Below, in pieces: positions 1-61,535 of a stretch of 61,535 nt of DNA. Below the pieces are notes generated by a model that saw only the letters and a program-made list of their open reading frames with translations, did not search any database and had not been told where the DNA came from. This DNA is from a virus. Taxonomy: Duplodnaviria; Caudoviricetes. A program made the position numbers and the translations under genes. The stretch is from the IMG/VR virus record IMGVR_UViG_3300021475_000014, positions 1 to 61,535 of that record; one strand, written 5' to 3'. Position 1 is the first letter of the stretch, and each line of letters starts with the position of its first letter.

Positions 1-12
1 CGCGACGGAAGG

Positions 13-138
13 CCTTCCGTCGCGCGAGGGGTTGGGGTGTGGCGGGCCAGGTAGCTTCACTGTCCCTCCACCCGGCGGGGATATCGGAGTCACCCGCCGG
101 GTGGGGTTCAACGTGGCAGTAAGGCCACCTGGCACCGC
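13..138. repeat. 126-bp terminal direct repeat (assembly overlap of a circular/circularly permuted genome), left copy
   Basis: 13-138 is identical to 61410-61535 (ccttccgtcgcg...ggcaccgc). Confidence 0.95.
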
Positions 139-141
139 CAC

Positions 142-825
142 TCAGAACGGCACTGTCGAGGCTGGCGTGCCCGACAGTGTCGCCTGCTGGGCGGGGCTGA
201 GCCGCGCCCAGACATCGGGGTCCATCCCGGCTGGTGCCGGGGTGGTGGGGGTCGGCAGGAACGGTGGGGGTGCCGCCGCCGGTGCGCCCAGCAGCGGCGT
301 GTTCGGGGGTGGCGGGGGCGGCGTCGCTGTGCCCGCAGGCGCCGCCCCCGCGTTCGGTGCTGCCGCAGGCTGCGGGGAAGTCAGCCCCAGCAGGGCATTG
401 GCAGAATTGACCGGCGGCTGGTACTGCGCCCGGTACAGCTTGGGTGCGTTGAAGCCACGCTTTTTGGGCTCCCCATCACCGGAGTACTGCACGGCGAGCT
501 GTCCGCCTGTTTGTAGTCCACGGTCGGCGGCGCCGGCCTCGGCGATGGCGTCCTTGACGGCTTTCTGCATGTTGGCCTTGACGTACAGGCTGCGGATGCC
601 GTCGTCATCTGCGCCGTCGCGTTCGGCGGTCTGCAACACCACCACGATCTGCCACATCGGGTCGCCGTTGGCGAACGTCTTCGCCTCGCCCGTGTCCAGG
701 TCGGTCTGCTGCTGCACCTTCGGCTCGGCAACGATCTCGCCACGCACGATGGTGCCGACCGTCGGGAACGCTGCGGCGCGGGCGCCGGATCCCATCAAAA
801 GTTCGTTGGCAGTTGGGATAGTCAC
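142..825 (-). CDS. single-stranded DNA-binding protein (actinophage type)
   Basis: GTG at 825 after AAAGG; beta-rich N-terminus (GEIVAEPKVQQQTD...DDGIRSLYVK...PKLYRAQY), Pro/Ala linker, C-terminal PF; next to exonuclease and primase. Confidence 0.6.
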   Translation of the reverse strand: MTIPTANELLMGSGARAAAFPTVGTIVRGEIVAEPKVQQQTDLDTGEAKTFANGDPMWQIVVVLQTAERDGADDDGIRSLYVKANMQKAVKDAIAEAGAADRGLQTGGQLAVQYSGDGEPKKRGFNAPKLYRAQYQPPVNSANALLGLTSPQPAAAPNAGAAPAGTATPPPPPPNTPLLGAPAAAPPPFLPTPTTPAPAGMDPDVWARLSPAQQATLSGTPASTVPF

Positions 826-844
826 GTTCGTTGTGCCTTTCGTG

Positions 845-2008
845 TCAGGAGACGAGGCCGGCGCTGAAGCGTTCCCGCGCAGCCGCGTGGGCATGGACGT
901 CGCCGGGGCAGCCGAGCGCGTCGTTGGCGCCTCCCGGCCGGTAGAACGGGCACCAGGCGCACTCACCCGGTGCGATCGGAAGGGCGTTGATACGACTCGG
1001 ATAGGTCGCGATGTCCAGCGCGTCGACCATCCCGGCGGTTTCGCGGTAGCGCTCCAGCGCCCACTGCGCGATCTGCGGGTTGTACGCCTCGGTCCACTCG
1101 GCGGAGTCGTCGTAATCCCACGAGCGGGCCAGCAGTACCAGCCGAACCCACTGCACGTGGCGGCCTTTCGCCGCATGACCCAGGCCGTAGAGGTGGGCCT
1201 GGACCCGGTACTCCTGGCTGACCTGCTCGGCCGGTGGTTTACCGGCACGCTGCGCGGAGTGCAGTTTCTTCAACGCGGTCGTGCCGACGTGTTTCCAGTC
1301 GACCACCATCGCGTTGTCGACATCGAAGGCGTCACCGTGGCCCACGATCTCCGGCGACACCTGGAGTTCATCTTCGGCGATCCACCGTTCCCGACCGATC
1401 ACCGCGTTCCAGTGCGCGACAACCTTTTCCATCTCGGCGTGCACCGCAACGCCTTGCAGCGGTGCCCAATTCGGGGAGGTCAGTTCCCGCTGCGGCAGGC
1501 CGGCAATCTTGCGGGCCATCTGCGCCAGACAGTGGGTACCCAGCTCGGACGGGCCGAGCGCCACCTGCATGGTGCGGGGCCGGGCCAGCTCATAGTCGAT
1601 GAGTACCGCCCGCAGCTCATCCACCGTGGACACCGGCTCGACCGGCGCCACGTAGGCGCAGCACGTTTCGGGAAGGTTGGCGGTGTCGGTGCGCCCCTGG
1701 CAGGCACAGCGGTTGTGCTGGTGCTGCCAGTCGTCGTAGTCGGCGCACCGACACGGATACGGCGCTGCGGTCGACGTGCCCGCGTCCAGCCATACCCCGG
1801 CCGGTGCGGTGGCTGATTGCCGCCCGGCCGCGCAGGCGGCGCGCTGGCGAGCGATGATCGCCTGTGCGCCGTCCGGTGTGTTGGTCAAATCAAGATCAGT
1901 CAGATCCGCCACGTGGACACCCCGACCGGCGTCCAGAGACGCCGCGTCGAGCTGCTCGCCGCACACGCGGCAGCGGGTGGACACCGACGTGAGCGTCACT
2001 GCCGCCAC
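845..2008 (-). CDS. Cas4-like PD-(D/E)XK exonuclease
   Basis: GPSELGxxC, GVAVH, GHGD..VVDWK, QAHLYG and C-terminal CAWCPF...C motifs. Confidence 0.8.
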   Translation of the reverse strand: MAAVTLTSVSTRCRVCGEQLDAASLDAGRGVHVADLTDLDLTNTPDGAQAIIARQRAACAAGRQSATAPAGVWLDAGTSTAAPYPCRCADYDDWQHQHNRCACQGRTDTANLPETCCAYVAPVEPVSTVDELRAVLIDYELARPRTMQVALGPSELGTHCLAQMARKIAGLPQRELTSPNWAPLQGVAVHAEMEKVVAHWNAVIGRERWIAEDELQVSPEIVGHGDAFDVDNAMVVDWKHVGTTALKKLHSAQRAGKPPAEQVSQEYRVQAHLYGLGHAAKGRHVQWVRLVLLARSWDYDDSAEWTEAYNPQIAQWALERYRETAGMVDALDIATYPSRINALPIAPGECAWCPFYRPGGANDALGCPGDVHAHAAARERFSAGLVS

Positions 2009-2172
2009 CAGCTCCCGATGCAGGGACGCATCTTGAACACGGTCGGATAGGTGGTGGGCCGGTGCGGGATCGGCCGGCCGTTGCCTGCCACCGCGACGGG
2101 ACGCTCACACCACGGGCACATCACCAGGGCGGCATCGAAGGCGAAGTGCGGCAGGGTCGGGTCGAGTTTCAT
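1996..2172 (-). CDS. small Zn-ribbon-like hypothetical protein
   Basis: ATG 2172, CPWC...H...C, overlaps neighbours. Confidence 0.55.
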   Translation of the reverse strand: MKLDPTLPHFAFDAALVMCPWCERPVAVAGNGRPIPHRPTTYPTVFKMRPCIGSWWRQ

Positions 2173-2585
2173 GGCGACACCAGCAGCCGGATCGGGCGGC
2201 GGCGCGGCACCGGCGACGTCAACGCCACGTTGGACTCCACCGATTCGACGTCGTTCAAGGTGAAGTGCGGCGCGAGCGAGCCGACCGGCCACCACACCGG
2301 CTCCCCGCTGGTCCAGTGGATCGGGGCGAAAAAGCGCATCCGGTAGGTCTCGAAGTCACCGGCCACGATCAGGCCGGCGTCCACCGGCAGGCAGGGCAAC
2401 CCGGCCTCCAGCGTCACCAGCTTCATCGGCGGCAACGGCTTGCCGACGGCTACCCCGAGCAGCCGGTTGATGCCGCCCACCAGGTCCCCGCCGGCCTCGG
2501 CGAACGCGACCGCCGCCGTGGCGACGGAGGCGTGCGTGCGGGCGAAGTTGCCTTTCAAGCCGGTGAAACCCACATAGGAAATCAC
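2169..2585 (-). CDS. hypothetical protein
   Basis: GTG 2585 coupled to upstream stop; 4-bp overlap with downstream gene. Confidence 0.55.
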   Translation of the reverse strand: MISYVGFTGLKGNFARTHASVATAAVAFAEAGGDLVGGINRLLGVAVGKPLPPMKLVTLEAGLPCLPVDAGLIVAGDFETYRMRFFAPIHWTSGEPVWWPVGSLAPHFTLNDVESVESNVALTSPVPRRRPIRLLVSP

Positions 2586-3115
2586 GGGCCACACTCGACA
2601 CAATCGCGGCCAGCATGTACCTCGCATGGCAAATCCGCGGTGAAGATGATCGGCGCATCGTCGTTGGGCGGCAACGACTTCGCCTCCGCCACGAGGCGGT
2701 ACGCGGTGCTGGTCGACACGCCCGCCATCTCGGCGATGGCCGCCACCCCGCCGGCCGCGTACAGCTCCATCACGTCGATGCCGGGGTGCAGCCGTAGCCG
2801 TCCCGGCGGCCGGCCCGGGGTACGCAGCACACCCGCCCGCAGGATCACCAACGTGGCGGTGCCGACCGCAACCCGGTAGGTGCGGGCCACGTCCGGGATG
2901 GACAGTCCGGTGGCGTAGGAGTTGAGGATTCCCTGCCGGACGCTTTCGTCCAGGTAGGACGGCACCAGATCGATGCCAGCCTCGGCGAGGACCCGGTCAA
3001 CCCGGGTACGGCTCACCCGAGCCAGCCGGGCCAGCCGGGTACGGCTGTAGTCACCGCGCCGGTACAGCGCCAGGATCTCGTCGTTGGACAGTGCCGCCAC
3101 TCGGGGACCAGCCAT
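2582..3115 (-). CDS. multi-HTH DNA-binding protein
   Basis: GGAGG RBS; three HTH-like segments (SRTRLARLARVSRTRV, SIPDVARTYRVAVGTA, VAAIAEMAGVSTSTAYR). Confidence 0.7.
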   Translation of the reverse strand: MAGPRVAALSNDEILALYRRGDYSRTRLARLARVSRTRVDRVLAEAGIDLVPSYLDESVRQGILNSYATGLSIPDVARTYRVAVGTATLVILRAGVLRTPGRPPGRLRLHPGIDVMELYAAGGVAAIAEMAGVSTSTAYRLVAEAKSLPPNDDAPIIFTADLPCEVHAGRDCVECGP

Positions 3116-3132
3116 GACTACACCTCCCGGAT

Positions 3133-3147
3133 AGGTGCGGGGAAAGT
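3133..3147 (+). promoter_or_regulatory. 15-bp conserved motif AGGTGCGGGGAAAGT, copy 1 of 9
   Basis: other copies at 20461, 25175, 27991, 35060, 35753, 44807, 47776, 51278 (0-1 mismatch). Confidence 0.75.
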
Positions 3148-3317
3148 TAGCGATGACGGACACTCTTACACGCGGTGGCGACAGAATCCGAGCCAATCAG
3201 CGAAGTTGACACGATGAGGAAATGGGCCGTCACCTCACGGCACCCACGATCGGTTAGGCCCGGTGCGCAGTACTCTCGGGCGAAGTCGGCACAGTTCACA
3301 GGCGGAGGTGGGGTGCG

Positions 3318-3953
3318 GTGTCCAATCTGGATGACCTGACCACCCGCAACTCGGCGGCCAACGAGACGATTGAGGGGGAGATAGTCTTCCCCCACACACC
3401 GTGGGACCGCATGCCGGGCGAGTCGGAGAGCGCCTACGCGCACTTTCTGTCCTACCGGGACCTCGGCCAGGACCGCACCATCGCCCGCGCCGCTGACCGC
3501 GCCCACAAATCCCGGGATCACTTCCACCGGCTGGCCACGCAATGGCAGTGGATCAACCGGGCCAGCGCCTACGACACCGAAATGCACCGGCTGTTCACCG
3601 CGAAGGCCGCCGACGAGCGGCGGGAAATGATCCTGCGGCACGCCAAGCTGGCCCGCAACATCATGTCCATCGTGGAAGCCCGGCTACTGACCATCCCCAT
3701 TGACGAGCTGACCCCCACCGAACTGTCCAGGCTGCTGGAAGTCGCGGCGAAAATGGAACGGGCGTCCTGGAACGAAGAGACAGCCATCCGCGCCCGGGGC
3801 GCGTCCACCATCGACGGTGTGGACCTGGCCCACCTGGACGAGGGTCAGCGGGTCGCCCGGCTCGAAGCGCTGCGCGCTGAGCTGGACCGGCGCATCACCG
3901 CCCGGCGCTCGCTGGCCGCACCCCGCGAGGTGCCGGTGGACGAGCCAGCCTGA
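3318..3953 (+). CDS. putative terminase small subunit
   Basis: GGAGG RBS; PWDRMPGES..AY..F..YRDLG..RT.....W.W..RA.AYD pattern typical of HTH-type TerS-like proteins. Confidence 0.6.
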   Translation: MSNLDDLTTRNSAANETIEGEIVFPHTPWDRMPGESESAYAHFLSYRDLGQDRTIARAADRAHKSRDHFHRLATQWQWINRASAYDTEMHRLFTAKAADERREMILRHAKLARNIMSIVEARLLTIPIDELTPTELSRLLEVAAKMERASWNEETAIRARGASTIDGVDLAHLDEGQRVARLEALRAELDRRITARRSLAAPREVPVDEPA

Positions 3954-4119
3954 CCTGGACGCATTGGTCGCACACGTCGGCCATCCCGTCGGCGCTGACC
4001 CGCCACCCTTCGGCCGCCAGGATGCGGCGTGCCCGGTCCACCGAGGCGCCGGCCTGCGGCAGCAGCTCGTCGGTCAGGCACGTTTCGCAGCGGATCCTGA
4101 CCAACACCCGCGCGCTCAC
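3895..4119 (-). CDS. small CxxC...CxxC protein
   Basis: GTG 4119 after GGAG; RCETC...GW...VCDQC. Confidence 0.5.
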   Translation of the reverse strand: MSARVLVRIRCETCLTDELLPQAGASVDRARRILAAEGWRVSADGMADVCDQCVQVRLARPPAPRGVRPASAGR

Positions 4120-4242
4120 CGCGCACCGTCTCCAACATTGCGTGTCTGAGCCATTGACGCAGCGTAATCCCGCGCCGGCGTGCCAACGGCTAATTTGGTG
4201 CCAATTGGTGGCTAGTCTGGTAGCAAGCTCGTTGTGCAGGAT

Positions 4243-4641
4243 ATGAACGAACTGCTGGCCTCCACGATGGACACCGTGCCCCCCGGGTGGACCATCATCA
4301 ATGTGTTCGGCATCGTTGCTGGCACGGAGGCCCGACCCATCAACCCGTTCCTCGACGGTGTCAAGCGCCTGCTGCCCGAGCACGAACGCGACTACCCGGT
4401 GAAGTTGGCCAACGCCCGGCTGGCCGCCGTGGATCGGATGATGGCCAACGCCCGGATGGTCGGCGCCAACGCCGTACTGGGCGTGCGCTTCGACCACCGG
4501 CCACTGTCCAGCACGTGGGTGGAGCTGTGCGCCTACGGCACCGCCGTACGGTTGGCCCGGCTGCCCGATGCGGATCCGCCGGCACCCCGTCCGCGTCGGG
4601 CTGCCGAAGATGACCGTGCACACAACAGCGGCGCCGGGTAG
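4243..4641 (+). CDS. YbjQ/UPF0145 family protein
   Basis: AR..A.DRM...A..VGANAVLGVRFD...ELCAYGTAV signature. Confidence 0.85.
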   Translation: MNELLASTMDTVPPGWTIINVFGIVAGTEARPINPFLDGVKRLLPEHERDYPVKLANARLAAVDRMMANARMVGANAVLGVRFDHRPLSSTWVELCAYGTAVRLARLPDADPPAPRPRRAAEDDRAHNSGAG

Positions 4642-4741
4642 GCAACCCGGCGCCGCTGTCTGGATGAGCCCCGACCGTCTCGCAACCAGAGCGTGTCCAC
4701 TGTAGCGCAAAACATCGACCAATGTTGTCGGCCGCAACATT

Positions 4742-4939
4742 TCAGTCGTCCGTGTCCCAGGTGTGGTAACCCCGGCACGGGAACACGTCCGGGTCAGCCC
4801 GGCGGAAGATCCCCGAGTCCGTCAACGCCCCGCACATGCAGCACCGATCCGGCTTCGCGTCGATCACCCGGTGCGCCACCCGGTGCGGCTCCAGACTGCG
4901 CCAACAATCCCAGCACAGCAGATGGCTCCACTTACTCAC
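4742..4939 (-). CDS. small Cys-rich hypothetical protein
   Basis: GTG 4939; CWDC...CCMCG. Confidence 0.55.
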   Translation of the reverse strand: MSKWSHLLCWDCWRSLEPHRVAHRVIDAKPDRCCMCGALTDSGIFRRADPDVFPCRGYHTWDTDD

Positions 4940-5271
4940 AGGGCATCGCCGCTCGTCTCCACAGTGGTCACCTCCCGCGCCATGCGCTGCGGCGGCAAAT
5001 CCGCGGTGGGCTCTTTCGGCTTGGGGCGCAACGAATGCAGGTGCGTCCACCGGGCCGTCAGGACACCTTCCATTGGCTCGCTGTGGATCTGGAACCAGTA
5101 GCCGTCCAACTGCACCCACCACCGTTCCCGCCACAACATGAAGCCGGTGTGCTGCTCAAAGAACAACACCTGCGGTCCGGCATGCGGGTCGGTGATGAAC
5201 TGGTGGGCCGGGATCAGCTCGGGGATGTCATCGTTCGGTTGGTCCATTGCGGTGTCCTCGTTTCGCGCCAC
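4936..5271 (-). CDS. hypothetical protein
   Basis: ORF with 4-bp overlap downstream; start may be 5247. Confidence 0.55.
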   Translation of the reverse strand: MARNEDTAMDQPNDDIPELIPAHQFITDPHAGPQVLFFEQHTGFMLWRERWWVQLDGYWFQIHSEPMEGVLTARWTHLHSLRPKPKEPTADLPPQRMAREVTTVETSGDAL

Positions 5272-5512
5272 GCCGATACACGAGGAACCGGCGGTCCGGA
5301 AGCTGCTCTACACCCTCGGTCATCTCCAGGTTCATCGTCTCCCCCGGCTGGATGTCCACCAGGTGCGCCATGATGATCAGCGCCCGGTTGATCGCGTCGG
5401 TCCTCGTGTGTCCCGTGTGGCCAGTCACCCAATGCAGCGCAGCGAACGCTGAGTTGGAGAGGTTGACGGTGACCTTGTGCAGCTCCGGATCCTCAGCGTT
5501 CGCGGCGCTCAT
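5228..5512 (-). CDS. ribbon-helix-helix DNA-binding protein
   Basis: KVTVNL...AL......GHTRTDAINRAL pattern. Confidence 0.6.
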   Translation of the reverse strand: MSAANAEDPELHKVTVNLSNSAFAALHWVTGHTGHTRTDAINRALIIMAHLVDIQPGETMNLEMTEGVEQLPDRRFLVYRRGAKRGHRNGPTER

Positions 5513-5748
5513 TCGGGATCAACCACGTCGGCGTAGTCCAGGTGCTCCAGGCCGGCCATCACCATCGCCCCGCAGTACGGGCAGTGGTACTGACCCATTG
5601 GGGCGCCGACAAGCTGCTGCGGATCCCACGGCCACGGGCACCGCTCGCCTTCCTCATTGAGCGGCGCAGTGATGTCCAGGTCGACAGCCAGGTTCAGCCG
5701 GCGCTCTGCGGCCTCCCGTGGGGTGATGTCCTGCCAGCGCTTCACCAC
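5509..5748 (-). CDS. hypothetical protein (HCPYCG)
   Basis: coupled ORF with Zn-ribbon-like motif. Confidence 0.6.
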   Translation of the reverse strand: MVKRWQDITPREAAERRLNLAVDLDITAPLNEEGERCPWPWDPQQLVGAPMGQYHCPYCGAMVMAGLEHLDYADVVDPE

Positions 5749-5930
5749 GGCTCCGGTGGTGCCGTGAGGCCCTTGGCGCCCCGCTCGAAGACGTCCAGCA
5801 GTGTCTCCACCGACTCGTCGTCCACGTCATCGCAGAAGTGGTGGCAGTTGCCGCAGTAGCGTTCCCGGGCGTCGCTCGGATTGAGGCTGGCCATGCCGCA
5901 ATGCCAGCAGCGGAACGGCTCAATCGTCAT
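5742..5930 (-). CDS. small Zn-finger protein
   Basis: ATG 5930; CWHCG...S.NP.D...RYCGNCH. Confidence 0.65.
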   Translation of the reverse strand: MTIEPFRCWHCGMASLNPSDARERYCGNCHHFCDDVDDESVETLLDVFERGAKGLTAPPEPW

Positions 5931-6285
5931 CGCAACCATCACCGTCCACGTGACGGGGCAGATGGTGGTGCGGATGGTAGGCGGTTTCCCGCCAGCCGAT
6001 CGCCAGCCAGTCCTCACTGACCTTGTCGTCCACCCACCAGGCGTAGTGCAGATCGAAGTCGTCTTCGATGATGGGGCGCACCACGTCATCCAGCACGCCC
6101 CGTTCCCACAACAGGCTCAGCCCAGCGCAGGCGGCGCAGCATTGGACGCAGCAACCGAACTCGCGGGCCACGCCGTCATCGTCGGCGTTGGGCCAGCCGT
6201 CCAGGTGGCTGAGCGAATGGCCGACGATCTGAGCCACGGCCAGGCCCAGCTTGCCGCCGTCACCGATCGTGATGCTGGTCGCCAC
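5920..6285 (-). CDS. hypothetical protein
   Basis: GGAGG RBS before GTG 6285; CCVQCCAAC. Confidence 0.55.
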   Translation of the reverse strand: MATSITIGDGGKLGLAVAQIVGHSLSHLDGWPNADDDGVAREFGCCVQCCAACAGLSLLWERGVLDDVVRPIIEDDFDLHYAWWVDDKVSEDWLAIGWRETAYHPHHHLPRHVDGDGCDDD

Positions 6286-6439
6286 GGCGCACCTCCTGGT
6301 TGGCATCGTGCCGGTCGCGGCGACGCATCCGCCGCTTGATCCGGTCCGTCTTCCCGGCGTGGTTGAAACAGGTCAGGCGCTGGCGCCAATACTTGTTCAC
6401 CACATCCCACTCGTCCCACTTGCCGATGCGGCGCTTCAT
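6260..6439 (-). CDS. small basic hypothetical protein (not in ORF track)
   Basis: MKRRIGKWDEWDVVNKYWRQRL...IKRRMRRRDR; ATGA overlap with upstream gene. Confidence 0.6.
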   Translation of the reverse strand: MKRRIGKWDEWDVVNKYWRQRLTCFNHAGKTDRIKRRMRRRDRHDANQEVRRGDQHHDR

Positions 6440-6603
6440 GACCGGCCAGCGATCACGTCACCCGAAGGCAACCTCTTGATCCGCCAGTCGGGGTAACCCG
6501 GCAGAGGCATCCACACGTCCACGGGCAGGGATTCGGCCAGCTCGCCGATGGTCAGTTCAGGCTCCGGCTCCGGTGGTGTCGGGGTGGCGCTCGTCGCGTC
6601 CAC
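6436..6603 (-). CDS. small hypothetical protein (not in ORF track)
   Basis: GAGGAG RBS before GTG 6603; 55 aa. Confidence 0.5.
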   Translation of the reverse strand: MDATSATPTPPEPEPELTIGELAESLPVDVWMPLPGYPDWRIKRLPSGDVIAGRS

Positions 6604-6772
6604 TGGTGCTCTCCTCGGTCAGGTAGTGCATGGGGCACAGTTCGCTGATCCACCAGTCGTTCGGTTCGTACGGGGGGTAGCGACCGTGGTTGTTGTCCAT
6701 GACAGGGCAGCGGCAGCCGGCGCTCAGGGCGGCGTCACTGCCCGGGGTGTACTGCCACGGTGGGCAGCTCAT
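6557..6772 (-). CDS. small Cys/His phage protein
   Basis: PGSDAAL..GCRCPVMDNNHG...CPMH motif. Confidence 0.65.
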   Translation of the reverse strand: MSCPPWQYTPGSDAALSAGCRCPVMDNNHGRYPPYEPNDWWISELCPMHYLTEESTSGRDERHPDTTGAGA

Positions 6773-7008
6773 CGCAGCGTCACCGCCGCCAGCAGTGCCC
6801 CCTGGACGCGGCGCAGGTTGCGTTCCTGCGCCTTGACGTCCATGCCGGGATTCTGGTCGGCGAAGGCGTGCGACAGCTCAGCGGTGAAGTTCAGCATGCG
6901 AACCAACGTCAACGCCTCATCCTCGGCCATCACCAGGATGACCGCCGGGCAACCGTCGGAGCTGAACGCCATCGCCGATGGGATCTTGATGCGCTGCTCA
7001 CACATCAT
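6769..7008 (-). CDS. hypothetical protein
   Basis: ATG 7008, coupled stop. Confidence 0.5.
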   Translation of the reverse strand: MMCEQRIKIPSAMAFSSDGCPAVILVMAEDEALTLVRMLNFTAELSHAFADQNPGMDVKAQERNLRRVQGALLAAVTLR

Positions 7009-7423
7009 GCTGCCATCCCTTATCCACCAAGTGTTTGCGGTTGATCGGCCAGCAGCCGTGCAGCGTCGGATCGTGGAAGCCGTGCCGCTCGTGGCAGAAC
7101 GGGCAGCAGCCTTCCGGCGCGGCGGCAATCCAGGCAGCCCGGAATTCGGGGCTGGACAGTCGCTCGATCAGGTGGGCGTCCAAGTCGTCGTCGTGACGTC
7201 CGAACCGACGCATCGCCATGACCAGACTCACCTCGTCTTCGTACTCGTCCGTCGCCAGCCCAGAGCAGTATCCGCCGCTGAACTTCGCAACCCAGCGAGC
7301 GCCACAGACGCAGGTGGCGGACCCACGCTGCGCGTAGTGGCCGGGCTGCGCATACAGGTCGGGGAACATCTCGCTGAGCGCATCGGCCGCCGCCGCGCCC
7401 ACCCCGTCCTCGAATGCGTTCAC
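6998..7423 (-). CDS. hypothetical protein with Cys pairs
   Basis: coupled ORF; CVCG, CCPFC. Confidence 0.55.
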   Translation of the reverse strand: MNAFEDGVGAAAADALSEMFPDLYAQPGHYAQRGSATCVCGARWVAKFSGGYCSGLATDEYEDEVSLVMAMRRFGRHDDDLDAHLIERLSSPEFRAAWIAAAPEGCCPFCHERHGFHDPTLHGCWPINRKHLVDKGWQHDV

Positions 7424-7581
7424 CGGCTGTCCTCGTTGGCGCAGGCCAGCGCATGGGCGAGCTGGTCCACCAGGGTCTGGTTGGCGCCCAGGATGCGTCG
7501 GTAGTTGCAGATCAGGTTGACGGCGATGTCGGCGACGGCCAGGCCGGCGAGCACACCGACGATCACGACGAAGATGTTCAT
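7420..7581 (-). CDS. small membrane protein
   Basis: GAGGAG RBS; hydrophobic N-terminus. Confidence 0.55.
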   Translation of the reverse strand: MNIFVVIVGVLAGLAVADIAVNLICNYRRILGANQTLVDQLAHALACANEDSR

Positions 7582-7886
7582 GGTGACTCCTCGGGCAACG
7601 ACGCCATCGACACGGTGACGTTGGGAAAAATCGTGACCGCCACGCCGCAGCTCCCGCACACCGCGCGGCCGGTCTTCACGTCGGTGATGGGCTCCCCGCA
7701 GGCTGGGCAGTGCGTACTGCGCCCAATGTGGAGTGCGCGGATCAGCTCGTCAATCAGATGATCCTGGCCGGTGATGATGCGCTCGTAGCGCCGCGCCATC
7801 CGGCGCCGCAGGATCAGGCTGAGGGTGAGACTGGCCAGGCCGGCGAGCAGGCCGGCAATGGCCATGGCGAGCAGCGTCGCCCTCAT
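7578..7886 (-). CDS. membrane protein with Zn ribbon
   Basis: N-terminal TM helix; CPACG...CGSCG. Confidence 0.6.
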   Translation of the reverse strand: MRATLLAMAIAGLLAGLASLTLSLILRRRMARRYERIITGQDHLIDELIRALHIGRSTHCPACGEPITDVKTGRAVCGSCGVAVTIFPNVTVSMASLPEESP

Positions 7887-8389
7887 GCCAGCTCCAGCCG
7901 TTCGAAGCGGATGATCATGATGGATGGGACGTCGCCCGACGCGGCGGTTTGGATGACGAGCGGGTTGGCGGCGAAGCCGGCCAGCAGCTCTCGGTAGTCC
8001 ATCCGGGTGTCACCCTCGAACTCGCCGGCCACCAAGGTCAAGTAGATGATGCCCACCATCGGCAGGAACTGACGGTAAACCTCCGCGCCGCCCACCACGA
8101 AAGCGTCGCTGTAGTTGGTGGCCGCCAAAGCTTCGCCGGTGCTGTGCACGACGGTCACGTTCTTGTGGGCCACCGGCGGCTCACCGTGGCTGAGCACGAT
8201 GTTGTGCCGGCCCCGCAGCGGCCGGCCGCCCGGCAGCGACTGGAACGTGCGGCGCCCCATGATGACGTGGGCGCCTTCGGTGACCGCCTTGAAGTGCGCC
8301 ATGTCGGCCGGGATGTGGGGCCACGGCAGAGCGCCGTCCCGGCCGATCGTGCCGGCCCGGTCAGCGGCAAGCACCATTGTCAGCGCCAC
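7883..8389 (-). CDS. folA: dihydrofolate reductase
   Basis: IG.DG.LPW..P.D..HFK..T....IMGRRTFQSL..RPL.GR.NIVLS and VVGGAEVY, EGDT motifs. Confidence 0.95.
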   Translation of the reverse strand: MALTMVLAADRAGTIGRDGALPWPHIPADMAHFKAVTEGAHVIMGRRTFQSLPGGRPLRGRHNIVLSHGEPPVAHKNVTVVHSTGEALAATNYSDAFVVGGAEVYRQFLPMVGIIYLTLVAGEFEGDTRMDYRELLAGFAANPLVIQTAASGDVPSIMIIRFERLELA

Positions 8390-8407
8390 GCTGTCACCAC
8401 CCCGGGG

Positions 8408-8422
8408 AGTTGATCTTGGTCA
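8408..8422 (-). promoter_or_regulatory. repeated intergenic motif TGAYCAAGATCAACT
   Basis: copies at 8408-8422, 11529-11543, 12361-12375. Confidence 0.45.
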
Positions 8423-8684
8423 TTCATCGGTGAGACGTTTGAACAATGCTTCGTCGCATACCGACTGGTCAACGCAGATGCCCCACCTATGGCAACGGGC
8501 GCACCGGATAGCCCAGCGCGCCCATACCAATTGATGAGTGTTGATCTTGATTTGCCGGGTCACAGCCTCACGGTAGAGTGCAACTCGACTTCACGGGCGA
8601 GATCATCCATTGGCATACGCACATCTGTGGCCACAATGTACTTCCAATGTTCGTCCGCGTCTGTACCCGACAGCGAATAGGCGG

Positions 8685-8963
8685 CTACGGATGCGTGGCG
8701 CGGTAGCTGGCAACCATCGTCGCGCGGTAGGTCTCGATCATGCCTGCCGCCAGGTCGTGATAGTTGATCATGACTTCGGCGTCCACCTCATCCCACGGCG
8801 GGGAGTCGTCGTTGGAGCGGCCCGCCTCATACAAGTGCTGCGCCGCCGCCCACGTGGCCCGCTGCCGAGCCAGCTCGTCGGAGTGGTCCTCCGTACTGAC
8901 CCGGGGCATCATGCCGAACGCGCGGACCAGGGCGGCCCGCTCCGGCCCGATGCCGCCGCTCAT
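8685..8963 (-). CDS. hypothetical protein
   Basis: ATG 8963 overlapping upstream stop. Confidence 0.55.
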   Translation of the reverse strand: MSGGIGPERAALVRAFGMMPRVSTEDHSDELARQRATWAAAQHLYEAGRSNDDSPPWDEVDAEVMINYHDLAAGMIETYRATMVASYRATHP

Positions 8964-9160
8964 GCCGCACCGGCCCGCTGACGCTCGTAGCGCGCCAGCG
9001 CCAGGCGGAGCTGGCGTACGCCCCGGTCGGTGAGCAGCAGCGACGCCGCTCGGTCGCCCTCGTCCACCATCACGGACAGTCCGCCCGCCTCCTGGTCGTG
9101 TTCCAGGCGGACAAGCCGGTGCGCGTTGTCGTCCCACACGCGCGCCTCAAAGTGGTTCAT
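8960..9160 (-). CDS. hypothetical protein
   Basis: ATGA coupling at both ends. Confidence 0.6.
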   Translation of the reverse strand: MNHFEARVWDDNAHRLVRLEHDQEAGGLSVMVDEGDRAASLLLTDRGVRQLRLALARYERQRAGAA

Positions 9161-9705
9161 CGCGGCAACGCCAGGAAGTACTGCGGGTCCTCGTCCAGCA
9201 GGGTTTCCAGCGGGTGATTGGCACGCACGGACACGTAGTAGCCGGCGTCGCCCAACCGGAAGATCGCCACCGTTTCCCGTAGCGGGTCCACGATCCAGTA
9301 ATGGCGGATCCCGGCCGCCGCGTAGTCGGCCACCTTGCCCGCCCAGTCCACCGCCCGGGTCGACTCGGACTCCACCTCGATCACCAGCGCGATCATCGAC
9401 GGGTCGTGGTAGCGCACGTCATCGGGCACAGTGCCGTAGAACAGCGCCAGGTCCGCCTGCCGGTAGGGCTGCCCGCCGGTGCGCCCGGCCGTGTCGATGC
9501 CCACCTCGGAGGCGGCCCGGCCGCGCCCGTAGCAGCTCACCAGCCACACGCTCAGGTCGATGACCCACCGTCCGTGTCGGCCCAACGTCGGGGTCACCGT
9601 TACCTCCATGACGCCCTCGGGCGTGATCTCAATGCGCGTGCCAGGAAACAGGTCAGACATGCGGGCGGCCTGCTCGCGGCTGGCCCCGAAAACTTCCGTC
9701 GTCAT
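9157..9705 (-). CDS. Uma2 family (DUF820) PD-(D/E)XK endonuclease
   Basis: R.ADL...LVIEVESEST...D...K...YAAAGIRHYWIVDP. Confidence 0.85.
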   Translation of the reverse strand: MTTEVFGASREQAARMSDLFPGTRIEITPEGVMEVTVTPTLGRHGRWVIDLSVWLVSCYGRGRAASEVGIDTAGRTGGQPYRQADLALFYGTVPDDVRYHDPSMIALVIEVESESTRAVDWAGKVADYAAAGIRHYWIVDPLRETVAIFRLGDAGYYVSVRANHPLETLLDEDPQYFLALPR

Positions 9706-9709
9706 CGCT

Positions 9710-10084
9710 TCACTCCCCATCGGTGGTCTGCGCGTCGGCGTACAGGATGGCCGCAGCGATGACACCCTCGCGGCTGGTGCGGTCGCGCAGCGCCCGCGAA
9801 CCGACCCGGTCCCACAGCGCGTCAGAGGTGCGCAGCGGGCGCAGCGTCTCGCGCGGCTTGCCGCCGGGCGTCTCCGCCACCGTGACCCGCTTGGGCTGAT
9901 CCAGGTACATGGTGATGACCTTGCGGATGTAAGACGAGACGGTGAACCCTTCCGCCTCGGCGTGCCGCAGGGCGATGCCCCACACGTCGTCATTGATGCG
10001 CGGCGACCGGCGGGTCAGCGTCGTCTGCCCTTCCGGGCGCCACATCCGCCGTGCGGGCGGGGTATCCGTTGTGGTGTCGCTCAT
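9710..10084 (-). CDS. tandem ribbon-helix-helix-like DNA-binding protein
   Basis: two repeats RSPRINDDVW...TVSSYIRKVI and RPLRTSDALW...SREGVIAAAI. Confidence 0.6.
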   Translation of the reverse strand: MSDTTTDTPPARRMWRPEGQTTLTRRSPRINDDVWGIALRHAEAEGFTVSSYIRKVITMYLDQPKRVTVAETPGGKPRETLRPLRTSDALWDRVGSRALRDRTSREGVIAAAILYADAQTTDGE

Positions 10085-10198
10085 GATCTGTGCTCCCTTA
10101 CGGCCGCCTAATTCCGGTAGCCAGTCTACGTCGTGTGATGTCTGAAATTCGATGCCGGGTTACAGTGGCCGGGCTAGGTCCCTTTTGCCGGGGAGTCC

Positions 10199-10237
10199 AA
10201 TGACGGGGCAGCGGTTCGCAGACGCTGCCCCGTCGTT
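10199..10237. terminator. GC-rich stem-loop, possible terminator
   Basis: aatgacggggcagcg / cgctgccccgtcgtt inverted repeat. Confidence 0.45.
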
Positions 10238-10306
10238 GTCCCTAGGCGCCGCAGTCGGCGCAGCCGCGCGAGCATTCCCACGGCGACCCGGCCCACGGGC
10301 ACGGGC

Positions 10307-10984
10307 TCACGGGGCCACCGACCGGGCGCCCTTACGGGCGGCGAACAGCGCGGCCAGCAGCGCCGTGGTGTCGCCCCGCAGCGTCAGCTCACCCCGGTTG
10401 CCGTCGCCGGTCAGCTCCAGGCTCACCGTGAGGTTGGGGTGGGTACGCCAGTCGGAGGCGGTCGAGCGGCCACGGTCGCGGTCGGTGCCGAAAGACAGGC
10501 CGTACTCCTCGCCGATCCGCTTCACCAGCGCGGCACGGTTGGCCTCCGCGTCGTTGTCCCGGTTGATCGCAGCCTGCGCCTTGGCCAGGATCGGGGTGTA
10601 CACGGGCAGCACCCGGCGGGTGATCTCCCGGGCGATCACTGCCGCGCCCCGGTCGGTGGCCACGCTGATATCGACGTTGCCGGCCTTGTAGTCGTCGCTG
10701 GCCATCACCTTGTACGAACCGCTCGGCAGGTCCGACGTGACGTTGGTGCGCTCCGGCTTGCGCCAGTCGACCAGCAGCACGATGCGCGCCGAGTCCGGCC
10801 CGACAATGGCGACGGCGCGGCTGTTCGTCTCGTGGCTGGTGTCCACACTCCACCCGTCGCCCAGCTCGGCCGCCACCTGCGCCGCGAGGATCGGCAGGTT
10901 CGTCACCGCGTCCTGCTCGGCTACCTCACGGGCGGTACGCGCGGCGCGCTCCCGGCTGATCCTCTGGTCGTATGTCTCAGTCAT
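10307..10984 (-). CDS. hypothetical protein
   Basis: AGGA RBS before ATG 10984; downstream of promoter cassette. Confidence 0.65.
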   Translation of the reverse strand: MTETYDQRISRERAARTAREVAEQDAVTNLPILAAQVAAELGDGWSVDTSHETNSRAVAIVGPDSARIVLLVDWRKPERTNVTSDLPSGSYKVMASDDYKAGNVDISVATDRGAAVIAREITRRVLPVYTPILAKAQAAINRDNDAEANRAALVKRIGEEYGLSFGTDRDRGRSTASDWRTHPNLTVSLELTGDGNRGELTLRGDTTALLAALFAARKGARSVAP

Positions 10985-11040
10985 TTCCTGTTGCTCCCTG
11001 CGGTTGCCGGTGCGGCGGGGTGGCCGCGATGTCTGTAACC

Positions 11041-11093
11041 AGCTTAGCCCGGCTACACGAGAATGTGTAGCCGGGCGGTGTGACTTGTGGCAC
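11041..11093 (-). promoter_or_regulatory. promoter/operator cassette 1 (TACACA-17-TAAGCT with GGCTACAC-N6-GTGTAGCC)
   Basis: same spacing at 12897, 13296, 13761, 15264, 16251. Confidence 0.7.
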
Positions 11094-11096
11094 TGA

Positions 11097-11510
11097 TCAG
11101 CGCTTGCCGCGCTTGCGGCCAGTCCACCAGTCCAGCGAGTCACGGCTGTTGTGGGCCGATGTCGCGCGTGCGGTTTCCTTCGCCGCCAGCAGCGTCTGCG
11201 CGGCGGTGTAGTCGGCAACGCTCATCCCGGCCGCCCTCGCCGCGTCCGCGATGTCAGCCGGCGTCTGCGGGTTGGCCAACCGCCGGGCGACCTTGCGCGC
11301 CTCACGCCTGCTCAACTTGGACGTGTCGCCAGCGGCCCACGCCTGCGCGTGCTCACGTACGCGCTGCGCCCGCGCGGCGGCGACATCGGGATCCACCTCG
11401 ACCTTGCTGGCGCGTTTCGCGGCGAGCGCTTCACGTATCGCGGCGGCGCGCGCCCGCCTGCTGATCTTGGCCTGCTTACGGCCGGCGAATGTCAAACCCA
11501 AGAACGGCAT
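11097..11510 (-). CDS. basic hypothetical protein
   Basis: AGGAG RBS. Confidence 0.6.
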   Translation of the reverse strand: MPFLGLTFAGRKQAKISRRARAAAIREALAAKRASKVEVDPDVAAARAQRVREHAQAWAAGDTSKLSRREARKVARRLANPQTPADIADAARAAGMSVADYTAAQTLLAAKETARATSAHNSRDSLDWWTGRKRGKR

Positions 11511-11540
11511 TGCTGTACTCCTGGTGCTAGTTGATCTTGA

Positions 11541-11786
11541 TCAGTCGTCAGTGCTCGACGTGAGGGAATCCCATTGCGCCGCAACGTGTTCCGCCTGGTC
11601 GCGTAGTTCTTTCATGCGGTTGTTGATCTTGTCCATCGCTTTGATGTGCCGCTCGGTTGTCGCCGCGTGCGCTTCCATCACGGTGGTACGCCGCTGCGTC
11701 AACTCGGACAGCTCGCCGAGGATTGCGGCCTTGCGGCGGGCTAACTGCTCACGCATGTCGGCGACCGCTGGTGACTCCGTAGACAT
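11541..11786 (-). CDS. coiled-coil hypothetical protein
   Basis: GGGAG RBS, ATG 11786, heptad pattern. Confidence 0.6.
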   Translation of the reverse strand: MSTESPAVADMREQLARRKAAILGELSELTQRRTTVMEAHAATTERHIKAMDKINNRMKELRDQAEHVAAQWDSLTSSTDD

Positions 11787-11794
11787 CGAACTCC

Positions 11795-11977
11795 CTAGAT
11801 GATCTTGACGGTGGTCGTGTCGACCTGGGCGCGCAGGATCCCCGTGGATTCCTGCGCACTCGGCTCGCCACGCAACCGGGCAGCGAACGCGCCCGCGTCC
11901 TCCGCGCTGGCAAACTCGGCCAGCCGGCGGGAGCACGGATCATCGCCGTGTTCCCGCCAACGGACGGTGTGGGTCAT
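11795..11977 (-). CDS. hypothetical protein
   Basis: ATGA coupling. Confidence 0.5.
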   Translation of the reverse strand: MTHTVRWREHGDDPCSRRLAEFASAEDAGAFAARLRGEPSAQESTGILRAQVDTTTVKII

Positions 11978-12300
11978 GCGCTCAGCCGGGCGTACAGGTC
12001 CGCGCACGACTGGCAGACCGGCAGGGCCGGGTTGACCGGCGCCATGTCGATGATCATGGTGGCCTCGTTGGGGCACGCAGCCGAGTAGCCACACGGGGTG
12101 CCCGGCTCCGGCTCAACCTCGACCAGGTCGTAACTCATCACGCGGGTACCCGGCCGGTGCGAGCCGGTCACGTAGTCGCCCGGGGTGATGGCCGGGACGT
12201 CGGGCGTGCCGTCGCCGTGGATGGTCCGGCCGTCGCGGGTGTCGACGGCGGGCAGCCCGCAGTAGCCGCAGGCGTAGGTGATGATCTTGGTGTTGCTCAT
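11974..12300 (-). CDS. Cys-containing hypothetical protein
   Basis: AAGGGA RBS; CGYCG, C..C, CQSC. Confidence 0.6.
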   Translation of the reverse strand: MSNTKIITYACGYCGLPAVDTRDGRTIHGDGTPDVPAITPGDYVTGSHRPGTRVMSYDLVEVEPEPGTPCGYSAACPNEATMIIDMAPVNPALPVCQSCADLYARLSA

Positions 12301-12382
12301 GTGTGCGGTCCCTTGCTCGAAGATGATCTTGATCATGGTGCTCTGGCGGCACCCTGGAGAAGTTGATCTTGGTCAGTGATGT

Positions 12383-12862
12383 TTACAGCCGGCCCGGGGC
12401 CAGCTCGTCGGCCAGCGCGACAATCGCCGTCAGTTGGTCGGCCGGGATTTCTTCCGTGAGCCACGCCGAACCCCAGCGATAGCCCGTCTGCGGGCACGGC
12501 GGAGTGTTGGCCAGTTGGGATGACGTGTCATCGCCGACCGGAGTCTGGTGGGCGCAACCGGCGCGCATGTCGTTGAGGTGCCAGCGATCCCACAGCCGGG
12601 CCAATCGGAGCGCGGCCGGGGTTTTCAACTGCCGGGCGCGGCCGATGATCTGGCCACCCTCGAAACAGTCGTCCGAGTCAACGCGCTTCCACATCGTGCC
12701 GGAGGCGCTGAACTGCCAGTGCCCGTCAACCTGCCAGTGCTCGATCGTCATGGCTGGCCGATCAACCCAGCGCAGTTGCATGTCGACCTTCAAAATGCCT
12801 ACGCCGGTGATGCGGCCTAGGGTGACGTTGCGCAGCTCAAACGCGCTAGCCGTGGTAATCAT
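12383..12862 (-). CDS. hypothetical early phage protein
   Basis: GAGGGA RBS; LW.RWHLNDM.AGC.HQ...CP..GY.WGSAW motif. Confidence 0.7.
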   Translation of the reverse strand: MITTASAFELRNVTLGRITGVGILKVDMQLRWVDRPAMTIEHWQVDGHWQFSASGTMWKRVDSDDCFEGGQIIGRARQLKTPAALRLARLWDRWHLNDMRAGCAHQTPVGDDTSSQLANTPPCPQTGYRWGSAWLTEEIPADQLTAIVALADELAPGRL

Positions 12863-12896
12863 GTTCGGTCCCTCGCTCGGTTTGTTGTGCTGGTCA

Positions 12897-12941
12897 AGCG
12901 TACCCGGCGCTACCCGGAAACGGTAGCCAGACGGGTCACAC
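12897..12941 (-). promoter_or_regulatory. promoter/operator cassette 2 (degenerate)
   Basis: TACGCT -10; GCTAC...GTAGCC; TCACA half-site. Confidence 0.5.
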
Positions 12942-13063
12942 ATTGGGCGGTACGTGGGGCGGCGGCCGGGACTGGGGCAGGCGGTAGGCGGTAGGCGACT
13001 CGCTAGCTTCGCCCGTCACTGCGATCACGGCAGGCGCCCCCGGGCTGGGGGCGCCCATCCGGC

Positions 13064-13261
13064 TCACTCTGTGGGAGTCGCCGCGAGCGCGGCGGCGATG
13101 ATCGCCTTGCCGACCGCGCCGCTTCCGGCGTGGGCGAACCGGATCGGGCCGAACGGCTCGCCGTTGCGCGTGCCCCGGTAGTACACCATCGGGCCGTTGG
13201 CACCCTCGCGGACCTCGCCCCACGTGCGGTATTCCTTGCCGTTCACCGTGACTGCCAACAT
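13064..13261 (-). CDS. hypothetical protein
   Basis: GGAG RBS before ATG 13261. Confidence 0.6.
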   Translation of the reverse strand: MLAVTVNGKEYRTWGEVREGANGPMVYYRGTRNGEPFGPIRFAHAGSGAVGKAIIAAALAATPTE

Positions 13262-13295
13262 GACCCACTCCGTTCGTTCGTGTGCTTGTGCCACA

Positions 13296-13351
13296 AGCTT
13301 AGCCCGGCTACACGCGATTGTGTAGCCAGGCGGGTGTGAGCCCGGTCACAC
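13296..13351 (-). promoter_or_regulatory. promoter/operator cassette 3 with perfect CRP-type site TGTGA-N6-TCACA
   Basis: AGCTTA 13296, GGCTACAC-gcgatt-GTGTAGCC 13306-13327, TGTGAGCCCGGTCACA 13335-13350. Confidence 0.75.
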
Positions 13352-13412
13352 CAAACGAGGCTCGCGTGTCGTTTTCCGAAACGACACGCGAGCCAAAGCG
13401 CGACCCGGTCGC

Positions 13413-13724
13413 CTACGCGGCAGCCATGATCCAATGGATGGCCATCCGTACCGCGCTCTGGTGATTCGTCGTGGTCACGGAGTACCGCACGCCCGGTACC
13501 GTCCACGCGCCCCGGTCAAGCCATGCGATCGGCGTTGCGTAGCTATAGACGACGTAGGCGAGGGTGCCACGGTCGCGCGCGTCGCACAGCTCCGTCCGGA
13601 ACGGTTCCGGCAACTGCCCGAACGAATCCAGGCTGACACTGCCGGCAGTGTTGCCGTGCCGGAACGGCGCGCGCTCCCGCATGCCTTGCTCGATCGCCGA
13701 TTTGCCTGCCTGGTGGAGTGCCAC
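13413..13724 (-). CDS. hypothetical protein
   Basis: YVVYSYATPIAW...YSVTT..HQ motif common in phage early genes. Confidence 0.65.
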   Translation of the reverse strand: MALHQAGKSAIEQGMRERAPFRHGNTAGSVSLDSFGQLPEPFRTELCDARDRGTLAYVVYSYATPIAWLDRGAWTVPGVRYSVTTTNHQSAVRMAIHWIMAAA

Positions 13725-13760
13725 GGGACTGCCTTTCGCTGTGCTGTGCGGTGAGGCTCA

Positions 13761-13816
13761 ACCGTAGCTCGGATACACGCAATTGTGTAGCCAGCGCAGG
13801 GTGTGCCCGGTCACAC
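13761..13816 (-). promoter_or_regulatory. promoter/operator cassette 4
   Basis: TACACA-17-TACGGT; GGATACAC-N6-GTGTAGCC; GCCCGGTCACA. Confidence 0.7.
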
Positions 13817-13868
13817 TACGGACGGCAATCCCTAGTCGTGCGGTAGGGATACCAGGTGCGCACATGGC

Positions 13869-14183
13869 TCATGCCCCGGTCACCGTGCCAGTCGCCAGGA
13901 ATTCAACCCATGCGCGTTTGGGGTTGCTGCACATGTGCCATGACTCGTTGACGTAGCACAGCGCGTGCCATGCGTAGGCCAGCGCGAAACGGCTAGCTTG
14001 CTCCGTGTCCGTCACTCCGGCCTCATCCTGGCGACCCCATGCGTACCCGTTGGCGCACCCGTACGCGCTTTCGACCCGCGCCCGGTCCGCTTCCGTTGGT
14101 AGGGCAGCGATACCGTCCCGGAGCGCGGTATACGGCGCGTCCGGCAGGGCAGGGTGTACGCGCTCCGCTAGTGGCTGGCTCAT
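13869..14183 (-). CDS. hypothetical protein (paralog of 14943-15218)
   Basis: AAGGGA RBS; GYAWGRQD...A.RFA..Y. Confidence 0.65.
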   Translation of the reverse strand: MSQPLAERVHPALPDAPYTALRDGIAALPTEADRARVESAYGCANGYAWGRQDEAGVTDTEQASRFALAYAWHALCYVNESWHMCSNPKRAWVEFLATGTVTGA

Positions 14184-14214
14184 GGTTGGTCCCTTCCGTG
14201 TTGGTTCCTGCCGT

Positions 14215-14266
14215 CCGGGCAGACTGGACAGCGCGCGGCGTACCGCGCACCATCCGGCCGGCCCGG
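14215..14266 (-). repeat. 52-nt intergenic hairpin, copy A
   Basis: near-identical to 14891-14942 with pairing-preserving substitutions. Confidence 0.7.
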
Positions 14267-14854
14267 TCAGACGTAGGCCCGGAAGTCTCCCAGCGCGTTA
14301 CGCCCGTCCGTGGTGATCGCCACCGCCCCCGCGCGGTTCCGGCTCAGCAGGCCAGCGCTCACCAGCGCGTCAATCACGTCCGGCCCGATGTTGGCGCGCG
14401 AGAGCGCGTCACGCCGGTACGCGCCACCCTTCAGCGCCTTGTGGCAGTAAAGCGCGGTCAACTGCACATCGGAGAGCGCGACCGTGGGACCGGGCAGCAT
14501 GCGGTCAACCATGCTGGCAGGGATGTGCAGTTGTGCCCATACCGGCTGGCCTCCCCCGCGCACGCCCGTGATCGCCACACCATCGCCCGGCAACGGGTAA
14601 GCGTTGCGGTCAGAGTCGACAGCGTTGTCCCGGACGAACATGTTTTCCCCACCCCACGAACCGCGCGACACGGTGTGCTCGCCCGTGGTCAAGTTGACCA
14701 GCACAGCGAAAGACTGCCGACCGTTGCCCGCTCCGCTGTCGCCAAGGACAACGGTCGCGCTCGCCTTGACTTCGATGTCTTTGCGCCCGTAGCTGACAGC
14801 GGTGAGCGCGCGGCGAACCGCTTCCGGCAGATCCGTGACAAGTGCGTAGCTCAT
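14267..14854 (-). CDS. hypothetical protein with C-terminal winged-helix-like segment
   Basis: AAAGGGA RBS before ATG 14854; DALVSAGLL...ITTDGRNAL. Confidence 0.65.
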   Translation of the reverse strand: MSYALVTDLPEAVRRALTAVSYGRKDIEVKASATVVLGDSGAGNGRQSFAVLVNLTTGEHTVSRGSWGGENMFVRDNAVDSDRNAYPLPGDGVAITGVRGGGQPVWAQLHIPASMVDRMLPGPTVALSDVQLTALYCHKALKGGAYRRDALSRANIGPDVIDALVSAGLLSRNRAGAVAITTDGRNALGDFRAYV

Positions 14855-14890
14855 GGTTGGTCCCTTTCCGTTGTGCTGCCTGCCATCCGT

Positions 14891-14942
14891 CCGGGCAGAC
14901 AGGGCAACGCGCGGCGTACCGCGCGCCACCCTGCCGGCCCGG
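14891..14942 (-). repeat. 52-nt intergenic hairpin, copy B
   Basis: see copy A. Confidence 0.7.
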
Positions 14943-15218
14943 TCAGACCGTGGGACGTCCGGCCGCGTCCCACTCATCCCACAGCGCGTAAATCGCTGGC
15001 AGGCTTGACGTCTGGCCTGTGTGGCAGTCATACGCGGCTTGCGCGTAGATCCTTGCGAAGTGGTAGGCATCCTCCGAGGGGGCAGGGTGGCCACCGTTGG
15101 CCGCGTCCAACCGCCCACGGGCGTAACCGAGCGCTTCGGACGTCATTTCGTTCAGGTTGAGGTAAGCGTTGTGCCCAAGCGTGGCTTTCGCCAGTGCGCG
15201 GATTTCGCTGATCATCAT
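14943..15218 (-). CDS. hypothetical protein (paralog of 13869-14183)
   Basis: AAGGA RBS; GYARGRLD...A.HFA..Y. Confidence 0.65.
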   Translation of the reverse strand: MMISEIRALAKATLGHNAYLNLNEMTSEALGYARGRLDAANGGHPAPSEDAYHFARIYAQAAYDCHTGQTSSLPAIYALWDEWDAAGRPTV

Positions 15219-15261
15219 GGTTGGTTCCTTCCGTTGTGCGGCAACGCTTGCTGCCTACGCA

Positions 15262-15307
15262 CAACAATAGCGCGGCTACACAATCTCGTGTAGCCGCGCT
15301 ATTGTTG
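15262..15307. promoter_or_regulatory. promoter/operator cassette 5; perfect 20-bp inverted repeat
   Basis: caacaatagcgcggctacac-aatctc-gtgtagccgcgctattgttg. Confidence 0.75.
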
Positions 15308-15320
15308 GGTACGTCACAGG

Positions 15321-15518
15321 TCAGCCGGACACCACAAACGGGTGCCAGTCCGCCACGCCGATCGCCAGGAACGCCCCACCATCCGTGTCCGCCAGAAGCT
15401 GCACAGCGGCACCCTGGCGCTGCACGGTCACCGTGGTACCCATCGCGTACGCGGGCAGCGCCACAGCGGACACAGCGGCTAGGACAGCGGTAGCGGCGAG
15501 CATGCGAGCGCGGGTCAT
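15321..15518 (-). CDS. small secreted/membrane protein
   Basis: signal-peptide-like MTRARMLAATAVLAAVSAVALPAYA. Confidence 0.55.
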   Translation of the reverse strand: MTRARMLAATAVLAAVSAVALPAYAMGTTVTVQRQGAAVQLLADTDGGAFLAIGVADWHPFVVSG

Positions 15519-16204
15519 GCGGCACGCTCCGGCAGGGAAGGGAAGCCAGCCACGGCCAACGCCCGGTCGAGCGCTTCCGTGACGTCGTCGGTGTACAGGT
15601 AAGACCAGTCCCATTCGGCCCCGACCGTGTTGGAGTGGACAACCACGAACCGGTCGCGCGTACCCTCGCCACGGTCCACCACGCACACGTACGACGCGGG
15701 CACGGGTGAGCCGTTGAATTGCGGCAGGGCAGCGATGATGCCACCCGCGTTGAACCGTGCGACGTAGTTGGCCACCACGGCAGTGATCGGCTCCGCTTCG
15801 CCGCGCGCTACCGCCCCGGACACGTGATGCCGGAGAGCGGCCAGCCCGGGACTGTCGAAGCGCGACACGGCAGGCTCGGGCGCGTCCGGCTCGGTACCCG
15901 CGTCGATGACGTCCCACCCGCGCGGTGCACGCTCCGCCAGGACGTCAGCCGCGCGGGTGCGATCGAACGGGTGCACCGTGGTTAGCCGCTCGCCATTCAT
16001 CACGGGACCGCGCTGTCCGTCCGGGCGGACAGTCTCAAACCATCCGTCCCACCATCCGGAGTCAACGCGCGACTCGGACACCTTGACGATCACAAGATCC
16101 AAATTGTTGTCCCAGCACGCGAGCCCCTCCGTGATGGTGCGCCCATCCGCCGTGCGGAAACGTGCGTCCGGAGACCCCGGGGGGGTATTTGAAACGGTGC
16201 TCAT
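15515..16204 (-). CDS. hypothetical protein
   Basis: GAGG RBS; first gene downstream of cassette 6. Confidence 0.65.
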   Translation of the reverse strand: MSTVSNTPPGSPDARFRTADGRTITEGLACWDNNLDLVIVKVSESRVDSGWWDGWFETVRPDGQRGPVMNGERLTTVHPFDRTRAADVLAERAPRGWDVIDAGTEPDAPEPAVSRFDSPGLAALRHHVSGAVARGEAEPITAVVANYVARFNAGGIIAALPQFNGSPVPASYVCVVDRGEGTRDRFVVVHSNTVGAEWDWSYLYTDDVTEALDRALAVAGFPSLPERAA

Positions 16205-16250
16205 GGGTGGCCCTACCTCTCGCGGTGCGCCCGTTCGGCGCTGTCCGGCA

Positions 16251-16305
16251 ACCGTAGCGCGCGCTACCGAAAGCGTGTAGCCACGGGCAGGTCGGGAAAC
16301 TCACA
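16251..16305 (-). promoter_or_regulatory. promoter/operator cassette 6
   Basis: TACACG-17-TACGGT; GCTAC...GTGTAGCC; TCACA half-site. Confidence 0.6.
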
Positions 16306-17716
16306 AGCCAGCCGCTTGACAACGGCCAACCCCGACACCATGCCGCGTCGGACCGGGCGGCGCGCCGACCACGAAGTAGCGCGCTCGCAAGTGGACGGAC
16401 GCCGTCCACATGCGAGCGCGATGCACGTGCACATGCACGTGCATGGGAGCGGAGCGGGACGCTCGCAAGTAGCCGGCTTGCGGGCGTGTCCACAATGGAG
16501 TGGCTACACGGAACGTGTTGCCAATGTGGAGTGTCGACGCCCGTCGATGCGCAGCCGGGCAAAGCGGGGCAAGCCGGGCGCCAGTGTTGCCGCAAAGTGT
16601 TGCTGCGCAACGCTTTCGCGCCGATCCGAGCGCTCCGTCACTGACACGCTGCCAGTGACTCCGATGTGGATGCTCCACATCGGACCGGCCATCGGCCTGC
16701 GCCGATGCGCGTGCATCGGCTCGCGCCGATGCGCCGCGCGCGGCGCGTGTGAGCAAGCTCACACGCGCCGCCGGCCGTGACGAGGTTCACCTAGCCCGTC
16801 CGGTTCGTGCCCGGTGTCCGTTTTCGAAACGGACACCGTAGGGGTCATCGTTTCGAAACGGACACCGAGGCACGAACCGGACGTGCTACCTCCCTCATTT
16901 ATGTTGACCGGCTAGTAGTTTGGGGGTCAAGTCCTCACACTCGTTTTCACGGCGCGTGTTATCCGTTTCAAACTGCCACTGGCGGTATTCATCCGCCGCT
17001 CCGACGTCGTGTCAGGATTCCAACACCAATGCTGAGGCGTCGTGACGTTCACAGCACGTGAACGAAATCGATATCACCTCCTAATTCTCTTTATCTTTCT
17101 TCCTTTTATGTAAAGAGTGTAAGGAAAAGATAGTAAGTAGGTATAGGAGGAAATGGAGAAAGTATATGAGAATACGGGAGAAGGTATATGGGAGAAAGTA
17201 GAGGAGGGAGAATAAGGGAAAACTCAACACCGACACACTTCCTGACACCGGGCGGTTTCCGGGGGGGGCCGGGGGGCGCCGGCTCCGCCGACCAGTCCCT
17301 GCCCAGCTCGTCTCCACGCAGAGCCAGCCCCCCCGAGGTGACCGGGACCATCGATCCCACCCGAAAATCGCTCCACGGCGCTCTCAGTGCCGTTTCCGGC
17401 CGCGTTCGGCGGCGGTCCCCATCGGCCGCCGCGCCGATTCGCACATTTCTGCCGATGGTTTCCGCGACCAGCTCCTGGCGCTCATCGTCGCTCGCGCGTA
17501 CGCGCGCGGGCATGCGCCGCCGACGACTTCCCGGGTACTGCCCATGAATTTCTAGCACTTCTCAGCATTCCGCAGGTCGGGCGCAATACAAACTGACATC
17601 GCCGAAGCTTTGCTGGCAGGCCAGCATTCCTGGCACCACTCAGCACTTCCGCAGGTCGGCCCTTACGGCCGAGGTTTGCAGACTCAACACGCCAATCCAT
17701 CGAGGCTCATCGCTGG
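16306..17716. other. large non-coding region with palindromes, AT-rich purine-skewed tract and G-runs (candidate origin or packaging site)
   Basis: no convincing ORF; AT-rich 17081-17225; G8-CC-G6 near 17261-17276; TTTCGAAACGGACAC repeats at 16812-16867. Confidence 0.45.
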
Positions 17717-18050
17717 ATGAGATCGTTGGAGTTGTCAAGCTTTTCCGACCGGCAGCTTGCCCAGCGCCTCTGGGAGCGCTTCTATCGGCGGGACGACGAC
17801 GGCCCGAACCTGTCGTGGGAACCCCCGAACACGGGGCCAATCCCCGCTTCCGGCAGTACAGCCCCGGGCCGTCGTCTGCTTAGGGCAACCACCTCGCACA
17901 CCTCGCCCGGGGGCGGGGTGGCTACCACTATCGACAAAGAACGACGGGCCGTCAGCGGTGTGACGGCCCGTCGATGTATTTGGCACTCTGACCTGCGGCT
18001 GTGCCCGTATTGCGCCGAATTGAAGGCAGATCCTGTGCGTCGTTGTGCGA

Positions 18051-18734
18051 CTACCGCAGGATGGCGGTCGGCGCCGCGTGCCACTCCACGGCACTCGCCC
18101 GGCTCGCTTTCAGGCTCTCGTAGCGTGCGTCCAGGTTGAACAGCACCGCATCCCGGGATGGGCCGGTGGCGAAGATGTCAAGGACGTCGATGCCGACGGT
18201 GGCGACACTGCCCGGTTGGTCGCCGCCGGTGGCTACCGTTTCCACCTCCACGCCGGGGGCGAGCCAGGTGTCCATCTGCCGCACGATCCCCGGCGGGTAG
18301 TCGCCCTCGTCGTCCCGGCCGATACGCGCCCAGCCGGTGTAGATGCACAGCACCTGCGGCGGCACGCCGGGGCCGAGGATGACGGCGGAGAGGATCCGTT
18401 CGCCGCAGCCGCGTGCGTAGGCGTCCCGGGCGTCGTCGGCGTCGGTGAAGCACCAGACGTAGGGCTCCCCGTTTTCGGTGCCGAGCACGACGTGGACGGG
18501 GCGCACGGAGGCGGGCCGGGTTTCGTCCGGCCGGTACAGCGGCATCGCGGCGGCAACGGCGGTTTCGCCGTGACGTGTCACCAGCTCCGCCCAGGTGGAC
18601 GCCGAACAGGCCGCCATCCCCCACCAGTGGCGGAATTCGTCGGCGGCGTGGGTGTCGTCGCGGTAGTACAGGCTGACACCCGGATCGCCGGGCACTTCGA
18701 TGCGGGTGCCGTCAGGCCATTCGGTCAGGCTCAT
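18051..18734 (-). CDS. hypothetical protein
   Basis: GGAG RBS; TGATG coupling to upstream gene. Confidence 0.65.
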   Translation of the reverse strand: MSLTEWPDGTRIEVPGDPGVSLYYRDDTHAADEFRHWWGMAACSASTWAELVTRHGETAVAAAMPLYRPDETRPASVRPVHVVLGTENGEPYVWCFTDADDARDAYARGCGERILSAVILGPGVPPQVLCIYTGWARIGRDDEGDYPPGIVRQMDTWLAPGVEVETVATGGDQPGSVATVGIDVLDIFATGPSRDAVLFNLDARYESLKASRASAVEWHAAPTAILR

Positions 18735-19126
18735 CACTGCTCCAGGTGGCTTGGTGGCTGCGGATGCTGCGGGTGGGGCACGTAGCGGCTGTACCAGAGC
18801 TGTGCCGCGTCGTGTTCGTGTGCTGCGGCCGGCCGTCCCCGCGCCTCGATGCGTTCGTGCACGATGTCTTCGCCGGGGTCCAGCACGTAGACGTGGGTGG
18901 CTTCGCATTTGAGCGCAAGCAGTACCCGCTGTTCGATCAGCGGCGCCTGCCGTTCCACCGCAACGAGCGCGTCCGGGTTGGCGGCGATGACGGCCAGGCC
19001 CTCGTCGTAGCGTGCCGGGTTGCGCCCGGCGGCGTCCCAGTCCCACACGGCCAGCCCCTGGTGCAGTGCCCAGTGGGTTTTGCCGGCGCCGGTGGGGCCG
19101 GCGAGTACGACGACGAGCCGACTCAC
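18734..19126 (-). CDS. small P-loop NTPase/kinase (AAA_33-like)
   Basis: VVVLAGPTGAGKT Walker A; RIEARGRP lid. Confidence 0.75.
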   Translation of the reverse strand: MSRLVVVLAGPTGAGKTHWALHQGLAVWDWDAAGRNPARYDEGLAVIAANPDALVAVERQAPLIEQRVLLALKCEATHVYVLDPGEDIVHERIEARGRPAAAHEHDAAQLWYSRYVPHPQHPQPPSHLEQ

Positions 19127-19488
19127 AGGCGGGTGTGTTCCTGCCGGGCTACTGCGCCGATGCCGAGTCGTTCGGCCATCTCTTCCGGGCTGAGCAGGTC
19201 GGACAGGGTGCGCCGCCGCCGTGGCCGGGGAACGGCCGGTGGCAGCTCGTCGTCGTTGGGGTCGACCAGGCGCCGGCCGGCGACGTAGGCGCAGGTCCCG
19301 GCCAGACAGTCGATGGAGCAGGACACGATGTAGGGGGCGCCGAGCGCGTCGGCGGCGTAGGTGACCCGGGGCCGGATCACCACCAGCGCGGTCTGCCACG
19401 GGATGACCAGTCCACAGTGCATGCAGTGCACGTTGCCGTGGTCGGTGACCACCAGGCGCAGCAGCGGATCCTCGTCGTCTTCGTTCAT
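19123..19488 (-). CDS. hypothetical Cys-containing protein
   Basis: CMHCG...CSIDC. Confidence 0.6.
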   Translation of the reverse strand: MNEDDEDPLLRLVVTDHGNVHCMHCGLVIPWQTALVVIRPRVTYAADALGAPYIVSCSIDCLAGTCAYVAGRRLVDPNDDELPPAVPRPRRRRTLSDLLSPEEMAERLGIGAVARQEHTRL

Positions 19489-19898
19489 GGGGCGCCACCT
19501 TCGGGGATGTTGTCGGGCGGCAGCACGATGCGTCGCGGTCGGGCGCGACCCACGGCCCGCTCCGGATGATTGAGGACTTCATCGATGCCGCGGCTGACCT
19601 TCGGGTCAACCTTGGACCAGTTGACGATGGTCGGTTCGGTGGCGCTCAGCTCCATCTGCACCAGTCGGGTGACGAGCCGGTTCATGCAGAAAATGGAGCA
19701 GGCGATGTACCGACCGATGCCGGCGATGCGCACGGGTGCGTCCCGCTTGCTCCATGCCTCGTCCCGGAAAGCCTCGTCGAGGGCGTCGGCGTCGATCGGC
19801 GTCACCAGGGCCATGCAGCCAATCGGTGAGCCGAGGGTGCCGCAGTAGTCACATTGGACGTCCGGCCCACTGGTTTGGCTGTTTTCGTTGTGGGACAT
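19485..19898 (-). CDS. hypothetical Cys-containing protein
   Basis: GAAGG RBS; CDYCG...CSIFC, similar architecture to the downstream gene. Confidence 0.6.
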   Translation of the reverse strand: MSHNENSQTSGPDVQCDYCGTLGSPIGCMALVTPIDADALDEAFRDEAWSKRDAPVRIAGIGRYIACSIFCMNRLVTRLVQMELSATEPTIVNWSKVDPKVSRGIDEVLNHPERAVGRARPRRIVLPPDNIPEGGAP

Positions 19899-19923
19899 AC
19901 CTTCCCAACGATTCGCGTGTAGT

Positions 19924-20178
19924 TCAGACAATGGCTGCGGGCAGTTGGTCATCGCCGATCAATTCAGCCAGGCTGATGTGTACGGCGCTGCCGTAGGCCA
20001 CCAGATCGTTGATGCCCATGCCGCGTTGGCCTTTCTCCCACATGCACACCGCCGAGGTGGTCCGCCCGATCTGTCGGGCCACCACCGCCTGCGTCATCCC
20101 GGCTGCCTGCCGGGCGGCACGTAGCCGCCGGCCCAGGTCCGGGTCGCAGGCGGTGCGGGTGTTCCACAATGCGTTCAC
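19924..20178 (-). CDS. XRE/Cro-type HTH transcriptional regulator
   Basis: LGRRLRAARQAAGMTQAVVARQIGRTTSAVCMWEKGQR. Confidence 0.85.
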   Translation of the reverse strand: MNALWNTRTACDPDLGRRLRAARQAAGMTQAVVARQIGRTTSAVCMWEKGQRGMGINDLVAYGSAVHISLAELIGDDQLPAAIV

Positions 20179-20462
20179 GTCCGGGCATCCTTCTTGTCGG
20201 CCAACATCCACGCCTGCACATGCGGGTGGCACAGCCGCAGTTTCCCGGCCGGGGAGGTTCGCATCCACCGTGCCGGCAGCGGCGCCGGCCCCACCCAACC
20301 GTGTTCGTGCAGGATCAACACACAGTCGTCGCACGGTGTGCGGCACTCCCCGCGCGAGCGCAGCCGCCGGTAGGTGGGCCGACCCCGGGCATGCTCGCCA
20401 CGCCCGGTCGGTAACGCCAGGCGCAACGCTGGTACATCCTCGACCAGAAACGGCTGCGTCAT
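20175..20462 (-). CDS. hypothetical protein (CDDC...LC..H)
   Basis: coupled ORF; start overlaps 15-bp motif copy 2. Confidence 0.6.
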   Translation of the reverse strand: MTQPFLVEDVPALRLALPTGRGEHARGRPTYRRLRSRGECRTPCDDCVLILHEHGWVGPAPLPARWMRTSPAGKLRLCHPHVQAWMLADKKDART

Positions 20463-20473
20463 TTTCCCCGCAC

Positions 20474-20641
20474 CTATTTCTTGGCCGCGACAACCCGGGC
20501 GGTGCGGATCACGCCGGCTCCGCCCAGTTCCGCGTCGTTGACGGTGCGCGCCTCGTCCAGGCTCGGGAAGTCGGTGTGTGTGCCGTCCGGCCGGTGCAGC
20601 CGGAACACGGTGATGGCGGTCTGTCCACAGTTGCAACCCAT
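20474..20641 (-). CDS. small MGCNCG-type phage protein
   Basis: GAGGA RBS; MGCNCG N-terminus. Confidence 0.65.
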   Translation of the reverse strand: MGCNCGQTAITVFRLHRPDGTHTDFPSLDEARTVNDAELGGAGVIRTARVVAAKK

Positions 20642-20642
20642 G

Positions 20643-20909
20643 TCAGTCGTCCTCTTCTTTCCGGGCGGTGTAGTGCTCCAGGCCGGTGTGCAGCAGACCG
20701 ATGATGTGGTGGTAGGGCAGTTCACCACTGGACAGCAGGTGGAAGTAGGAGGACACCCGGTCGCCGTCGCCGTCGTAGCCGACCTGCGCGCCGACAACGA
20801 TGTACTCCGTCAACAGCCGGTTGTCTGCCCAGCCGGATGCGACCAGCACATCCTGGATGGCCACTTCCAACGCCTGGTCCGCTTTCACCTCGTCCGGTGT
20901 CCGCGACAT
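20643..20909 (-). CDS. hypothetical protein
   Basis: GAGGAG RBS; PYHHIIGLL motif. Confidence 0.65.
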   Translation of the reverse strand: MSRTPDEVKADQALEVAIQDVLVASGWADNRLLTEYIVVGAQVGYDGDGDRVSSYFHLLSSGELPYHHIIGLLHTGLEHYTARKEEDD

Positions 20910-20925
20910 GTTGCCCGCTCCTCTC

Positions 20926-22980
20926 CTAGCGGTGCACCAGCGCTGCCAGGGCTGTCAGCTCGTCCGTACGGGTACGACCGATGCTGGCTGCCAGCACCTG
21001 GACCGCCTCGTCGGCCAGCGCCGTTGCCGCAGCCAGAATATCCGTCAGTTCACTTTCCGTGGACGTTTCTGCACTATCCACATAGGCGCGCTGGTTCGGG
21101 ATGATCAGCGACTCGACCGCGCCGGACGCGGTCAGCCCCGCCTGCACCGGGTATCCGGGTACCGGGACGGCGGTGACCGCGATCATTTCCAGGCCGGTGC
21201 CGGGCCGTTCCTCCCGCCAGTCACCGGAGGGTGGGAAGGCGAGCATGTTGTAGATCTGCGTGTCGGTGGCGCTCGGGGTGAGCGCGCCGTGGAAGTAGAT
21301 GCCGTGCGCGTCTTCGCCGGTGATGCCGACCGCCGGCACGGAGGCAACATCGTCGTAGTGCCGGGTGGCCGCCGCCATCCCGACGCCCGCGTCGGTGGAG
21401 GCGTGCCCGCCACCGACCGAGTAGGCGCCCGTCTTGATGGCGTTGCCTTCGGCGGTGATGGTGGTGCCCAGCTTGAAATGGCAGTAGTCGCAGCGGCTGT
21501 GCGGCGGCGGCACGCAGATGCCGGCGGCGACGAACGAGCGGTGGCAGGTTTCCCAGTCGGCGACGTGCCCGTACACCTCACCGTCAGCGGTGACGGTGAT
21601 CGGTGTCGGCCCCGGCAGGGCGATCGGGTCGAAGTAGGCGCCGGGCGGGCGCAGATGCCGGCGGTAGCTGGTCGCTGCGGTGACGGTCGCGGTGCTTGTG
21701 GCGGCGGCCGTCACCGAGCCACCAGAGGTCGAACCGGAAGATGCAGGTCCCTTTCTAGCACCCCGCACGCGGCCCATGAGTCGGTCCACAGTGTTGCGTG
21801 CCGTCTTTTTCGCCGCCGGGGTCAACCCTTTCAGCGCAGTCCGCGCACCGCCCAGTGAAGCGGCGGCAGCACGCACCGCGGCCGGCACGATCATCAATGT
21901 CCCACCGATGACGTCGGCGACCGGCAGCTTGTAGCCGGCAAGCGTGGTCGGGTCGCCTTTCGGGTCCCGCCACAGGAACGCGGTGCCCAACTTCGTCGCG
22001 TTGACACTGCCGTCGTCGTTGGTGGCCCACTTCAACACCCGCGATTGCGCCGCCGAACCATCCCAGGTGGTCGCGTCGGCGGCGATCGGCAGATCCACAG
22101 TGGCGGCAGCGGTCAGTCCCCCGCCGCACGATTCGCAGCCACCGGCCGCCTCAACCCCGGCCTGCGAGCCGGCAGCCTCCGCCGAGTCGGTGGCGGACAT
22201 GCCTGCCTGCGCGCTGGCGGCGACGTTGCTGTACAGCTCGTCCAGCACATCGGCGAGCGCCTGCATGTCGTTGTCGTCAATGTGCGCGGTGGGGGGACCG
22301 CCCGCGTCGATGACGGCCGCCGCGTCCAGCAGCGCATTCGGGATGATGGTCAACGCTCCGCCGAGGACGTCGGCGACCGGGAACTGGTAGTCGTCCACGC
22401 TGTTGCCGTCGGAGCCGGGATCCTGGTACAGGAACCCGGAGCCCAACATGTCGGTGTCCACCAGGCCGTCGTTGCCGGTGGCATTGGCCAACATCCGGGC
22501 GGTGGCGGTGTGCGGATCCCATTCGGTGTCCAGAGGTGCGACCGGCAGGTCCGCATCGACGGTGATGTTCTCGTCGTTGGGTTCGCCGTCGTCCCCGGTC
22601 GGGTTGGTGGAGGCGTCCCCATCCGGGTTGAACGTGTTGATGCCCGGCACCGTCGAGTCGGGGGTGAACGCGGCAGCACTGAGACTGTCCAGGACGGCGG
22701 CGGTGATCATCCGGCCGGTGCCCCGGATCGCCAGGTCCACTTCGGCGTAGGTCGGCCGCAGGATGGTGGGCGCCTGCGCGGTGAAGTACTGGACCTGAGC
22801 GTGCACCTCGTCCCCGGTGACGCCCAGGCCCAGCACCCGCCCGATGGGGTTGCCGTCGGCGCCATACACGGGCAGCGGGTACGCGGCTGCGGTGATGGCG
22901 GCGACGTCGGAGAGCACACCCCGGGGCAGGCTCGGGTTGAGCGCGTTGGCCCGCGCCACGAGGACATCGATGTAGGCCAT
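20926..22980 (-). CDS. capsid maturation protease-like head morphogenesis protein
   Basis: directly after portal; C-terminal VYGHVA.W.TCH...GGGHA...HYDD...GED.HGI...SGDWR domain seen in actinophage head genes. Confidence 0.6.
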   Translation of the reverse strand: MAYIDVLVARANALNPSLPRGVLSDVAAITAAAYPLPVYGADGNPIGRVLGLGVTGDEVHAQVQYFTAQAPTILRPTYAEVDLAIRGTGRMITAAVLDSLSAAAFTPDSTVPGINTFNPDGDASTNPTGDDGEPNDENITVDADLPVAPLDTEWDPHTATARMLANATGNDGLVDTDMLGSGFLYQDPGSDGNSVDDYQFPVADVLGGALTIIPNALLDAAAVIDAGGPPTAHIDDNDMQALADVLDELYSNVAASAQAGMSATDSAEAAGSQAGVEAAGGCESCGGGLTAAATVDLPIAADATTWDGSAAQSRVLKWATNDDGSVNATKLGTAFLWRDPKGDPTTLAGYKLPVADVIGGTLMIVPAAVRAAAASLGGARTALKGLTPAAKKTARNTVDRLMGRVRGARKGPASSGSTSGGSVTAAATSTATVTAATSYRRHLRPPGAYFDPIALPGPTPITVTADGEVYGHVADWETCHRSFVAAGICVPPPHSRCDYCHFKLGTTITAEGNAIKTGAYSVGGGHASTDAGVGMAAATRHYDDVASVPAVGITGEDAHGIYFHGALTPSATDTQIYNMLAFPPSGDWREERPGTGLEMIAVTAVPVPGYPVQAGLTASGAVESLIIPNQRAYVDSAETSTESELTDILAAATALADEAVQVLAASIGRTRTDELTALAALVHR

Positions 22981-22990
22981 GTCGTACTCC

Positions 22991-24826
22991 TCAGATCAGC
23001 GACCAGTCGGCCAGTAGGTGATACAGCGCCGTCGGGGTGTGCGGCGTGCCGGCGCACAACAGGTCGCAGGCGTAGGTGTGCAGCACTTTGGTGAGCGCGT
23101 CCCCGTCCACCCCGGCAGCGGCGGCCACACTCGGGCAGGTGGCGAACGCGCCATCCAGTAGGCGCTCCGCCGAGGTGGGTGTGCAGCACATGCCGGGCGC
23201 GGTGTGGTACTCCCACGGTTGCAGGTGGCCGAGCTTGTGCCGGTTGCGGCCGACGAGACGTTTCCCGGCCGTCTCCAACGCCCGCAACGTCAACGCCTCC
23301 GCCGCCGCGATAATTGAGGCGTCTATCGAGGCGGTGATGGCCGGCGCCGCCGGCAGCGGCCGGGACTCGGCCGGCGCACTCACCCCGGTTCCGCGACCTT
23401 GGGAACCTGGCCCGGCCGGGGTGGCGATGGCCGGTGGTGCCGGCGCGGCCGGTGTGGAGGGGACAAGCTGCTGCACCTGCACCCCCATCTCGTGCAGCAG
23501 CTCCGCCACGACTGCCGGTGCGGCCACCGGCACTTTCCCGGCCACCTCCAGCAGCGTGTGGTAGCGGCGCTCCTCCGGTGTCGGGGCGTCGTTTTCGGTG
23601 AACCCGTTTTCCCGCCGCAGGCTGTTGCCGGACAGCTCGTTGCGGTCGTAGACCTGCTGGGCGTCGGCGGCCCGGTCGGGACGCTGCACCAGCTCCGACA
23701 GCGAATACCAGACGACGTAGCGGCGGTAGTCGCCCGGGAACTCCACCCGCAGCGCCGGCCACAGATACTGCTCGGTGAGCGCGGCGCAGATCAGCTCCAC
23801 CGGCGAGGCCAGGTGCACTTTCGCGTTGGATTCTTCGATCTGCCAGCCGGACAGGTGGTTGGTGTCGCCCATACCCAGCAGCACCTCGGCCGCCACGTCC
23901 AGGCCGCGCGCCAACCGGCCCACCGCCGAGTCGCGCATGCCCATCACCGCCTCGGAGACGGGCGTGGACAGCGACAGCAGCCGCGCTTTGTCGAGCTGTT
24001 CGCCGGGTCCCCGGATGATGATCGGCACAACGGCCTCGACTGAGTTGGGATCCCCGATGGCGGTCATCATCGACTCGGTCAATGCGGTCATGAACGTGTC
24101 GGCGCCGCCGTCGTCGCCCGGCCCGTCGTCCTGGTTGGCCCCGGCGATGGTGAACGTCAACTCTTTGGGCAGCAGCAGGATGCCGTTGCCGGTCAATCGG
24201 GAGTCGATCTGCGCGGCAATGCTTTGGTCGGCACGAATGATTTCCCGCAGTGGTGCCCGCGCGGCCCGCGCCGGGGCGTTGGCTTCGCAGTGCCGACGTG
24301 GATGTGGCCGCCAAATTTTGATAATGACCGATGTGGTGGGGTCCAACACGCACGGCACGTCGACACCGTCGTCAATGCTGATTGTGCCGTCGCCGTTGTC
24401 CTGCAAATCGTCCAGCGAATACACATCCCAGCGTTCCCCACCGGCGTCCAGCACCCGGCCGATGAGGAAACACATGCCGACAATCTCCAGATGCAGCACC
24501 ATCGCCGCCAGGATCTGGCCCTGGATGGCCGGACCGCCGAGGAATGTGGTGGCGAACGGGATGGGGCCGGCCGCATCCGCGTCGGGCTCGCCGGAGTCGT
24601 CCACTGTGGTGATGAACAACTTCACCCGGGACGCGGCTTGGGACTTCCAGTCACACACGTACCGGAATTCGGGCACCGAATCGTAGAACTCCCACGCCTC
24701 ACGCTGCCATTGCGTGTCCGAACCGGAACGGTTGAATCGCAAACCGGGTCCGGTGATCCGGGTCGCGGACGCGACGAGGGCTTCCGCACCCACCAGATCG
24801 CCTGCACTGCGCCAAAAAACCGGCAT
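22991..24826 (-). CDS. portal protein
   Basis: WQREAWEFYD.VPEFRY...W....SRV, IWRPHPR...A.AP.RA...LREI, SRLTGNGILLLP.E motifs; 611 aa. Confidence 0.8.
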   Translation of the reverse strand: MPVFWRSAGDLVGAEALVASATRITGPGLRFNRSGSDTQWQREAWEFYDSVPEFRYVCDWKSQAASRVKLFITTVDDSGEPDADAAGPIPFATTFLGGPAIQGQILAAMVLHLEIVGMCFLIGRVLDAGGERWDVYSLDDLQDNGDGTISIDDGVDVPCVLDPTTSVIIKIWRPHPRRHCEANAPARAARAPLREIIRADQSIAAQIDSRLTGNGILLLPKELTFTIAGANQDDGPGDDGGADTFMTALTESMMTAIGDPNSVEAVVPIIIRGPGEQLDKARLLSLSTPVSEAVMGMRDSAVGRLARGLDVAAEVLLGMGDTNHLSGWQIEESNAKVHLASPVELICAALTEQYLWPALRVEFPGDYRRYVVWYSLSELVQRPDRAADAQQVYDRNELSGNSLRRENGFTENDAPTPEERRYHTLLEVAGKVPVAAPAVVAELLHEMGVQVQQLVPSTPAAPAPPAIATPAGPGSQGRGTGVSAPAESRPLPAAPAITASIDASIIAAAEALTLRALETAGKRLVGRNRHKLGHLQPWEYHTAPGMCCTPTSAERLLDGAFATCPSVAAAAGVDGDALTKVLHTYACDLLCAGTPHTPTALYHLLADWSLI

Positions 24827-24829
24827 CGG

Positions 24830-25150
24830 CTAGTCCTCCCGCTCCGGCAGGTCACTGTCGGGCTCAAATGGCGCATGGCCGAGCGCACCAACCACATAGG
24901 ACAGCGCGAAAATGGTGATGACGACCCGATACCACGGGTGCATCCACCAGAAATACGCGGTGATCGCGACCAACGCCGACAGCCACATGCCGATACACCA
25001 CGAACAGTCCAGGAGGTACCAGACGTAGCCGTCTTTGCGCACCCGATGGGCCACGAAGTACCGCCACGCCCGCGAAATGCGGTCAGCGCGAACCAACACC
25101 GTCAGTCGGGCGACGGCCAAAGCCAACAGCAGCAGCTCCAACCAGGACAC
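24830..25150 (-). CDS. DUF1360-like membrane protein
   Basis: LAVARLT.LV..D.I...R...YLL.C.WC.G.W; probably leaderless. Confidence 0.75.
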   Translation of the reverse strand: MSWLELLLLALAVARLTVLVRADRISRAWRYFVAHRVRKDGYVWYLLDCSWCIGMWLSALVAITAYFWWMHPWYRVVITIFALSYVVGALGHAPFEPDSDLPERED

Positions 25151-25198
25151 ACGAGCAGCATACGGTCGCGTGATACTTTCCCCGCACCTATGAACGGT

Positions 25199-25444
25199 CT
25201 ACTTGCGACCGCCGTGCAGCAGTTTCGCGTGCGTCGCCGGCCACATGCCGGTAGCTCGACGGTGCAGCAGGTTGCAGTAGCCTTTTTCCCGTCCCGGCAT
25301 GTACTTGGCCAACTGGCGGGTGCATCGGTTGAAGTCGCCGCCGGAACCCCACCGGATTTTTGCGGCGCCTTTGCCTTCGGCCCAGTAGCGGCGCAGCGTC
25401 TCGGCGTTGCCCCGGCCCCGGGTGCCTTTCGGGCGAGCCATCAT
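25199..25444 (-). CDS. conserved small actinophage protein
   Basis: LRRYW..GKGAAKIRWG..GDF.RC..QL.KY....GYC..LH..ATG.WP. Confidence 0.7.
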   Translation of the reverse strand: MMARPKGTRGRGNAETLRRYWAEGKGAAKIRWGSGGDFNRCTRQLAKYMPGREKGYCNLLHRRATGMWPATHAKLLHGGRK

Positions 25445-25454
25445 TTACCCCCCA

Positions 25455-25997
25455 TCAATCCACGCAAGGGCACAGGTCCACTGTGTAGCCGACGGTCAGT
25501 TCACTGCCGACGCATCCGCCGGCGGGACCTTGCGGAGTGAGCAACGCGGGCTCCGCGGAATAGACGCCGAGCGATCCCAGGTCGGCCACGCAGCACGAGG
25601 CGGTGCGATACAGCGCGTCGATGTCGGACAACATCACCAGCGCCTCGTTCTCCAACACCTCACAACTCGGCGGGGTGCCCCGCTCATCCGAGCTGGCCGC
25701 GCAGCGCATCGCCCCGATACCCAACACGATCTGCACCTGCCGGTCCCCGCACGGCTTGTCACCCCACCCGACCGGCGGCTGCGCCAGTAGGGAGCCGGTG
25801 ATGGTGGTTTCGCCGATGCGGTCCAGGCGCACCCACCCGGTGCCCTGGCAGCAGTCGTCCAGGATCACCGACCCGCCGGGCAGTGCGCAGCAGCGCCCCG
25901 GCGGACCACCGACCGTCTGGGCCAGGTTCGCGCACAGGCAGTGGGCCACCGAGGCGATCAGCGGCCACCAGGTGGGCGGCGGCGTTGGTGTCGTCAC
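25455..25997 (-). CDS. putative tail terminator/head-tail joining protein
   Basis: follows adaptor; GPAGGCVG motif; position and size. Confidence 0.55.
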   Translation of the reverse strand: MTTPTPPPTWWPLIASVAHCLCANLAQTVGGPPGRCCALPGGSVILDDCCQGTGWVRLDRIGETTITGSLLAQPPVGWGDKPCGDRQVQIVLGIGAMRCAASSDERGTPPSCEVLENEALVMLSDIDALYRTASCCVADLGSLGVYSAEPALLTPQGPAGGCVGSELTVGYTVDLCPCVD

Positions 25998-26863
25998 GGG
26001 GCCGGCCGCACGATAGCGCTCGGGTTGCAGCTACCCACAGCCCACGGCCGTGGCGCCGTGGTGGTGCGCACCTTCGCGCACGTGTCCGGCGACCACACCT
26101 GCGACGGCGAGGTCAACCCGGCAGGGTTCACCAGGCCCACCCACATGTCCACCTCGGGGATGCCCGTCAGCCCGGCGAACTTCCCGGAGCCGGCAGAGAA
26201 GCTCACCTGCACCCCGGCCCGGTTGATCTGCGTGATGTTGCGCGGCAGCCGGCACGACTTGTCACCGATGCATTGCTTGATCACTTCGCACAGATACTGG
26301 CCGGCCGCATAGGCGCCGCCCTCCGGCACCGGCACGCCACGCCGGTAACGCACCGCGAACGAACCCGACTCGTTGATGCCGGCGTCCAAGTGTTGGCAGC
26401 GCGGCCAACACTCCTCGCCGCCGGTACGCAGCAGGTAGCGGTGATCGTCCACCCGGTAGGTGGCCGGATCGATGACTTCACCGTCGATGAGGATCTCGCA
26501 GACGTCATACACCGGGCCGGGCAGACACAACTCACACACCGGCCCACACGAGCACGAGTTGCGGTTGTTGCAGCCACACGAGTTGAACCAGGTGCCCTGA
26601 ATCAACGTCGGCGACGGCTCCGGCATCGTCGTGCAACCACGGTTACACGGACGCACCAGCTTCTCGCACAACCCGAACCGTCGACCTGTCGCCGCCCACA
26701 GAATCTCCGCCACCCACGTCTTGGACAGTGTCACTATCGCGTCCGGCACCGTCTCCAGATCCAAATCCTGGCAACAGCCCATATCGAACGGCCAGTCGCA
26801 GGGACCACCGGAACGCTGCGCCGGCAACGGATCGGTGATCAGGTCAGGTGAGGCCATCACCAA
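25994..26863 (-). CDS. head-to-tail adaptor
   Basis: ILWAATGRRFG.C...VRPC, YRVDD..YL.R..G.CWP.CQ, CRLP..I..I.R.GV, TGIPEVD.W. Confidence 0.7.
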   Translation of the reverse strand: MVMASPDLITDPLPAQRSGGPCDWPFDMGCCQDLDLETVPDAIVTLSKTWVAEILWAATGRRFGLCEKLVRPCNRGCTTMPEPSPTLIQGTWFNSCGCNNRNSCSCGPVCELCLPGPVYDVCEILIDGEVIDPATYRVDDHRYLLRTGGEECWPRCQHLDAGINESGSFAVRYRRGVPVPEGGAYAAGQYLCEVIKQCIGDKSCRLPRNITQINRAGVQVSFSAGSGKFAGLTGIPEVDMWVGLVNPAGLTSPSQVWSPDTCAKVRTTTAPRPWAVGSCNPSAIVRPAP

Positions 26864-26890
26864 TCACCCCCTCCGGGTCAGTGTGACAGG

Positions 26891-26930
26891 TCGGCGGGTG
26901 CCTCTCGGAGAGGTGAGAGACACCCGCCGA
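26891..26930. terminator. intergenic stem-loop after major tail gene
   Basis: tcggcgggtg...cacccgccga inverted repeat. Confidence 0.5.
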
Positions 26931-26940
26931 CACACATGCG

Positions 26941-27903
26941 CTACGGCGTGATGGTGAACGTCAGCGTCGTTACCGCGTCGGTGTTGTTGGCGTCGGCCAC
27001 CGTGATGCTCTGCGCGCCGGTGGTTCCCGCCGCGTACACGTGGCTCGCCGTACCCTGCTCGGTCGGCGTGGTGACCACCGCCGAACCGTCGCCCCAATCG
27101 ATGGTGACCGGGCCGTTCGGCTGGTTGTTGTAAGTCACGATCGCCGTGTGGCCCGTGGAATCCGCCGGGTCAGCAGCGACACTGGCCACCGGCGGGGTCG
27201 GGGTGACCACGCAATTGGCGCCACAGAACGCGGTCGGAGGCGGCAGCGTCGTGGTGTCGATGTGCTCCAGGTCGCCTTCACCGAACGGGGTCTGCAACGG
27301 TGCTGTCGAGCCGGCCGTCTCACCCTCGTACACGTCGTACGGGCCAACACCCCAACCGCCGCCGTCGATGCCCTTCGCCGTCACCTGGAACGTGACCGCG
27401 CCGTTTTCGATGGTGTACGAACCGAGCACGCCGTTGACCACCCACGGAATGACGATGTAGCCGTACTTCGCCTTCCCGCCGCCGGTGGTGCAACGGTTCG
27501 CCGCCGCCGAACCGGTCCAGATTTCCAGCGCCACACCTTCCTCACAGGACACGCTTTTGCGTACCCGGAAGCCGGTGGCGTTGCCGGCCGGATCCCGAAC
27601 CACCGGGACACCCGTCCACATGGAAAACAGATCCGGGTCCATCCGACAGAACGTTGCCGTCAGGTTGATCCAGCGGATCTTCGGGCAGGCCGGAACGTCG
27701 ATACACGAATCGCCGTTCCAGTTGTCCTGCGTGATGTCGGTACCGGCATCGATCTCCGGCTCGATCTGCATCGAGATCACACCGTCGGAAACAACGTACT
27801 GGGGCGTGACCCCGTCGTCGCACATCACGGGATTGCCGCAACCGTCCACTCGCGTGATTCGGGCGACCTTGCCCCGCATGAGCGCTGAACACTCGGTGGG
27901 CAT
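26941..27903 (-). CDS. major tail protein with C-terminal PKD/Ig-like domain
   Basis: RGK.ARITRVD.CG, FC..DPDL, ALEIWT, YGY...PW, IENG..TF, WG.GPYDV; C-terminal IDWGDG...SHVY. Confidence 0.75.
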   Translation of the reverse strand: MPTECSALMRGKVARITRVDGCGNPVMCDDGVTPQYVVSDGVISMQIEPEIDAGTDITQDNWNGDSCIDVPACPKIRWINLTATFCRMDPDLFSMWTGVPVVRDPAGNATGFRVRKSVSCEEGVALEIWTGSAAANRCTTGGGKAKYGYIVIPWVVNGVLGSYTIENGAVTFQVTAKGIDGGGWGVGPYDVYEGETAGSTAPLQTPFGEGDLEHIDTTTLPPPTAFCGANCVVTPTPPVASVAADPADSTGHTAIVTYNNQPNGPVTIDWGDGSAVVTTPTEQGTASHVYAAGTTGAQSITVADANNTDAVTTLTFTITP

Positions 27904-28095
27904 TGGATTCCTCGCAAAAAGGAGAGTCCTGAGCCCGGCCCGCAGCCAGCAGCAGTTGCACGGCCAGATTACCGCAGCAAGTACCTGAATAGGTGAGGGG
28001 AAAGTCCGTTATGCTGGCGAGCGAACTCGACGCTGGCTGCGGGCCGGTCGAAACGAGCACCGAATCGTTTCTTCCCGCGCTTCTCGGAGCATCCA
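27904..28095. promoter_or_regulatory. divergent promoter region between major tail and major capsid
   Basis: genes diverge; motif AGGTGAGGGGAAAGT 27991-28005 followed by TATGCT at 28010. Confidence 0.6.
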
Positions 28096-30153
28096 GTGGC
28101 TAAGTTCAAGATTCCGCAGACTCTCGACGGGCTGACCCGCGAGCAGTTGGTCGAGCTGGAAACGCAGGCAGTTGCCGCGTTCGATGAGCAGCGCGACGAC
28201 CCGAAGCTCAACGCCGACGGCATGGCGAACCTGCGTGCCCTCGCCACCTTCATCACCACCAACCGGGACGCCCAGGCGGCCCTGGACGCGGCCGAGTCCG
28301 CCGCCGCCGCCGAACTGGAGGCGATGGTCAACTCGGTGCACGTGCCGGAGGCCAACGACGACCCGGCGGATGAAGTCGACCACCCGGAAGACGGTGACGA
28401 CGAGCAGGGCGACGAGGGCCAGGGCGACGAGGACGACGACGAGCAGGACAACCCGCAGGTCCCGGACCCGAATGAGGCTCCGGCCGCGCCGGCAGCTCCA
28501 GCAGCTCCGGCCGCTCCCGCCGCGCCCGCAGCTCCGCCGGCACCAGCCCGCACCGCGCGTGTCGCACAGCCGGTCGCCGCATCCGGATCCACCAGCAACG
28601 CGGTCGCGACACGCCCCAACGTGTCCCTGACCCGGGCAGCAGCCGGCCGCACCAAGACGCCCGACCTGACCGGGGCCGGCAACCGGGCGGTCATCACCGC
28701 CGCAGCGGACCTGCCCAACTACGCCAACGGGCACCGTTTCAAGGATCTGAAAGAGGTAGGGGAGGCGCTGCGTACGCGGCTGACCGGCTTCCCCAACCAG
28801 GAGAAGATCCCGATGTCTTCGCGCACCAAGATGTTCCTGCGCCAAGGCGTCGCGTCCATCACGCTGCCGCAGCCCAACGGCCTGGTCGCCGACGGACGCA
28901 ACGACACCGAGATCATCGAAGCGGCCTGCGACCAGACCCGTCTGGCCGGCAAGTCACTGACGGCCGCCGGTGGCTGGTGTCCGCCGCCGGTACAGCTCTG
29001 GGACCTGTGTCCGTCGCTGATCAGCGTGGAAGGCACCCTGGACCTGCCCTCGTTCGGGTTCACCCGGACCGGCGTCACCTACCCGCTGATCCCGGACCTG
29101 ATCCCGGACATCGACGACATCGGCTTCCACTACACAGAGCAGGACTCGATCGACGGCACGCCGAAGACGTGCTACCGGATGCCGTGTACCACGTGGGAAA
29201 CCGCGCAGATGACGTGTGACGGCATCTGCATCAAGGGCGACATCATCAACGACTCGTCGTGGCCGGAGTACTACGACCGGCTGCTCGGCGACGTGCTGAA
29301 GCTGCACCAGTTGAAGCTGGCCCGGCAGAAGATGGCCGGTGTCATCGCCGCATCCATCCCGGTCAACGTGGGCGCCGGCTCCGACATCGCCGCCGACAAC
29401 ACCATGTCCGGCCTGTACTCGATGATCAGCCTCGCCGCATCGGACTACCGGCGCCGCACCCTCGCCTCGTCCAACCAGACGCTGGAAGTGCTACTGCCGT
29501 CCTGGCTGCCCGACGTGGCCAACGCCGACGCCCTGCGGCGCGGCGCTTGCTGCGTCCCGGTCGCCAACACCCGCGCCGGCATCGCCTCCCAGCTTGCCGC
29601 GCAGAACGTGCGGGTGCAGTGGATTACCGGCTGGCAAGACTACTTCGGCTCCGGCAACGGCATGGGCGGACCGGACCCGGCACTCCAGTGGCCCAACCAG
29701 GTGCAGTTCATCCTCTACGCACCGGGCGCGTTCGCCTTCGGCACCCGCAACATCATCCGGCTCGACGCGGTCTACGACTCGACGCTGTTGGAGCAGAACG
29801 AGTACATCCGGCTGTTCAGCGAGGAATGCTCGCTGTTCCTGCACCGCTGCTACCCGTCCTACATCTACACGATGGGTCTGTGCCCGTCCGGCGCCACCTC
29901 GGCCCCGGTCGAATACGCCTGCTCCACCACGGGTGGTGGCGGCGGGGGCAGCAACCCGGCCACCGGCGGCTCTGCCGGCACCCCGGGCAGCTTCACGCCG
30001 GGCGGTTCCACCGCGCCAGCCAACCTCGCCGCGATGAGCACCGTCACGGCGTCGCCGACCACCGCGTGGACCACCGGGCAGTACGTGGTGCTGGGCGACA
30101 ACTCCCACGCCCACTGGACCGGCACCGCATGGGCGACCGGGAACGCGCCGTAA
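28096..30153 (+). CDS. major capsid (hexamer-type) protein with N-terminal scaffold-like region
   Basis: GGAG RBS; acidic/PAA linker; SLTAAGGWC.P...DLP...R.G..YP; I.LDAVYDSTLL..N.Y..LFSEE. Confidence 0.8.
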   Translation: MAKFKIPQTLDGLTREQLVELETQAVAAFDEQRDDPKLNADGMANLRALATFITTNRDAQAALDAAESAAAAELEAMVNSVHVPEANDDPADEVDHPEDGDDEQGDEGQGDEDDDEQDNPQVPDPNEAPAAPAAPAAPAAPAAPAAPPAPARTARVAQPVAASGSTSNAVATRPNVSLTRAAAGRTKTPDLTGAGNRAVITAAADLPNYANGHRFKDLKEVGEALRTRLTGFPNQEKIPMSSRTKMFLRQGVASITLPQPNGLVADGRNDTEIIEAACDQTRLAGKSLTAAGGWCPPPVQLWDLCPSLISVEGTLDLPSFGFTRTGVTYPLIPDLIPDIDDIGFHYTEQDSIDGTPKTCYRMPCTTWETAQMTCDGICIKGDIINDSSWPEYYDRLLGDVLKLHQLKLARQKMAGVIAASIPVNVGAGSDIAADNTMSGLYSMISLAASDYRRRTLASSNQTLEVLLPSWLPDVANADALRRGACCVPVANTRAGIASQLAAQNVRVQWITGWQDYFGSGNGMGGPDPALQWPNQVQFILYAPGAFAFGTRNIIRLDAVYDSTLLEQNEYIRLFSEECSLFLHRCYPSYIYTMGLCPSGATSAPVEYACSTTGGGGGGSNPATGGSAGTPGSFTPGGSTAPANLAAMSTVTASPTTAWTTGQYVVLGDNSHAHWTGTAWATGNAP

Positions 30154-30197
30154 GCCAACCCCTAGTCGGCGCAGCACCCACCGTCTAAGGACACCGA

Positions 30198-31112
30198 ATG
30201 CCACTGCCCGTACTCACCACACCAGCGATTGAGGTTGCCGCCCCGACACGGCAACCCCTTCGCGGTGGCCTGCGAGACGCCATCGGTCCCGAGGCGGTCC
30301 ACGACGTGGGCCGCCTCGGCGGCCAGGGTGCCGGCGTCATGTACCTGTCGGACACCTGCAACAGCGCTGTCGGTGCGTTCCCAGCCCCCTGCACCCAAAT
30401 CACGCCGCCGGTCATCGCGGCCGTCGACTGCGCCAACACCGACGACTTGCAGAACGCGGTTGCCATCGATCCGTTCCTGGACGGCAGCATCTTCGATGAA
30501 CAGATCACCTGCACCTGCGCCCAGCGCATCTCCTACGGCGCCCCGTTCACGCTGTGGGCAGCCGCCTGCGTGAACCCCCTCGAAGAACTCGATACCATCA
30601 CCGCCCGCGCCCGCAACACCCTCAACGCGGGCGCCTGGCGCGGCGTGGAACGCATCTTCGCCGCCATCCTCCCGGCCGCCGCCACCGACATCACCCCGGC
30701 CGCCTGTCAGTGCGGCATCGTCGCCGCAGTGTCCGCACTGGAAGGCCAGATGGCCTCCTGCTACGACGGGCAGGGCATCATCCACGCACCGGCATGGGCG
30801 GCACCGTACCTCGCCCAGTACATGCAGTTCTCCAACGACGCCGGGTTCCCACTGCACACCCGGCTCGGGACCCGGTTCGCCCTCGGCGGCGGCTACACCG
30901 GCAACGGCCCCAACGAGGTCGCCACCGACTGCACGTTCTGGATGTACATCACCCCACAGGTGGACGTGTACCGGGGCAACATCACCGTGCCGTCCATCCA
31001 GAAGACGGAACACAACACCACCAAGGCTGTCGCCCAGCAGCCCTACGCCATCACCGTCGACTGCGGCGGCATCTATGGCGCCCGGGTCAACATTGACCCG
31101 GCCTGCGTGTAG
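30198..31112 (+). CDS. capsid pentamer-type (second capsid) protein
   Basis: follows capsid; PFTLWA..C, VE..F, G.IHAP, T.LGT.F..GGGY, N.....A.Q.Y....DC. Confidence 0.65.
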   Translation: MPLPVLTTPAIEVAAPTRQPLRGGLRDAIGPEAVHDVGRLGGQGAGVMYLSDTCNSAVGAFPAPCTQITPPVIAAVDCANTDDLQNAVAIDPFLDGSIFDEQITCTCAQRISYGAPFTLWAAACVNPLEELDTITARARNTLNAGAWRGVERIFAAILPAAATDITPAACQCGIVAAVSALEGQMASCYDGQGIIHAPAWAAPYLAQYMQFSNDAGFPLHTRLGTRFALGGGYTGNGPNEVATDCTFWMYITPQVDVYRGNITVPSIQKTEHNTTKAVAQQPYAITVDCGGIYGARVNIDPACV

Positions 31113-31123
31113 GGAGCACAGCC

Positions 31124-32149
31124 GTGGCATCGGTAGCAACGCTCACCTACTCCTCCAACCATCCCGTCACCATCAACTGGGGCGACGGGACGACAGAGAC
31201 GTACCCGGCGTCGCCACCGCCAGCCACCCAGACCGTGCACCACACCTTCAGTTCATCCGGCCCGTGGACAGTGGTCCTCACCGACACCGTCAACGGCATG
31301 GCCACCACCACACAGCTCACCTGCTCCACCTGCGACGTCACCGGCGCCGAACTGTCCACTACGGACGCCACCGCCGGCACCTGGACGATCGGACCAATCG
31401 TCAACGGCACCGGCGGCGACGTCTCCGTCGACTGGGGTGACGGCACCGCCGCCAGCACCGTCACCTCCGGCGCAACCGGCACCCACACCTACGCGCCCGG
31501 AGTGGGTTCCGGCCCGTTCACCGTCACCGTCACCGACCCGGCCGTACCGGGCTGCACCGCCAGCGTCAGCGGCGGCAACGACCCGCACACCCCCGACGGT
31601 CCAGGCGTCATCGTCACCCCGACCTTGACGCTGACCTGCGTCGGCGGCGACGCCCAGCTTTCCGACGTGGTCACCCTCACCATCGCCGGGCCGGGCACTG
31701 CCTACACCGTCGACTGGGGCGACGGCACCGCCACCGAGACACACCCGTCCGGCAGCTTCACCCACACCTACGCCCGCCCGCCCGGCCTGCTGCGCACCGT
31801 TACCGTCACCGAGGCCACCACCACATGGGTGGGCACGGTCACCAGCCAGTGCGAGATCGCGCCGATCGTCACCAGCCTGGTCTGCAACTTCGTCGCCAAC
31901 TGCGACAAGCTGCCCGCCGACAACTTCACCACCGCCGTGGCCAACCCGATGGACCTGCACTGGGTAGGCACCGCCACCACCGCCACCTACACCGTCGACT
32001 GGGGCGACGGCACCGCACCGGCCACCGTCACAGCGGGCAACGCCACCACCCACACCTACGCCGCGCCGGGCACCTACAACGTCATCTGGACGGTGGTCGG
32101 AAACGCGAGCTGCATTGACAACCGTCAGTTCACCTTCCCGGTGGCGTGA
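31124..32149 (+). CDS. virion protein with four PKD/Ig-like repeats
   Basis: four WGDG motifs each followed by H-T-[YF]. Confidence 0.75.
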   Translation: MASVATLTYSSNHPVTINWGDGTTETYPASPPPATQTVHHTFSSSGPWTVVLTDTVNGMATTTQLTCSTCDVTGAELSTTDATAGTWTIGPIVNGTGGDVSVDWGDGTAASTVTSGATGTHTYAPGVGSGPFTVTVTDPAVPGCTASVSGGNDPHTPDGPGVIVTPTLTLTCVGGDAQLSDVVTLTIAGPGTAYTVDWGDGTATETHPSGSFTHTYARPPGLLRTVTVTEATTTWVGTVTSQCEIAPIVTSLVCNFVANCDKLPADNFTTAVANPMDLHWVGTATTATYTVDWGDGTAPATVTAGNATTHTYAAPGTYNVIWTVVGNASCIDNRQFTFPVA

Positions 32150-32652
32150 TGGCGAACTTGGCAACGCTCTCGTTCCAGGCATCACACCCGGTCCGTATCG
32201 ACTGGGGCGACGGCACGATCGTTGTCGCCACCAGCTCGCCCGCCACACACCTCTACGCCGGCCCCGGCGCGAAGGCGATCACCCTCACCGACACGGTCAA
32301 CGGCCTGTCCGGCGAAGGCGCGGTCTCCTGCGACGGGATCAACGACACCACATGTGATTTCGCCCCGCTGTGCGTGAAGATCACCACCGTCTCACCATGG
32401 CAGCGCACCACCGGCGGAGACGGCAACCGGAACACAATCACCTTCGGCCCGGTACAGCCGGTCCAAGACTTCACCCTCGACTGGGGCGACGGCAGCGCAG
32501 TCGTCACGCTGCCGGCCGGCGGCACTCTCACCCATGCTTACACCGGCGGCACCATCGGCGCCTTCGCGCCGTTCTGGAACATCCTGACCTACGTTCCCGG
32601 CCACCCCGAATGCGCTGAAATCTGGTCCGTGCAGCGGGTGACCTCACCATGA
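32146..32652 (+). CDS. virion protein with two PKD-like domains
   Basis: IDWGDG, LDWGDG; N-terminus paralogous to preceding gene. Confidence 0.7.
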   Translation: MMANLATLSFQASHPVRIDWGDGTIVVATSSPATHLYAGPGAKAITLTDTVNGLSGEGAVSCDGINDTTCDFAPLCVKITTVSPWQRTTGGDGNRNTITFGPVQPVQDFTLDWGDGSAVVTLPAGGTLTHAYTGGTIGAFAPFWNILTYVPGHPECAEIWSVQRVTSP

Positions 32653-32936
32653 GCGCGTTCAAAGTTGTCGTCCACTACACCTGCACCGACCAGGTGATCA
32701 TCGCGTGGGGCGCACCCGATTTCAGCACCAGCCAACACGTGTCTTCCCCGGCGACCCACCTGTACGCCACCGGCGGCACACACAACATCACCGTTGGGAA
32801 CCAGCGCACCGGCGAACTGTTCAGCGGCACCGTAACCTGCCCCGTCGCCATGAGCTGGGACGAGGTTGCGGCCCTCTACGCGAGCTGGGATGCCCTCTCC
32901 GCAGCGAACCCGAGCTGGGATGAGGTGCCCTACTAA
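32649..32936 (+). CDS. small PKD-like virion protein with Trp-repeat C-terminus
   Basis: IAWG...SSPATHLYA; SWDEV..LYASWD.L...PSWDEV. Confidence 0.65.
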   Translation: MSAFKVVVHYTCTDQVIIAWGAPDFSTSQHVSSPATHLYATGGTHNITVGNQRTGELFSGTVTCPVAMSWDEVAALYASWDALSAANPSWDEVPY

Positions 32937-33505
32937 TGGCCAACCCACCCGCCGGGTCCACCCCCACCTACCACCTGCGCTGGCCCGGCGGATCCGATCC
33001 TGCCGAAGGCCCCACCGGCTTCCAGAACCTGGCCAACGACACCGAGACAGCACTGGAAGCCACCCGGAATTTGCCCACCTACCCGTGGGTCACCCTGGCT
33101 CACATCCCCGGCACAGTGGGTGCCGGCGCCACCGTCAGGGCCGCCTGGACGCTCTCCGGCCAGTCCGCCGACAACATCCACAGTCTCGGCACCGGCGGAA
33201 CCAGTCTCGTCACCACCCGCCCCGGCGCCTACCTGCTCATGTTCAAATTCCGCACCGTCAATACCGGCACCATCGTCAACGGCGTCTACCTTCAGGCGTT
33301 CTGGGGGCAGAGCGTCGGCGGCCAGCTCGACTTTCTGGTGCCCATCTACGGCAGCAGCAACATCGACCTGTTCGGCCAGGGCGTGGTGCGGATCCTCGCG
33401 CCCGTCAGCGGCGTCGGCTTCACCTGCGACATCTTCAACCAGAGCAGCCAGGGACAGACGTTCGGCAACACCAGCTACGCCCACTTCTACCGGGTGGGTG
33501 ACTAA
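32936..33505 (+). CDS. minor tail/fibre protein, paralog 1
   Basis: MANPPAGSTPTYHLRWPGG N-terminus; TAATG coupling. Confidence 0.7.
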   Translation: MANPPAGSTPTYHLRWPGGSDPAEGPTGFQNLANDTETALEATRNLPTYPWVTLAHIPGTVGAGATVRAAWTLSGQSADNIHSLGTGGTSLVTTRPGAYLLMFKFRTVNTGTIVNGVYLQAFWGQSVGGQLDFLVPIYGSSNIDLFGQGVVRILAPVSGVGFTCDIFNQSSQGQTFGNTSYAHFYRVGD

Positions 33506-34071
33506 TGGCCAACCCACCCGCCGGGTCCACCCCCACCTACCACCTGCGCTGGCCCGGTGGCCCCAATCCGGCCGAAGGCCCGACCGGCTACCAGAACCTG
33601 GCCACCGACACCGAGACAGCCATGCTCGGCGCACTACCCCTGTCCAGCAGCGCGCCGTGGGTCATGATGACCGTCGCCGCCGGAACCCTCGCGGCGAGCG
33701 CGAACACGGCGGTTGCCTTCACCATCCGGGCACAGCACGCGGCCAACTGGTTCAGCATGGGCGGCACACAGAACCTGCTCACCACCCGACCCGGCGTCTA
33801 CAGCCTGGACAGCAACATCCGCACACTCGCCACAGGCACACCAGCCTCCGGCACGTGGCTTCAGGCGTACTGGTCCAGTACCGGCGCCGCAGTGCTGGAT
33901 ACCGTTGCTCCCCTGTGGGGCGCGGGCTGGCTCGACATCATCGGCAGCTTCTCATTCCACTACGCCGCACCCGTCTCCGGCAGTGGCCTGACGTGTGTCA
34001 TTCAAAACAGCTCGACCCAGAACCAGACCCTCAACGGCGGTTGGTTCTCCCTCACCTGGTTGGGGGACTGA
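33505..34071 (+). CDS. minor tail/fibre protein, paralog 2
   Basis: same N-terminus; 33501-33557 identical to 32932-32988. Confidence 0.7.
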   Translation: MANPPAGSTPTYHLRWPGGPNPAEGPTGYQNLATDTETAMLGALPLSSSAPWVMMTVAAGTLAASANTAVAFTIRAQHAANWFSMGGTQNLLTTRPGVYSLDSNIRTLATGTPASGTWLQAYWSSTGAAVLDTVAPLWGAGWLDIIGSFSFHYAAPVSGSGLTCVIQNSSTQNQTLNGGWFSLTWLGD

Positions 34072-34646
34072 TGGCCAACCCACCGGCAGGATCCACGCCG
34101 ATCTATCACTTGCCGTGGCCCGGCGGTCCCAACCCGGCCGAAGGTCCGACCGGCTTCAGAAACCTGGCCCAGGCCATCGAGCCGGCGATCGGTCAGGTTC
34201 GCGGCGACCCGAACACGCCCTGGTGTTTCTGCCCCGTCACCTCGGCCGTCACCGTGGCCAACGGCGCGAACAGCGGTCCGATCCCCATCTCCATCGGCCA
34301 GCAGAGCACGCACGGCGTCTTCTTCGCCGGCACCGCAGGCAGCAATTCCGTCGCCACCAACCGCCCCGGCATGTACCGCTTCCAGATGGGCGTCCGGACC
34401 CGGCTTCTCACCGGCACCGCCAACGCGGGCGGCTGGAACACGCTGTCCCTCGGCATTAACGCTGCGCTGCTTCAGAATTGGGTGATGCGCGCCTCGGGCC
34501 TGCTGTGGTGCGACTTTTGGTTCTCCGGCCTGTTCCGCGTTAACGCCACTACCGACCGGATCACCATCACCTTCACCAATTCTTCCGGTGCCACCGGCTG
34601 GCAGGTTACCGGCGGCCAATTCTGGTGGAACTGGATCAACGCCTGA
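34071..34646 (+). CDS. minor tail/fibre protein, paralog 3
   Basis: MANPPAGSTPIYHLPWPGG; TGATG coupling. Confidence 0.7.
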   Translation: MANPPAGSTPIYHLPWPGGPNPAEGPTGFRNLAQAIEPAIGQVRGDPNTPWCFCPVTSAVTVANGANSGPIPISIGQQSTHGVFFAGTAGSNSVATNRPGMYRFQMGVRTRLLTGTANAGGWNTLSLGINAALLQNWVMRASGLLWCDFWFSGLFRVNATTDRITITFTNSSGATGWQVTGGQFWWNWINA

Positions 34647-34647
34647 T

Positions 34648-35058
34648 ATGGCGACCCGGCTCGTCCTCTACGAGGGCGTCATCCAGACCTATATCACCGA
34701 GCAGGCACGCCAGCTCGTCACCACCACCGGCGAAGAAGTCATGGTGGCCGCGAAAGTCTTGGCGCCCAAGCGTTCCGGGCTGCTCGCCGCGTCCATCCAC
34801 ATGACACCGTTGAGCATCCGTGGGCTGCGGGTCAGTACCGAGGTGGGCTCCGACCAGTACTACGCGCTGATCGTCCACAACGGCAGCCGACCACACGAGA
34901 TTGACGCCGCGCCCGGCGAAGTGCTTTACCTCGGCCCGCTCGGCTTCGCCACCTACGTCCACCACCCCGGCACGCGCGGAACGCCGTATCTCACGGAGCC
35001 CCTACAGCGTGTAGGGCACCGACTCAACTTCATCGTGACGTCCGAACACGTCGGGTAA
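34648..35058 (+). CDS. HK97 gp10-like tail completion protein
   Basis: AP.RSG.LAASI...YA..VHNGSRPH.I...V.HPGT...PYL. Confidence 0.7.
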   Translation: MATRLVLYEGVIQTYITEQARQLVTTTGEEVMVAAKVLAPKRSGLLAASIHMTPLSIRGLRVSTEVGSDQYYALIVHNGSRPHEIDAAPGEVLYLGPLGFATYVHHPGTRGTPYLTEPLQRVGHRLNFIVTSEHVG

Positions 35059-35115
35059 CACTTTCTCCGCACCTTTCCGCCTAGGATCGGCACAGACGTG
35101 TGGAGAGGACATGCC

Positions 35116-35526
35116 GTGAAAGAATTCACCTCGTCAGTACAGGCGCGCACCAACGGGCAACCGCAGCTCCAGAACCTGCCGTTCACATTGGACGGTGTCA
35201 CATACGAGCTGCGGGCGCCCAAGCAAGCGCAGTTGGCGTTCCTGTTCGCCTCCGCTTCGCTGCACCGCAGCTCCTCTGACCGGGTCGCCGCGATGCTCGA
35301 CTTTCTCGAAGCCGCGCTGACACCGCCCGGCGATGAGGCGATCCGACTGCGGCTGTTGGACCCGGAAGACGCCCTGGACCTGGACGCGGTCATGGACATC
35401 ATGAACTGGGCCATGGAGGAATGGACGGGACGCCCCCCTACGTCTGCCAACGGCTCCTCGCGTCGGCCGTCAGTCGTTGGCCGGCGTACGAAGGCCATCT
35501 CCTCCGGCAAGGCGTCGACCCGCTGA
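35116..35526 (+). CDS. tail assembly chaperone
   Basis: before tape measure; F.LDG..Y....PK, RL.DP.D..D, W.GRP. Confidence 0.7.
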   Translation: MKEFTSSVQARTNGQPQLQNLPFTLDGVTYELRAPKQAQLAFLFASASLHRSSSDRVAAMLDFLEAALTPPGDEAIRLRLLDPEDALDLDAVMDIMNWAMEEWTGRPPTSANGSSRRPSVVGRRTKAISSGKASTR

Positions 35527-35750
35527 CGCTGATCCTGCCGCAGATGCTCTCCACCATCTATGCCTGGATGACGGAGGGCGCCACGGCGGAGTCTCTCCAG
35601 AAATTCGACCAGGCACTGTACGAGCCCGATGTGGACGCTGAACTCGGCGCCAACGCTCCCGGATGGAGCGACGAAGAGACGTTCGAATCGTTCGAATCCT
35701 TCACCGCCACCATGGGCAGTTCCCGTTCGGTCCTCGGCGCGGTCAACTAG
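35421..35750 (+). CDS. tail assembly chaperone, -1 frame extension
   Basis: overlapping -1 ORF; C CCC CCT at 35433-35439. Confidence 0.55.
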   Translation: MDGTPPYVCQRLLASAVSRWPAYEGHLLRQGVDPLTLILPQMLSTIYAWMTEGATAESLQKFDQALYEPDVDAELGANAPGWSDEETFESFESFTATMGSSRSVLGAVN

Positions 35751-35789
35751 TCACTTTCCCCGCACCTTTCTTCGCCTACGATCAAAGCC

Positions 35790-38700
35790 GTGACCACGCT
35801 CGGTCGGGCCTACATCGAAATCGTCGCCGATGGCAGCGGTTTCAGCACCAGCCTGCGCGAACAGGTCGAGAAGCAACTCAACACCGAGCTGAACGCCGCA
35901 GCGAAAGACGCCGGGGCCGAAGCCGGCGAAGTGGGCGGCAAGGAATTCACCACCGGCATGTCCAAGGGCATCAAAGACGGTGAATCCAAGGTGTCCACCG
36001 AGGCCGGCAAAGTCGGCGACAAGGCCGGCAAGTCGTTGCGTGCCAACCTCACCAAACAGACTAAGGATCTCGAAGACGACCTGGACAAGATCGGCAAGGG
36101 GTTCACCAAGCTGCTCAACCCGGTGACGTCGTTGGGCAAGGGCTTCGCCAACGTCACCAGACTGGCCTCCCTGCTCGTGGTCGGACTCGGCGCCATCGTC
36201 GGCGCCGCCTCCCTGGCCACCCCCGCGCTGCTGTCACTCGGCGCCGCAGTCGTCAGCCTCTCCGGCCTGGCTCTCGCGCTGCCGGCAGCGCTCGGCGCGC
36301 TGGGCGCCGCGTTCATCGGCGTTAAGTTCGCCGTGTCCGGCTTCTCCGACGCGCTGAAAGCCACCACCTCGGCGCAGTTCGACAAGGCCACACAGGACAT
36401 GGGTACCAACGCCAAGGCACTCGCCGGTGTGCTGCGTGACCTGCGTCCACAGTTCGTCGCCATCAAAGATGCCAGCCAGGAGGCATTCGCCGCCCAGGTC
36501 ATCGGCAACATCCGATCCACAGTGGCCGTCGTGTCCGGGCCGTTGAAGGCTGGTCTCGCCGTTGTCGGTGAAGAATTTGGTCGGCTCACCAATCAGGTGC
36601 TGGCCTTCATTCGTTCCGCGCAGGGCCTCACGCTGCTGCACGACTGGATCAGCAGTGGCGTCACATCCATTGACGCACTCAGTCTGGCTCTGCGCTCGAT
36701 CCTGCCTGGCATCGCCCGGTTGACCGCCGCGATGAAGCCTGCCCTCGACGGACTCATCATTCAGGCTGCTCTACTCGGCCAGAAGTTCGGTAATTGGCTG
36801 ATCGCCATCTCTGATAGCGGCAAGGCTGCGCAGTGGTTTCAGACCGCGCTCGACGTCCTCAAAGCACTCGGCACAGTCGTCGCCAACGTGGCCCGCATCT
36901 TCAAGCAACTCTTCGACGAGTCCGGGCAGAGCGCCACCGGCCTGTTGCAGACCATCGGACTCCTGACTGGCAGCCTCACCGCGTTCTTCTCCACCGCGTC
37001 CGGCCAGAAAGCCCTCGCGGCATTCTTCGATGGCCTGCGGCAGGTGTCTGCCGCGCTGTCCCCGATCATCGACGCGCTCGCCACATCGGTCGGCAAGGTC
37101 ATTCCACTGCTCGCCCAGGCCGTCGTCGCGCTCGCCCCCGGCATCGCCACATTCGTCTCCGCACTCGGTGATGCCCTGGCCAACCTCGGCCCCGCGATCA
37201 CGCCGGTTTTCAAGGCACTCTCCGACACCCTGATCGCCATCGCGCCAGTGCTGCCGGACTTGGCCACAGCGTTCGCCAACATGGTTCTGGCGATCGTGCC
37301 ACTGGTTCCGGCGCTGACACCGCTCGTCGTACTGCTCGCCCAGGACTTCACCGACGCGATTATCAACCTGACCCCGGCCATCCAGACTCTGGTCGGTTGG
37401 CTGTCGACTCTCGCCGGCTGGCTGGCCAATCACAAGGCCGCCTTTGACGCTGTCGTGATCTCCGTTCTCGCCCTCATTGGCGTCTATGAAACGCTGAAAG
37501 CCACCGTCAAGACGGTTCAGTTCGTCGGTGACGTTGCCGGTGCGCTATCCAAGATCGACGCGGTCTCGGCTGCCGTGCTGAAGCTGGCAGGACTCCAGAC
37601 GGCGGAGACTGCGTTCGCCGGAATCAGTGGCGAGATCGCTCTTTTGAGCACGCGCATCGGACTCTTGGGTCTAGCAATGCAGACCTTCATTCTGGAGACA
37701 ATTCCCGAACTGGTGACGTCGCTCGGCGTAGCGACAGCGTCGTTCCTCGAACTCGACCTTGCGATGGACGCCAACCCGATCGGCCTCATCGTCTTGGGCA
37801 TTGCTGCCCTCATCGCCATCATCGCCGCGCTGGTTGTCGGCATCATCGAGCTGGTCAAGCACTGGGACCAGGTGGTCGCATTCTTCAAGCGGCTGCCCGG
37901 CTACTTCGTGGACGCCTACAACGCGGTGAAGAACTTCGTCCTCGCGATCCCCGCGCTGTTCACCAACGCCTTCGATGCGGTGGTCGACTGGCTGAAAGAC
38001 ATCCCCGGTGCCGTCGCCGACTTCTTTGTCAGCATCGGCAAGTCGGTCGCCGATTTTGCGGAGTCGATCCCCGGCGCTGTCGTGTCGCTGCTGTCGGCCG
38101 CGTGGGACGGCATCAAGGGGTTCCTCGAATCGCTGCCGGGGCTTGCGGTTCAAGCGCTGAAGGATTTGTTTGACGCCATGCTGTTCTCCATCGGGGCCGG
38201 AATCGCTTTGGTGGTCGGCGTTTTCATCCTGCTGCCCATCAAGCTGGTTTCGCTTCTCATCGATGTGACACCGCAGGTACTGGCTTGGATCGGTGACCTG
38301 TTCGTCAAGCTCGGCGCTGCCATCGTCGCGGGCGCAGTGTTCGTCGCCAAACTGTGGTGGGACATGTTCACCACCATGATTGACCTTGCGGCACAAGGAC
38401 TTCAGGCCATTGCCGACTTCTTTGCCGCACTGCCAGGCCGAATCTGGGCCGCGATCGTGTCACTGTCCAAGACGCTGACCGACTTCTTCACCGGATTGTG
38501 GACGGATACGACCGGGATCGTATCGGCATGGCTCGATGCCATCGCCGACTTCTTTATCAAGCTCCCCGGCCGGATCTGGGCCGCCATCACGTCGCTGCCA
38601 GGCACACTGCACGGATTCTTCGTGGACATGTGGCACGACACCGTCTCGCTGGTGACAGCCTGGATCGACGCTATAGTCGACTTTTTCGTCAAACTCCCGG

Positions 38701-40100
38701 GCCGCATCTGGAACGCGGTGGTCAGTCTCTCGACCACACTGCACAACTTCTTCGTTGGATTGTGGAACGACACGAAGACCACTGTATCGAATTTCGTCAA
38801 TGATATCGTCGGATTCTTCCGAGGTCTGCCCGACTCCATCATGAACGCCCTGTCCGAACTGGGCGGCAAACTCGCACACCCCTTCAAAGAAGCCGTCAAC
38901 GCCGTCCTCGTCGTCCTCGACAAGCTGTACGGCGGCTTCTCCACGATCATCCACAAGTTCCCCGGCGGCGACGTCTTCCCCGACTCGCTCAACCTGCGGG
39001 CCAACTACGGATTCAACGCCGGTGGCGTCGTTCCCGGCACCGGCACCACCGACATCGTTCCAGCGATGCTCACCCCCGGCGAAGTGGTCCTCAACCGCGC
39101 CGCCGTGGCCCGGCTCGGCGGCGCATACGCGGCGAACACGCTCAACATCAAGGCACCGCAGCACTACGGCATCGGCGGCATCGTCGGCGGGATCGCTGAC
39201 GCCGCCTCGGATGCGTGGCAGAAAGCATTGGGGCTCGGCAAGGATGTGCTCCGATTCCTGTCCGACCCGTCCGGCTGGCTCACCGACGTCATCAACAACT
39301 CCGAACTGGGCAAGCTGTCCGGCAACTTCGGCGCCGCGCTGCGCAGCATCCCGGTCGGCGTCATGAACAAGGCCGTCGACAAGGCCAAGTCGATCGTCGG
39401 CGACGCCAAGGCTGCCGCGAAGACAGTCGGCGGCATCCTCGGATCGGCATTCTCCGGAGTCCGCAGCCTGTTCGGTGGCGGCGACGGCAGTGGCGCGGCC
39501 ACCGTCGGCGGCAGCCTCGGCGCCTGGATTAACCAGGCCATCGCGTTGACCGGGGTACCCGCGAGTTGGGCCGGACCGTTGAGCGTCCTGATCGGACGCG
39601 AGTCCGGCGGCAACCCCCGGGCCATCAACCTGACCGACTCCAACGCCGCCATGGGTGACCCGTCGCGCGGCCTCATGCAGACCATCGGCTCCACGTTCGA
39701 GGCGTACCGGCTGCGGACGCTGGTGGACGACATCTACGACCCGGTAGCCAACATCGTCGCCGGCATCCGCTACATCCTGTCCCGCTACGGCTCCATCTTC
39801 AACGTGCAGCAGGCCAACGCGAACCTGCCGCCGATGGGCTACTCGCAGGGCGGCTACATCCCCACCGCCCAGTTGGCGATGCTGCACGCCAACGAGCTGG
39901 TGCTGCCCCTGTCCCAGCCGGCCCGGGTCATGCAGCTCGCCCGCGACCACGGCGTCAGCCAAATGGTCGGCGGGACGGCCACCGCGGGTTCCACCGTCAT
40001 CAATGCGCCGATCACCGTGAACGCCCCGCAGGTCAACCCGGAAAACGTGGCCTTCCGGGTGAGCGCGCAGATCGCCCGACTCGCCACGGCAGGGGTGTGA
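35790..40100 (+). CDS. tape measure protein with C-terminal lytic transglycosylase domain
   Basis: 1436 aa, Ala/Leu-rich helical repeats; RESGGNPRAINL.DSNA..G.PSRGLMQTI..TF; DPVANI.A.IRYI..RYG. Confidence 0.93.
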   Translation: MTTLGRAYIEIVADGSGFSTSLREQVEKQLNTELNAAAKDAGAEAGEVGGKEFTTGMSKGIKDGESKVSTEAGKVGDKAGKSLRANLTKQTKDLEDDLDKIGKGFTKLLNPVTSLGKGFANVTRLASLLVVGLGAIVGAASLATPALLSLGAAVVSLSGLALALPAALGALGAAFIGVKFAVSGFSDALKATTSAQFDKATQDMGTNAKALAGVLRDLRPQFVAIKDASQEAFAAQVIGNIRSTVAVVSGPLKAGLAVVGEEFGRLTNQVLAFIRSAQGLTLLHDWISSGVTSIDALSLALRSILPGIARLTAAMKPALDGLIIQAALLGQKFGNWLIAISDSGKAAQWFQTALDVLKALGTVVANVARIFKQLFDESGQSATGLLQTIGLLTGSLTAFFSTASGQKALAAFFDGLRQVSAALSPIIDALATSVGKVIPLLAQAVVALAPGIATFVSALGDALANLGPAITPVFKALSDTLIAIAPVLPDLATAFANMVLAIVPLVPALTPLVVLLAQDFTDAIINLTPAIQTLVGWLSTLAGWLANHKAAFDAVVISVLALIGVYETLKATVKTVQFVGDVAGALSKIDAVSAAVLKLAGLQTAETAFAGISGEIALLSTRIGLLGLAMQTFILETIPELVTSLGVATASFLELDLAMDANPIGLIVLGIAALIAIIAALVVGIIELVKHWDQVVAFFKRLPGYFVDAYNAVKNFVLAIPALFTNAFDAVVDWLKDIPGAVADFFVSIGKSVADFAESIPGAVVSLLSAAWDGIKGFLESLPGLAVQALKDLFDAMLFSIGAGIALVVGVFILLPIKLVSLLIDVTPQVLAWIGDLFVKLGAAIVAGAVFVAKLWWDMFTTMIDLAAQGLQAIADFFAALPGRIWAAIVSLSKTLTDFFTGLWTDTTGIVSAWLDAIADFFIKLPGRIWAAITSLPGTLHGFFVDMWHDTVSLVTAWIDAIVDFFVKLPGRIWNAVVSLSTTLHNFFVGLWNDTKTTVSNFVNDIVGFFRGLPDSIMNALSELGGKLAHPFKEAVNAVLVVLDKLYGGFSTIIHKFPGGDVFPDSLNLRANYGFNAGGVVPGTGTTDIVPAMLTPGEVVLNRAAVARLGGAYAANTLNIKAPQHYGIGGIVGGIADAASDAWQKALGLGKDVLRFLSDPSGWLTDVINNSELGKLSGNFGAALRSIPVGVMNKAVDKAKSIVGDAKAAAKTVGGILGSAFSGVRSLFGGGDGSGAATVGGSLGAWINQAIALTGVPASWAGPLSVLIGRESGGNPRAINLTDSNAAMGDPSRGLMQTIGSTFEAYRLRTLVDDIYDPVANIVAGIRYILSRYGSIFNVQQANANLPPMGYSQGGYIPTAQLAMLHANELVLPLSQPARVMQLARDHGVSQMVGGTATAGSTVINAPITVNAPQVNPENVAFRVSAQIARLATAGV

Positions 40101-41527
40101 TCGGCGTGTACGAGGGCTACCTGAGCATGGCCGGCGTCGAGTTGGTCAACAACGAGCGGACCGCCACCTACGCCCGCACGCTGGGCATCACCGCCATCAA
40201 CTGCCCGCCGTGCACGATCGCACCGGCCCTAGACGAACCGCCCTACACCACGCCCACCGCCGACGCGGCACCCTGGTTCGATCCGTACGCCCCCGAGTCG
40301 GGCGGCTTCGCCGGTTTCTTCGGCTTGCAGGTGCGGGGCTTCAACTCTTCACCCATCACCCGCACCCCGATTGAGCGCCTCGGCGACGGCGCAGTCATCA
40401 CCCGCGCCCGCTACAACCACCGTGAGGTGGTCTACACCGGCGTCGCCATGGCGGTGGACCAGTGTTCGCTGTCCTACGGCCTGGCGTGGCTCTCAACGGC
40501 CCTGCGCGGCTCCACCTGCAATCCCTGCGGCGGTGTCGAAGCCTGCGCCTACACCTGCTGCCCCACTCCGGAAAACGAAGAGAGCACCATCCGGACGATG
40601 GCGCAGGTCGGCGTCCTGGAAGGCCCCATCACCAACCGCGTTGCGGCACTCGGCCGCAAATGCGGCGGCACCGACCAGCCGGTCATCGCCGAAGTCGAGT
40701 TCACGCTGATCCTCGGCCGGCCATGGCTGTACCGCAGCCCGATCCCCATCATCACCGGCGTCTCCCCACCCCCCGGACAGAACTGCGGCGCCGTCGGGCA
40801 GAGCTGGGACAGCGTGGCCGCCACCTTCGCCACGTGGGACGACGTCGACTTTGGCGTAGCCAACTGGAACGAGCTGGCCGACGAGCCCGAATGTGTCCAG
40901 TGGAACGGGCAAGGCTGCCCCAACGATCCCGGCGAATACGACCAGTTCGGCTGTTCCCGGCTGGCCGGGCACTCCTGCGCTGAGGACCCGGAACGCCCCG
41001 TCGACTGCCCGGAGCCACCGGCCCCGCCGAGCGTGCCACGCCCTTACGACCCGTGCGCGGTCTGTTTCGACGGCCCCAACACCAAAACCGCGTCGGTCAC
41101 GGTGCCACCGAACGCGACCCCCGCGTGGCTGGACCAGGTGCCCCTGATCGAAGTCACCACCGGCACACAGCCGGCGCGGGCCATCCTGCTGCGCTTCTAC
41201 AGCAACCCCACCGGCGCAACCGGCGTGTGCGACCCCAATCTGCTCGACCCGTGCACCGCCTGCGCCACCATGGCCATCCCGTACGTCCCGCCCGGCGCCA
41301 CCCTCACCGTGGACGGCCGCGACTTCACCGCCTCGCTGGACTGCGACGGCGGACGCGGCACAGCCGTCATCGATGACTCCACCGGCATTTTCGGTCCCAA
41401 CGGTCGCCCGTACACGTGGCCCGTCTTTGACTGCAACGGTTTCTGCGTCACTTTCACGGTGCCGTGCGACTTCCCCGACGACGTGTTGGTCAACGTGTCC
41501 GTTGTGGCCCGGGAGGACGCGGCATGA
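40097..41527 (+). CDS. minor tail protein (distal-tail position)
   Basis: coupled to TMP; Cys-rich; Y.PPGATLTVDG. Confidence 0.7.
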   Translation: MIGVYEGYLSMAGVELVNNERTATYARTLGITAINCPPCTIAPALDEPPYTTPTADAAPWFDPYAPESGGFAGFFGLQVRGFNSSPITRTPIERLGDGAVITRARYNHREVVYTGVAMAVDQCSLSYGLAWLSTALRGSTCNPCGGVEACAYTCCPTPENEESTIRTMAQVGVLEGPITNRVAALGRKCGGTDQPVIAEVEFTLILGRPWLYRSPIPIITGVSPPPGQNCGAVGQSWDSVAATFATWDDVDFGVANWNELADEPECVQWNGQGCPNDPGEYDQFGCSRLAGHSCAEDPERPVDCPEPPAPPSVPRPYDPCAVCFDGPNTKTASVTVPPNATPAWLDQVPLIEVTTGTQPARAILLRFYSNPTGATGVCDPNLLDPCTACATMAIPYVPPGATLTVDGRDFTASLDCDGGRGTAVIDDSTGIFGPNGRPYTWPVFDCNGFCVTFTVPCDFPDDVLVNVSVVAREDAA

Positions 41528-41910
41528 GCGTCTACACCCTCCACATCCCGGCCCCGGATGATTTCATCAACGCCAACCAGCGCCAACACCGCTACGGTGT
41601 GGCCAGCCGCACCCGTAACTGGCGCCAGGCCGGCGCCCAATACGCCCGCAGCCAGAAACTGCCCAAGCTGCAACGCGCCCGGATCGTCGCCGAACTGCAC
41701 TTCGCCGACGCCCGCCAGCGCGATGACCACAACTATTTCGGCACCATCAAGGCCCTCATCGATGGCGTCGTCGGCGACTACGGCCTGCTGCCCAACGACA
41801 ACGCCGACCACCTCGTGGGTGTGGAGTTGCGACGCGGTGCACCGTTGCCCCGCAAGCGTTACGGCCCGACCGGCGCGGTCACCCTCATCATCGAAGAGGT
41901 GACGTCGTGA
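41524..41910 (+). CDS. RusA-like Holliday junction resolvase
   Basis: INAN.R.H, R.RD.HN...T.KALIDG....G.LP.DN. Confidence 0.7.
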   Translation: MSVYTLHIPAPDDFINANQRQHRYGVASRTRNWRQAGAQYARSQKLPKLQRARIVAELHFADARQRDDHNYFGTIKALIDGVVGDYGLLPNDNADHLVGVELRRGAPLPRKRYGPTGAVTLIIEEVTS

Positions 41911-42986
41911 CCCACATGGCGCAGCTCGGCTGCCCGTCGGGCTACATGGCTGTCGTCTACCGGCGCGGCGGCGACCACCCCACCTACAACCTGCGCGGCC
42001 TCACCCAAGTCAACTGGTCCCGCAAGCTCGACGCCATCTCCACCGCCCAGGTCACCATCGCGAAAATGTCGGCCGGCGCAGACTGCTGCGCCGGGATCGG
42101 CCAGACCCAACCGTGGTCACACGAGCTGGGCATCTTCCGCGACAACGACCTCATGTGGCAGGGACCCGTCCAGACCATCACCGAGGACAAGGACTACGTC
42201 ACCATCACCGCCGCTGACGTCGTGGCCTGGATGGGTGTGCGCTACAACCGGGACGCCTACGACTTCATCAACAGCGGCATGGACCAGACCGACATCGCCC
42301 TGTACTTCATCAACCAGGCGTTCGCCCCCGACGACCCGCACGTGCGTGAGTTCGTCGTCTCGCGACCCACCGGCGCCACATACCAGGCGCCGCAACACAA
42401 TGCGTACACCACCACGTGGGGCGCGGCACTCGACGACCTCGCCAAACAGGATCTGGACTACACCACCGTGGGGCGACGCATCATCGTCGGCGGGGACCTG
42501 TCCCCGCTCTCACCGCACCTGGCGTTGTCGGACACCGCGTTCCTGGCCAACCTGCAAGTCATCATGGACGGCGGCCAGTTGGCCACCCGGTTCTGCGCAT
42601 CCGGCCAGGAGGGCGCCAACGTCGCCTGCGTCGGCGGGGTCGACAAGTTCTACGGTCTGGTCGAGCGGATGGTGTCGGCCGACTCCATCACCTCCGAATG
42701 GGACGCCCTCTACAACGCCCAGTCCGAATACAACGTGTCCTACCCGCAGCCCGTGGTCATCACCGTCCCGTCCGGCGCCAGCCTTGCCGACACCGCACCC
42801 ATCGGTATCGACCAGCTCGTCTGCGGAGCCCGCATTGACGTGGCACTGGAAAGCTTCTGCCGCGACATCGGCCAACCCATGCGCCTCACCTCTGTGAACG
42901 TGGCGTGGGACGGACAGTTCGAAACCGTCGGGGTCAACCTCGATCCGTTCGTCGGCTCCAGCCGCACCGCAGTGTTGGGGCAATGA
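41907..42986 (+). CDS. minor tail protein (tail-tip hub-like)
   Basis: V.WSR.LD.IS.A.V, WSHEL.I.RD....W.GP; position in tail module. Confidence 0.7.
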   Translation: MTHMAQLGCPSGYMAVVYRRGGDHPTYNLRGLTQVNWSRKLDAISTAQVTIAKMSAGADCCAGIGQTQPWSHELGIFRDNDLMWQGPVQTITEDKDYVTITAADVVAWMGVRYNRDAYDFINSGMDQTDIALYFINQAFAPDDPHVREFVVSRPTGATYQAPQHNAYTTTWGAALDDLAKQDLDYTTVGRRIIVGGDLSPLSPHLALSDTAFLANLQVIMDGGQLATRFCASGQEGANVACVGGVDKFYGLVERMVSADSITSEWDALYNAQSEYNVSYPQPVVITVPSGASLADTAPIGIDQLVCGARIDVALESFCRDIGQPMRLTSVNVAWDGQFETVGVNLDPFVGSSRTAVLGQ

Positions 42987-42987
42987 C

Positions 42988-43206
42988 ATGCCAACCCCCG
43001 ATTTTGTGGCGATGGCCGCCGACCACGAGGCGCTCGGGCTGTACCTGTCCCGCCTGGAACTGCGGGTCCAAGAGTTGGAGCGCCGCACCATCGGTTCGGG
43101 CCAACGCATCACGCTGGGCGGCTTCACGCTTTCCGCCGCCGGCAACACCCTCATCGCCACACGTCTCAGTGACGGGGCAACCCGCGTTGTCGCGGATTTC
43201 AGCTAG
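42988..43206 (+). CDS. small tail-module protein
   Basis: LELRVQELERR; between minor tail genes. Confidence 0.6.
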   Translation: MPTPDFVAMAADHEALGLYLSRLELRVQELERRTIGSGQRITLGGFTLSAAGNTLIATRLSDGATRVVADFS

Positions 43207-43218
43207 GGAAGGTTGGAC

Positions 43219-43821
43219 ATGGTAGCCATCTGCACAGGACCGGCCTTCGCCACCGACGACGCGGGCAACCTCATCCTCGCCGGGGAACGGCGGCTGGCCA
43301 ACCCATCCCCCTGCGCCCTGAAGGATGCCAACGGCCTCTACACCGACCCGAGCGGCGGCGTGTGGACCCCGGACCAGTTGGCAGTTCCCGTCTTTCAGGA
43401 ACTGAACGTCAACCCGTCGGCGACCGTTCCCGGCAACTCCACCGTCATCACCGCAGCCTCGGTGCGCTTCACCGTCACCAACCCCAACTGCTGGGCCGTG
43501 GTGATGAACCTGAACGCCACCATCAACATCTGGGCCGACATCCTCGTCGGTGGCGACATGGTGATGGAGACGCAAGTCAGCGTCGGCACCGGCACCCCCT
43601 GGTGGTGGACGGTCGCCTCCGCCAACTACTACCCGCAGGCTGGCGCACCCGGCTTGTGGCGCTGGTTCCCGTCGACGTTCCGGCCCATCCAACCGTTCCG
43701 GCTGGAATCACACGGCAGCACATACATCGACATGCAGGTCCGCGTCACCGGCAACGGTGCCGGCGGCACGTTCAACGCCGTCGCGCACCTGCTCACCGGC
43801 TGCGGCTACACCGTCATCTGA
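43219..43821 (+). CDS. minor tail protein
   Basis: position; beta-rich. Confidence 0.6.
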   Translation: MVAICTGPAFATDDAGNLILAGERRLANPSPCALKDANGLYTDPSGGVWTPDQLAVPVFQELNVNPSATVPGNSTVITAASVRFTVTNPNCWAVVMNLNATINIWADILVGGDMVMETQVSVGTGTPWWWTVASANYYPQAGAPGLWRWFPSTFRPIQPFRLESHGSTYIDMQVRVTGNGAGGTFNAVAHLLTGCGYTVI

Positions 43822-43834
43822 AGGGAGGCACCCA

Positions 43835-44803
43835 ATGGCACGCTGTGGATGCTCCGGCACCTGCGCATGCGTACTCACCACCGACAACTCGTTGTCGTTG
43901 TCCGGCAACGGTTCCGGCCAGTCGCCGTGGCTGCTGCGGGTGGTGCCCAACTGTGACGCCACCATGGAATGCCTGAACGGGCGCACCGACGAACCGCTGG
44001 ACGTCACCAACGGCCGGCTGGGCGTCAAGGTGTCCGAGGACGACGACCAGGTACTCACCACCGGCTCGGACGGCGGCCTCTACGTTCCCGGCTGCGCGGC
44101 CGGCGCCGTGGCGATCGGCGACACGTCCACCGTGGACCTGTCCGGCGCCGGGCAGGTCGGAAACCCGCTCACCGCAACATGGTTGGGCAACACCGTCACC
44201 AACACCCCCGACACCGGGGTCCGCATCGAAGGCAACGGAACGCCGGCCGCACCGCTGCACGCCAACTGGGGCGGCATCAACATGGCCGTCGTCAACCCGG
44301 AGATCACCGCCAGCGGCAACGGCACCCCCACCTCCCCACTGACACTGGCCTGGTCCGGGCTGCCATGGAGCAAGTTCCAAGCACAGAACCTGGATATCGT
44401 CACCGGCGCCACCAGCATCCCCATCCCCAACTGGACGCTGTACGGCGGCCACGGCGGCAGCCTCATGGTTGTGGGCGGAAGTGTTGCAGGCCAACCAAAC
44501 GCGCTGTTCACCTGCCAGCGCTCCGGCTCCTACATCGTGCTGTTCCGGCTGCGGTTCCTGCTCACCCCCGCCGCCCCCACCGTCGGCGGCTACATGCAGG
44601 TCAACTACAACCGCGTCGATGTCGCCGGCAGCACCTTCGACGCCATCGTCAACTCCTACAACGCCGGCTGGATCGACCTGAACTACGTCGAGCAGGTGTC
44701 GATGGTCGCCGGCCGCACCTACGACTACACCCTGTTCAACAACACCGGCGCGCACGGTACCGGCGGATACGCCTGGACCACATTCTTCCGGATCAGTGAC
44801 TGA
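43835..44803 (+). CDS. tail fibre/receptor-binding-like protein
   Basis: GGAGG RBS; MARCGC; four G.G....P[LW] repeats; beta-rich C-terminus. Confidence 0.65.
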   Translation: MARCGCSGTCACVLTTDNSLSLSGNGSGQSPWLLRVVPNCDATMECLNGRTDEPLDVTNGRLGVKVSEDDDQVLTTGSDGGLYVPGCAAGAVAIGDTSTVDLSGAGQVGNPLTATWLGNTVTNTPDTGVRIEGNGTPAAPLHANWGGINMAVVNPEITASGNGTPTSPLTLAWSGLPWSKFQAQNLDIVTGATSIPIPNWTLYGGHGGSLMVVGGSVAGQPNALFTCQRSGSYIVLFRLRFLLTPAAPTVGGYMQVNYNRVDVAGSTFDAIVNSYNAGWIDLNYVEQVSMVAGRTYDYTLFNNTGAHGTGGYAWTTFFRISD

Positions 44804-44834
44804 CAAAGGTGCGGGGAAAGTTGAGGGATCCACT

Positions 44835-45809
44835 ATGACGAGCGCACCACCCGACCTGCTCGGACTCCGCTCCCAACTCCAAGGCATCACCGGCCTGAGC
44901 GCAGTCCAGCTCGGCATCGTCGGAGACGTTGCCCACGCCGCCCGGGGCGGCTACCACATGGCCAAGCCACACGTCTCGGCCGGCTCCGACTACTCCACCA
45001 CCCTGACCCGCGACCGCAACGGCCTGAGCGGATACGCCAGCGCCCTGGACATCGGCTACAAGTGGCCCAAGGGCGGCAGCCCCGCCTGGCTGCGGTTCAA
45101 CAACACCCTCGCGGCGCAGCTACGCACCAACAACATCCTGGCTGCCGTCCGGGCCATCAACTACTCGCCGGACGGCAAAGCGAAAATTCGAATCGACCGG
45201 CAGAACGGCTTCGCCAACCAGTCCACCTCGGACACCGTCGATGTCCACACCCACATCGAGTGGTACCGCGACACCGAAGGCAACCGCTCCGCCGGGTTGA
45301 ACTACATCGCTCAGATAGCCCAGAGCGCGGTCAGCAACTCGCCGATTCCCCCGTCCCCGTCGACACCAAAGGAGACAGACGTGCCTTTCCTTGCCCAGGC
45401 CGGATCCACGCCCGGCACCACCACCCAGTACTACCTGTGCGACGGCTTCCGGTCGGCGACCATCACCAAGGACCGGGCCACACTGCTGGCCTACATCGCC
45501 ACCAGCTCCTACGGTTCGGCCCTGACGTTCGGTCGCGCCACCGACGGGAAAGACAACCCGGAGTGGACCTACCTCGGCAACCTGCACGGCATCGTGCGCA
45601 TGGGCTGGAACGCCACCTTCGGCCCGGCCGTCGCCGACAACGCCGGCAACTTCGGCGTCACCATGACCGACGAGCAGATCGACGTCATCGCCACCAAGGT
45701 CGCCGACGCGGTCAGCGAGCAGACCGGCCTGTCCTACGACGACACCGTGAAGGCCGCGCAGCAGGCGCTGCGTGAAGGCGGTGGGATGCCATCGGCCGCT
45801 ACTTCGTAG
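44835..45809 (+). CDS. endolysin (putative Zn peptidase)
   Basis: GIVGD.AH...GYH, ASALDIG, HTHIE Zn-ligand pattern; follows tail genes. Confidence 0.65.
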   Translation: MTSAPPDLLGLRSQLQGITGLSAVQLGIVGDVAHAARGGYHMAKPHVSAGSDYSTTLTRDRNGLSGYASALDIGYKWPKGGSPAWLRFNNTLAAQLRTNNILAAVRAINYSPDGKAKIRIDRQNGFANQSTSDTVDVHTHIEWYRDTEGNRSAGLNYIAQIAQSAVSNSPIPPSPSTPKETDVPFLAQAGSTPGTTTQYYLCDGFRSATITKDRATLLAYIATSSYGSALTFGRATDGKDNPEWTYLGNLHGIVRMGWNATFGPAVADNAGNFGVTMTDEQIDVIATKVADAVSEQTGLSYDDTVKAAQQALREGGGMPSAATS

Positions 45810-45873
45810 CCGCACTGGTCGGCGTCGCACTGGGACTGATCATCTTCCAGGTCTACTTCGGAGTGCAGCCGCA

Positions 45874-46056
45874 GTGAAAATTCTTATCGCGGTGCTGACC
45901 GTGTTGGCCATTCTGGCGTGGGTGCTGGTCGAAACGCGCCGGCCCACGTACCACTTCCGGTGCCAGGGCACGACTGGGGTGTATGTCGGCACGCACGGCC
46001 CGCCCAATGTGGAGCCCTACGATCCGTCCTGTACCGGCATCCAGCTCGGGGGCTGA
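45874..46056 (+). CDS. small membrane-anchored protein
   Basis: N-terminal TM helix; after lysin. Confidence 0.5.
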   Translation: MKILIAVLTVLAILAWVLVETRRPTYHFRCQGTTGVYVGTHGPPNVEPYDPSCTGIQLGG

Positions 46057-46060
46057 CCTG

Positions 46061-46174
46061 GTGAACAACGGGCGTCCCAGCCGGTACGGTGCGATCATCT
46101 TCGCCGGCATCGTCCTCGTCGTGCTCGCGTTCGTCTGCCTCGTCGCACTCCATTTCGGCGAAGTTCAACGGTAA
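46061..46174 (+). CDS. small membrane protein
   Basis: single TM helix; after lysin. Confidence 0.45.
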   Translation: MNNGRPSRYGAIIFAGIVLVVLAFVCLVALHFGEVQR

Positions 46175-46265
46175 ACGGGCATACCGGCGATACACTGGCG
46201 GTGCCCGTGAGAAGGCATGGTGGGGCCGATGGGGAGCGCGCGACGTGGGCGAGCGCTCCCCATCC

Positions 46266-47756
46266 TCACTGTCGAGGAATTGCTTGCCACAGTCCTCGCT
46301 GCGGCGTCGGAGGCGCAAACGCCGACCGGGCCAACACCCCGGGATCCACGATCTGACCCGTACGTGGAGCCGCCGTCGACACCGGACGCGGCATCACCCG
46401 GCGCAGACGCGGCGGATAGCTGATCGTCGCGCCGTAGCTCATCCGCTGGCGCAGCCGCGTGATCCCATGCACCAAGGCGTCCATGCGGTCCGGCGAGTCC
46501 CGGGTGCTGGGCATCCAGGCGCACAGTTGCTCCTCCAACATCGGGAACTCGCCGACGTGATGGACCCGGCCCTGCTCGTAGCGGGCAGCGATCGGTTCGG
46601 CCCGCAGGTGCTTGGAGCGGTTCATCGTCCCGACCGTCACCACCGGCGCCTGCCCGGCCGGCAGGATGTCCCCGTCGGCGGCCTCGTTGTAGGCGTCCTG
46701 CAACACGTCCAGCATCCACAAGTTGGTGCCCTCGATGACCACCTCATCCGCCTGGTAGGCGATGAACGTGCGCCACACCGCAGCCGCCGCTGCCGCACCC
46801 GCCACCTTCGCCGAGGCGTCCGCGAGCACGTAGTCATGCCCGTCCGTGCCGGCAGCCACCACCAGGATGCCCGTCTCGTCGGACGTCTTCGTGGCCGTAC
46901 CGGCCGGGTCCACCGCCACGACGGTGCGTACCAGGGCCGCCGGGACGTCCACCCGCGCGGCCTCGATCCACACGAAGTTGAACAACGCCCCGTCGATGTC
47001 CAGCAGCAGCTCGCCGTCCAGCTCCTGCCGGCCCAGCCGGGTACCGCCGTAGCGGTCGTTCAGCTCCGCCAGCGCCGCCTGAGACAGGTTGGCCGCATTC
47101 TCCGATGTGGAGCCGCGCGTCACGATCACCGACGGGTCGGTGGTGGAGCGGTTGATCAGGTTGCGCAGGTGCGCCACGTTGCGCGGGGTGGTTGTGACGA
47201 TCATCTTCGGTGTGGTCGCCTCGCGCATCGTGAACCACAACATGTCGTAGCAGGTCTGCGCGGTGGCCGGGTGCCAGGCGGAGAACTCGTCGCACCACAC
47301 GCCGTCGAAAGCGTAGCCGCGCAAGGCATCCGGAGCTTCAGATGAGAAACCGCGGATGATCGATCCATTTGCCAGTCGCAATGTGATCAGTCCGAATCCG
47401 CGTTGGAAACTGCGGATCTCGTTGGCGGGAAAGACGGAAATCAGGCCGGCCCGGGGTGCCTCGAAACAGACGTTGAGCACTTCGCGGTTCGACTTGGCCA
47501 GAACCGCGAAGTGCCCACCGGGAGCCTGTGTCGCCCACTTACGCACCGTCTCGGAGCCGGTGCGCGTCTTGCCGTAGCCACGCCCGGCAAGGATCGTCCA
47601 CACGTGGTAGTTGTCCGGCTCCAGTTGGGAGGCTCGGGCGTGCCTCGTCCACTCGTAGCGTTCGGCGTCCTGGTGGGAGCCGATCGCCTTGATCTCCGCC
47701 TCCAGGGCCGTGTCGGTGAGCAGGGCGGGGGCTCTCAGGATCCGCTCCGGTTCCAC
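46266..47756 (-). CDS. terL: terminase large subunit
   Basis: AGRGYGKT Walker A, LRG..F...WCDE Walker B, TTTP, RQELDGE, VAVDPA, SPDRMDA. Confidence 0.93.
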   Translation of the reverse strand: MEPERILRAPALLTDTALEAEIKAIGSHQDAERYEWTRHARASQLEPDNYHVWTILAGRGYGKTRTGSETVRKWATQAPGGHFAVLAKSNREVLNVCFEAPRAGLISVFPANEIRSFQRGFGLITLRLANGSIIRGFSSEAPDALRGYAFDGVWCDEFSAWHPATAQTCYDMLWFTMREATTPKMIVTTTPRNVAHLRNLINRSTTDPSVIVTRGSTSENAANLSQAALAELNDRYGGTRLGRQELDGELLLDIDGALFNFVWIEAARVDVPAALVRTVVAVDPAGTATKTSDETGILVVAAGTDGHDYVLADASAKVAGAAAAAAVWRTFIAYQADEVVIEGTNLWMLDVLQDAYNEAADGDILPAGQAPVVTVGTMNRSKHLRAEPIAARYEQGRVHHVGEFPMLEEQLCAWMPSTRDSPDRMDALVHGITRLRQRMSYGATISYPPRLRRVMPRPVSTAAPRTGQIVDPGVLARSAFAPPTPQRGLWQAIPRQ

Positions 47757-47812
47757 CCCACCACCTCCACACTGGACTTTCCCCGCACCTTTCCAGTCTA
47801 GGGAGAAACTCC

Positions 47813-48076
47813 CTAGTGGACCGACGACTCGTCCCCGAACTCACCCGACGCCGGCCGTGGCCGGGGAATCTGCGGCCGGGACAGGTCGGTGTGCGGCTGC
47901 TCCACGGGTGTGGGCGTCGTCAGCCATTCGAGGAACTTCTCTGCCGTTTTGAGGACCAGGCTGTGGTCGTAGTGGTCGCGGCTTTTGGCATACTCCACCG
48001 CGAGGCTCAGCGCCGCTTCCCGCCGGTAGCTCCAGTCCTCCGGCAGTGCGGCATCGTTGCGTACGGATTCGCTCAT
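47813..48076 (-). CDS. hypothetical protein
   Basis: R..AL.LAV...V...AEKF..WL. Confidence 0.6.
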   Translation of the reverse strand: MSESVRNDAALPEDWSYRREAALSLAVEYAKSRDHYDHSLVLKTAEKFLEWLTTPTPVEQPHTDLSRPQIPRPRPASGEFGDESSVH

Positions 48077-48471
48077 GTGATGATGACCGCCTCGTTGAGG
48101 TGCTTGGCCGCCGCCTCGGCGGCGGTGTGCAGGTTGGCAACCATGGTGCGGATCTGGTTGCCGGACAGCGGCACGCCGGCCTCGAACGCCCGCACCACAG
48201 CCAGAACGGCGGTGTGCAGCACGGCGAGCGCCACGTTGGCCTGTTCCCGGCCGATCATCACCTTGGCGCAGGCGATCGACTGGACGGCGGCCAGCTCCGG
48301 CAGATCGTCGCGGGCCGCGAACTGCGGGGTGAGCATCTCCATCATGGTCAGCGTCACGTCGTCGCCGTAGCCGGGCGCCGTCATCAACATGGCGTTGTTG
48401 ACGGCGATCTGCATGGCGCCGGCCATCGCCTGGTCCACCATGGCCAGGGTGCGCAGATCGTCGGGTGTCAC
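48073..48471 (-). CDS. hypothetical protein
   Basis: coupled ORF. Confidence 0.55.
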   Translation of the reverse strand: MTPDDLRTLAMVDQAMAGAMQIAVNNAMLMTAPGYGDDVTLTMMEMLTPQFAARDDLPELAAVQSIACAKVMIGREQANVALAVLHTAVLAVVRAFEAGVPLSGNQIRTMVANLHTAAEAAAKHLNEAVIIT

Positions 48472-48677
48472 GCCGCCCACCGCCACACCCAGTACGACAG
48501 CCCCGCAGCGGTCACCACGGCGAACACGCCGATGAAGAACACGAATACGATGGCCAGGCTGTAGATGCTGTTCACGGTCTCCGCGCGCTTGTCGAAGATG
48601 GCGTACATCCGTTGTGTGTGCGCGTTTTCGATGTCCACAGCGTCCTGACCCATCACGATTCCCCGAAAGTCACTCAT
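48468..48677 (-). CDS. membrane protein
   Basis: AAGGGA RBS; C-terminal TM helix. Confidence 0.6.
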   Translation of the reverse strand: MSDFRGIVMGQDAVDIENAHTQRMYAIFDKRAETVNSIYSLAIVFVFFIGVFAVVTAAGLSYWVWRWAA

Positions 48678-48916
48678 GTCTGGTCCCTTTTCCCGTACGG
48701 ATAGAGCATGGAAGCGATGGCGGCGGCCACCTCGTCGGTCAGCGGTGGCAGGTTCGGCTTGCCGGTGAGGATGACTTCGATGCGTACCGCCAGCTCGGTG
48801 ACCCGCTCCTCCGCCTCGGAGGACAGTTGCGCGGCCAATTCGGTGGACTCCTCTTCGCCGAGCACAATCCGCGGTGTGAAGAAATCCTTGGCACCAAAGC
48901 GATTGCGGTCCGTCAC
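48674..48916 (-). CDS. hypothetical protein
   Basis: GGAGG RBS; coupled. Confidence 0.55.
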   Translation of the reverse strand: MTDRNRFGAKDFFTPRIVLGEEESTELAAQLSSEAEERVTELAVRIEVILTGKPNLPPLTDEVAAAIASMLYPYGKRDQT

Positions 48917-49293
48917 TGCACCCTCCGACGTGGACGGTAGGGAACCATGCCGTCGAAGCGCTGCTGCGGGATCTGCGGCGGCGGCTCGGGTGCGCGCCAC
49001 AGCGTCTCGGCAATGGTCTGCAACGCCGCAGCCGTGAACCGGAACGATCCCTTGGGTCGGCCGCCGGTGCGCGACACCAGGTGCGCCGGGATCGTCCCGT
49101 CGCCGATGTAGCGGCGCAGGGTGCGCGGCGTGATGCGCAGCAGCGCTGCCGCCTCTGACACCTTCAGCAAGGCGAACGACGGCATCGAGTTCATGACGGC
49201 GGCGAGGTTGACCAGGTCGGTTGGTGCGGCGCGCGCGGATGCCTGCTCGGCATCCGGCTCGATCTGTGGTACTTCGTGGTCCATGCGGGGCAT
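48913..49293 (-). CDS. MerR/excisionase-like HTH DNA-binding protein
   Basis: LLKVSEAAALLRITPRTLRRYIGDGTIPA...FRF. Confidence 0.75.
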   Translation of the reverse strand: MPRMDHEVPQIEPDAEQASARAAPTDLVNLAAVMNSMPSFALLKVSEAAALLRITPRTLRRYIGDGTIPAHLVSRTGGRPKGSFRFTAAALQTIAETLWRAPEPPPQIPQQRFDGMVPYRPRRRVQ

Positions 49294-49597
49294 AACGCCG
49301 ACCGTAGGGGGTCGTGACGCCCTCTGAGCAGGGCAAACTCGGTCGATCAATTCAGACAGTTACATGCGATGTACCTTTCGTCAGCACTAGTTCGGCCAAC
49401 ATGTACCTGCAATGAACCATCCAAATGTCCCTATGTTCACCATGAGCGGAACGTGAACAACCGTCGATCTCCACCCCGGCGCACACTGACCGCAAGGATG
49501 GCAGCCTGGTACTTTCTCCCGGCCCCCCAGCGAGCCCCGCCGTAGCCGCGACGGGGCTCGCGCACGTTTCGCACATATGTTCGACTACTGTGGCGGG

Positions 49598-49870
49598 ATG
49601 GCGATGCGCACGCTGGCGCACTGGTGGAACGGCGCGTGGGGCGGCATGGTCCGCAAGGACGTGTGGGTGGAGCTGCTGGACGACGGCCGCTACGACGTGC
49701 ACTGGCACGGCGGCGACTGGCGCGACCGGGACGGCCATTACCGCACCCGCGACCGCCACGTGGCCTGGTGGGCGGTCCGCGAGCTGATCGGTGACGCTGA
49801 GGGCTGGATCAGGTCGGACCTCGCGCCTCTCAGCCCCCGGGACCTGGCGGCCGGACATGTTCAGCGGTGA
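49598..49870 (+). CDS. Trp-rich hypothetical protein
   Basis: HWWNGAWG...RKDVW; high GC3. Confidence 0.6.
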   Translation: MAMRTLAHWWNGAWGGMVRKDVWVELLDDGRYDVHWHGGDWRDRDGHYRTRDRHVAWWAVRELIGDAEGWIRSDLAPLSPRDLAAGHVQR

Positions 49871-50112
49871 TTGTGCTCGTGCTCCAGGTTGGCCAGTGCC
49901 CGCGCAGCCTCGGCCAGGCTGCGGCGCAGCTCGGCCAGGTGCAGCCCGGTCAGCGGCGATTCGCCCAGGCCGTCCGCCGCATCCAGCCCCTGGCGAATCC
50001 AGGCACGGATCAGGGTCGACACCGACGTGCGCCGTGCCGCAGCGACGGCGCGCATCCGGGTCTCCATGCGCTCCGGCAGCCGCATTGAGCGCACCACCAT
50101 CGGTTCATCCAT
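49861..50112 (-). CDS. CopG/RHH DNA-binding protein
   Basis: VVRSMRLP...R..AAARRTSVSTLIRAWI. Confidence 0.7.
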   Translation of the reverse strand: MDEPMVVRSMRLPERMETRMRAVAAARRTSVSTLIRAWIRQGLDAADGLGESPLTGLHLAELRRSLAEAARALANLEHEHNHR

Positions 50113-50136
50113 AGCCCTGCCGCCTTCAGATGTGGC

Positions 50137-50169
50137 GGCCCCCGCCGACATGTCCAGTCGGCGGGGGCC
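50137..50169. terminator. perfect 13-bp GC stem-loop, probable 3' boundary of the ncRNA
   Basis: ggcccccgccgac-atgtcca-gtcggcgggggcc. Confidence 0.6.
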
Positions 50170-50189
50170 TTTAGTAGGTGATTCCACGA

Positions 50190-50530
50190 GGGCGTACAGA
50201 GCCCTTTGCTGGACGGTTTAGTAGACCGTTGCAATCCGTGGTGCCAGCGCACGTTTAAGGTCCAGGTCAGATTCAGAGTGCATCGTGCTCTGCCGCTGAG
50301 CTACAGAGCCATGTTTGGAGGCTCCGGCGGGATTTGAACCCGCGTCCCGATGTACATTGCCTGTTCCGGTCGATCTGGCATTCAGTTGTGACACTGAGCT
50401 TCGAGCGAGAAATTCAGCTTGATCGGCGCGGGCGCAACACTGCGCGTTTGCCGACTGAGTCTCACCTTCAACTTCAGCTTGGCCGCCCTCCCGATTCGGA
50501 GTCAGACGGCCGCCCCGCGCTCGTCGCGGG
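50190..50530 (-). ncRNA. structured ncRNA containing a circularly permuted tRNA-like domain at 50281-50352 (outer boundaries approximate)
   Basis: CATCG GGAC GCGGG TTCAAAT CCCGC CGGAGCC TCCA AACAT GGCTCTG TA GCTC AGCGGCA GAGC A CGATG on minus strand. Confidence 0.75.
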
Positions 50531-50535
50531 GAGTC

Positions 50536-51267
50536 TCAGGCGAACAGGTAGTCCGCGATGACGGCGCCGATATGCACGTCGGTGATCTCGGCTTCGTTGG
50601 CCAACTCGCGGGCCATCTTCACCGCGTCCCGCAGCTTCGTCACCCGCTCCAGCATGGCGCGGCGATCCGACTCCGGCATGGCACCGGAAAAGCGGGTCGT
50701 GTTCCAGGTGCCCACGATGACGTCCTCGTAGTAGACCTGCACCTGCGCGGCGTGCTTCTCCGTTGCCGGGGCCAGCACGTGGTTGCGCGGCACCTTTGTG
50801 GTCCGGGTCGTCTGCACCGTGTCCGAGGCGTAATGCCCGGCCGCGTCGGAATAGCTCCAGTTGATGGCCGGGTCCAGCACCGGCAGCTTGCCGACGAACG
50901 TGTGCAGATCCGCGAGCTGCTTCTCCAGGAACAGCAGCGTCGGCACCGGCAAGGCCGTCAGCACCACTTCGCCGTCCACGACGACGTTGGCGCTCGCGTA
51001 GGTGTTGGCAGCGTCCAGGCTGGCCTGGACGTCCAGCAGCCGCGTCAATGCCTTCGCCACGTAGGTGGTGGCGTCCTGCGCCGTGTACTGCACCTTGGTC
51101 GACTCCGACGGGAGTCGGTCCCCTTCGTCGTCACGCGGCTGGTACTCCCGGGCAAGCCCGTTGAGCAGCGGCGTCTTCTGTACCTGGTGGTAGGCGTCGG
51201 TGATCGCGCGCTGCGCGTCCGCCTTCGCCCCCTTGCTCACTGCGATGAGCTGATTGAGCTTCGTCAT
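50536..51267 (-). CDS. conserved protein of unknown function (recalled as DUF7873-like, unverified); putative partner of the ncRNA
   Basis: GAGGGA RBS; MTKLNQLIAV.KG.K...Y.P.DDEG..LP.E...VQ...LLFLEKQL.DL..F..KLP.LDP...G.W....FSGA...L..AVK.ARE.AN. Confidence 0.8.
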   Translation of the reverse strand: MTKLNQLIAVSKGAKADAQRAITDAYHQVQKTPLLNGLAREYQPRDDEGDRLPSESTKVQYTAQDATTYVAKALTRLLDVQASLDAANTYASANVVVDGEVVLTALPVPTLLFLEKQLADLHTFVGKLPVLDPAINWSYSDAAGHYASDTVQTTRTTKVPRNHVLAPATEKHAAQVQVYYEDVIVGTWNTTRFSGAMPESDRRAMLERVTKLRDAVKMARELANEAEITDVHIGAVIADYLFA

Positions 51268-51379
51268 GGTGTCCCTCACTTTTCCCGCACCTTTCGGCGC
51301 CAGCGAGCCTAACGACACTCCAGCCGGCAGGTAACGGGGTTTCCAGTAGCCTGGCGTATGACAGGGCGCCCCGGAACAC

Positions 51380-51420
51380 GGAACGGCCCGAGCCTGACAA
51401 CAAAAGGCTCGGGCCGTTCC
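51380..51420. terminator. stem-loop downstream of integrase
   Basis: ggaacggcccgagcct / aggctcgggccgttcc 16-bp inverted repeat. Confidence 0.6.
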
Positions 51421-51453
51421 TGTGTCGAGCGGCAAGGGACCAACCAGACGCGC

Positions 51454-52815
51454 TCAGGCGGTGAGTCTACGCGCCTGCCACTCGTAGGTGCGTTGACGGA
51501 TTTCCGGAAGATCCACCAGCATGGGCTCCAGCACGGCCAGGATCTTCAACCATGTTTCTTCGGTGAGGTGGGTATAAATCCGCGTGACCTTTGAACCCTC
51601 ATTTTCGGGTTCCGATGTCTGGCTCGCTTTCCCGATGTGTCCAACAGCCAGGCCGGCGATACTCGCAGCGAACCCATTGGCCTGCAATAGCGTTACGTAG
51701 CTGTGCCGGAGGTTGTGGTGGGTATAGGTTCGGTCAGCAAAAACCGGATCGGTATCGTGGAGCATCTCGACAAGTGTTTTCCATCGCGCATTGTCGACAC
51801 TGGCAATCCATCGGCCGAGAAATCCAAATCGTGGGCCAGTGAAGACTAGGGCACTCTTTGGCTTGTCCTTGCAGAGGATACGCAGCAGATCCATGATCTG
51901 TTGTGGCAGACGGGTGTAGCGGGTAATTGGCGAACCGGGCTTGGAACCCTTCAGGCCCAGCACCGGCTGGTCAGCACTGTAACGGCGATCCAAGAATATC
52001 CGGCCCCGCTTGAAGTCCACTTGGCCAACCGTGAGCGCGGTGATCTCCCCAAAGCGGCAGCCGCTGAATGCTGTCGTCACTACCATGTCGGCCCATTGTG
52101 GGTCGGTCGTATATGCTGCCTTGATGAATTGCTCGTATTCGGCCTGATTGAAGAACACGTCCTTTTCGTCGTCCTCGTTCTTTCTTGGTATCGCGCGTCG
52201 CTTAATTTCGGTCATGGGCGATGCCCAGCGTCGGAGCGGTTCGTTGCCCCCGGTGGGGTCCGATGCCGTAGAAGTGCACCATTTGAACAGGGTCGACATT
52301 ATGGTGATGGCGTGGTTCAAGCTGGCATTAGATACCGTTCCGGGCCGCCGGTCCCGACGCGGTCGATCTGCCTGCGCGCGCAGCCATTCTCGGATCGCGT
52401 TGGGCATGACCGTGGCCACGTCAGCCTCGGCCAGCGCTGTGCCAGCCAGGTAGTTGCGTTCTGTTGATCGATACCCGTCCATCGTTCGAGCTTCGGGGCT
52501 CTGTTCAGACACTGTCTCCAGCCATGTCAGCCACATCTTCATGGCCTGGCCAACGGTCACGACGCTGGGACTTGGTGAGGCCGCACGGGGACCAGCGGCG
52601 GCAGGGTCGAGTAGACCGCGCCGGATGAGTTCTTCATCGGATGGGCACATATTGTTGCCCCGGCCGCCTACCTCTACCAACTTCTTGAACAGCAACGCTT
52701 TGGCCCGATTGTGGAAGGACCGGGCTTGTTGCCCCGGCTTGCCCTTTTCTCGCCACTGGATCTTGTATGTCTTGCTGCCGTCTTTGTTGACGATCTCCGT
52801 GGGATTGCTCGCCAT
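51454..52815 (-). CDS. int: tyrosine integrase
   Basis: SGCRFGEITAL (R), LK, HNLRH (HxxR), VGH, RIYTH (Y). Confidence 0.92.
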   Translation of the reverse strand: MASNPTEIVNKDGSKTYKIQWREKGKPGQQARSFHNRAKALLFKKLVEVGGRGNNMCPSDEELIRRGLLDPAAAGPRAASPSPSVVTVGQAMKMWLTWLETVSEQSPEARTMDGYRSTERNYLAGTALAEADVATVMPNAIREWLRAQADRPRRDRRPGTVSNASLNHAITIMSTLFKWCTSTASDPTGGNEPLRRWASPMTEIKRRAIPRKNEDDEKDVFFNQAEYEQFIKAAYTTDPQWADMVVTTAFSGCRFGEITALTVGQVDFKRGRIFLDRRYSADQPVLGLKGSKPGSPITRYTRLPQQIMDLLRILCKDKPKSALVFTGPRFGFLGRWIASVDNARWKTLVEMLHDTDPVFADRTYTHHNLRHSYVTLLQANGFAASIAGLAVGHIGKASQTSEPENEGSKVTRIYTHLTEETWLKILAVLEPMLVDLPEIRQRTYEWQARRLTA

Positions 52816-53319
52816 CGTGGGTTGATACCTTTCTGTGAAACGTGTAACGCTTGTCGATGCGTGACAGTGACGGGCCGTTGCTATGACTGTTGCTCTGCGT
52901 GCCGTGCGCTGACGTTTCCCCAGGTCAGGGCGATTTGCCTAACTGCTAGGACATGAGCTGCCCGTCGCGTCTCTGACCTGCGGCGATGTGGTTTGTTCCG
53001 CTCTGGTGTGGCTCGCACTGTTGCCACAACCGGCCAAGATGTACTTGAAGTGTCCTTCTGTCGCATTCAGAAGTGTGGCTCCAGCAAGTGTTGCTTCGGC
53101 AGCAACACCCAAGTGTTGCCGCCAAATGCCGTTGATTCACGCCATGTGAACAAGTCTCGCATGCTGTCGTTCATATCTGCAACGTGACAGTGAGGTCGCC
53201 TCCCGCCCCACCCTCCGTAGTCCTCTTGTCACACGCTGTGAACTAGGTTACGGTGTGGTTTCGACAGCGATGGGATCGAACAAGTGGGATGTCCGGTTCT
53301 GCGGCAGAGGGGGTTGATA
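52816..53319. other. integrase-proximal intergenic region (candidate attP and divergent promoters)
   Basis: 504 bp non-coding, lower GC, inverted CAGGTCAG (52921) / CTGACCTG (52973) pair; att core not identifiable without a host sequence. Confidence 0.4.
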
Positions 53320-53499
53320 GTGAAGCTCATGAATACCGACCGGGTTGGTCGCGTCGTGGGGTGGCAGCCTGTCACGGTGGCCCGCAAGCTCAAGACCGGC
53401 GCGATCCCGGGCGGCGTGAAGTGCGGCACGCGGTGGATGCTGCCGGCCGAGAAGCTCGAACTGTTCCTGGCATCCCTGCGGGGCAACGAATGCCCCTGA
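53320..53499 (+). CDS. excisionase-like HTH protein
   Basis: LMNT..V...G....TV.R.LK.G.IPG..K.G.RW.L; divergent from int. Confidence 0.65.
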   Translation: MKLMNTDRVGRVVGWQPVTVARKLKTGAIPGGVKCGTRWMLPAEKLELFLASLRGNECP

Positions 53500-53598
53500 G
53501 ATACGATCTGCCGGGCGGTAGCGCGGGGGTGTGCGTGCCGCTCAACCAGCGCCCGGTTGCCTGTTAACTGCGGTTAGCGGCCTCGCCCGGTGCGACGG

Positions 53599-53642
53599 CG
53601 AAGCCCCCCACATCCTCACCTGCGTGGATGTGGGGGGCTTCG
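53599..53642. terminator. bidirectional terminator-like hairpin between convergent genes
   Basis: cgaagcccccacatcc...ggatgtggggggcttcg inverted repeat. Confidence 0.6.
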
Positions 53643-53676
53643 TTTATCGGCGATCTCGTAAGGAATCCGAGCTTAG

Positions 53677-54009
53677 TCAGAAATCGTGGGTGCAGTACAC
53701 GCACGAGTAGATCCGGCCGGTGGGGACGAACCAGCTCCGCACCCACCCGATGACGCTGTCGACTTTCCCGGTGACCCCGAGCGCCGGCAGCCAGGGAGCG
53801 TGCCGCAGGCCGTACAGCAGGCAGTGCCATTCAGTTGCCCGGTGGGCGCGTCGCAGGGCCGCCTTGGTGTCATAGAGGTGGCCACATTCCCGGCAGGCCA
53901 GGAAACCCCGATGGCGGGGGTATTCGTCTACGTGGTGCCAGAAACAGTGCACGTACGCGCAGTCGTCATGCGCGTCGTGTCGCAGGGTGCGGTTCAGCCT
54001 GTGGGTCAT
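53677..54009 (-). CDS. Cys/His-rich hypothetical protein
   Basis: CRECGHLY.T...L.RAH; CVYCTHDF. Confidence 0.6.
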   Translation of the reverse strand: MTHRLNRTLRHDAHDDCAYVHCFWHHVDEYPRHRGFLACRECGHLYDTKAALRRAHRATEWHCLLYGLRHAPWLPALGVTGKVDSVIGWVRSWFVPTGRIYSCVYCTHDF

Positions 54010-54905
54010 CGCCAAGAGAATTCGAGCCTGTCTGGATCTATACCGCCGCCAGGGTAGCGCCCCAACTTCGCTGCCGGCTTCACCGTCACGGTGGCGAGTA
54101 GAAAATCGAGGATTCCTCGCCGCTGCTCCACCAGGGCGACATCCCACCAGCGGGCCAAGGCGACCGGGGTCAGGTTCACGATGTCGTTGAAATGGTCGCT
54201 CATATCTGCGGCCCGCGCGAGTTCGGCCTCCACTAAATCGCGCTGGGAGACAAGGTTGCGTATGGTCTCCGGTTCATCGCCATTTTGGTTCGCGGCGGTG
54301 ACTGCCGCAACGAGCGTGCGCAGCCGCGCAGGGCCATTCAGCTTCAGCTCCAGGCCACGGACAATGGCCTTCCGCGTACTCGGCAGCGCGATCCGGGCGA
54401 GTGCCTGTGCGGTCACCTCGAACTCCACACCGTTGGCCGCGATACGTACCCGGCCACAACCCATGGCTGGTGGTCGCTGGTCGCAGGCATAGGTGTGGGA
54501 ATGCTGCGCCGGCACGGTTTTCGGCATCAACGCCGTGCCGCACAGCCCGCAGGTCAGGAATCCGCCACTGAGTAGATGCCGTGGCCGGCCGGTACTGCGG
54601 TGCGCTTGGCGTGCCGGGTCATCCAGAACAGCGCTGACTTTGCGCCAGGTCGCCTCGGCCAGGATCGGTGGATAGCGGGTTTCCCGCACGCCGGTGGGTA
54701 GGCCGGCGATACGCGGGTTACGCAGAATTAGGCGGACCGTTGAGGGCGCCCATTGCCCGCCCTGCGCGGTGGCCACGGCCCGGCGGTGAAGGTCGGCGGT
54801 GATGGTCCAGAGCGTTTCACCGAGCAGTATGCGGTCGGCGAGTTCGCGGATGATGGCCGCTTCCCGTTCCACTACCTGGTTCTTGTCGTAACCGTATGCA
54901 CGCAA
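54006..54905 (-). CDS. large serine recombinase C-terminal half (recombinase + Zn-ribbon domains, no catalytic domain)
   Basis: YGY...EA.II..L...W.PSTV..IL.NP..AG...PPIL...W; LLSG...CG.CG..L...YAC. Confidence 0.8.
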   Translation of the reverse strand: MRAYGYDKNQVVEREAAIIRELADRILLGETLWTITADLHRRAVATAQGGQWAPSTVRLILRNPRIAGLPTGVRETRYPPILAEATWRKVSAVLDDPARQAHRSTGRPRHLLSGGFLTCGLCGTALMPKTVPAQHSHTYACDQRPPAMGCGRVRIAANGVEFEVTAQALARIALPSTRKAIVRGLELKLNGPARLRTLVAAVTAANQNGDEPETIRNLVSQRDLVEAELARAADMSDHFNDIVNLTPVALARWWDVALVEQRRGILDFLLATVTVKPAAKLGRYPGGGIDPDRLEFSWR

Positions 54906-54960
54906 CCCGGCCCCCTGCTCGGCCCGTAGCGAATATCAGACAGCCACTGTAGCTGTCGGT

Positions 54961-55413
54961 CTAGTTGAGGGTGGCCCGGCGCTGCCGGCGCAGCAGCGAT
55001 GAGCGGATGATCGCCTCGGTGATGAGTTGCAGGATCTGGTCCACCCACATCAACCTCTCCGGGGAGTTCACCTGGCGGAGAAGCGTCACGAACGCCTCTT
55101 CGTCGTAGATGATCCGGGCCATGATGATGGCCGCCACCCACTGGTTGATCGGGTCCGCCGCGTCCAGCCCGCGATCGTTGCCCTCATCGTCGTAGAACTG
55201 GATTTCCAGCCCGACGCCGGGTTCACGCCAGCCGCATTCATTCGCCCCGGTGTCGACCCACGCCATGATGGTGAGCGGGAGAACGTTTCCGGTATCAATG
55301 GCGAATAGCTCGTTGTACAACGCCTGGACACCATCGTCGTCCCTACGGACGTTTGCTGTGATCATTTTGTGCGCGATATCGATGATGCGCTGTTTTTCCT
55401 CTGACCGTGGCAT
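54961..55413 (-). CDS. hypothetical protein
   Basis: GAGGAG RBS. Confidence 0.65.
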   Translation of the reverse strand: MPRSEEKQRIIDIAHKMITANVRRDDDGVQALYNELFAIDTGNVLPLTIMAWVDTGANECGWREPGVGLEIQFYDDEGNDRGLDAADPINQWVAAIIMARIIYDEEAFVTLLRQVNSPERLMWVDQILQLITEAIIRSSLLRRQRRATLN

Positions 55414-55463
55414 GGTCGCGACTCCTCGCTATCGATCCCCATCACCAACGACCCGGCGGCCGG

Positions 55464-55778
55464 TCAGGTCGCGTCCTCGTCGTCGTATCCCTGCTGCGGC
55501 ATCCATTTGATCGCCTCGTAGTGCAGCTCCCGGAGAAGCCGGGTGTGCCGCTGAAACACCAGGAACAGTCCGAGCAGGATCATCAACGAGATCGCGAACA
55601 AGATCAGAAATGCGGTCTGCCCGGTCTTTCCGGTGGCGAAGCCGACGGTGACCGCGAGCACGAGGACGGGGCCGATATTGACCATGCTTGCCCACAGCTC
55701 CCACCGTCCCTGCTGATTGCCAATCTCGATCAGCGCTTTCCGGTACTTCTCCGGGTTACCGGGGATCGCGTACCTCAC
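55464..55778 (-). CDS. two-TM membrane protein
   Basis: two hydrophobic helices. Confidence 0.55.
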   Translation of the reverse strand: MRYAIPGNPEKYRKALIEIGNQQGRWELWASMVNIGPVLVLAVTVGFATGKTGQTAFLILFAISLMILLGLFLVFQRHTRLLRELHYEAIKWMPQQGYDDEDAT

Positions 55779-55780
55779 CG

Positions 55781-56143
55781 CTACACACCCCGCTTCGGTG
55801 CATCGCCGCCGCCGAGACTGATCACCGATAGGTCGGCCCCGCTGACGCCGTTGGCCCGCGCGGTTGCGAAAACGCACCAGTAGCACAGCCGTTGCGCCCG
55901 GTCGCGGTGTGCCGCCCAGGCCGCCTGTTGGCGTGGACCGATCCAACACGGCCGCTCGCAGCACTCGCAGGTGATCCGCATGTGTTCGATGGTGACGATC
56001 TCGGTCAGGTCGTACTGGTCGGAGAGCGGCAGCCCGGAAATGTCGACCGGCCGGCATGCCAACAGCAGGATGTCGATGTCGGGCGGGATTGGGCTCTCCA
56101 GCGGCAATCCGAGCGGACTGGTTGGCGGTTCATGGGGTGTCAT
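55781..56143 (-). CDS. Zn-binding hypothetical protein
   Basis: CECCERPCWIGP...LCYWC. Confidence 0.6.
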   Translation of the reverse strand: MTPHEPPTSPLGLPLESPIPPDIDILLLACRPVDISGLPLSDQYDLTEIVTIEHMRITCECCERPCWIGPRQQAAWAAHRDRAQRLCYWCVFATARANGVSGADLSVISLGGGDAPKRGV

Positions 56144-56229
56144 GGTGGTCCCTGCGTGGGTGATGAACATTCGGGGTGGGTGGGTGGGGGACGGTTGGAG
56201 CCTTGCGCTGGGACCATCCCCCACCCTGC

Positions 56230-56877
56230 CTATTCGTCGTCCTCATCCTCGGCGACGACATCTGACGCATCGACGTGCTTACGGGTGACCGGCTGCCCAT
56301 CGACCAGCTCCCACGTGTTGGCCCTGCGGTTCCACAAGGCATCGAAGTCGACGTTGTAACGCGCCCACCGCATCGTGAGGCGTCCCCGCTGATACCGGGC
56401 CATGAACGTGGTCAACGCCGGGATGTCGTCCGGGTACATCCGCAGACCCATCCGCGTCTCGATGAGTCGGACATCGACTATGCCGCGCTCCAACTGCCCG
56501 CGCAGCGTGTTGTGGTGGGTGCCGAGAAGCCGGGCGACTTCGTCAATGGAGATCGTCCGCATGATCTCCAGCGTGATCGGCGACAGTCGCACCTTGGCGC
56601 CTTGGGCGACGATCGGCCCGTACGGCGGATCCGTCTCGGTGATGTTGCCCTGCCGGCAGGACAGCAACCCCTCCCGGGCGATGGTCCGTTGTCCACTGCG
56701 GACAGCGTCATCCATCGACAGACCCGGCTGGTTTTTGCGAGCGTGTCGCGCGGCAATTCCGGGCGGCACCTTGCGCATGACCAGGTCGTGTATCTCGGTA
56801 GTGAGGTGCCATTCCCCGTCGGCCAACACCTCCCGGATGGCTGCCCGAACCGAAAAGTCGGGTCCGGGTGTGGTCAT
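56230..56877 (-). CDS. DNA-binding protein with wHTH and MerR-like HTH segments
   Basis: GGAGG RBS; IREVLADGEWH; SIDEVARLLGTHHNTLR. Confidence 0.6.
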   Translation of the reverse strand: MTTPGPDFSVRAAIREVLADGEWHLTTEIHDLVMRKVPPGIAARHARKNQPGLSMDDAVRSGQRTIAREGLLSCRQGNITETDPPYGPIVAQGAKVRLSPITLEIMRTISIDEVARLLGTHHNTLRGQLERGIVDVRLIETRMGLRMYPDDIPALTTFMARYQRGRLTMRWARYNVDFDALWNRRANTWELVDGQPVTRKHVDASDVVAEDEDDE

Positions 56878-57881
56878 CGTGCGCCCTCCAGCTCTGCCAG
56901 AGCCTTTTGCAGTGTGTTCAGCATGTCGTTCAGCTTGCCAGCCAATTCCTCCCGCTCGCTGTCGGAGGTGTGTTCGATGACCGACGCCATCGGTGGCAGC
57001 ACGCCGATCATGCCGAGCGTCGCCTTCCAGGCCGTCTTCGGACTGCGGACCCGGAGCCCTTTCGTGCCGGACATGTCGCCGGCCTTGCGGGCGCCAATGC
57101 GGTCCGCGTACTCCTCCCGGTGTAGCTCCACAATGGTCAGTTGCTTCGCCGAAGACTTGGTGTCGTTCATTTCGGACACCATCTTGAACGCCGCTTCGGC
57201 GCCGAGGCCGGCGTCGACACACAGCTTCGTGGCGGCGATGAAACCCTCGTCGGTGGACACGTTGTACAGCCGGTTGCGGATGGTGGTCGGTAGCGACTCC
57301 CATTCGGCCCGCCGGATGCCGGCCGCGTCCGCACGGCGGGTTGCGTCGATCTCCGCCTTCGCCTTGCGCAGTAGGCCCGGTGACAGGCTCAGCCGCTTCG
57401 CCGCCTCGGCCAACGGCATTCCGTTGTCCGCCAACCACATTGCGTGGTGCAGGCGTTCCGCGTCGGAGACGTTCTTACCGTGCCGGACGTTGGCCTGGAA
57501 GGTCATGCCGGTCACTACGAGGCCGGAGACGTCCTGCACCACGAAGCCGGCGACCGCATCAAAGTGGGCTTCGATGGCCGCGTGCAGGCGGTGATTACCG
57601 TCGATGACGACGTACTGGCCGGTCTGGTTGCGCCAGAACACCAGCGGCGGGAACTCGTCCCCGTCCAGCATGGCGATCCGATAGCGCTCCACCACGTCCT
57701 TGTCGATGACGTCACCGATGCGAGCCTGGTTTTTCATTGAGCGGGCGACGTCAACGCGATCAAGATTCACCTGTTGGATTGCGTAGTCCACATTCCACTC
57801 GCGCAGCCACTTCTCGATCTCCGGCCACGCGCTGCTGTACTCGTTGTTGTGCAGCCGGCGACCGGCCAATTTGGTAGCCAT
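56874..57881 (-). CDS. ParB/Srx N-terminal domain protein with HTH
   Basis: V.RY...M..G..FPP......VIDGNHRL.A; AN..HG; LAEAAKRLSLS. Confidence 0.8.
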   Translation of the reverse strand: MATKLAGRRLHNNEYSSAWPEIEKWLREWNVDYAIQQVNLDRVDVARSMKNQARIGDVIDKDVVERYRIAMLDGDEFPPLVFWRNQTGQYVVIDGNHRLHAAIEAHFDAVAGFVVQDVSGLVVTGMTFQANVRHGKNVSDAERLHHAMWLADNGMPLAEAAKRLSLSPGLLRKAKAEIDATRRADAAGIRRAEWESLPTTIRNRLYNVSTDEGFIAATKLCVDAGLGAEAAFKMVSEMNDTKSSAKQLTIVELHREEYADRIGARKAGDMSGTKGLRVRSPKTAWKATLGMIGVLPPMASVIEHTSDSEREELAGKLNDMLNTLQKALAELEGAR

Positions 57882-58532
57882 TTAGGCGGCAACCTTCCTC
57901 TTGTAAACGCTCGGATCTTCTTCATTGGGACGACAGACGGTAACGATCGTTAGGGTGTTGGTGTCGATGCACACCCGCATGCCGTTGCGATAGTGCCAAC
58001 GCAGGCCATTGCGAGCGGGCTTCGTGAATACCGGATCGTAGGCGGCTTCCATTGCCTGAACGACTGGGATTTCGCGTTCGACCGCACGTTCGATGGCGTG
58101 TGTACTGAGGTGGTAGCCGCTGGACGCAGCCCGGTCGGCCATGGTTTTGGACTCCAACATCCGAGCATCGACCTGCCCCTGCTCTACCCGGACCAGGATC
58201 GGCGCTGCCGCAGCCTCGGCGGCGGCGGCTTGCGCCGCGATCAGGGCACGCCGGGCTTCTCTCATCGACATAACGGGCAGGTCGCTCTTGTCTTCGATGG
58301 CGAGCTGGCGGCGTGGCTGCGGGGCGGCACGCTGCGTCCGCGCTGCTACCGGTTCCGGGGCGTGCACGCCGGGTCCCTGTTGCGCGACCAGCGTCCAGGA
58401 CCGCATGTCCAGTTCGAACAGGTCGGCGTGTGCAACGCAAAGGTCCAGGGTGAAATGCTCATTGCCGAGGCAGAACGTGACTGTCTTGTCGGCAAATGTC
58501 GGGTTGAAACACCGCACACATGTTCGACTCAT
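57882..58532 (-). CDS. Lsr2 dimerisation-like domain fused to DUF4258-like domain
   Basis: AD.TV.F.L....F.LDL...HA......W; C-terminal LSTHA.ER..ER.I...A...P...IVTV. Confidence 0.55.
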   Translation of the reverse strand: MSRTCVRCFNPTFADKTVTFCLGNEHFTLDLCVAHADLFELDMRSWTLVAQQGPGVHAPEPVAARTQRAAPQPRRQLAIEDKSDLPVMSMREARRALIAAQAAAAEAAAAPILVRVEQGQVDARMLESKTMADRAASSGYHLSTHAIERAVEREIPVVQAMEAAYDPVFTKPARNGLRWHYRNGMRVCIDTNTLTIVTVCRPNEEDPSVYKRKVAA

Positions 58533-58703
58533 GTTAGCGCTCGCATCGCGTCCATTTGTTGATCTACGCTCCTTCACATATTGCGAATCTTGCGTCACCG
58601 GGAGTATTGACATGCGTCACGCCCTGCTGCAACCCCCTGGCCCCGTAAAAGTCACCTTTTACCCTGCCAATATTCATTGATCCAGCAGAAGTTGCTGACG
58701 CAA

Positions 58704-58976
58704 CTAGTGTCGATGATCGGCGAGGATTGGCCCGTAGTCACCACCTCCCCGCTGTGTCCAGTCTTCCCGGTAGTGGAGCTGGCCCCGCCACACGTTGTAC
58801 GTCCACAAGCCGGCCGCCAGCGCCGTCTTTTCGTCCACCGGCACCAGGTCCACAGTGGTGGGGATGCCCTCGGACAAGCCGTGCAGCACCCACCGCCGGC
58901 ACACCTTGCAGCGCGCCACGGTCGCCTCGGTCGTCACCAGGAACCGGGAGCTGTACTTCGTGGATGGCGCGCTCAT
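58704..58976 (-). CDS. hypothetical Zn-binding protein
   Basis: GGAGGA RBS; RCKVC...G....VD..P. Confidence 0.6.
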   Translation of the reverse strand: MSAPSTKYSSRFLVTTEATVARCKVCRRWVLHGLSEGIPTTVDLVPVDEKTALAAGLWTYNVWRGQLHYREDWTQRGGGDYGPILADHRH

Positions 58977-61402
58977 TCGATCTCCTCCGCCAACACGGTG
59001 ATGTTGGTGTAGAAGCCGCCCTTGCTGTCGCGGGTTTCGCCGACGCCGAGGTTGCGCAGCGCCTTCGTCAGCATGATGTTGCTCAGCGGTGCACTGATCC
59101 CCTGCGTGGCGCACCACCGCTGGTATTCCTTGTAGACGGCGTTCTTGCGGACCTTGACTGCGTCACCGCCGCCGAGCAGGCAGCGCTCGTCCAGGAACTC
59201 CCCTGACGCACCGGCGGCTTCCCGCTCGTACTCGCCGGTCGCGGCCGACACCTTTGCCGGCGCCGTCAAGCCTTCCCGGTGGTAGGCGATGCAGCCCTCG
59301 ATGAGCCAGTACAGGATGGCGTTGCCGTACTCCGGGGTCTGGAACAGTTCGCCGAGGGTGTTGTCCTTTTTGTCGTCGGGCACCCGGTGCAGGAACGGGA
59401 TGACCCGCACCCGGCGGAAGAATGCGGAGCCTCCGCGCTTGACGATCGGCTTGTCGTTGGCCATCAACCACAGGGTGCACTTCGGAATGAACGAGTGCAT
59501 CTGGTTGGCGTACAGCACGCGGCAGGTGATGGCGTCCCCACCGGAGAGTTCCTTCAATCGCTGCTCATCGAATTGCGCCGCGTCGGCCACTTCCGCCGCG
59601 AGCACGAACCGGGGACCGTCGAGGGCCAACAGTTCGGTGGGGTGCGGGCCGTTGGTGCGCACCATGAACCATTCGCTGTTGGCCTTCAGCGCGTAGCTGC
59701 CGAGGATGTGTCGCACCGTCTCCAGCAGAACCGTCTTGCCGTTCTGTCCGGTGTGGCCATAGCACAGGGCGATGATTTGTTCCTGATTGTGGCCGAGCAG
59801 GCTGTAGCCCAATAGTTTCTGGACGTAGGCCGTCAGTTCGCGGTCAGCCTGGAAGATTTCGTCCAGGAACTGGAACCAGCGTGGCGCGTGCGCGTTCGGG
59901 TCGGGGGTGTAGTTGCTGATTCGGGTGATCAGGAATTCGGGATTGTGCGGGCCGATCAGCCCCGTCCGCACGTCGACAATTCCGCCGGCCGTGTTGAACA
60001 GGTGCGCGTCGGCATCCCAACCATCGGCCGGGATTTGGAGTGTCGGGCTGCGCCGGGCGAGCTGTTCCACGCCGGAGAGAAAGCCGGACGCCGTGCAGCG
60101 GCCGGTGCCTTTCGGGTCGGGCAGGTCGCGGCAGACCTGTTCGATGAGTCGCCAGTGTGTTCCCTGGCGATCGTCCTGCAACACCCAAGCCCCGCCCTCG
60201 TAGACAAACCAGCCCAGCCGGGCGGTTGAGCGCACGATGGGGCGACACCGTTGCGCGAAAGAATCGGCAATCTCCAGTTGCCCAACGAGCTTGGACTTGG
60301 TCGGTTGCGGCACATTTAAATCTATTGTCGTGATGGGTGTCGATACCGCGGGCTTGGATTGTGGCAGCAGCGCCGCGATCAGGTCCGCTTGCGTCTCCTG
60401 CTCGTCGCCGAATCCGAGTGCCTTCAACGCTTTCGCCGCCACCGAGTGGTCGCCGCCGTGGTTGAGCAGGGCGTATGCGCCGAACTTGGTGTAGGGCCGT
60501 TCCGGGTCGAAAACGGTGGACGAGGAAAACACGTACAGCCGGTCCCGGTCGGCGGCGTTGCCGGTGGTGGCCGAGGTGAACAGGCCAGCCTTGCCGGGCC
60601 GGCACCACTTCGTGGTGCGCCCCTCGCGGCCGACAACGCGCCAGCCGTGCGGTTGCAGGATTTCCGCCCAGGTGGTGCGTGCTTCGAAGTCGTCGCCGGG
60701 ACGCAACCCGGTGTGCCCGGCCTGCGGTGGGAGCGGGTCCGGTACCGGGGTGGAGAACAGCATGTCGTCGCACTCGGCGCGCATCACCCGCACCAGGCTC
60801 TCCCGTTGGGAGCCGGTGATGGTGGGGATGGTGGCCGGCTGCCCCGCAACGACCGTCCAGGACCGTCCTGACGGGTGCGTGGTGCCATTGCTGGGCGCAG
60901 TCACCACCCAACCGCCTTCGCCGCGCGTCTCGATCAGCACCTTGATCCGGTCGTCGGGTGCCACCGACAACTCCGCCTCGGTGGCGGGCCGGCGGGCAAT
61001 CTTGGTGTTGCCCGGTACCGGGACGTCGCTGACGTAGAAGTACAGGTGCCGGCCGCCGGTGGGCGACTCCTCGATGTAGCCGGTGGTGATCTGCTGCCAC
61101 AGCTCGCCGAGCCCGAGCGCCTCGCACGCGGCGGCGACCGCCTCGTAGGCGCCCTCGTCCATGGCGCGGGCTTCGAACTCGACCATCTCCAGTCCGCCGG
61201 AAATCTTGCCGCACACCACACCCATGCCGGCGTGCCCGGCGGCGAACCAGGAGGCCAGGTCGTTGAGGTCGGGGCGGCGGGTCTGGAACTGTTTCCAGCC
61301 GGTCAGGCCGGGGCGCTTGGATCCATCGGTGGCAGCCGGCAGCACGCAGGCGCCGACCTGCCACCACGCCAGAGCGGCGTTGAACACCGCGTCGTCGGCC
61401 AT
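58973..61402 (-). CDS. bifunctional primase/polymerase fused to P4/D5-type SF3 helicase
   Basis: GSKRP..WK.FQ, G..CG.ISG, GGRHLY, ETRGEGG.VV.APS; YGHTGQNGKT Walker A, KELSGGD.I..R, MAN.KP, FFRR. Confidence 0.92.
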   Translation of the reverse strand: MADDAVFNAALAWWQVGACVLPAATDGSKRPGLTGWKQFQTRRPDLNDLASWFAAGHAGMGVVCGKISGGLEMVEFEARAMDEGAYEAVAAACEALGLGELWQQITTGYIEESPTGGRHLYFYVSDVPVPGNTKIARRPATEAELSVAPDDRIKVLIETRGEGGWVVTAPSNGTTHPSGRSWTVVAGQPATIPTITGSQRESLVRVMRAECDDMLFSTPVPDPLPPQAGHTGLRPGDDFEARTTWAEILQPHGWRVVGREGRTTKWCRPGKAGLFTSATTGNAADRDRLYVFSSSTVFDPERPYTKFGAYALLNHGGDHSVAAKALKALGFGDEQETQADLIAALLPQSKPAVSTPITTIDLNVPQPTKSKLVGQLEIADSFAQRCRPIVRSTARLGWFVYEGGAWVLQDDRQGTHWRLIEQVCRDLPDPKGTGRCTASGFLSGVEQLARRSPTLQIPADGWDADAHLFNTAGGIVDVRTGLIGPHNPEFLITRISNYTPDPNAHAPRWFQFLDEIFQADRELTAYVQKLLGYSLLGHNQEQIIALCYGHTGQNGKTVLLETVRHILGSYALKANSEWFMVRTNGPHPTELLALDGPRFVLAAEVADAAQFDEQRLKELSGGDAITCRVLYANQMHSFIPKCTLWLMANDKPIVKRGGSAFFRRVRVIPFLHRVPDDKKDNTLGELFQTPEYGNAILYWLIEGCIAYHREGLTAPAKVSAATGEYEREAAGASGEFLDERCLLGGGDAVKVRKNAVYKEYQRWCATQGISAPLSNIMLTKALRNLGVGETRDSKGGFYTNITVLAEEIE

Positions 61403-61409
61403 CTGGAAT

Positions 61410-61535
61410 CCTTCCGTCGCGCGAGGGGTTGGGGTGTGGCGGGCCAGGTAGCTTCACTGTCCCTCCACCCGGCGGGGATATCGGAGTCACCCGCCGGGTG
61501 GGGTTCAACGTGGCAGTAAGGCCACCTGGCACCGC
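61410..61535. repeat. 126-bp terminal direct repeat, right copy
   Basis: identical to 13-138. Confidence 0.95.

What the first reader, a model, noticed from the sequence alone, without database searches (positions are those of the whole stretch)
50190..51267. Protein + circularly permuted tRNA-mimic ncRNA: candidate undescribed ribonucleoprotein system
Seen: the 243-aa unknown gene (51267-50536, minus) is followed by about 340 nt with no convincing ORF. At 50352-50281 the minus strand reads CAUCG-GGAC-GCGGG UUCAAAU CCCGC-CGGAGCC-UCCA-AACAU-GGCUCUG-UA-GCUC AGCGGCA GAGC-A-CGAUG. This is the 3' half of a tRNA (anticodon-stem strand, 4-nt variable loop, T-arm, acceptor strand, discriminator + CCA), a 5-nt linker, then the 5' half (7-bp acceptor, U8A9, D-arm with GG, A26, anticodon-stem strand). 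All stems pair and spacing is canonical, but the anticodon loop is open and continues into long flanking arms. Established: this T-acceptor-D order occurs in bacterial YrlA Y RNAs, which partner Ro60/TROVE, and in two-piece tmRNAs. Here no Ro60 or SmpB gene is recognisable, and the D-arm is fully tRNA-like rather than tmRNA-like. Inference: the upstream protein is the cognate partner. The encoded CCA suggests RNase P/3' processing into a chargeable two-piece tRNA mimic, for example a decoy for anticodon nucleases, a ribosome/synthetase effector or a scaffold.
Basis: partly seen in the sequence, partly recalled or inferred. Interest (0 to 1): 0.92.

Follow-up and report, generated by a model that had tools for sequence, protein, structure and literature searches.

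The report
tRNA-mimic RNA paired with DUF7873
A phage gene of unknown function is followed by a large folded RNA that imitates transfer RNA, and the same gene-plus-RNA pair recurs in many soil bacteria and phages, which points to an undescribed RNA-protein machine.

Summary
The permuted tRNA at 50352-50281 (minus strand) is real. It is one module of a roughly 400-nt structured non-coding RNA (about 50535-50137) encoded directly after a DUF7873 gene in a complete temperate actinophage. The pair is conserved. A covariance model of the RNA's 3' domain hits just downstream, on the same strand, in 78 of 80 bacterial loci and 76 of 80 viral contigs. It also hits in 96 of 96 DUF7873-positive genomes of one actinobacterial family sample. 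Phages of Gordonia, Arthrobacter, Rhodococcus, Klebsiella, Vibrio, Rhizobium and a cyanobacterium carry modules too, mostly beside tRNA genes. Covariation is strong (acceptor stem 100% paired) and tRNA core nucleotides are invariant. Most RNAs have two modules. It fails YrlA membership on Rfam score and Ro60 linkage, and one genome holds both systems. CCA is not conserved (15 of 81); only discriminator plus C is. DUF7873 has no known fold relative and is predicted to form a homodimer. RNA-library contigs cover the RNA's 5' part. Function is unknown. My best reading is a Y-RNA-like particle matured by tRNA enzymes. I found no publication describing it.

The parts
50536..51267 (-). DUF7873 gene (243 aa; coordinates include the stop codon)
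   Evidence: Pfam PF25283 E 4e-97, 325 bits against a cut-off of 27, profile positions 1-242 of 244. It is the only copy in the virus record.
50137..50535 (-). Whole non-coding RNA, approximate limits: from just after the stop codon to the GC-rich terminal hairpin
   Evidence: The same architecture is conserved in homologous loci. The MFE fold has z-score -4.1. RNA-library contigs cover 50328-50537. Exact ends were not mapped.
50481..50535 (-). 5' hairpins: first hairpin within 50513-50535, then the P1 hairpin at 50481-50512
   Evidence: Read from the sequence and located. Relatives have a hairpin of variable sequence and loop length directly before the AAGCUGA strand.
50454..50480 (-). CUGA-rich 5' strand (AAGCUGAAGUUGAAGGUGAGACUCAGU)
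   Evidence: This is the counterpart of the conserved GCGCAAGCUGAaACUGAAG..UCAG..CUGA strand of relatives. Its helices in relatives are 84-95.5% paired.
50424..50453 (-). Plain hairpin at the place where most relatives carry a first tRNA-like module
   Evidence: Seen in alignments. One-module forms occur in 32 of 80 genome loci and 24 of 80 viral loci.
50392..50423 (-). Central conserved strand (AUCAAGCUGAAUUUCUCGCUCGAAGCUCAGUG)
   Evidence: Counterpart of the conserved CUCAGACUcUCGCUCCAG.CUCAGCA strand.
50228..50394 (-). 3' domain: enclosing long-range helices, a stem with an internal loop, and the tRNA-like module
   Evidence: Covariance model R1 gives 97.3 bits, E 1e-22 to 1e-25, over model positions 1-171. 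Helix Pb pairs UGCCAG (50380-50375) with CUGGCA (50247-50242).
50281..50352 (-).
   Evidence: Across 79 distinct relatives the acceptor is 100% paired, the T stem 99.7% and the D stem 97.5%, and the tRNA core nucleotides are invariant.
50311..50319 (-). Acceptor-capping loop UCCAAACAU (discriminator U, CCA, then 5 nt)
   Evidence: In relatives the loop starts N-C in 80 of 81 and is usually 6-9 nt. It tolerates inserts of 28-92 nt.
50137..50229 (-). 3' tail: two small hairpins (50229-50213 and 50205-50189) and a 13-bp GC-rich terminal hairpin (50169-50137)
   Evidence: Relatives end in a comparable GC-rich hairpin. The pattern scan does not call it a terminator because no U-tract follows.

Best explanation
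The permuted tRNA is the tRNA-like module of a roughly 400-nt structured non-coding RNA encoded immediately 3' of a DUF7873 gene. Gene and RNA form a self-contained two-part cassette. It is inherited chromosomally in many Actinobacteria and is also carried by phages, often inside their tRNA gene clusters. The RNA has a 5' domain (hairpins, CUGA-rich strands and usually a first tRNA-like module) and a 3' domain (two long-range helices enclosing a stem that carries the second module). Each module keeps everything needed for the tRNA L-shape: a 7-bp acceptor, T arm, D arm, one nucleotide at position 26 and invariant core nucleotides. It has no anticodon loop, and its acceptor stem is capped by a dispensable loop that begins with a discriminator base plus C. 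Shown here: the sequence, the structure with covariation, the gene-RNA linkage and its breadth, and the failure of YrlA and tmRNA membership. Inferred: the transcript is matured by the host tRNA machinery (RNase P at the 5' acceptor strand, then 3' trimming and CCA completion), as demonstrated for M. smegmatis YrlA. That would give a multi-piece RNA held together by its helices. Also inferred: it acts together with a dimeric DUF7873 as a ribonucleoprotein that works like Ro60-Y RNA, with the tRNA mimic coupling the protein to factors that recognise tRNA. The biochemical activity of DUF7873 is unknown.
For: Linkage. R1 full-length hits lie directly downstream on the same strand in the window, 78 of 80 genome loci and 2 actinophages, and in 76 of 80 viral contigs, where all 111 hits are on the + strand and downstream. 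In a 151-genome family sample, DUF7873 is present in 96, one copy each. All 96 have an R1 hit, and the hit is adjacent in all 25 gene-RNA pairs whose coordinates I compared. An independent rule-based finder gives 78/80 and 72/80 downstream, against 1/80 and 9/80 upstream and 1/80 and 2/80 on the opposite strand. Modules also follow the gene in Klebsiella, Vibrio, Rhizobium, Pseudanabaena and Rhodococcus phages. Structure. The 3' domain is 89.2% paired against 72.1% in shuffles, 39 of 43 pairs change on both sides, and the covariation score is 0.507 against 0.200 (0 of 500 shuffles reach it) and 0.09-0.14 for slid controls. The 5' domain is 91.3% paired against 82.5%, with score 0.264 against 0.109 (0 of 500). 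U8, A14, G19, A21, U54, C56, A58 and the G53-C61 pair are each invariant in 79 of 79. 69 of 81 have an anticodon-like stem of at least 5 bp, with a 3-5 nt variable loop. Processing inference. The acceptor is 7 bp, N-C is present in 80 of 81, and loops vary from 6 to 92 nt. The precedent is M. smegmatis YrlA (passages). tRNA genes abut or flank the cassette. Presence in RNA libraries. Four metatranscriptome runs hold contigs identical to 50328-50519, 50335-50537, 50329-50513 and 50363-50519. Two of them, from different studies, stop at 50328/50329 with no loose end, which is a weak hint of a discontinuity near the T arm or acceptor. Self-contained unit. Flanks differ between clades (27 contexts among 73 loci) while the cassette is conserved, and the neighbours are unrelated cellular genes. 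Protein. The AlphaFold model has pLDDT 95. The homodimer prediction scores 0.59 against a best control of 0.00. That mark was reached by 20 of 30 proteins solved as pairs of one chain and by 1 of 23 solved as single chains. The runs agree in at least 97% of contacts and the partner's pLDDT is at least 86.
Against: There is no direct evidence that the protein binds the RNA. The family is mildly acidic (median pI 6.15, median net charge -2). The coupling is not absolute. L021 and L122/L123 (two loci with the same sequence) have an intact gene and no RNA downstream, and G044 has an 80.9-bit RNA with no DUF7873 signal in the 5 kb fetched. Full CCA is encoded in only 15 of 81. Some helices are less well supported: Pe is 84% paired, and the anticodon-like stem is 56% paired in fixed alignment columns. 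In the window itself helix Pa is poorly paired. Contigs cannot show RNA ends or strand, and DNA can be present in RNA libraries. No promoter was found by the consensus scan. No fold or family relative suggests an activity for DUF7873.
Confidence: 0.6

Rival explanations
1. It is an ordinary YrlA-type Y RNA that works with a host-encoded Ro60/Rsr, and the link to DUF7873 is incidental.
For: The best Rfam match is YrlA. The module design (T arm, 7-bp acceptor hairpin, D arm) is the same as in genuine actinobacterial YrlA (passages). TROVE is common in the same family (82 of 151). In one genome (G068) a TROVE gene lies about 2.4 kb upstream of DUF7873.
Against: The YrlA score is 30 bits against a gathering score of 69, which is lower than the 41 bits the same model gives to two tandem tRNA-Asn genes. 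The window's virus record has no TROVE. By my comparison of the two handle lists, 37 of the 96 DUF7873-positive genomes show no TROVE. Genome G001 has a genuine YrlA beside TROVE at one locus and the DUF7873 RNA at another. The RNA is about three times longer, usually has two modules, and is tied to DUF7873 in 96 of 96 genomes. The GNCGAAN0-1G motif is not conserved (31 of 81 against 24% in shuffles).
Confidence: 0.06
2. It is a tRNA decoy or sponge. The modules soak up or misdirect an enzyme that recognises the tRNA body, such as a defence nuclease, a toxin or a modification enzyme, and DUF7873 acts as helper or effector. The cassette would then be a defence or counter-defence, or a toxin-antitoxin-like pair.
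For: The cassette is carried by many phages, next to their tRNA genes. It is a compact, self-contained two-part unit found in varied contexts. The mimic keeps the elbow and acceptor but has no anticodon.
Against: There is no PADLOC match. In chromosomes it is single-copy and syntenic within genus-level clades, not in variable islands. The examined flanks hold no defence genes. No toxic or nuclease motif was recognised in DUF7873.
Confidence: 0.17
3. It is a cis-acting 3' UTR. The tRNA-like folds only stabilise or help process the DUF7873 mRNA, or serve as processing signals within tRNA operons, and have no function in trans.
For: The RNA always lies directly after the gene on the same strand. 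No separate promoter was found. In some loci tRNA genes abut the RNA.
Against: About 400 nt with invariant tRNA tertiary nucleotides, two long-range helices and conserved single-stranded joiners is far more than a stabiliser needs. Short contigs from RNA libraries cover the RNA's 5' part. One orphan RNA persists without the gene.
Confidence: 0.1
4. It is a two-piece tmRNA-like or otherwise aminoacylated RNA that enters the ribosome or donates an amino acid.
For: The gene order is permuted as in two-piece tmRNA. The window encodes CCA, as do the distant phage copies I read. M. smegmatis YrlA gains a CCA end.
Against: ARAGORN finds no tmRNA. Rfam tmRNA scores 24 bits and tmRNA_permuted 13 bits against gathering scores of 47. 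The D arm is fully tRNA-like. G3:U70 occurs in only 16 of 79 (pair 83/132). CCA is encoded in 15 of 81. The phage has no SmpB. I looked for no tag reading frame.
Confidence: 0.05
5. It is not a functional RNA: chance, a pair of tandem tRNA genes or their remnants, or an attachment-site copy of a tRNA 3' end beside the integrase.
For: Tandem identical tRNA genes do mimic the permuted order and score 49-52 bits with R1. The window's cassette sits next to a tyrosine integrase.
Against: No tRNA gene is called in the window. The two halves are 5 nt apart and pair with each other. The element is embedded in conserved long-range helices (97 bits). It is conserved with covariation in lytic phages and in non-prophage chromosomal loci.
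Confidence: 0.01

Closest known systems
YrlA Y RNAs with Ro60/Rsr (Rfam RF02553; Chen et al. 2014, PMC4201824: abstract and passages read)
   Same: Both are bacterial and phage non-coding RNAs with a tRNA-like domain in T arm, acceptor, D arm order, mounted on a stem that leads to a protein-linked region. The actinobacterial versions have a 7-bp acceptor. Both are encoded beside a partner gene on the same strand.
   Different: The partner gene here is DUF7873, not TROVE/Ro60. The RNA is about 400 nt against about 110-150 nt, usually has two tRNA-like modules, and has different scaffold helices and conserved joiners. It scores far below Rfam's gathering score, and it coexists with genuine YrlA/Rsr in one genome.
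M. smegmatis YrlA processing (same paper, section 8 passages)
   Same: A 7-bp acceptor hairpin whose loop begins after a discriminator and C. In M. smegmatis the RNA is cut by RNase P and CA is added, which gives a two-piece RNA with a CCA end.
   Different: Processing is shown there and only inferred here. Here the loop can hold a full CCA or long inserts, and two such sites would give three pieces.
Two-piece (permuted) tmRNA with SmpB
   Same: A permuted gene order in which the T arm and 3' acceptor strand with CCA precede the 5' acceptor strand, with the intervening segment removed, and a dedicated small protein partner.
   Different: There is no tmRNA call and no SmpB. The D arm is a full one, G3:U70 is not conserved, and no tag region is known.
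Tandem identical tRNA genes
   Same: The T arm of the first gene and the D arm of the second imitate the permuted order. They score with both the YrlA model and R1. The YrlA authors discarded such cases.
   Different: Those are two complete tRNAs with anticodon arms, and ARAGORN calls them. Here there is one acceptor hairpin, no anticodon loop and conserved flanking helices.

Membership tests
YrlA (Y RNA-like, RF02553) | tRNA-like domain with T arm, acceptor-like stem and D arm in that order | tested here: met
YrlA (Y RNA-like, RF02553) | Reaches Rfam's gathering score (69 bits) | tested here: not met
   30 bits in the window, and 29.5 and 29 bits for the two modules of L029. Tandem tRNA-Asn genes score 41 bits.
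YrlA (Y RNA-like, RF02553) | Encoded within 4 kb of a Ro60/TROVE gene on the same strand (criterion of PMC4201824) | tested here: not met
   No TROVE in the virus record. 37 of 96 DUF7873-positive genomes have no TROVE match. In G001 the two lie on different contigs. One exception is G068, where they are about 2.4 kb apart.
YrlA (Y RNA-like, RF02553) | GNCGAAN0-1G motif near the 5' end (likely Ro60 contact) | tested here: inconclusive
   The regex is absent from the window RNA and present in 31 of 81 relatives against 24% of shuffles. The strict regex also missed the two Streptomyces YrlA beside or near TROVE, which read GUGCGAAGG and GUGCGCAGG.
YrlA (Y RNA-like, RF02553) | Bound by Ro60/Rsr | not testable with these tools
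   Needs immunoprecipitation.
tmRNA, standard or permuted (RF00023, RF04321) | Recognised by ARAGORN or reaches the Rfam gathering score | tested here: not met
   ARAGORN finds none. The scores are 24.2 and 13.1 bits against 47.
tmRNA, standard or permuted (RF00023, RF04321) | G3:U70 alanine identity pair, and SmpB as partner | tested here: not met
   G3:U70 occurs in 16 of 79. No SmpB in the record. That G3:U70 defines tmRNA charging is recalled, not taken from a call.
tRNA gene | Anticodon arm closed by a 7-nt loop, with 5' and 3' ends at the acceptor | tested here: not met
   The anticodon-like stem opens into further helices, and the acceptor is closed by a loop. ARAGORN finds none.
Pfam DUF7873 (PF25283) | Whole-protein score above the curated cut-off over the full profile | tested here: met
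   325 bits against 27, profile positions 1-242 of 244, and 324.9 bits.

The most novel reading that the evidence does not exclude
DUF7873 and its RNA form a previously unrecognised class of bacterial and phage ribonucleoprotein. [quoted passage not shown] The particle would then display one or two genuine tRNA bodies with free CCA ends but no anticodon. Such a particle could be charged, or could dock onto synthetases, EF-Tu, the ribosome or tRNA-targeting nucleases. It would give cells and phages a dedicated device to sense or manipulate the tRNA pool. It would be a third tRNA-mimic system beside tmRNA-SmpB and Ro60-Y RNA.
Probability: 0.3. Interest if true: 0.92.

Novelty: new variant of a known kind. 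Interest (0 to 1): 0.8.

Why it matters
tRNA mimicry by non-coding RNA is known in bacteria from only a few systems, chiefly tmRNA and YrlA Y RNAs, and what the mimicry does in Y RNAs is still an open question. This finding adds a second, larger RNA family with the same module, often duplicated, tied to a different protein of unknown fold. It is present in about two thirds of the sampled genomes of a major antibiotic-producing family, and in phages of several bacterial phyla. That gives DUF7873 its first functional handle. It explains recurrent unannotated gaps and odd 'tRNA' calls in phage tRNA clusters. It also offers a tractable comparison, same module with a different partner, for asking what tRNA-like domains do in such particles. 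The RNA family is absent from Rfam 15 at curated thresholds, so a seed alignment would improve genome and phage annotation directly.

Tried and rejected
Searches that gave nothing useful:
- ARAGORN and the Rfam gathering scan of the window found nothing.
- The protein had no match in PHROGs, NCBIfam or PADLOC.
- Foldseek against PDB had no match at E<=1e-3.
- VIA-align wide gave a best hit of 3kdq_A, Z 8.2 at rmsd 8.0 over 147 residues. The other rows were helical hairpins at Z about 7, which is the background level the tool itself describes.
- BFVD gave nothing at E<=1e-3.
- The PDB sequence profile gave only designed proteins at E 0.07.
- The ESM Atlas returned only DUF7873 clusters.

Alignment and structure ideas not carried through:
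- A MAFFT alignment of untrimmed 390-nt stretches came out at 806 columns and was unusable. I replaced it with anchored, trimmed sets.
- I considered a long-range pairing of the 5' GCGC with a 3' GCGU. A local P1 hairpin fits the window and several relatives at least as well, so this stays unresolved and is left out of the models.
- An alternative register for the 5' strand pairing with the central strand (A5 columns 11-16 with 213-218) was written out but not counted.
- I noted a possible kink-turn in the UGA-rich internal loop but did not test it.

Other checks:
- The consensus promoter scan found none, and the terminal hairpin is not called as a terminator.
- The first version of my module finder had an indexing error and found nothing. 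It was corrected.
- R1 did not hit the Vibrio phage locus L085 at E<=1. The rule-based finder found one module there.
- In the Microcoleus phage only a T arm plus acceptor hairpin with an 82-nt loop was found, with no D arm by my rule.

Sequencing runs:
- No contig from X3-X6 lay on the coding region or 3' of 50328.
The small shares reported are no evidence of habitat.

Steps left out or not possible:
- Protein-RNA binding could not be modelled, because complex prediction takes proteins and small ligands only.
- Supplementary tables of PMC4201824 (the lists of YrlA loci) could not be read. They might show whether any DUF7873-linked RNA was once listed as YrlA.
Full report
**The observation.** CAUCG (50352-50348) and CGAUG (50285-50281) form an anticodon-like stem that is open at the far end. 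Between them, in order, lie a 4-nt variable loop, a T arm GCGGG-UUCAAAU-CCCGC (50343-50327) and a 3' acceptor strand CGGAGCC (50326-50320). Then come UCCA, a further 5 nt, the 5' acceptor strand GGCUCUG (50310-50304), UA, a D arm with GG (50301-50287) and a single A. ARAGORN finds no tRNA or tmRNA anywhere in the window, and no Rfam family reaches its gathering score. With permissive thresholds the best family is YrlA at 30 bits against a gathering score of 69, followed by tmRNA at 24 bits and permuted tmRNA at 13 bits, both against 47. A simple rule-based finder calls one complete module in the whole window, at this site. 6 of 30 shuffled windows give one such call, so the pattern alone is only moderately unusual. 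The weight of the evidence lies in conservation.

**The setting.** The window is a complete virus record of 61.5 kb. The 243-aa gene before the RNA is a full-length member of Pfam DUF7873 (E 4e-97). A tyrosine integrase lies just upstream of it, and the terminase, primase and other phage genes lie around it. The record has no TROVE/Ro60, no SmpB and no tRNA genes. DUF7873 is a large single-domain family: 2284 clusters at 50% identity with E<=1e-3, nearly all about 245 aa.

**The gene and the RNA travel together.**
- Downstream of 80 bacterial homologues there is a conserved non-coding element of about 350-400 nt.
- A covariance model (R1) of its 3' domain, with 171 positions and 43 pairs, matches in full directly after the gene, on the same strand. 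It does so in the window (97 bits), in 78 of the 80 loci and in phages Phendrix and Mimi.
- Of the two loci missed, L071 has the RNA with a 92-nt insert in the acceptor loop, and L021 has none.
- Among 80 viral contigs, 76 have R1 hits at E<=1e-6, and all 111 hits are downstream on the gene's strand. L116 ends at the gene, L168 has two modules with long loops, and L122/L123 (one sequence seen twice) have none.
- In a sample of 151 genomes of the family of locus L019, 96 carry DUF7873, one copy each. All 96 have an R1 hit. In all 25 gene-RNA pairs whose coordinates I compared, the hit lies 129-283 nt after the gene on the same strand. G043 has a gene fragment overlapping a weakened RNA. One strong RNA (G044, 80.9 bits) has no DUF7873 signal nearby.
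- A finder that owes nothing to R1 gives at least one module downstream in 78 of 80 bacterial and 72 of 80 viral loci. The controls give 1 and 9 of 80 upstream, and 1 and 2 of 80 on the opposite strand.
- Distant phage homologues at 30-45% protein identity also carry modules after the gene: Klebsiella (two), Vibrio (one), Rhizobium (one), Pseudanabaena (two, about 600 nt away) and Rhodococcus (two).
- In phages the cassette usually sits within or beside tRNA gene clusters. In some bacterial loci a tRNA gene abuts the RNA's 3' end.

**The structure.**
- The 3' domain consists of two long-range helices (consensus GCCGCC/GGCGGC and CGCCGG/CCGGCG). They enclose a 9-bp stem, a purine-rich internal loop and the tRNA-like module.
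- On the model-based alignment of 81 sequences (79 distinct), 89.2% of cells pair against 72.1% in shuffles. 39 of 43 pairs change on both sides. The covariation score is 0.507 against 0.200 (0 of 500 shuffles reach it) and 0.09-0.14 when partners are slid.
- The acceptor stem is 100% paired with two to six pair types per position. The T stem is 99.7% paired, the D stem 97.5%, and the enclosing helices 97% and 94.5%.
- The anticodon-like stem scores only 56% in fixed columns. Taken sequence by sequence, 69 of 81 have at least 5 contiguous pairs once the variable loop is allowed 3-5 nt, and 78 of 81 have exactly one nucleotide at position 26.
- The nucleotides that build the tRNA core and elbow are invariant: U8, A14, G19, A21, U54, C56, A58 and the G53-C61 pair in 79 of 79, U55 in 78, position 57 always a purine, and position 48 always a pyrimidine.
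- The 5' domain was aligned for 39 two-module RNAs. It has a first module with the same properties (T stem 100% paired, acceptor 97-99%), set on a CUGA/UCAG helix that is 95.5% paired. Overall it is 91.3% paired against 82.5%, with score 0.264 against 0.109 (0 of 500).
- Two modules are the commoner form: 46 against 32 bacterial loci, and 44 against 24 viral loci, with 4 more viral loci showing three. The window has a plain hairpin (50453-50424) in place of the first module.

**The acceptor loop.** The loop begins with N-C in 80 of 81 (N is U in 46, G in 33, A in 2). Full NCCA is present in 15 and NCC in 8 more. The length is mostly 6-9 nt, but inserts of 28-92 nt occur. A 7-bp acceptor, a conserved discriminator-C and a freely variable cap together fit a segment that is removed. 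In M. smegmatis YrlA, which has the same design, RNase P cuts at the expected site in vivo and in vitro, and CA is added to the upstream piece (PMC4201824, passages read). The same maturation here is an inference.

**Presence in RNA libraries.** Five soil metatranscriptome runs hold part of the stretch. In the four that I laid, one contig each, identical to the window, covers 50328-50519, 50335-50537, 50329-50513 and 50363-50519. That span runs from the stop codon of the gene into the T arm. Contigs cannot give ends or strand, and the tool warns that DNA may be present in RNA libraries. Two contigs from different studies stop at 50328/50329 with no loose end, while a DNA run holds the whole stretch.

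**Not a YrlA, not a tmRNA.**
- By the published criteria, YrlA is the best model match within 4 kb of Ro60 on the same strand, with a GNCGAAN0-1G motif and a tRNA-like domain. Only the tRNA-like domain is met here.
- The Rfam YrlA model gives 29-30 bits to each module. It gives 41 bits to two tandem tRNA-Asn genes, so the sub-threshold score reflects general likeness to tRNA.
- The weak R1 hits elsewhere in genomes are of two kinds. Some are tandem identical tRNA genes. Others are genuine YrlA: in G001 one lies directly before a TROVE gene, at a locus different from the DUF7873 cassette.
- Across the family sample, TROVE is present in 82 of 151 genomes. By my comparison of the handle lists, 59 genomes have both, 37 have DUF7873 only and 23 have TROVE only. 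The sample differs from that by at least one genome.
- The motif is present in 31 of 81 against 24% of shuffles and is absent from the window. However, my strict pattern also missed the Streptomyces YrlA, so that test is inconclusive.
- tmRNA fails on detection, score, the D arm, G3:U70 (16 of 79) and SmpB.

**The protein.**
- The AlphaFold model is confident (pLDDT 95, pTM 0.71). It shows four long helices and a sheet with a long hairpin.
- No library gave an informative relative. The best rows are generic helical hairpins.
- A two-copy prediction supports a large symmetric interface. The score is 0.59 against a best control of 0.00. That mark was reached by 20 of 30 proteins solved as pairs of one chain and by 1 of 23 solved as single chains. 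The runs agree in at least 97% of contacts and the partner's pLDDT is at least 86. Several invariant residues (G37, Y42, W188, S194-A196) lie in that interface. This supports self-association but does not show it.
- The family is mildly acidic (median pI 6.15), which does not favour a simple basic RNA-binding protein.

**Inheritance.** Flanks of the chromosomal cassettes hold unrelated cellular genes. Among 73 loci the cassette is similar in 2545 of 2628 pairs, while both flanks are similar in only 51 pairs. This gives 27 contexts, with groups of 15, 13, 10 and 9 that follow genera. The cassette is therefore a self-contained unit. It is stably inherited within clades and is also carried by phages, much as phages carry tRNAs, tmRNA or Ro60 with Y RNA (that last comparison is from recall and).

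**Reading.**
- What is shown: a new, widespread, structured RNA family with one or two tRNA-mimic modules, tied to DUF7873.
- What is inferred: maturation by tRNA enzymes, and action with a dimeric DUF7873 as a particle that works like Ro60-Y RNA.
- Rivals are a decoy or defence role, a cis-acting 3' UTR, a Ro60-dependent YrlA and a tmRNA-like role. Chance or tRNA remnants are excluded.
- I found no paper naming DUF7873 or describing such an RNA in six full-text searches. Subscription journals and supplementary files were not searchable.

Noticed in passing
L084 2513-2597 (Klebsiella phage vB_KpM_FBKp24): The record's 'tRNA-OTHER, tRNA-Sup-TTA' (and ARAGORN's tRNA-Stop) ends in the T arm of the second tRNA-like module of the DUF7873-linked RNA. 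It is probably a mis-call, not a suppressor tRNA.
   Followed up: partly
L063 3765-3853 and L070 3763-3849: ARAGORN calls an odd tRNA-Ala(agc) and a tRNA with a 4-base anticodon here. Both overlap the first tRNA-like module of the RNA, so they are likely artefacts of the permuted module.
   Followed up: partly
L085 2284-2526 (Vibrio phage D505): Two very small annotated ORFs (135 and 96 nt) lie in the DUF7873-to-tRNA gap that holds the RNA. The second overlaps the start of the tRNA-like module (2468-2527). They may be over-calls.
   Followed up: no
L089 about 1530-1700 (-) and L090 about 1460-1600 (+), both genome G001: Two YrlA-like Y RNAs in one Streptomyces genome. They have a GUCCAGGUGCG(A/C)AGG...CUGGAC stem and a 7-bp acceptor module. 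The L089 copy lies directly before a TROVE/Ro60 gene. The neighbour of the L090 copy was not checked.
   Followed up: partly
G068:C4:4561415-4564681: In this genome a TROVE match lies about 2.4 kb upstream of the DUF7873 gene on the same strand. It is the only such close pairing I saw, and it could be chance or a functional link between the two systems.
   Followed up: no
L054 4021-4093 and L072 4066-4141: tRNA-Lys and tRNA-Tyr genes start at, or one base from, the 3' end of the R1 match. The RNA and a tRNA are probably made as one transcript there.
   Followed up: partly
L083 2236-2838 (Pseudanabaena phage PA-SR01): About 600 nt of AT-rich sequence separates the DUF7873 gene from its two tRNA-like modules. 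This may be an insertion or an unannotated small gene.
   Followed up: no
window 54006-54905 (-): This 299-aa ORF has the Recombinase and zinc-ribbon domains of large serine recombinases, but the Recombinase match starts at residue 14, leaving no room for an N-terminal resolvase domain. The phage also has a tyrosine integrase at 51454-52815. The ORF is possibly a truncated second integrase.
   Followed up: no
L092 1284-1358 (genome G002): A group II intron domain match (62 bits against a gathering score of 40) lies directly before a cluster of five tRNA genes.
   Followed up: no
window 50335 / 50334: The deepest RNA-library contig (X4, depth 101.6) ends at 50335, one base before the A that corresponds to tRNA position 58. 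That position carries m1A in some Actinobacteria (recalled, not from a call). It could be a modification-induced break, or it could be chance.
   Followed up: no
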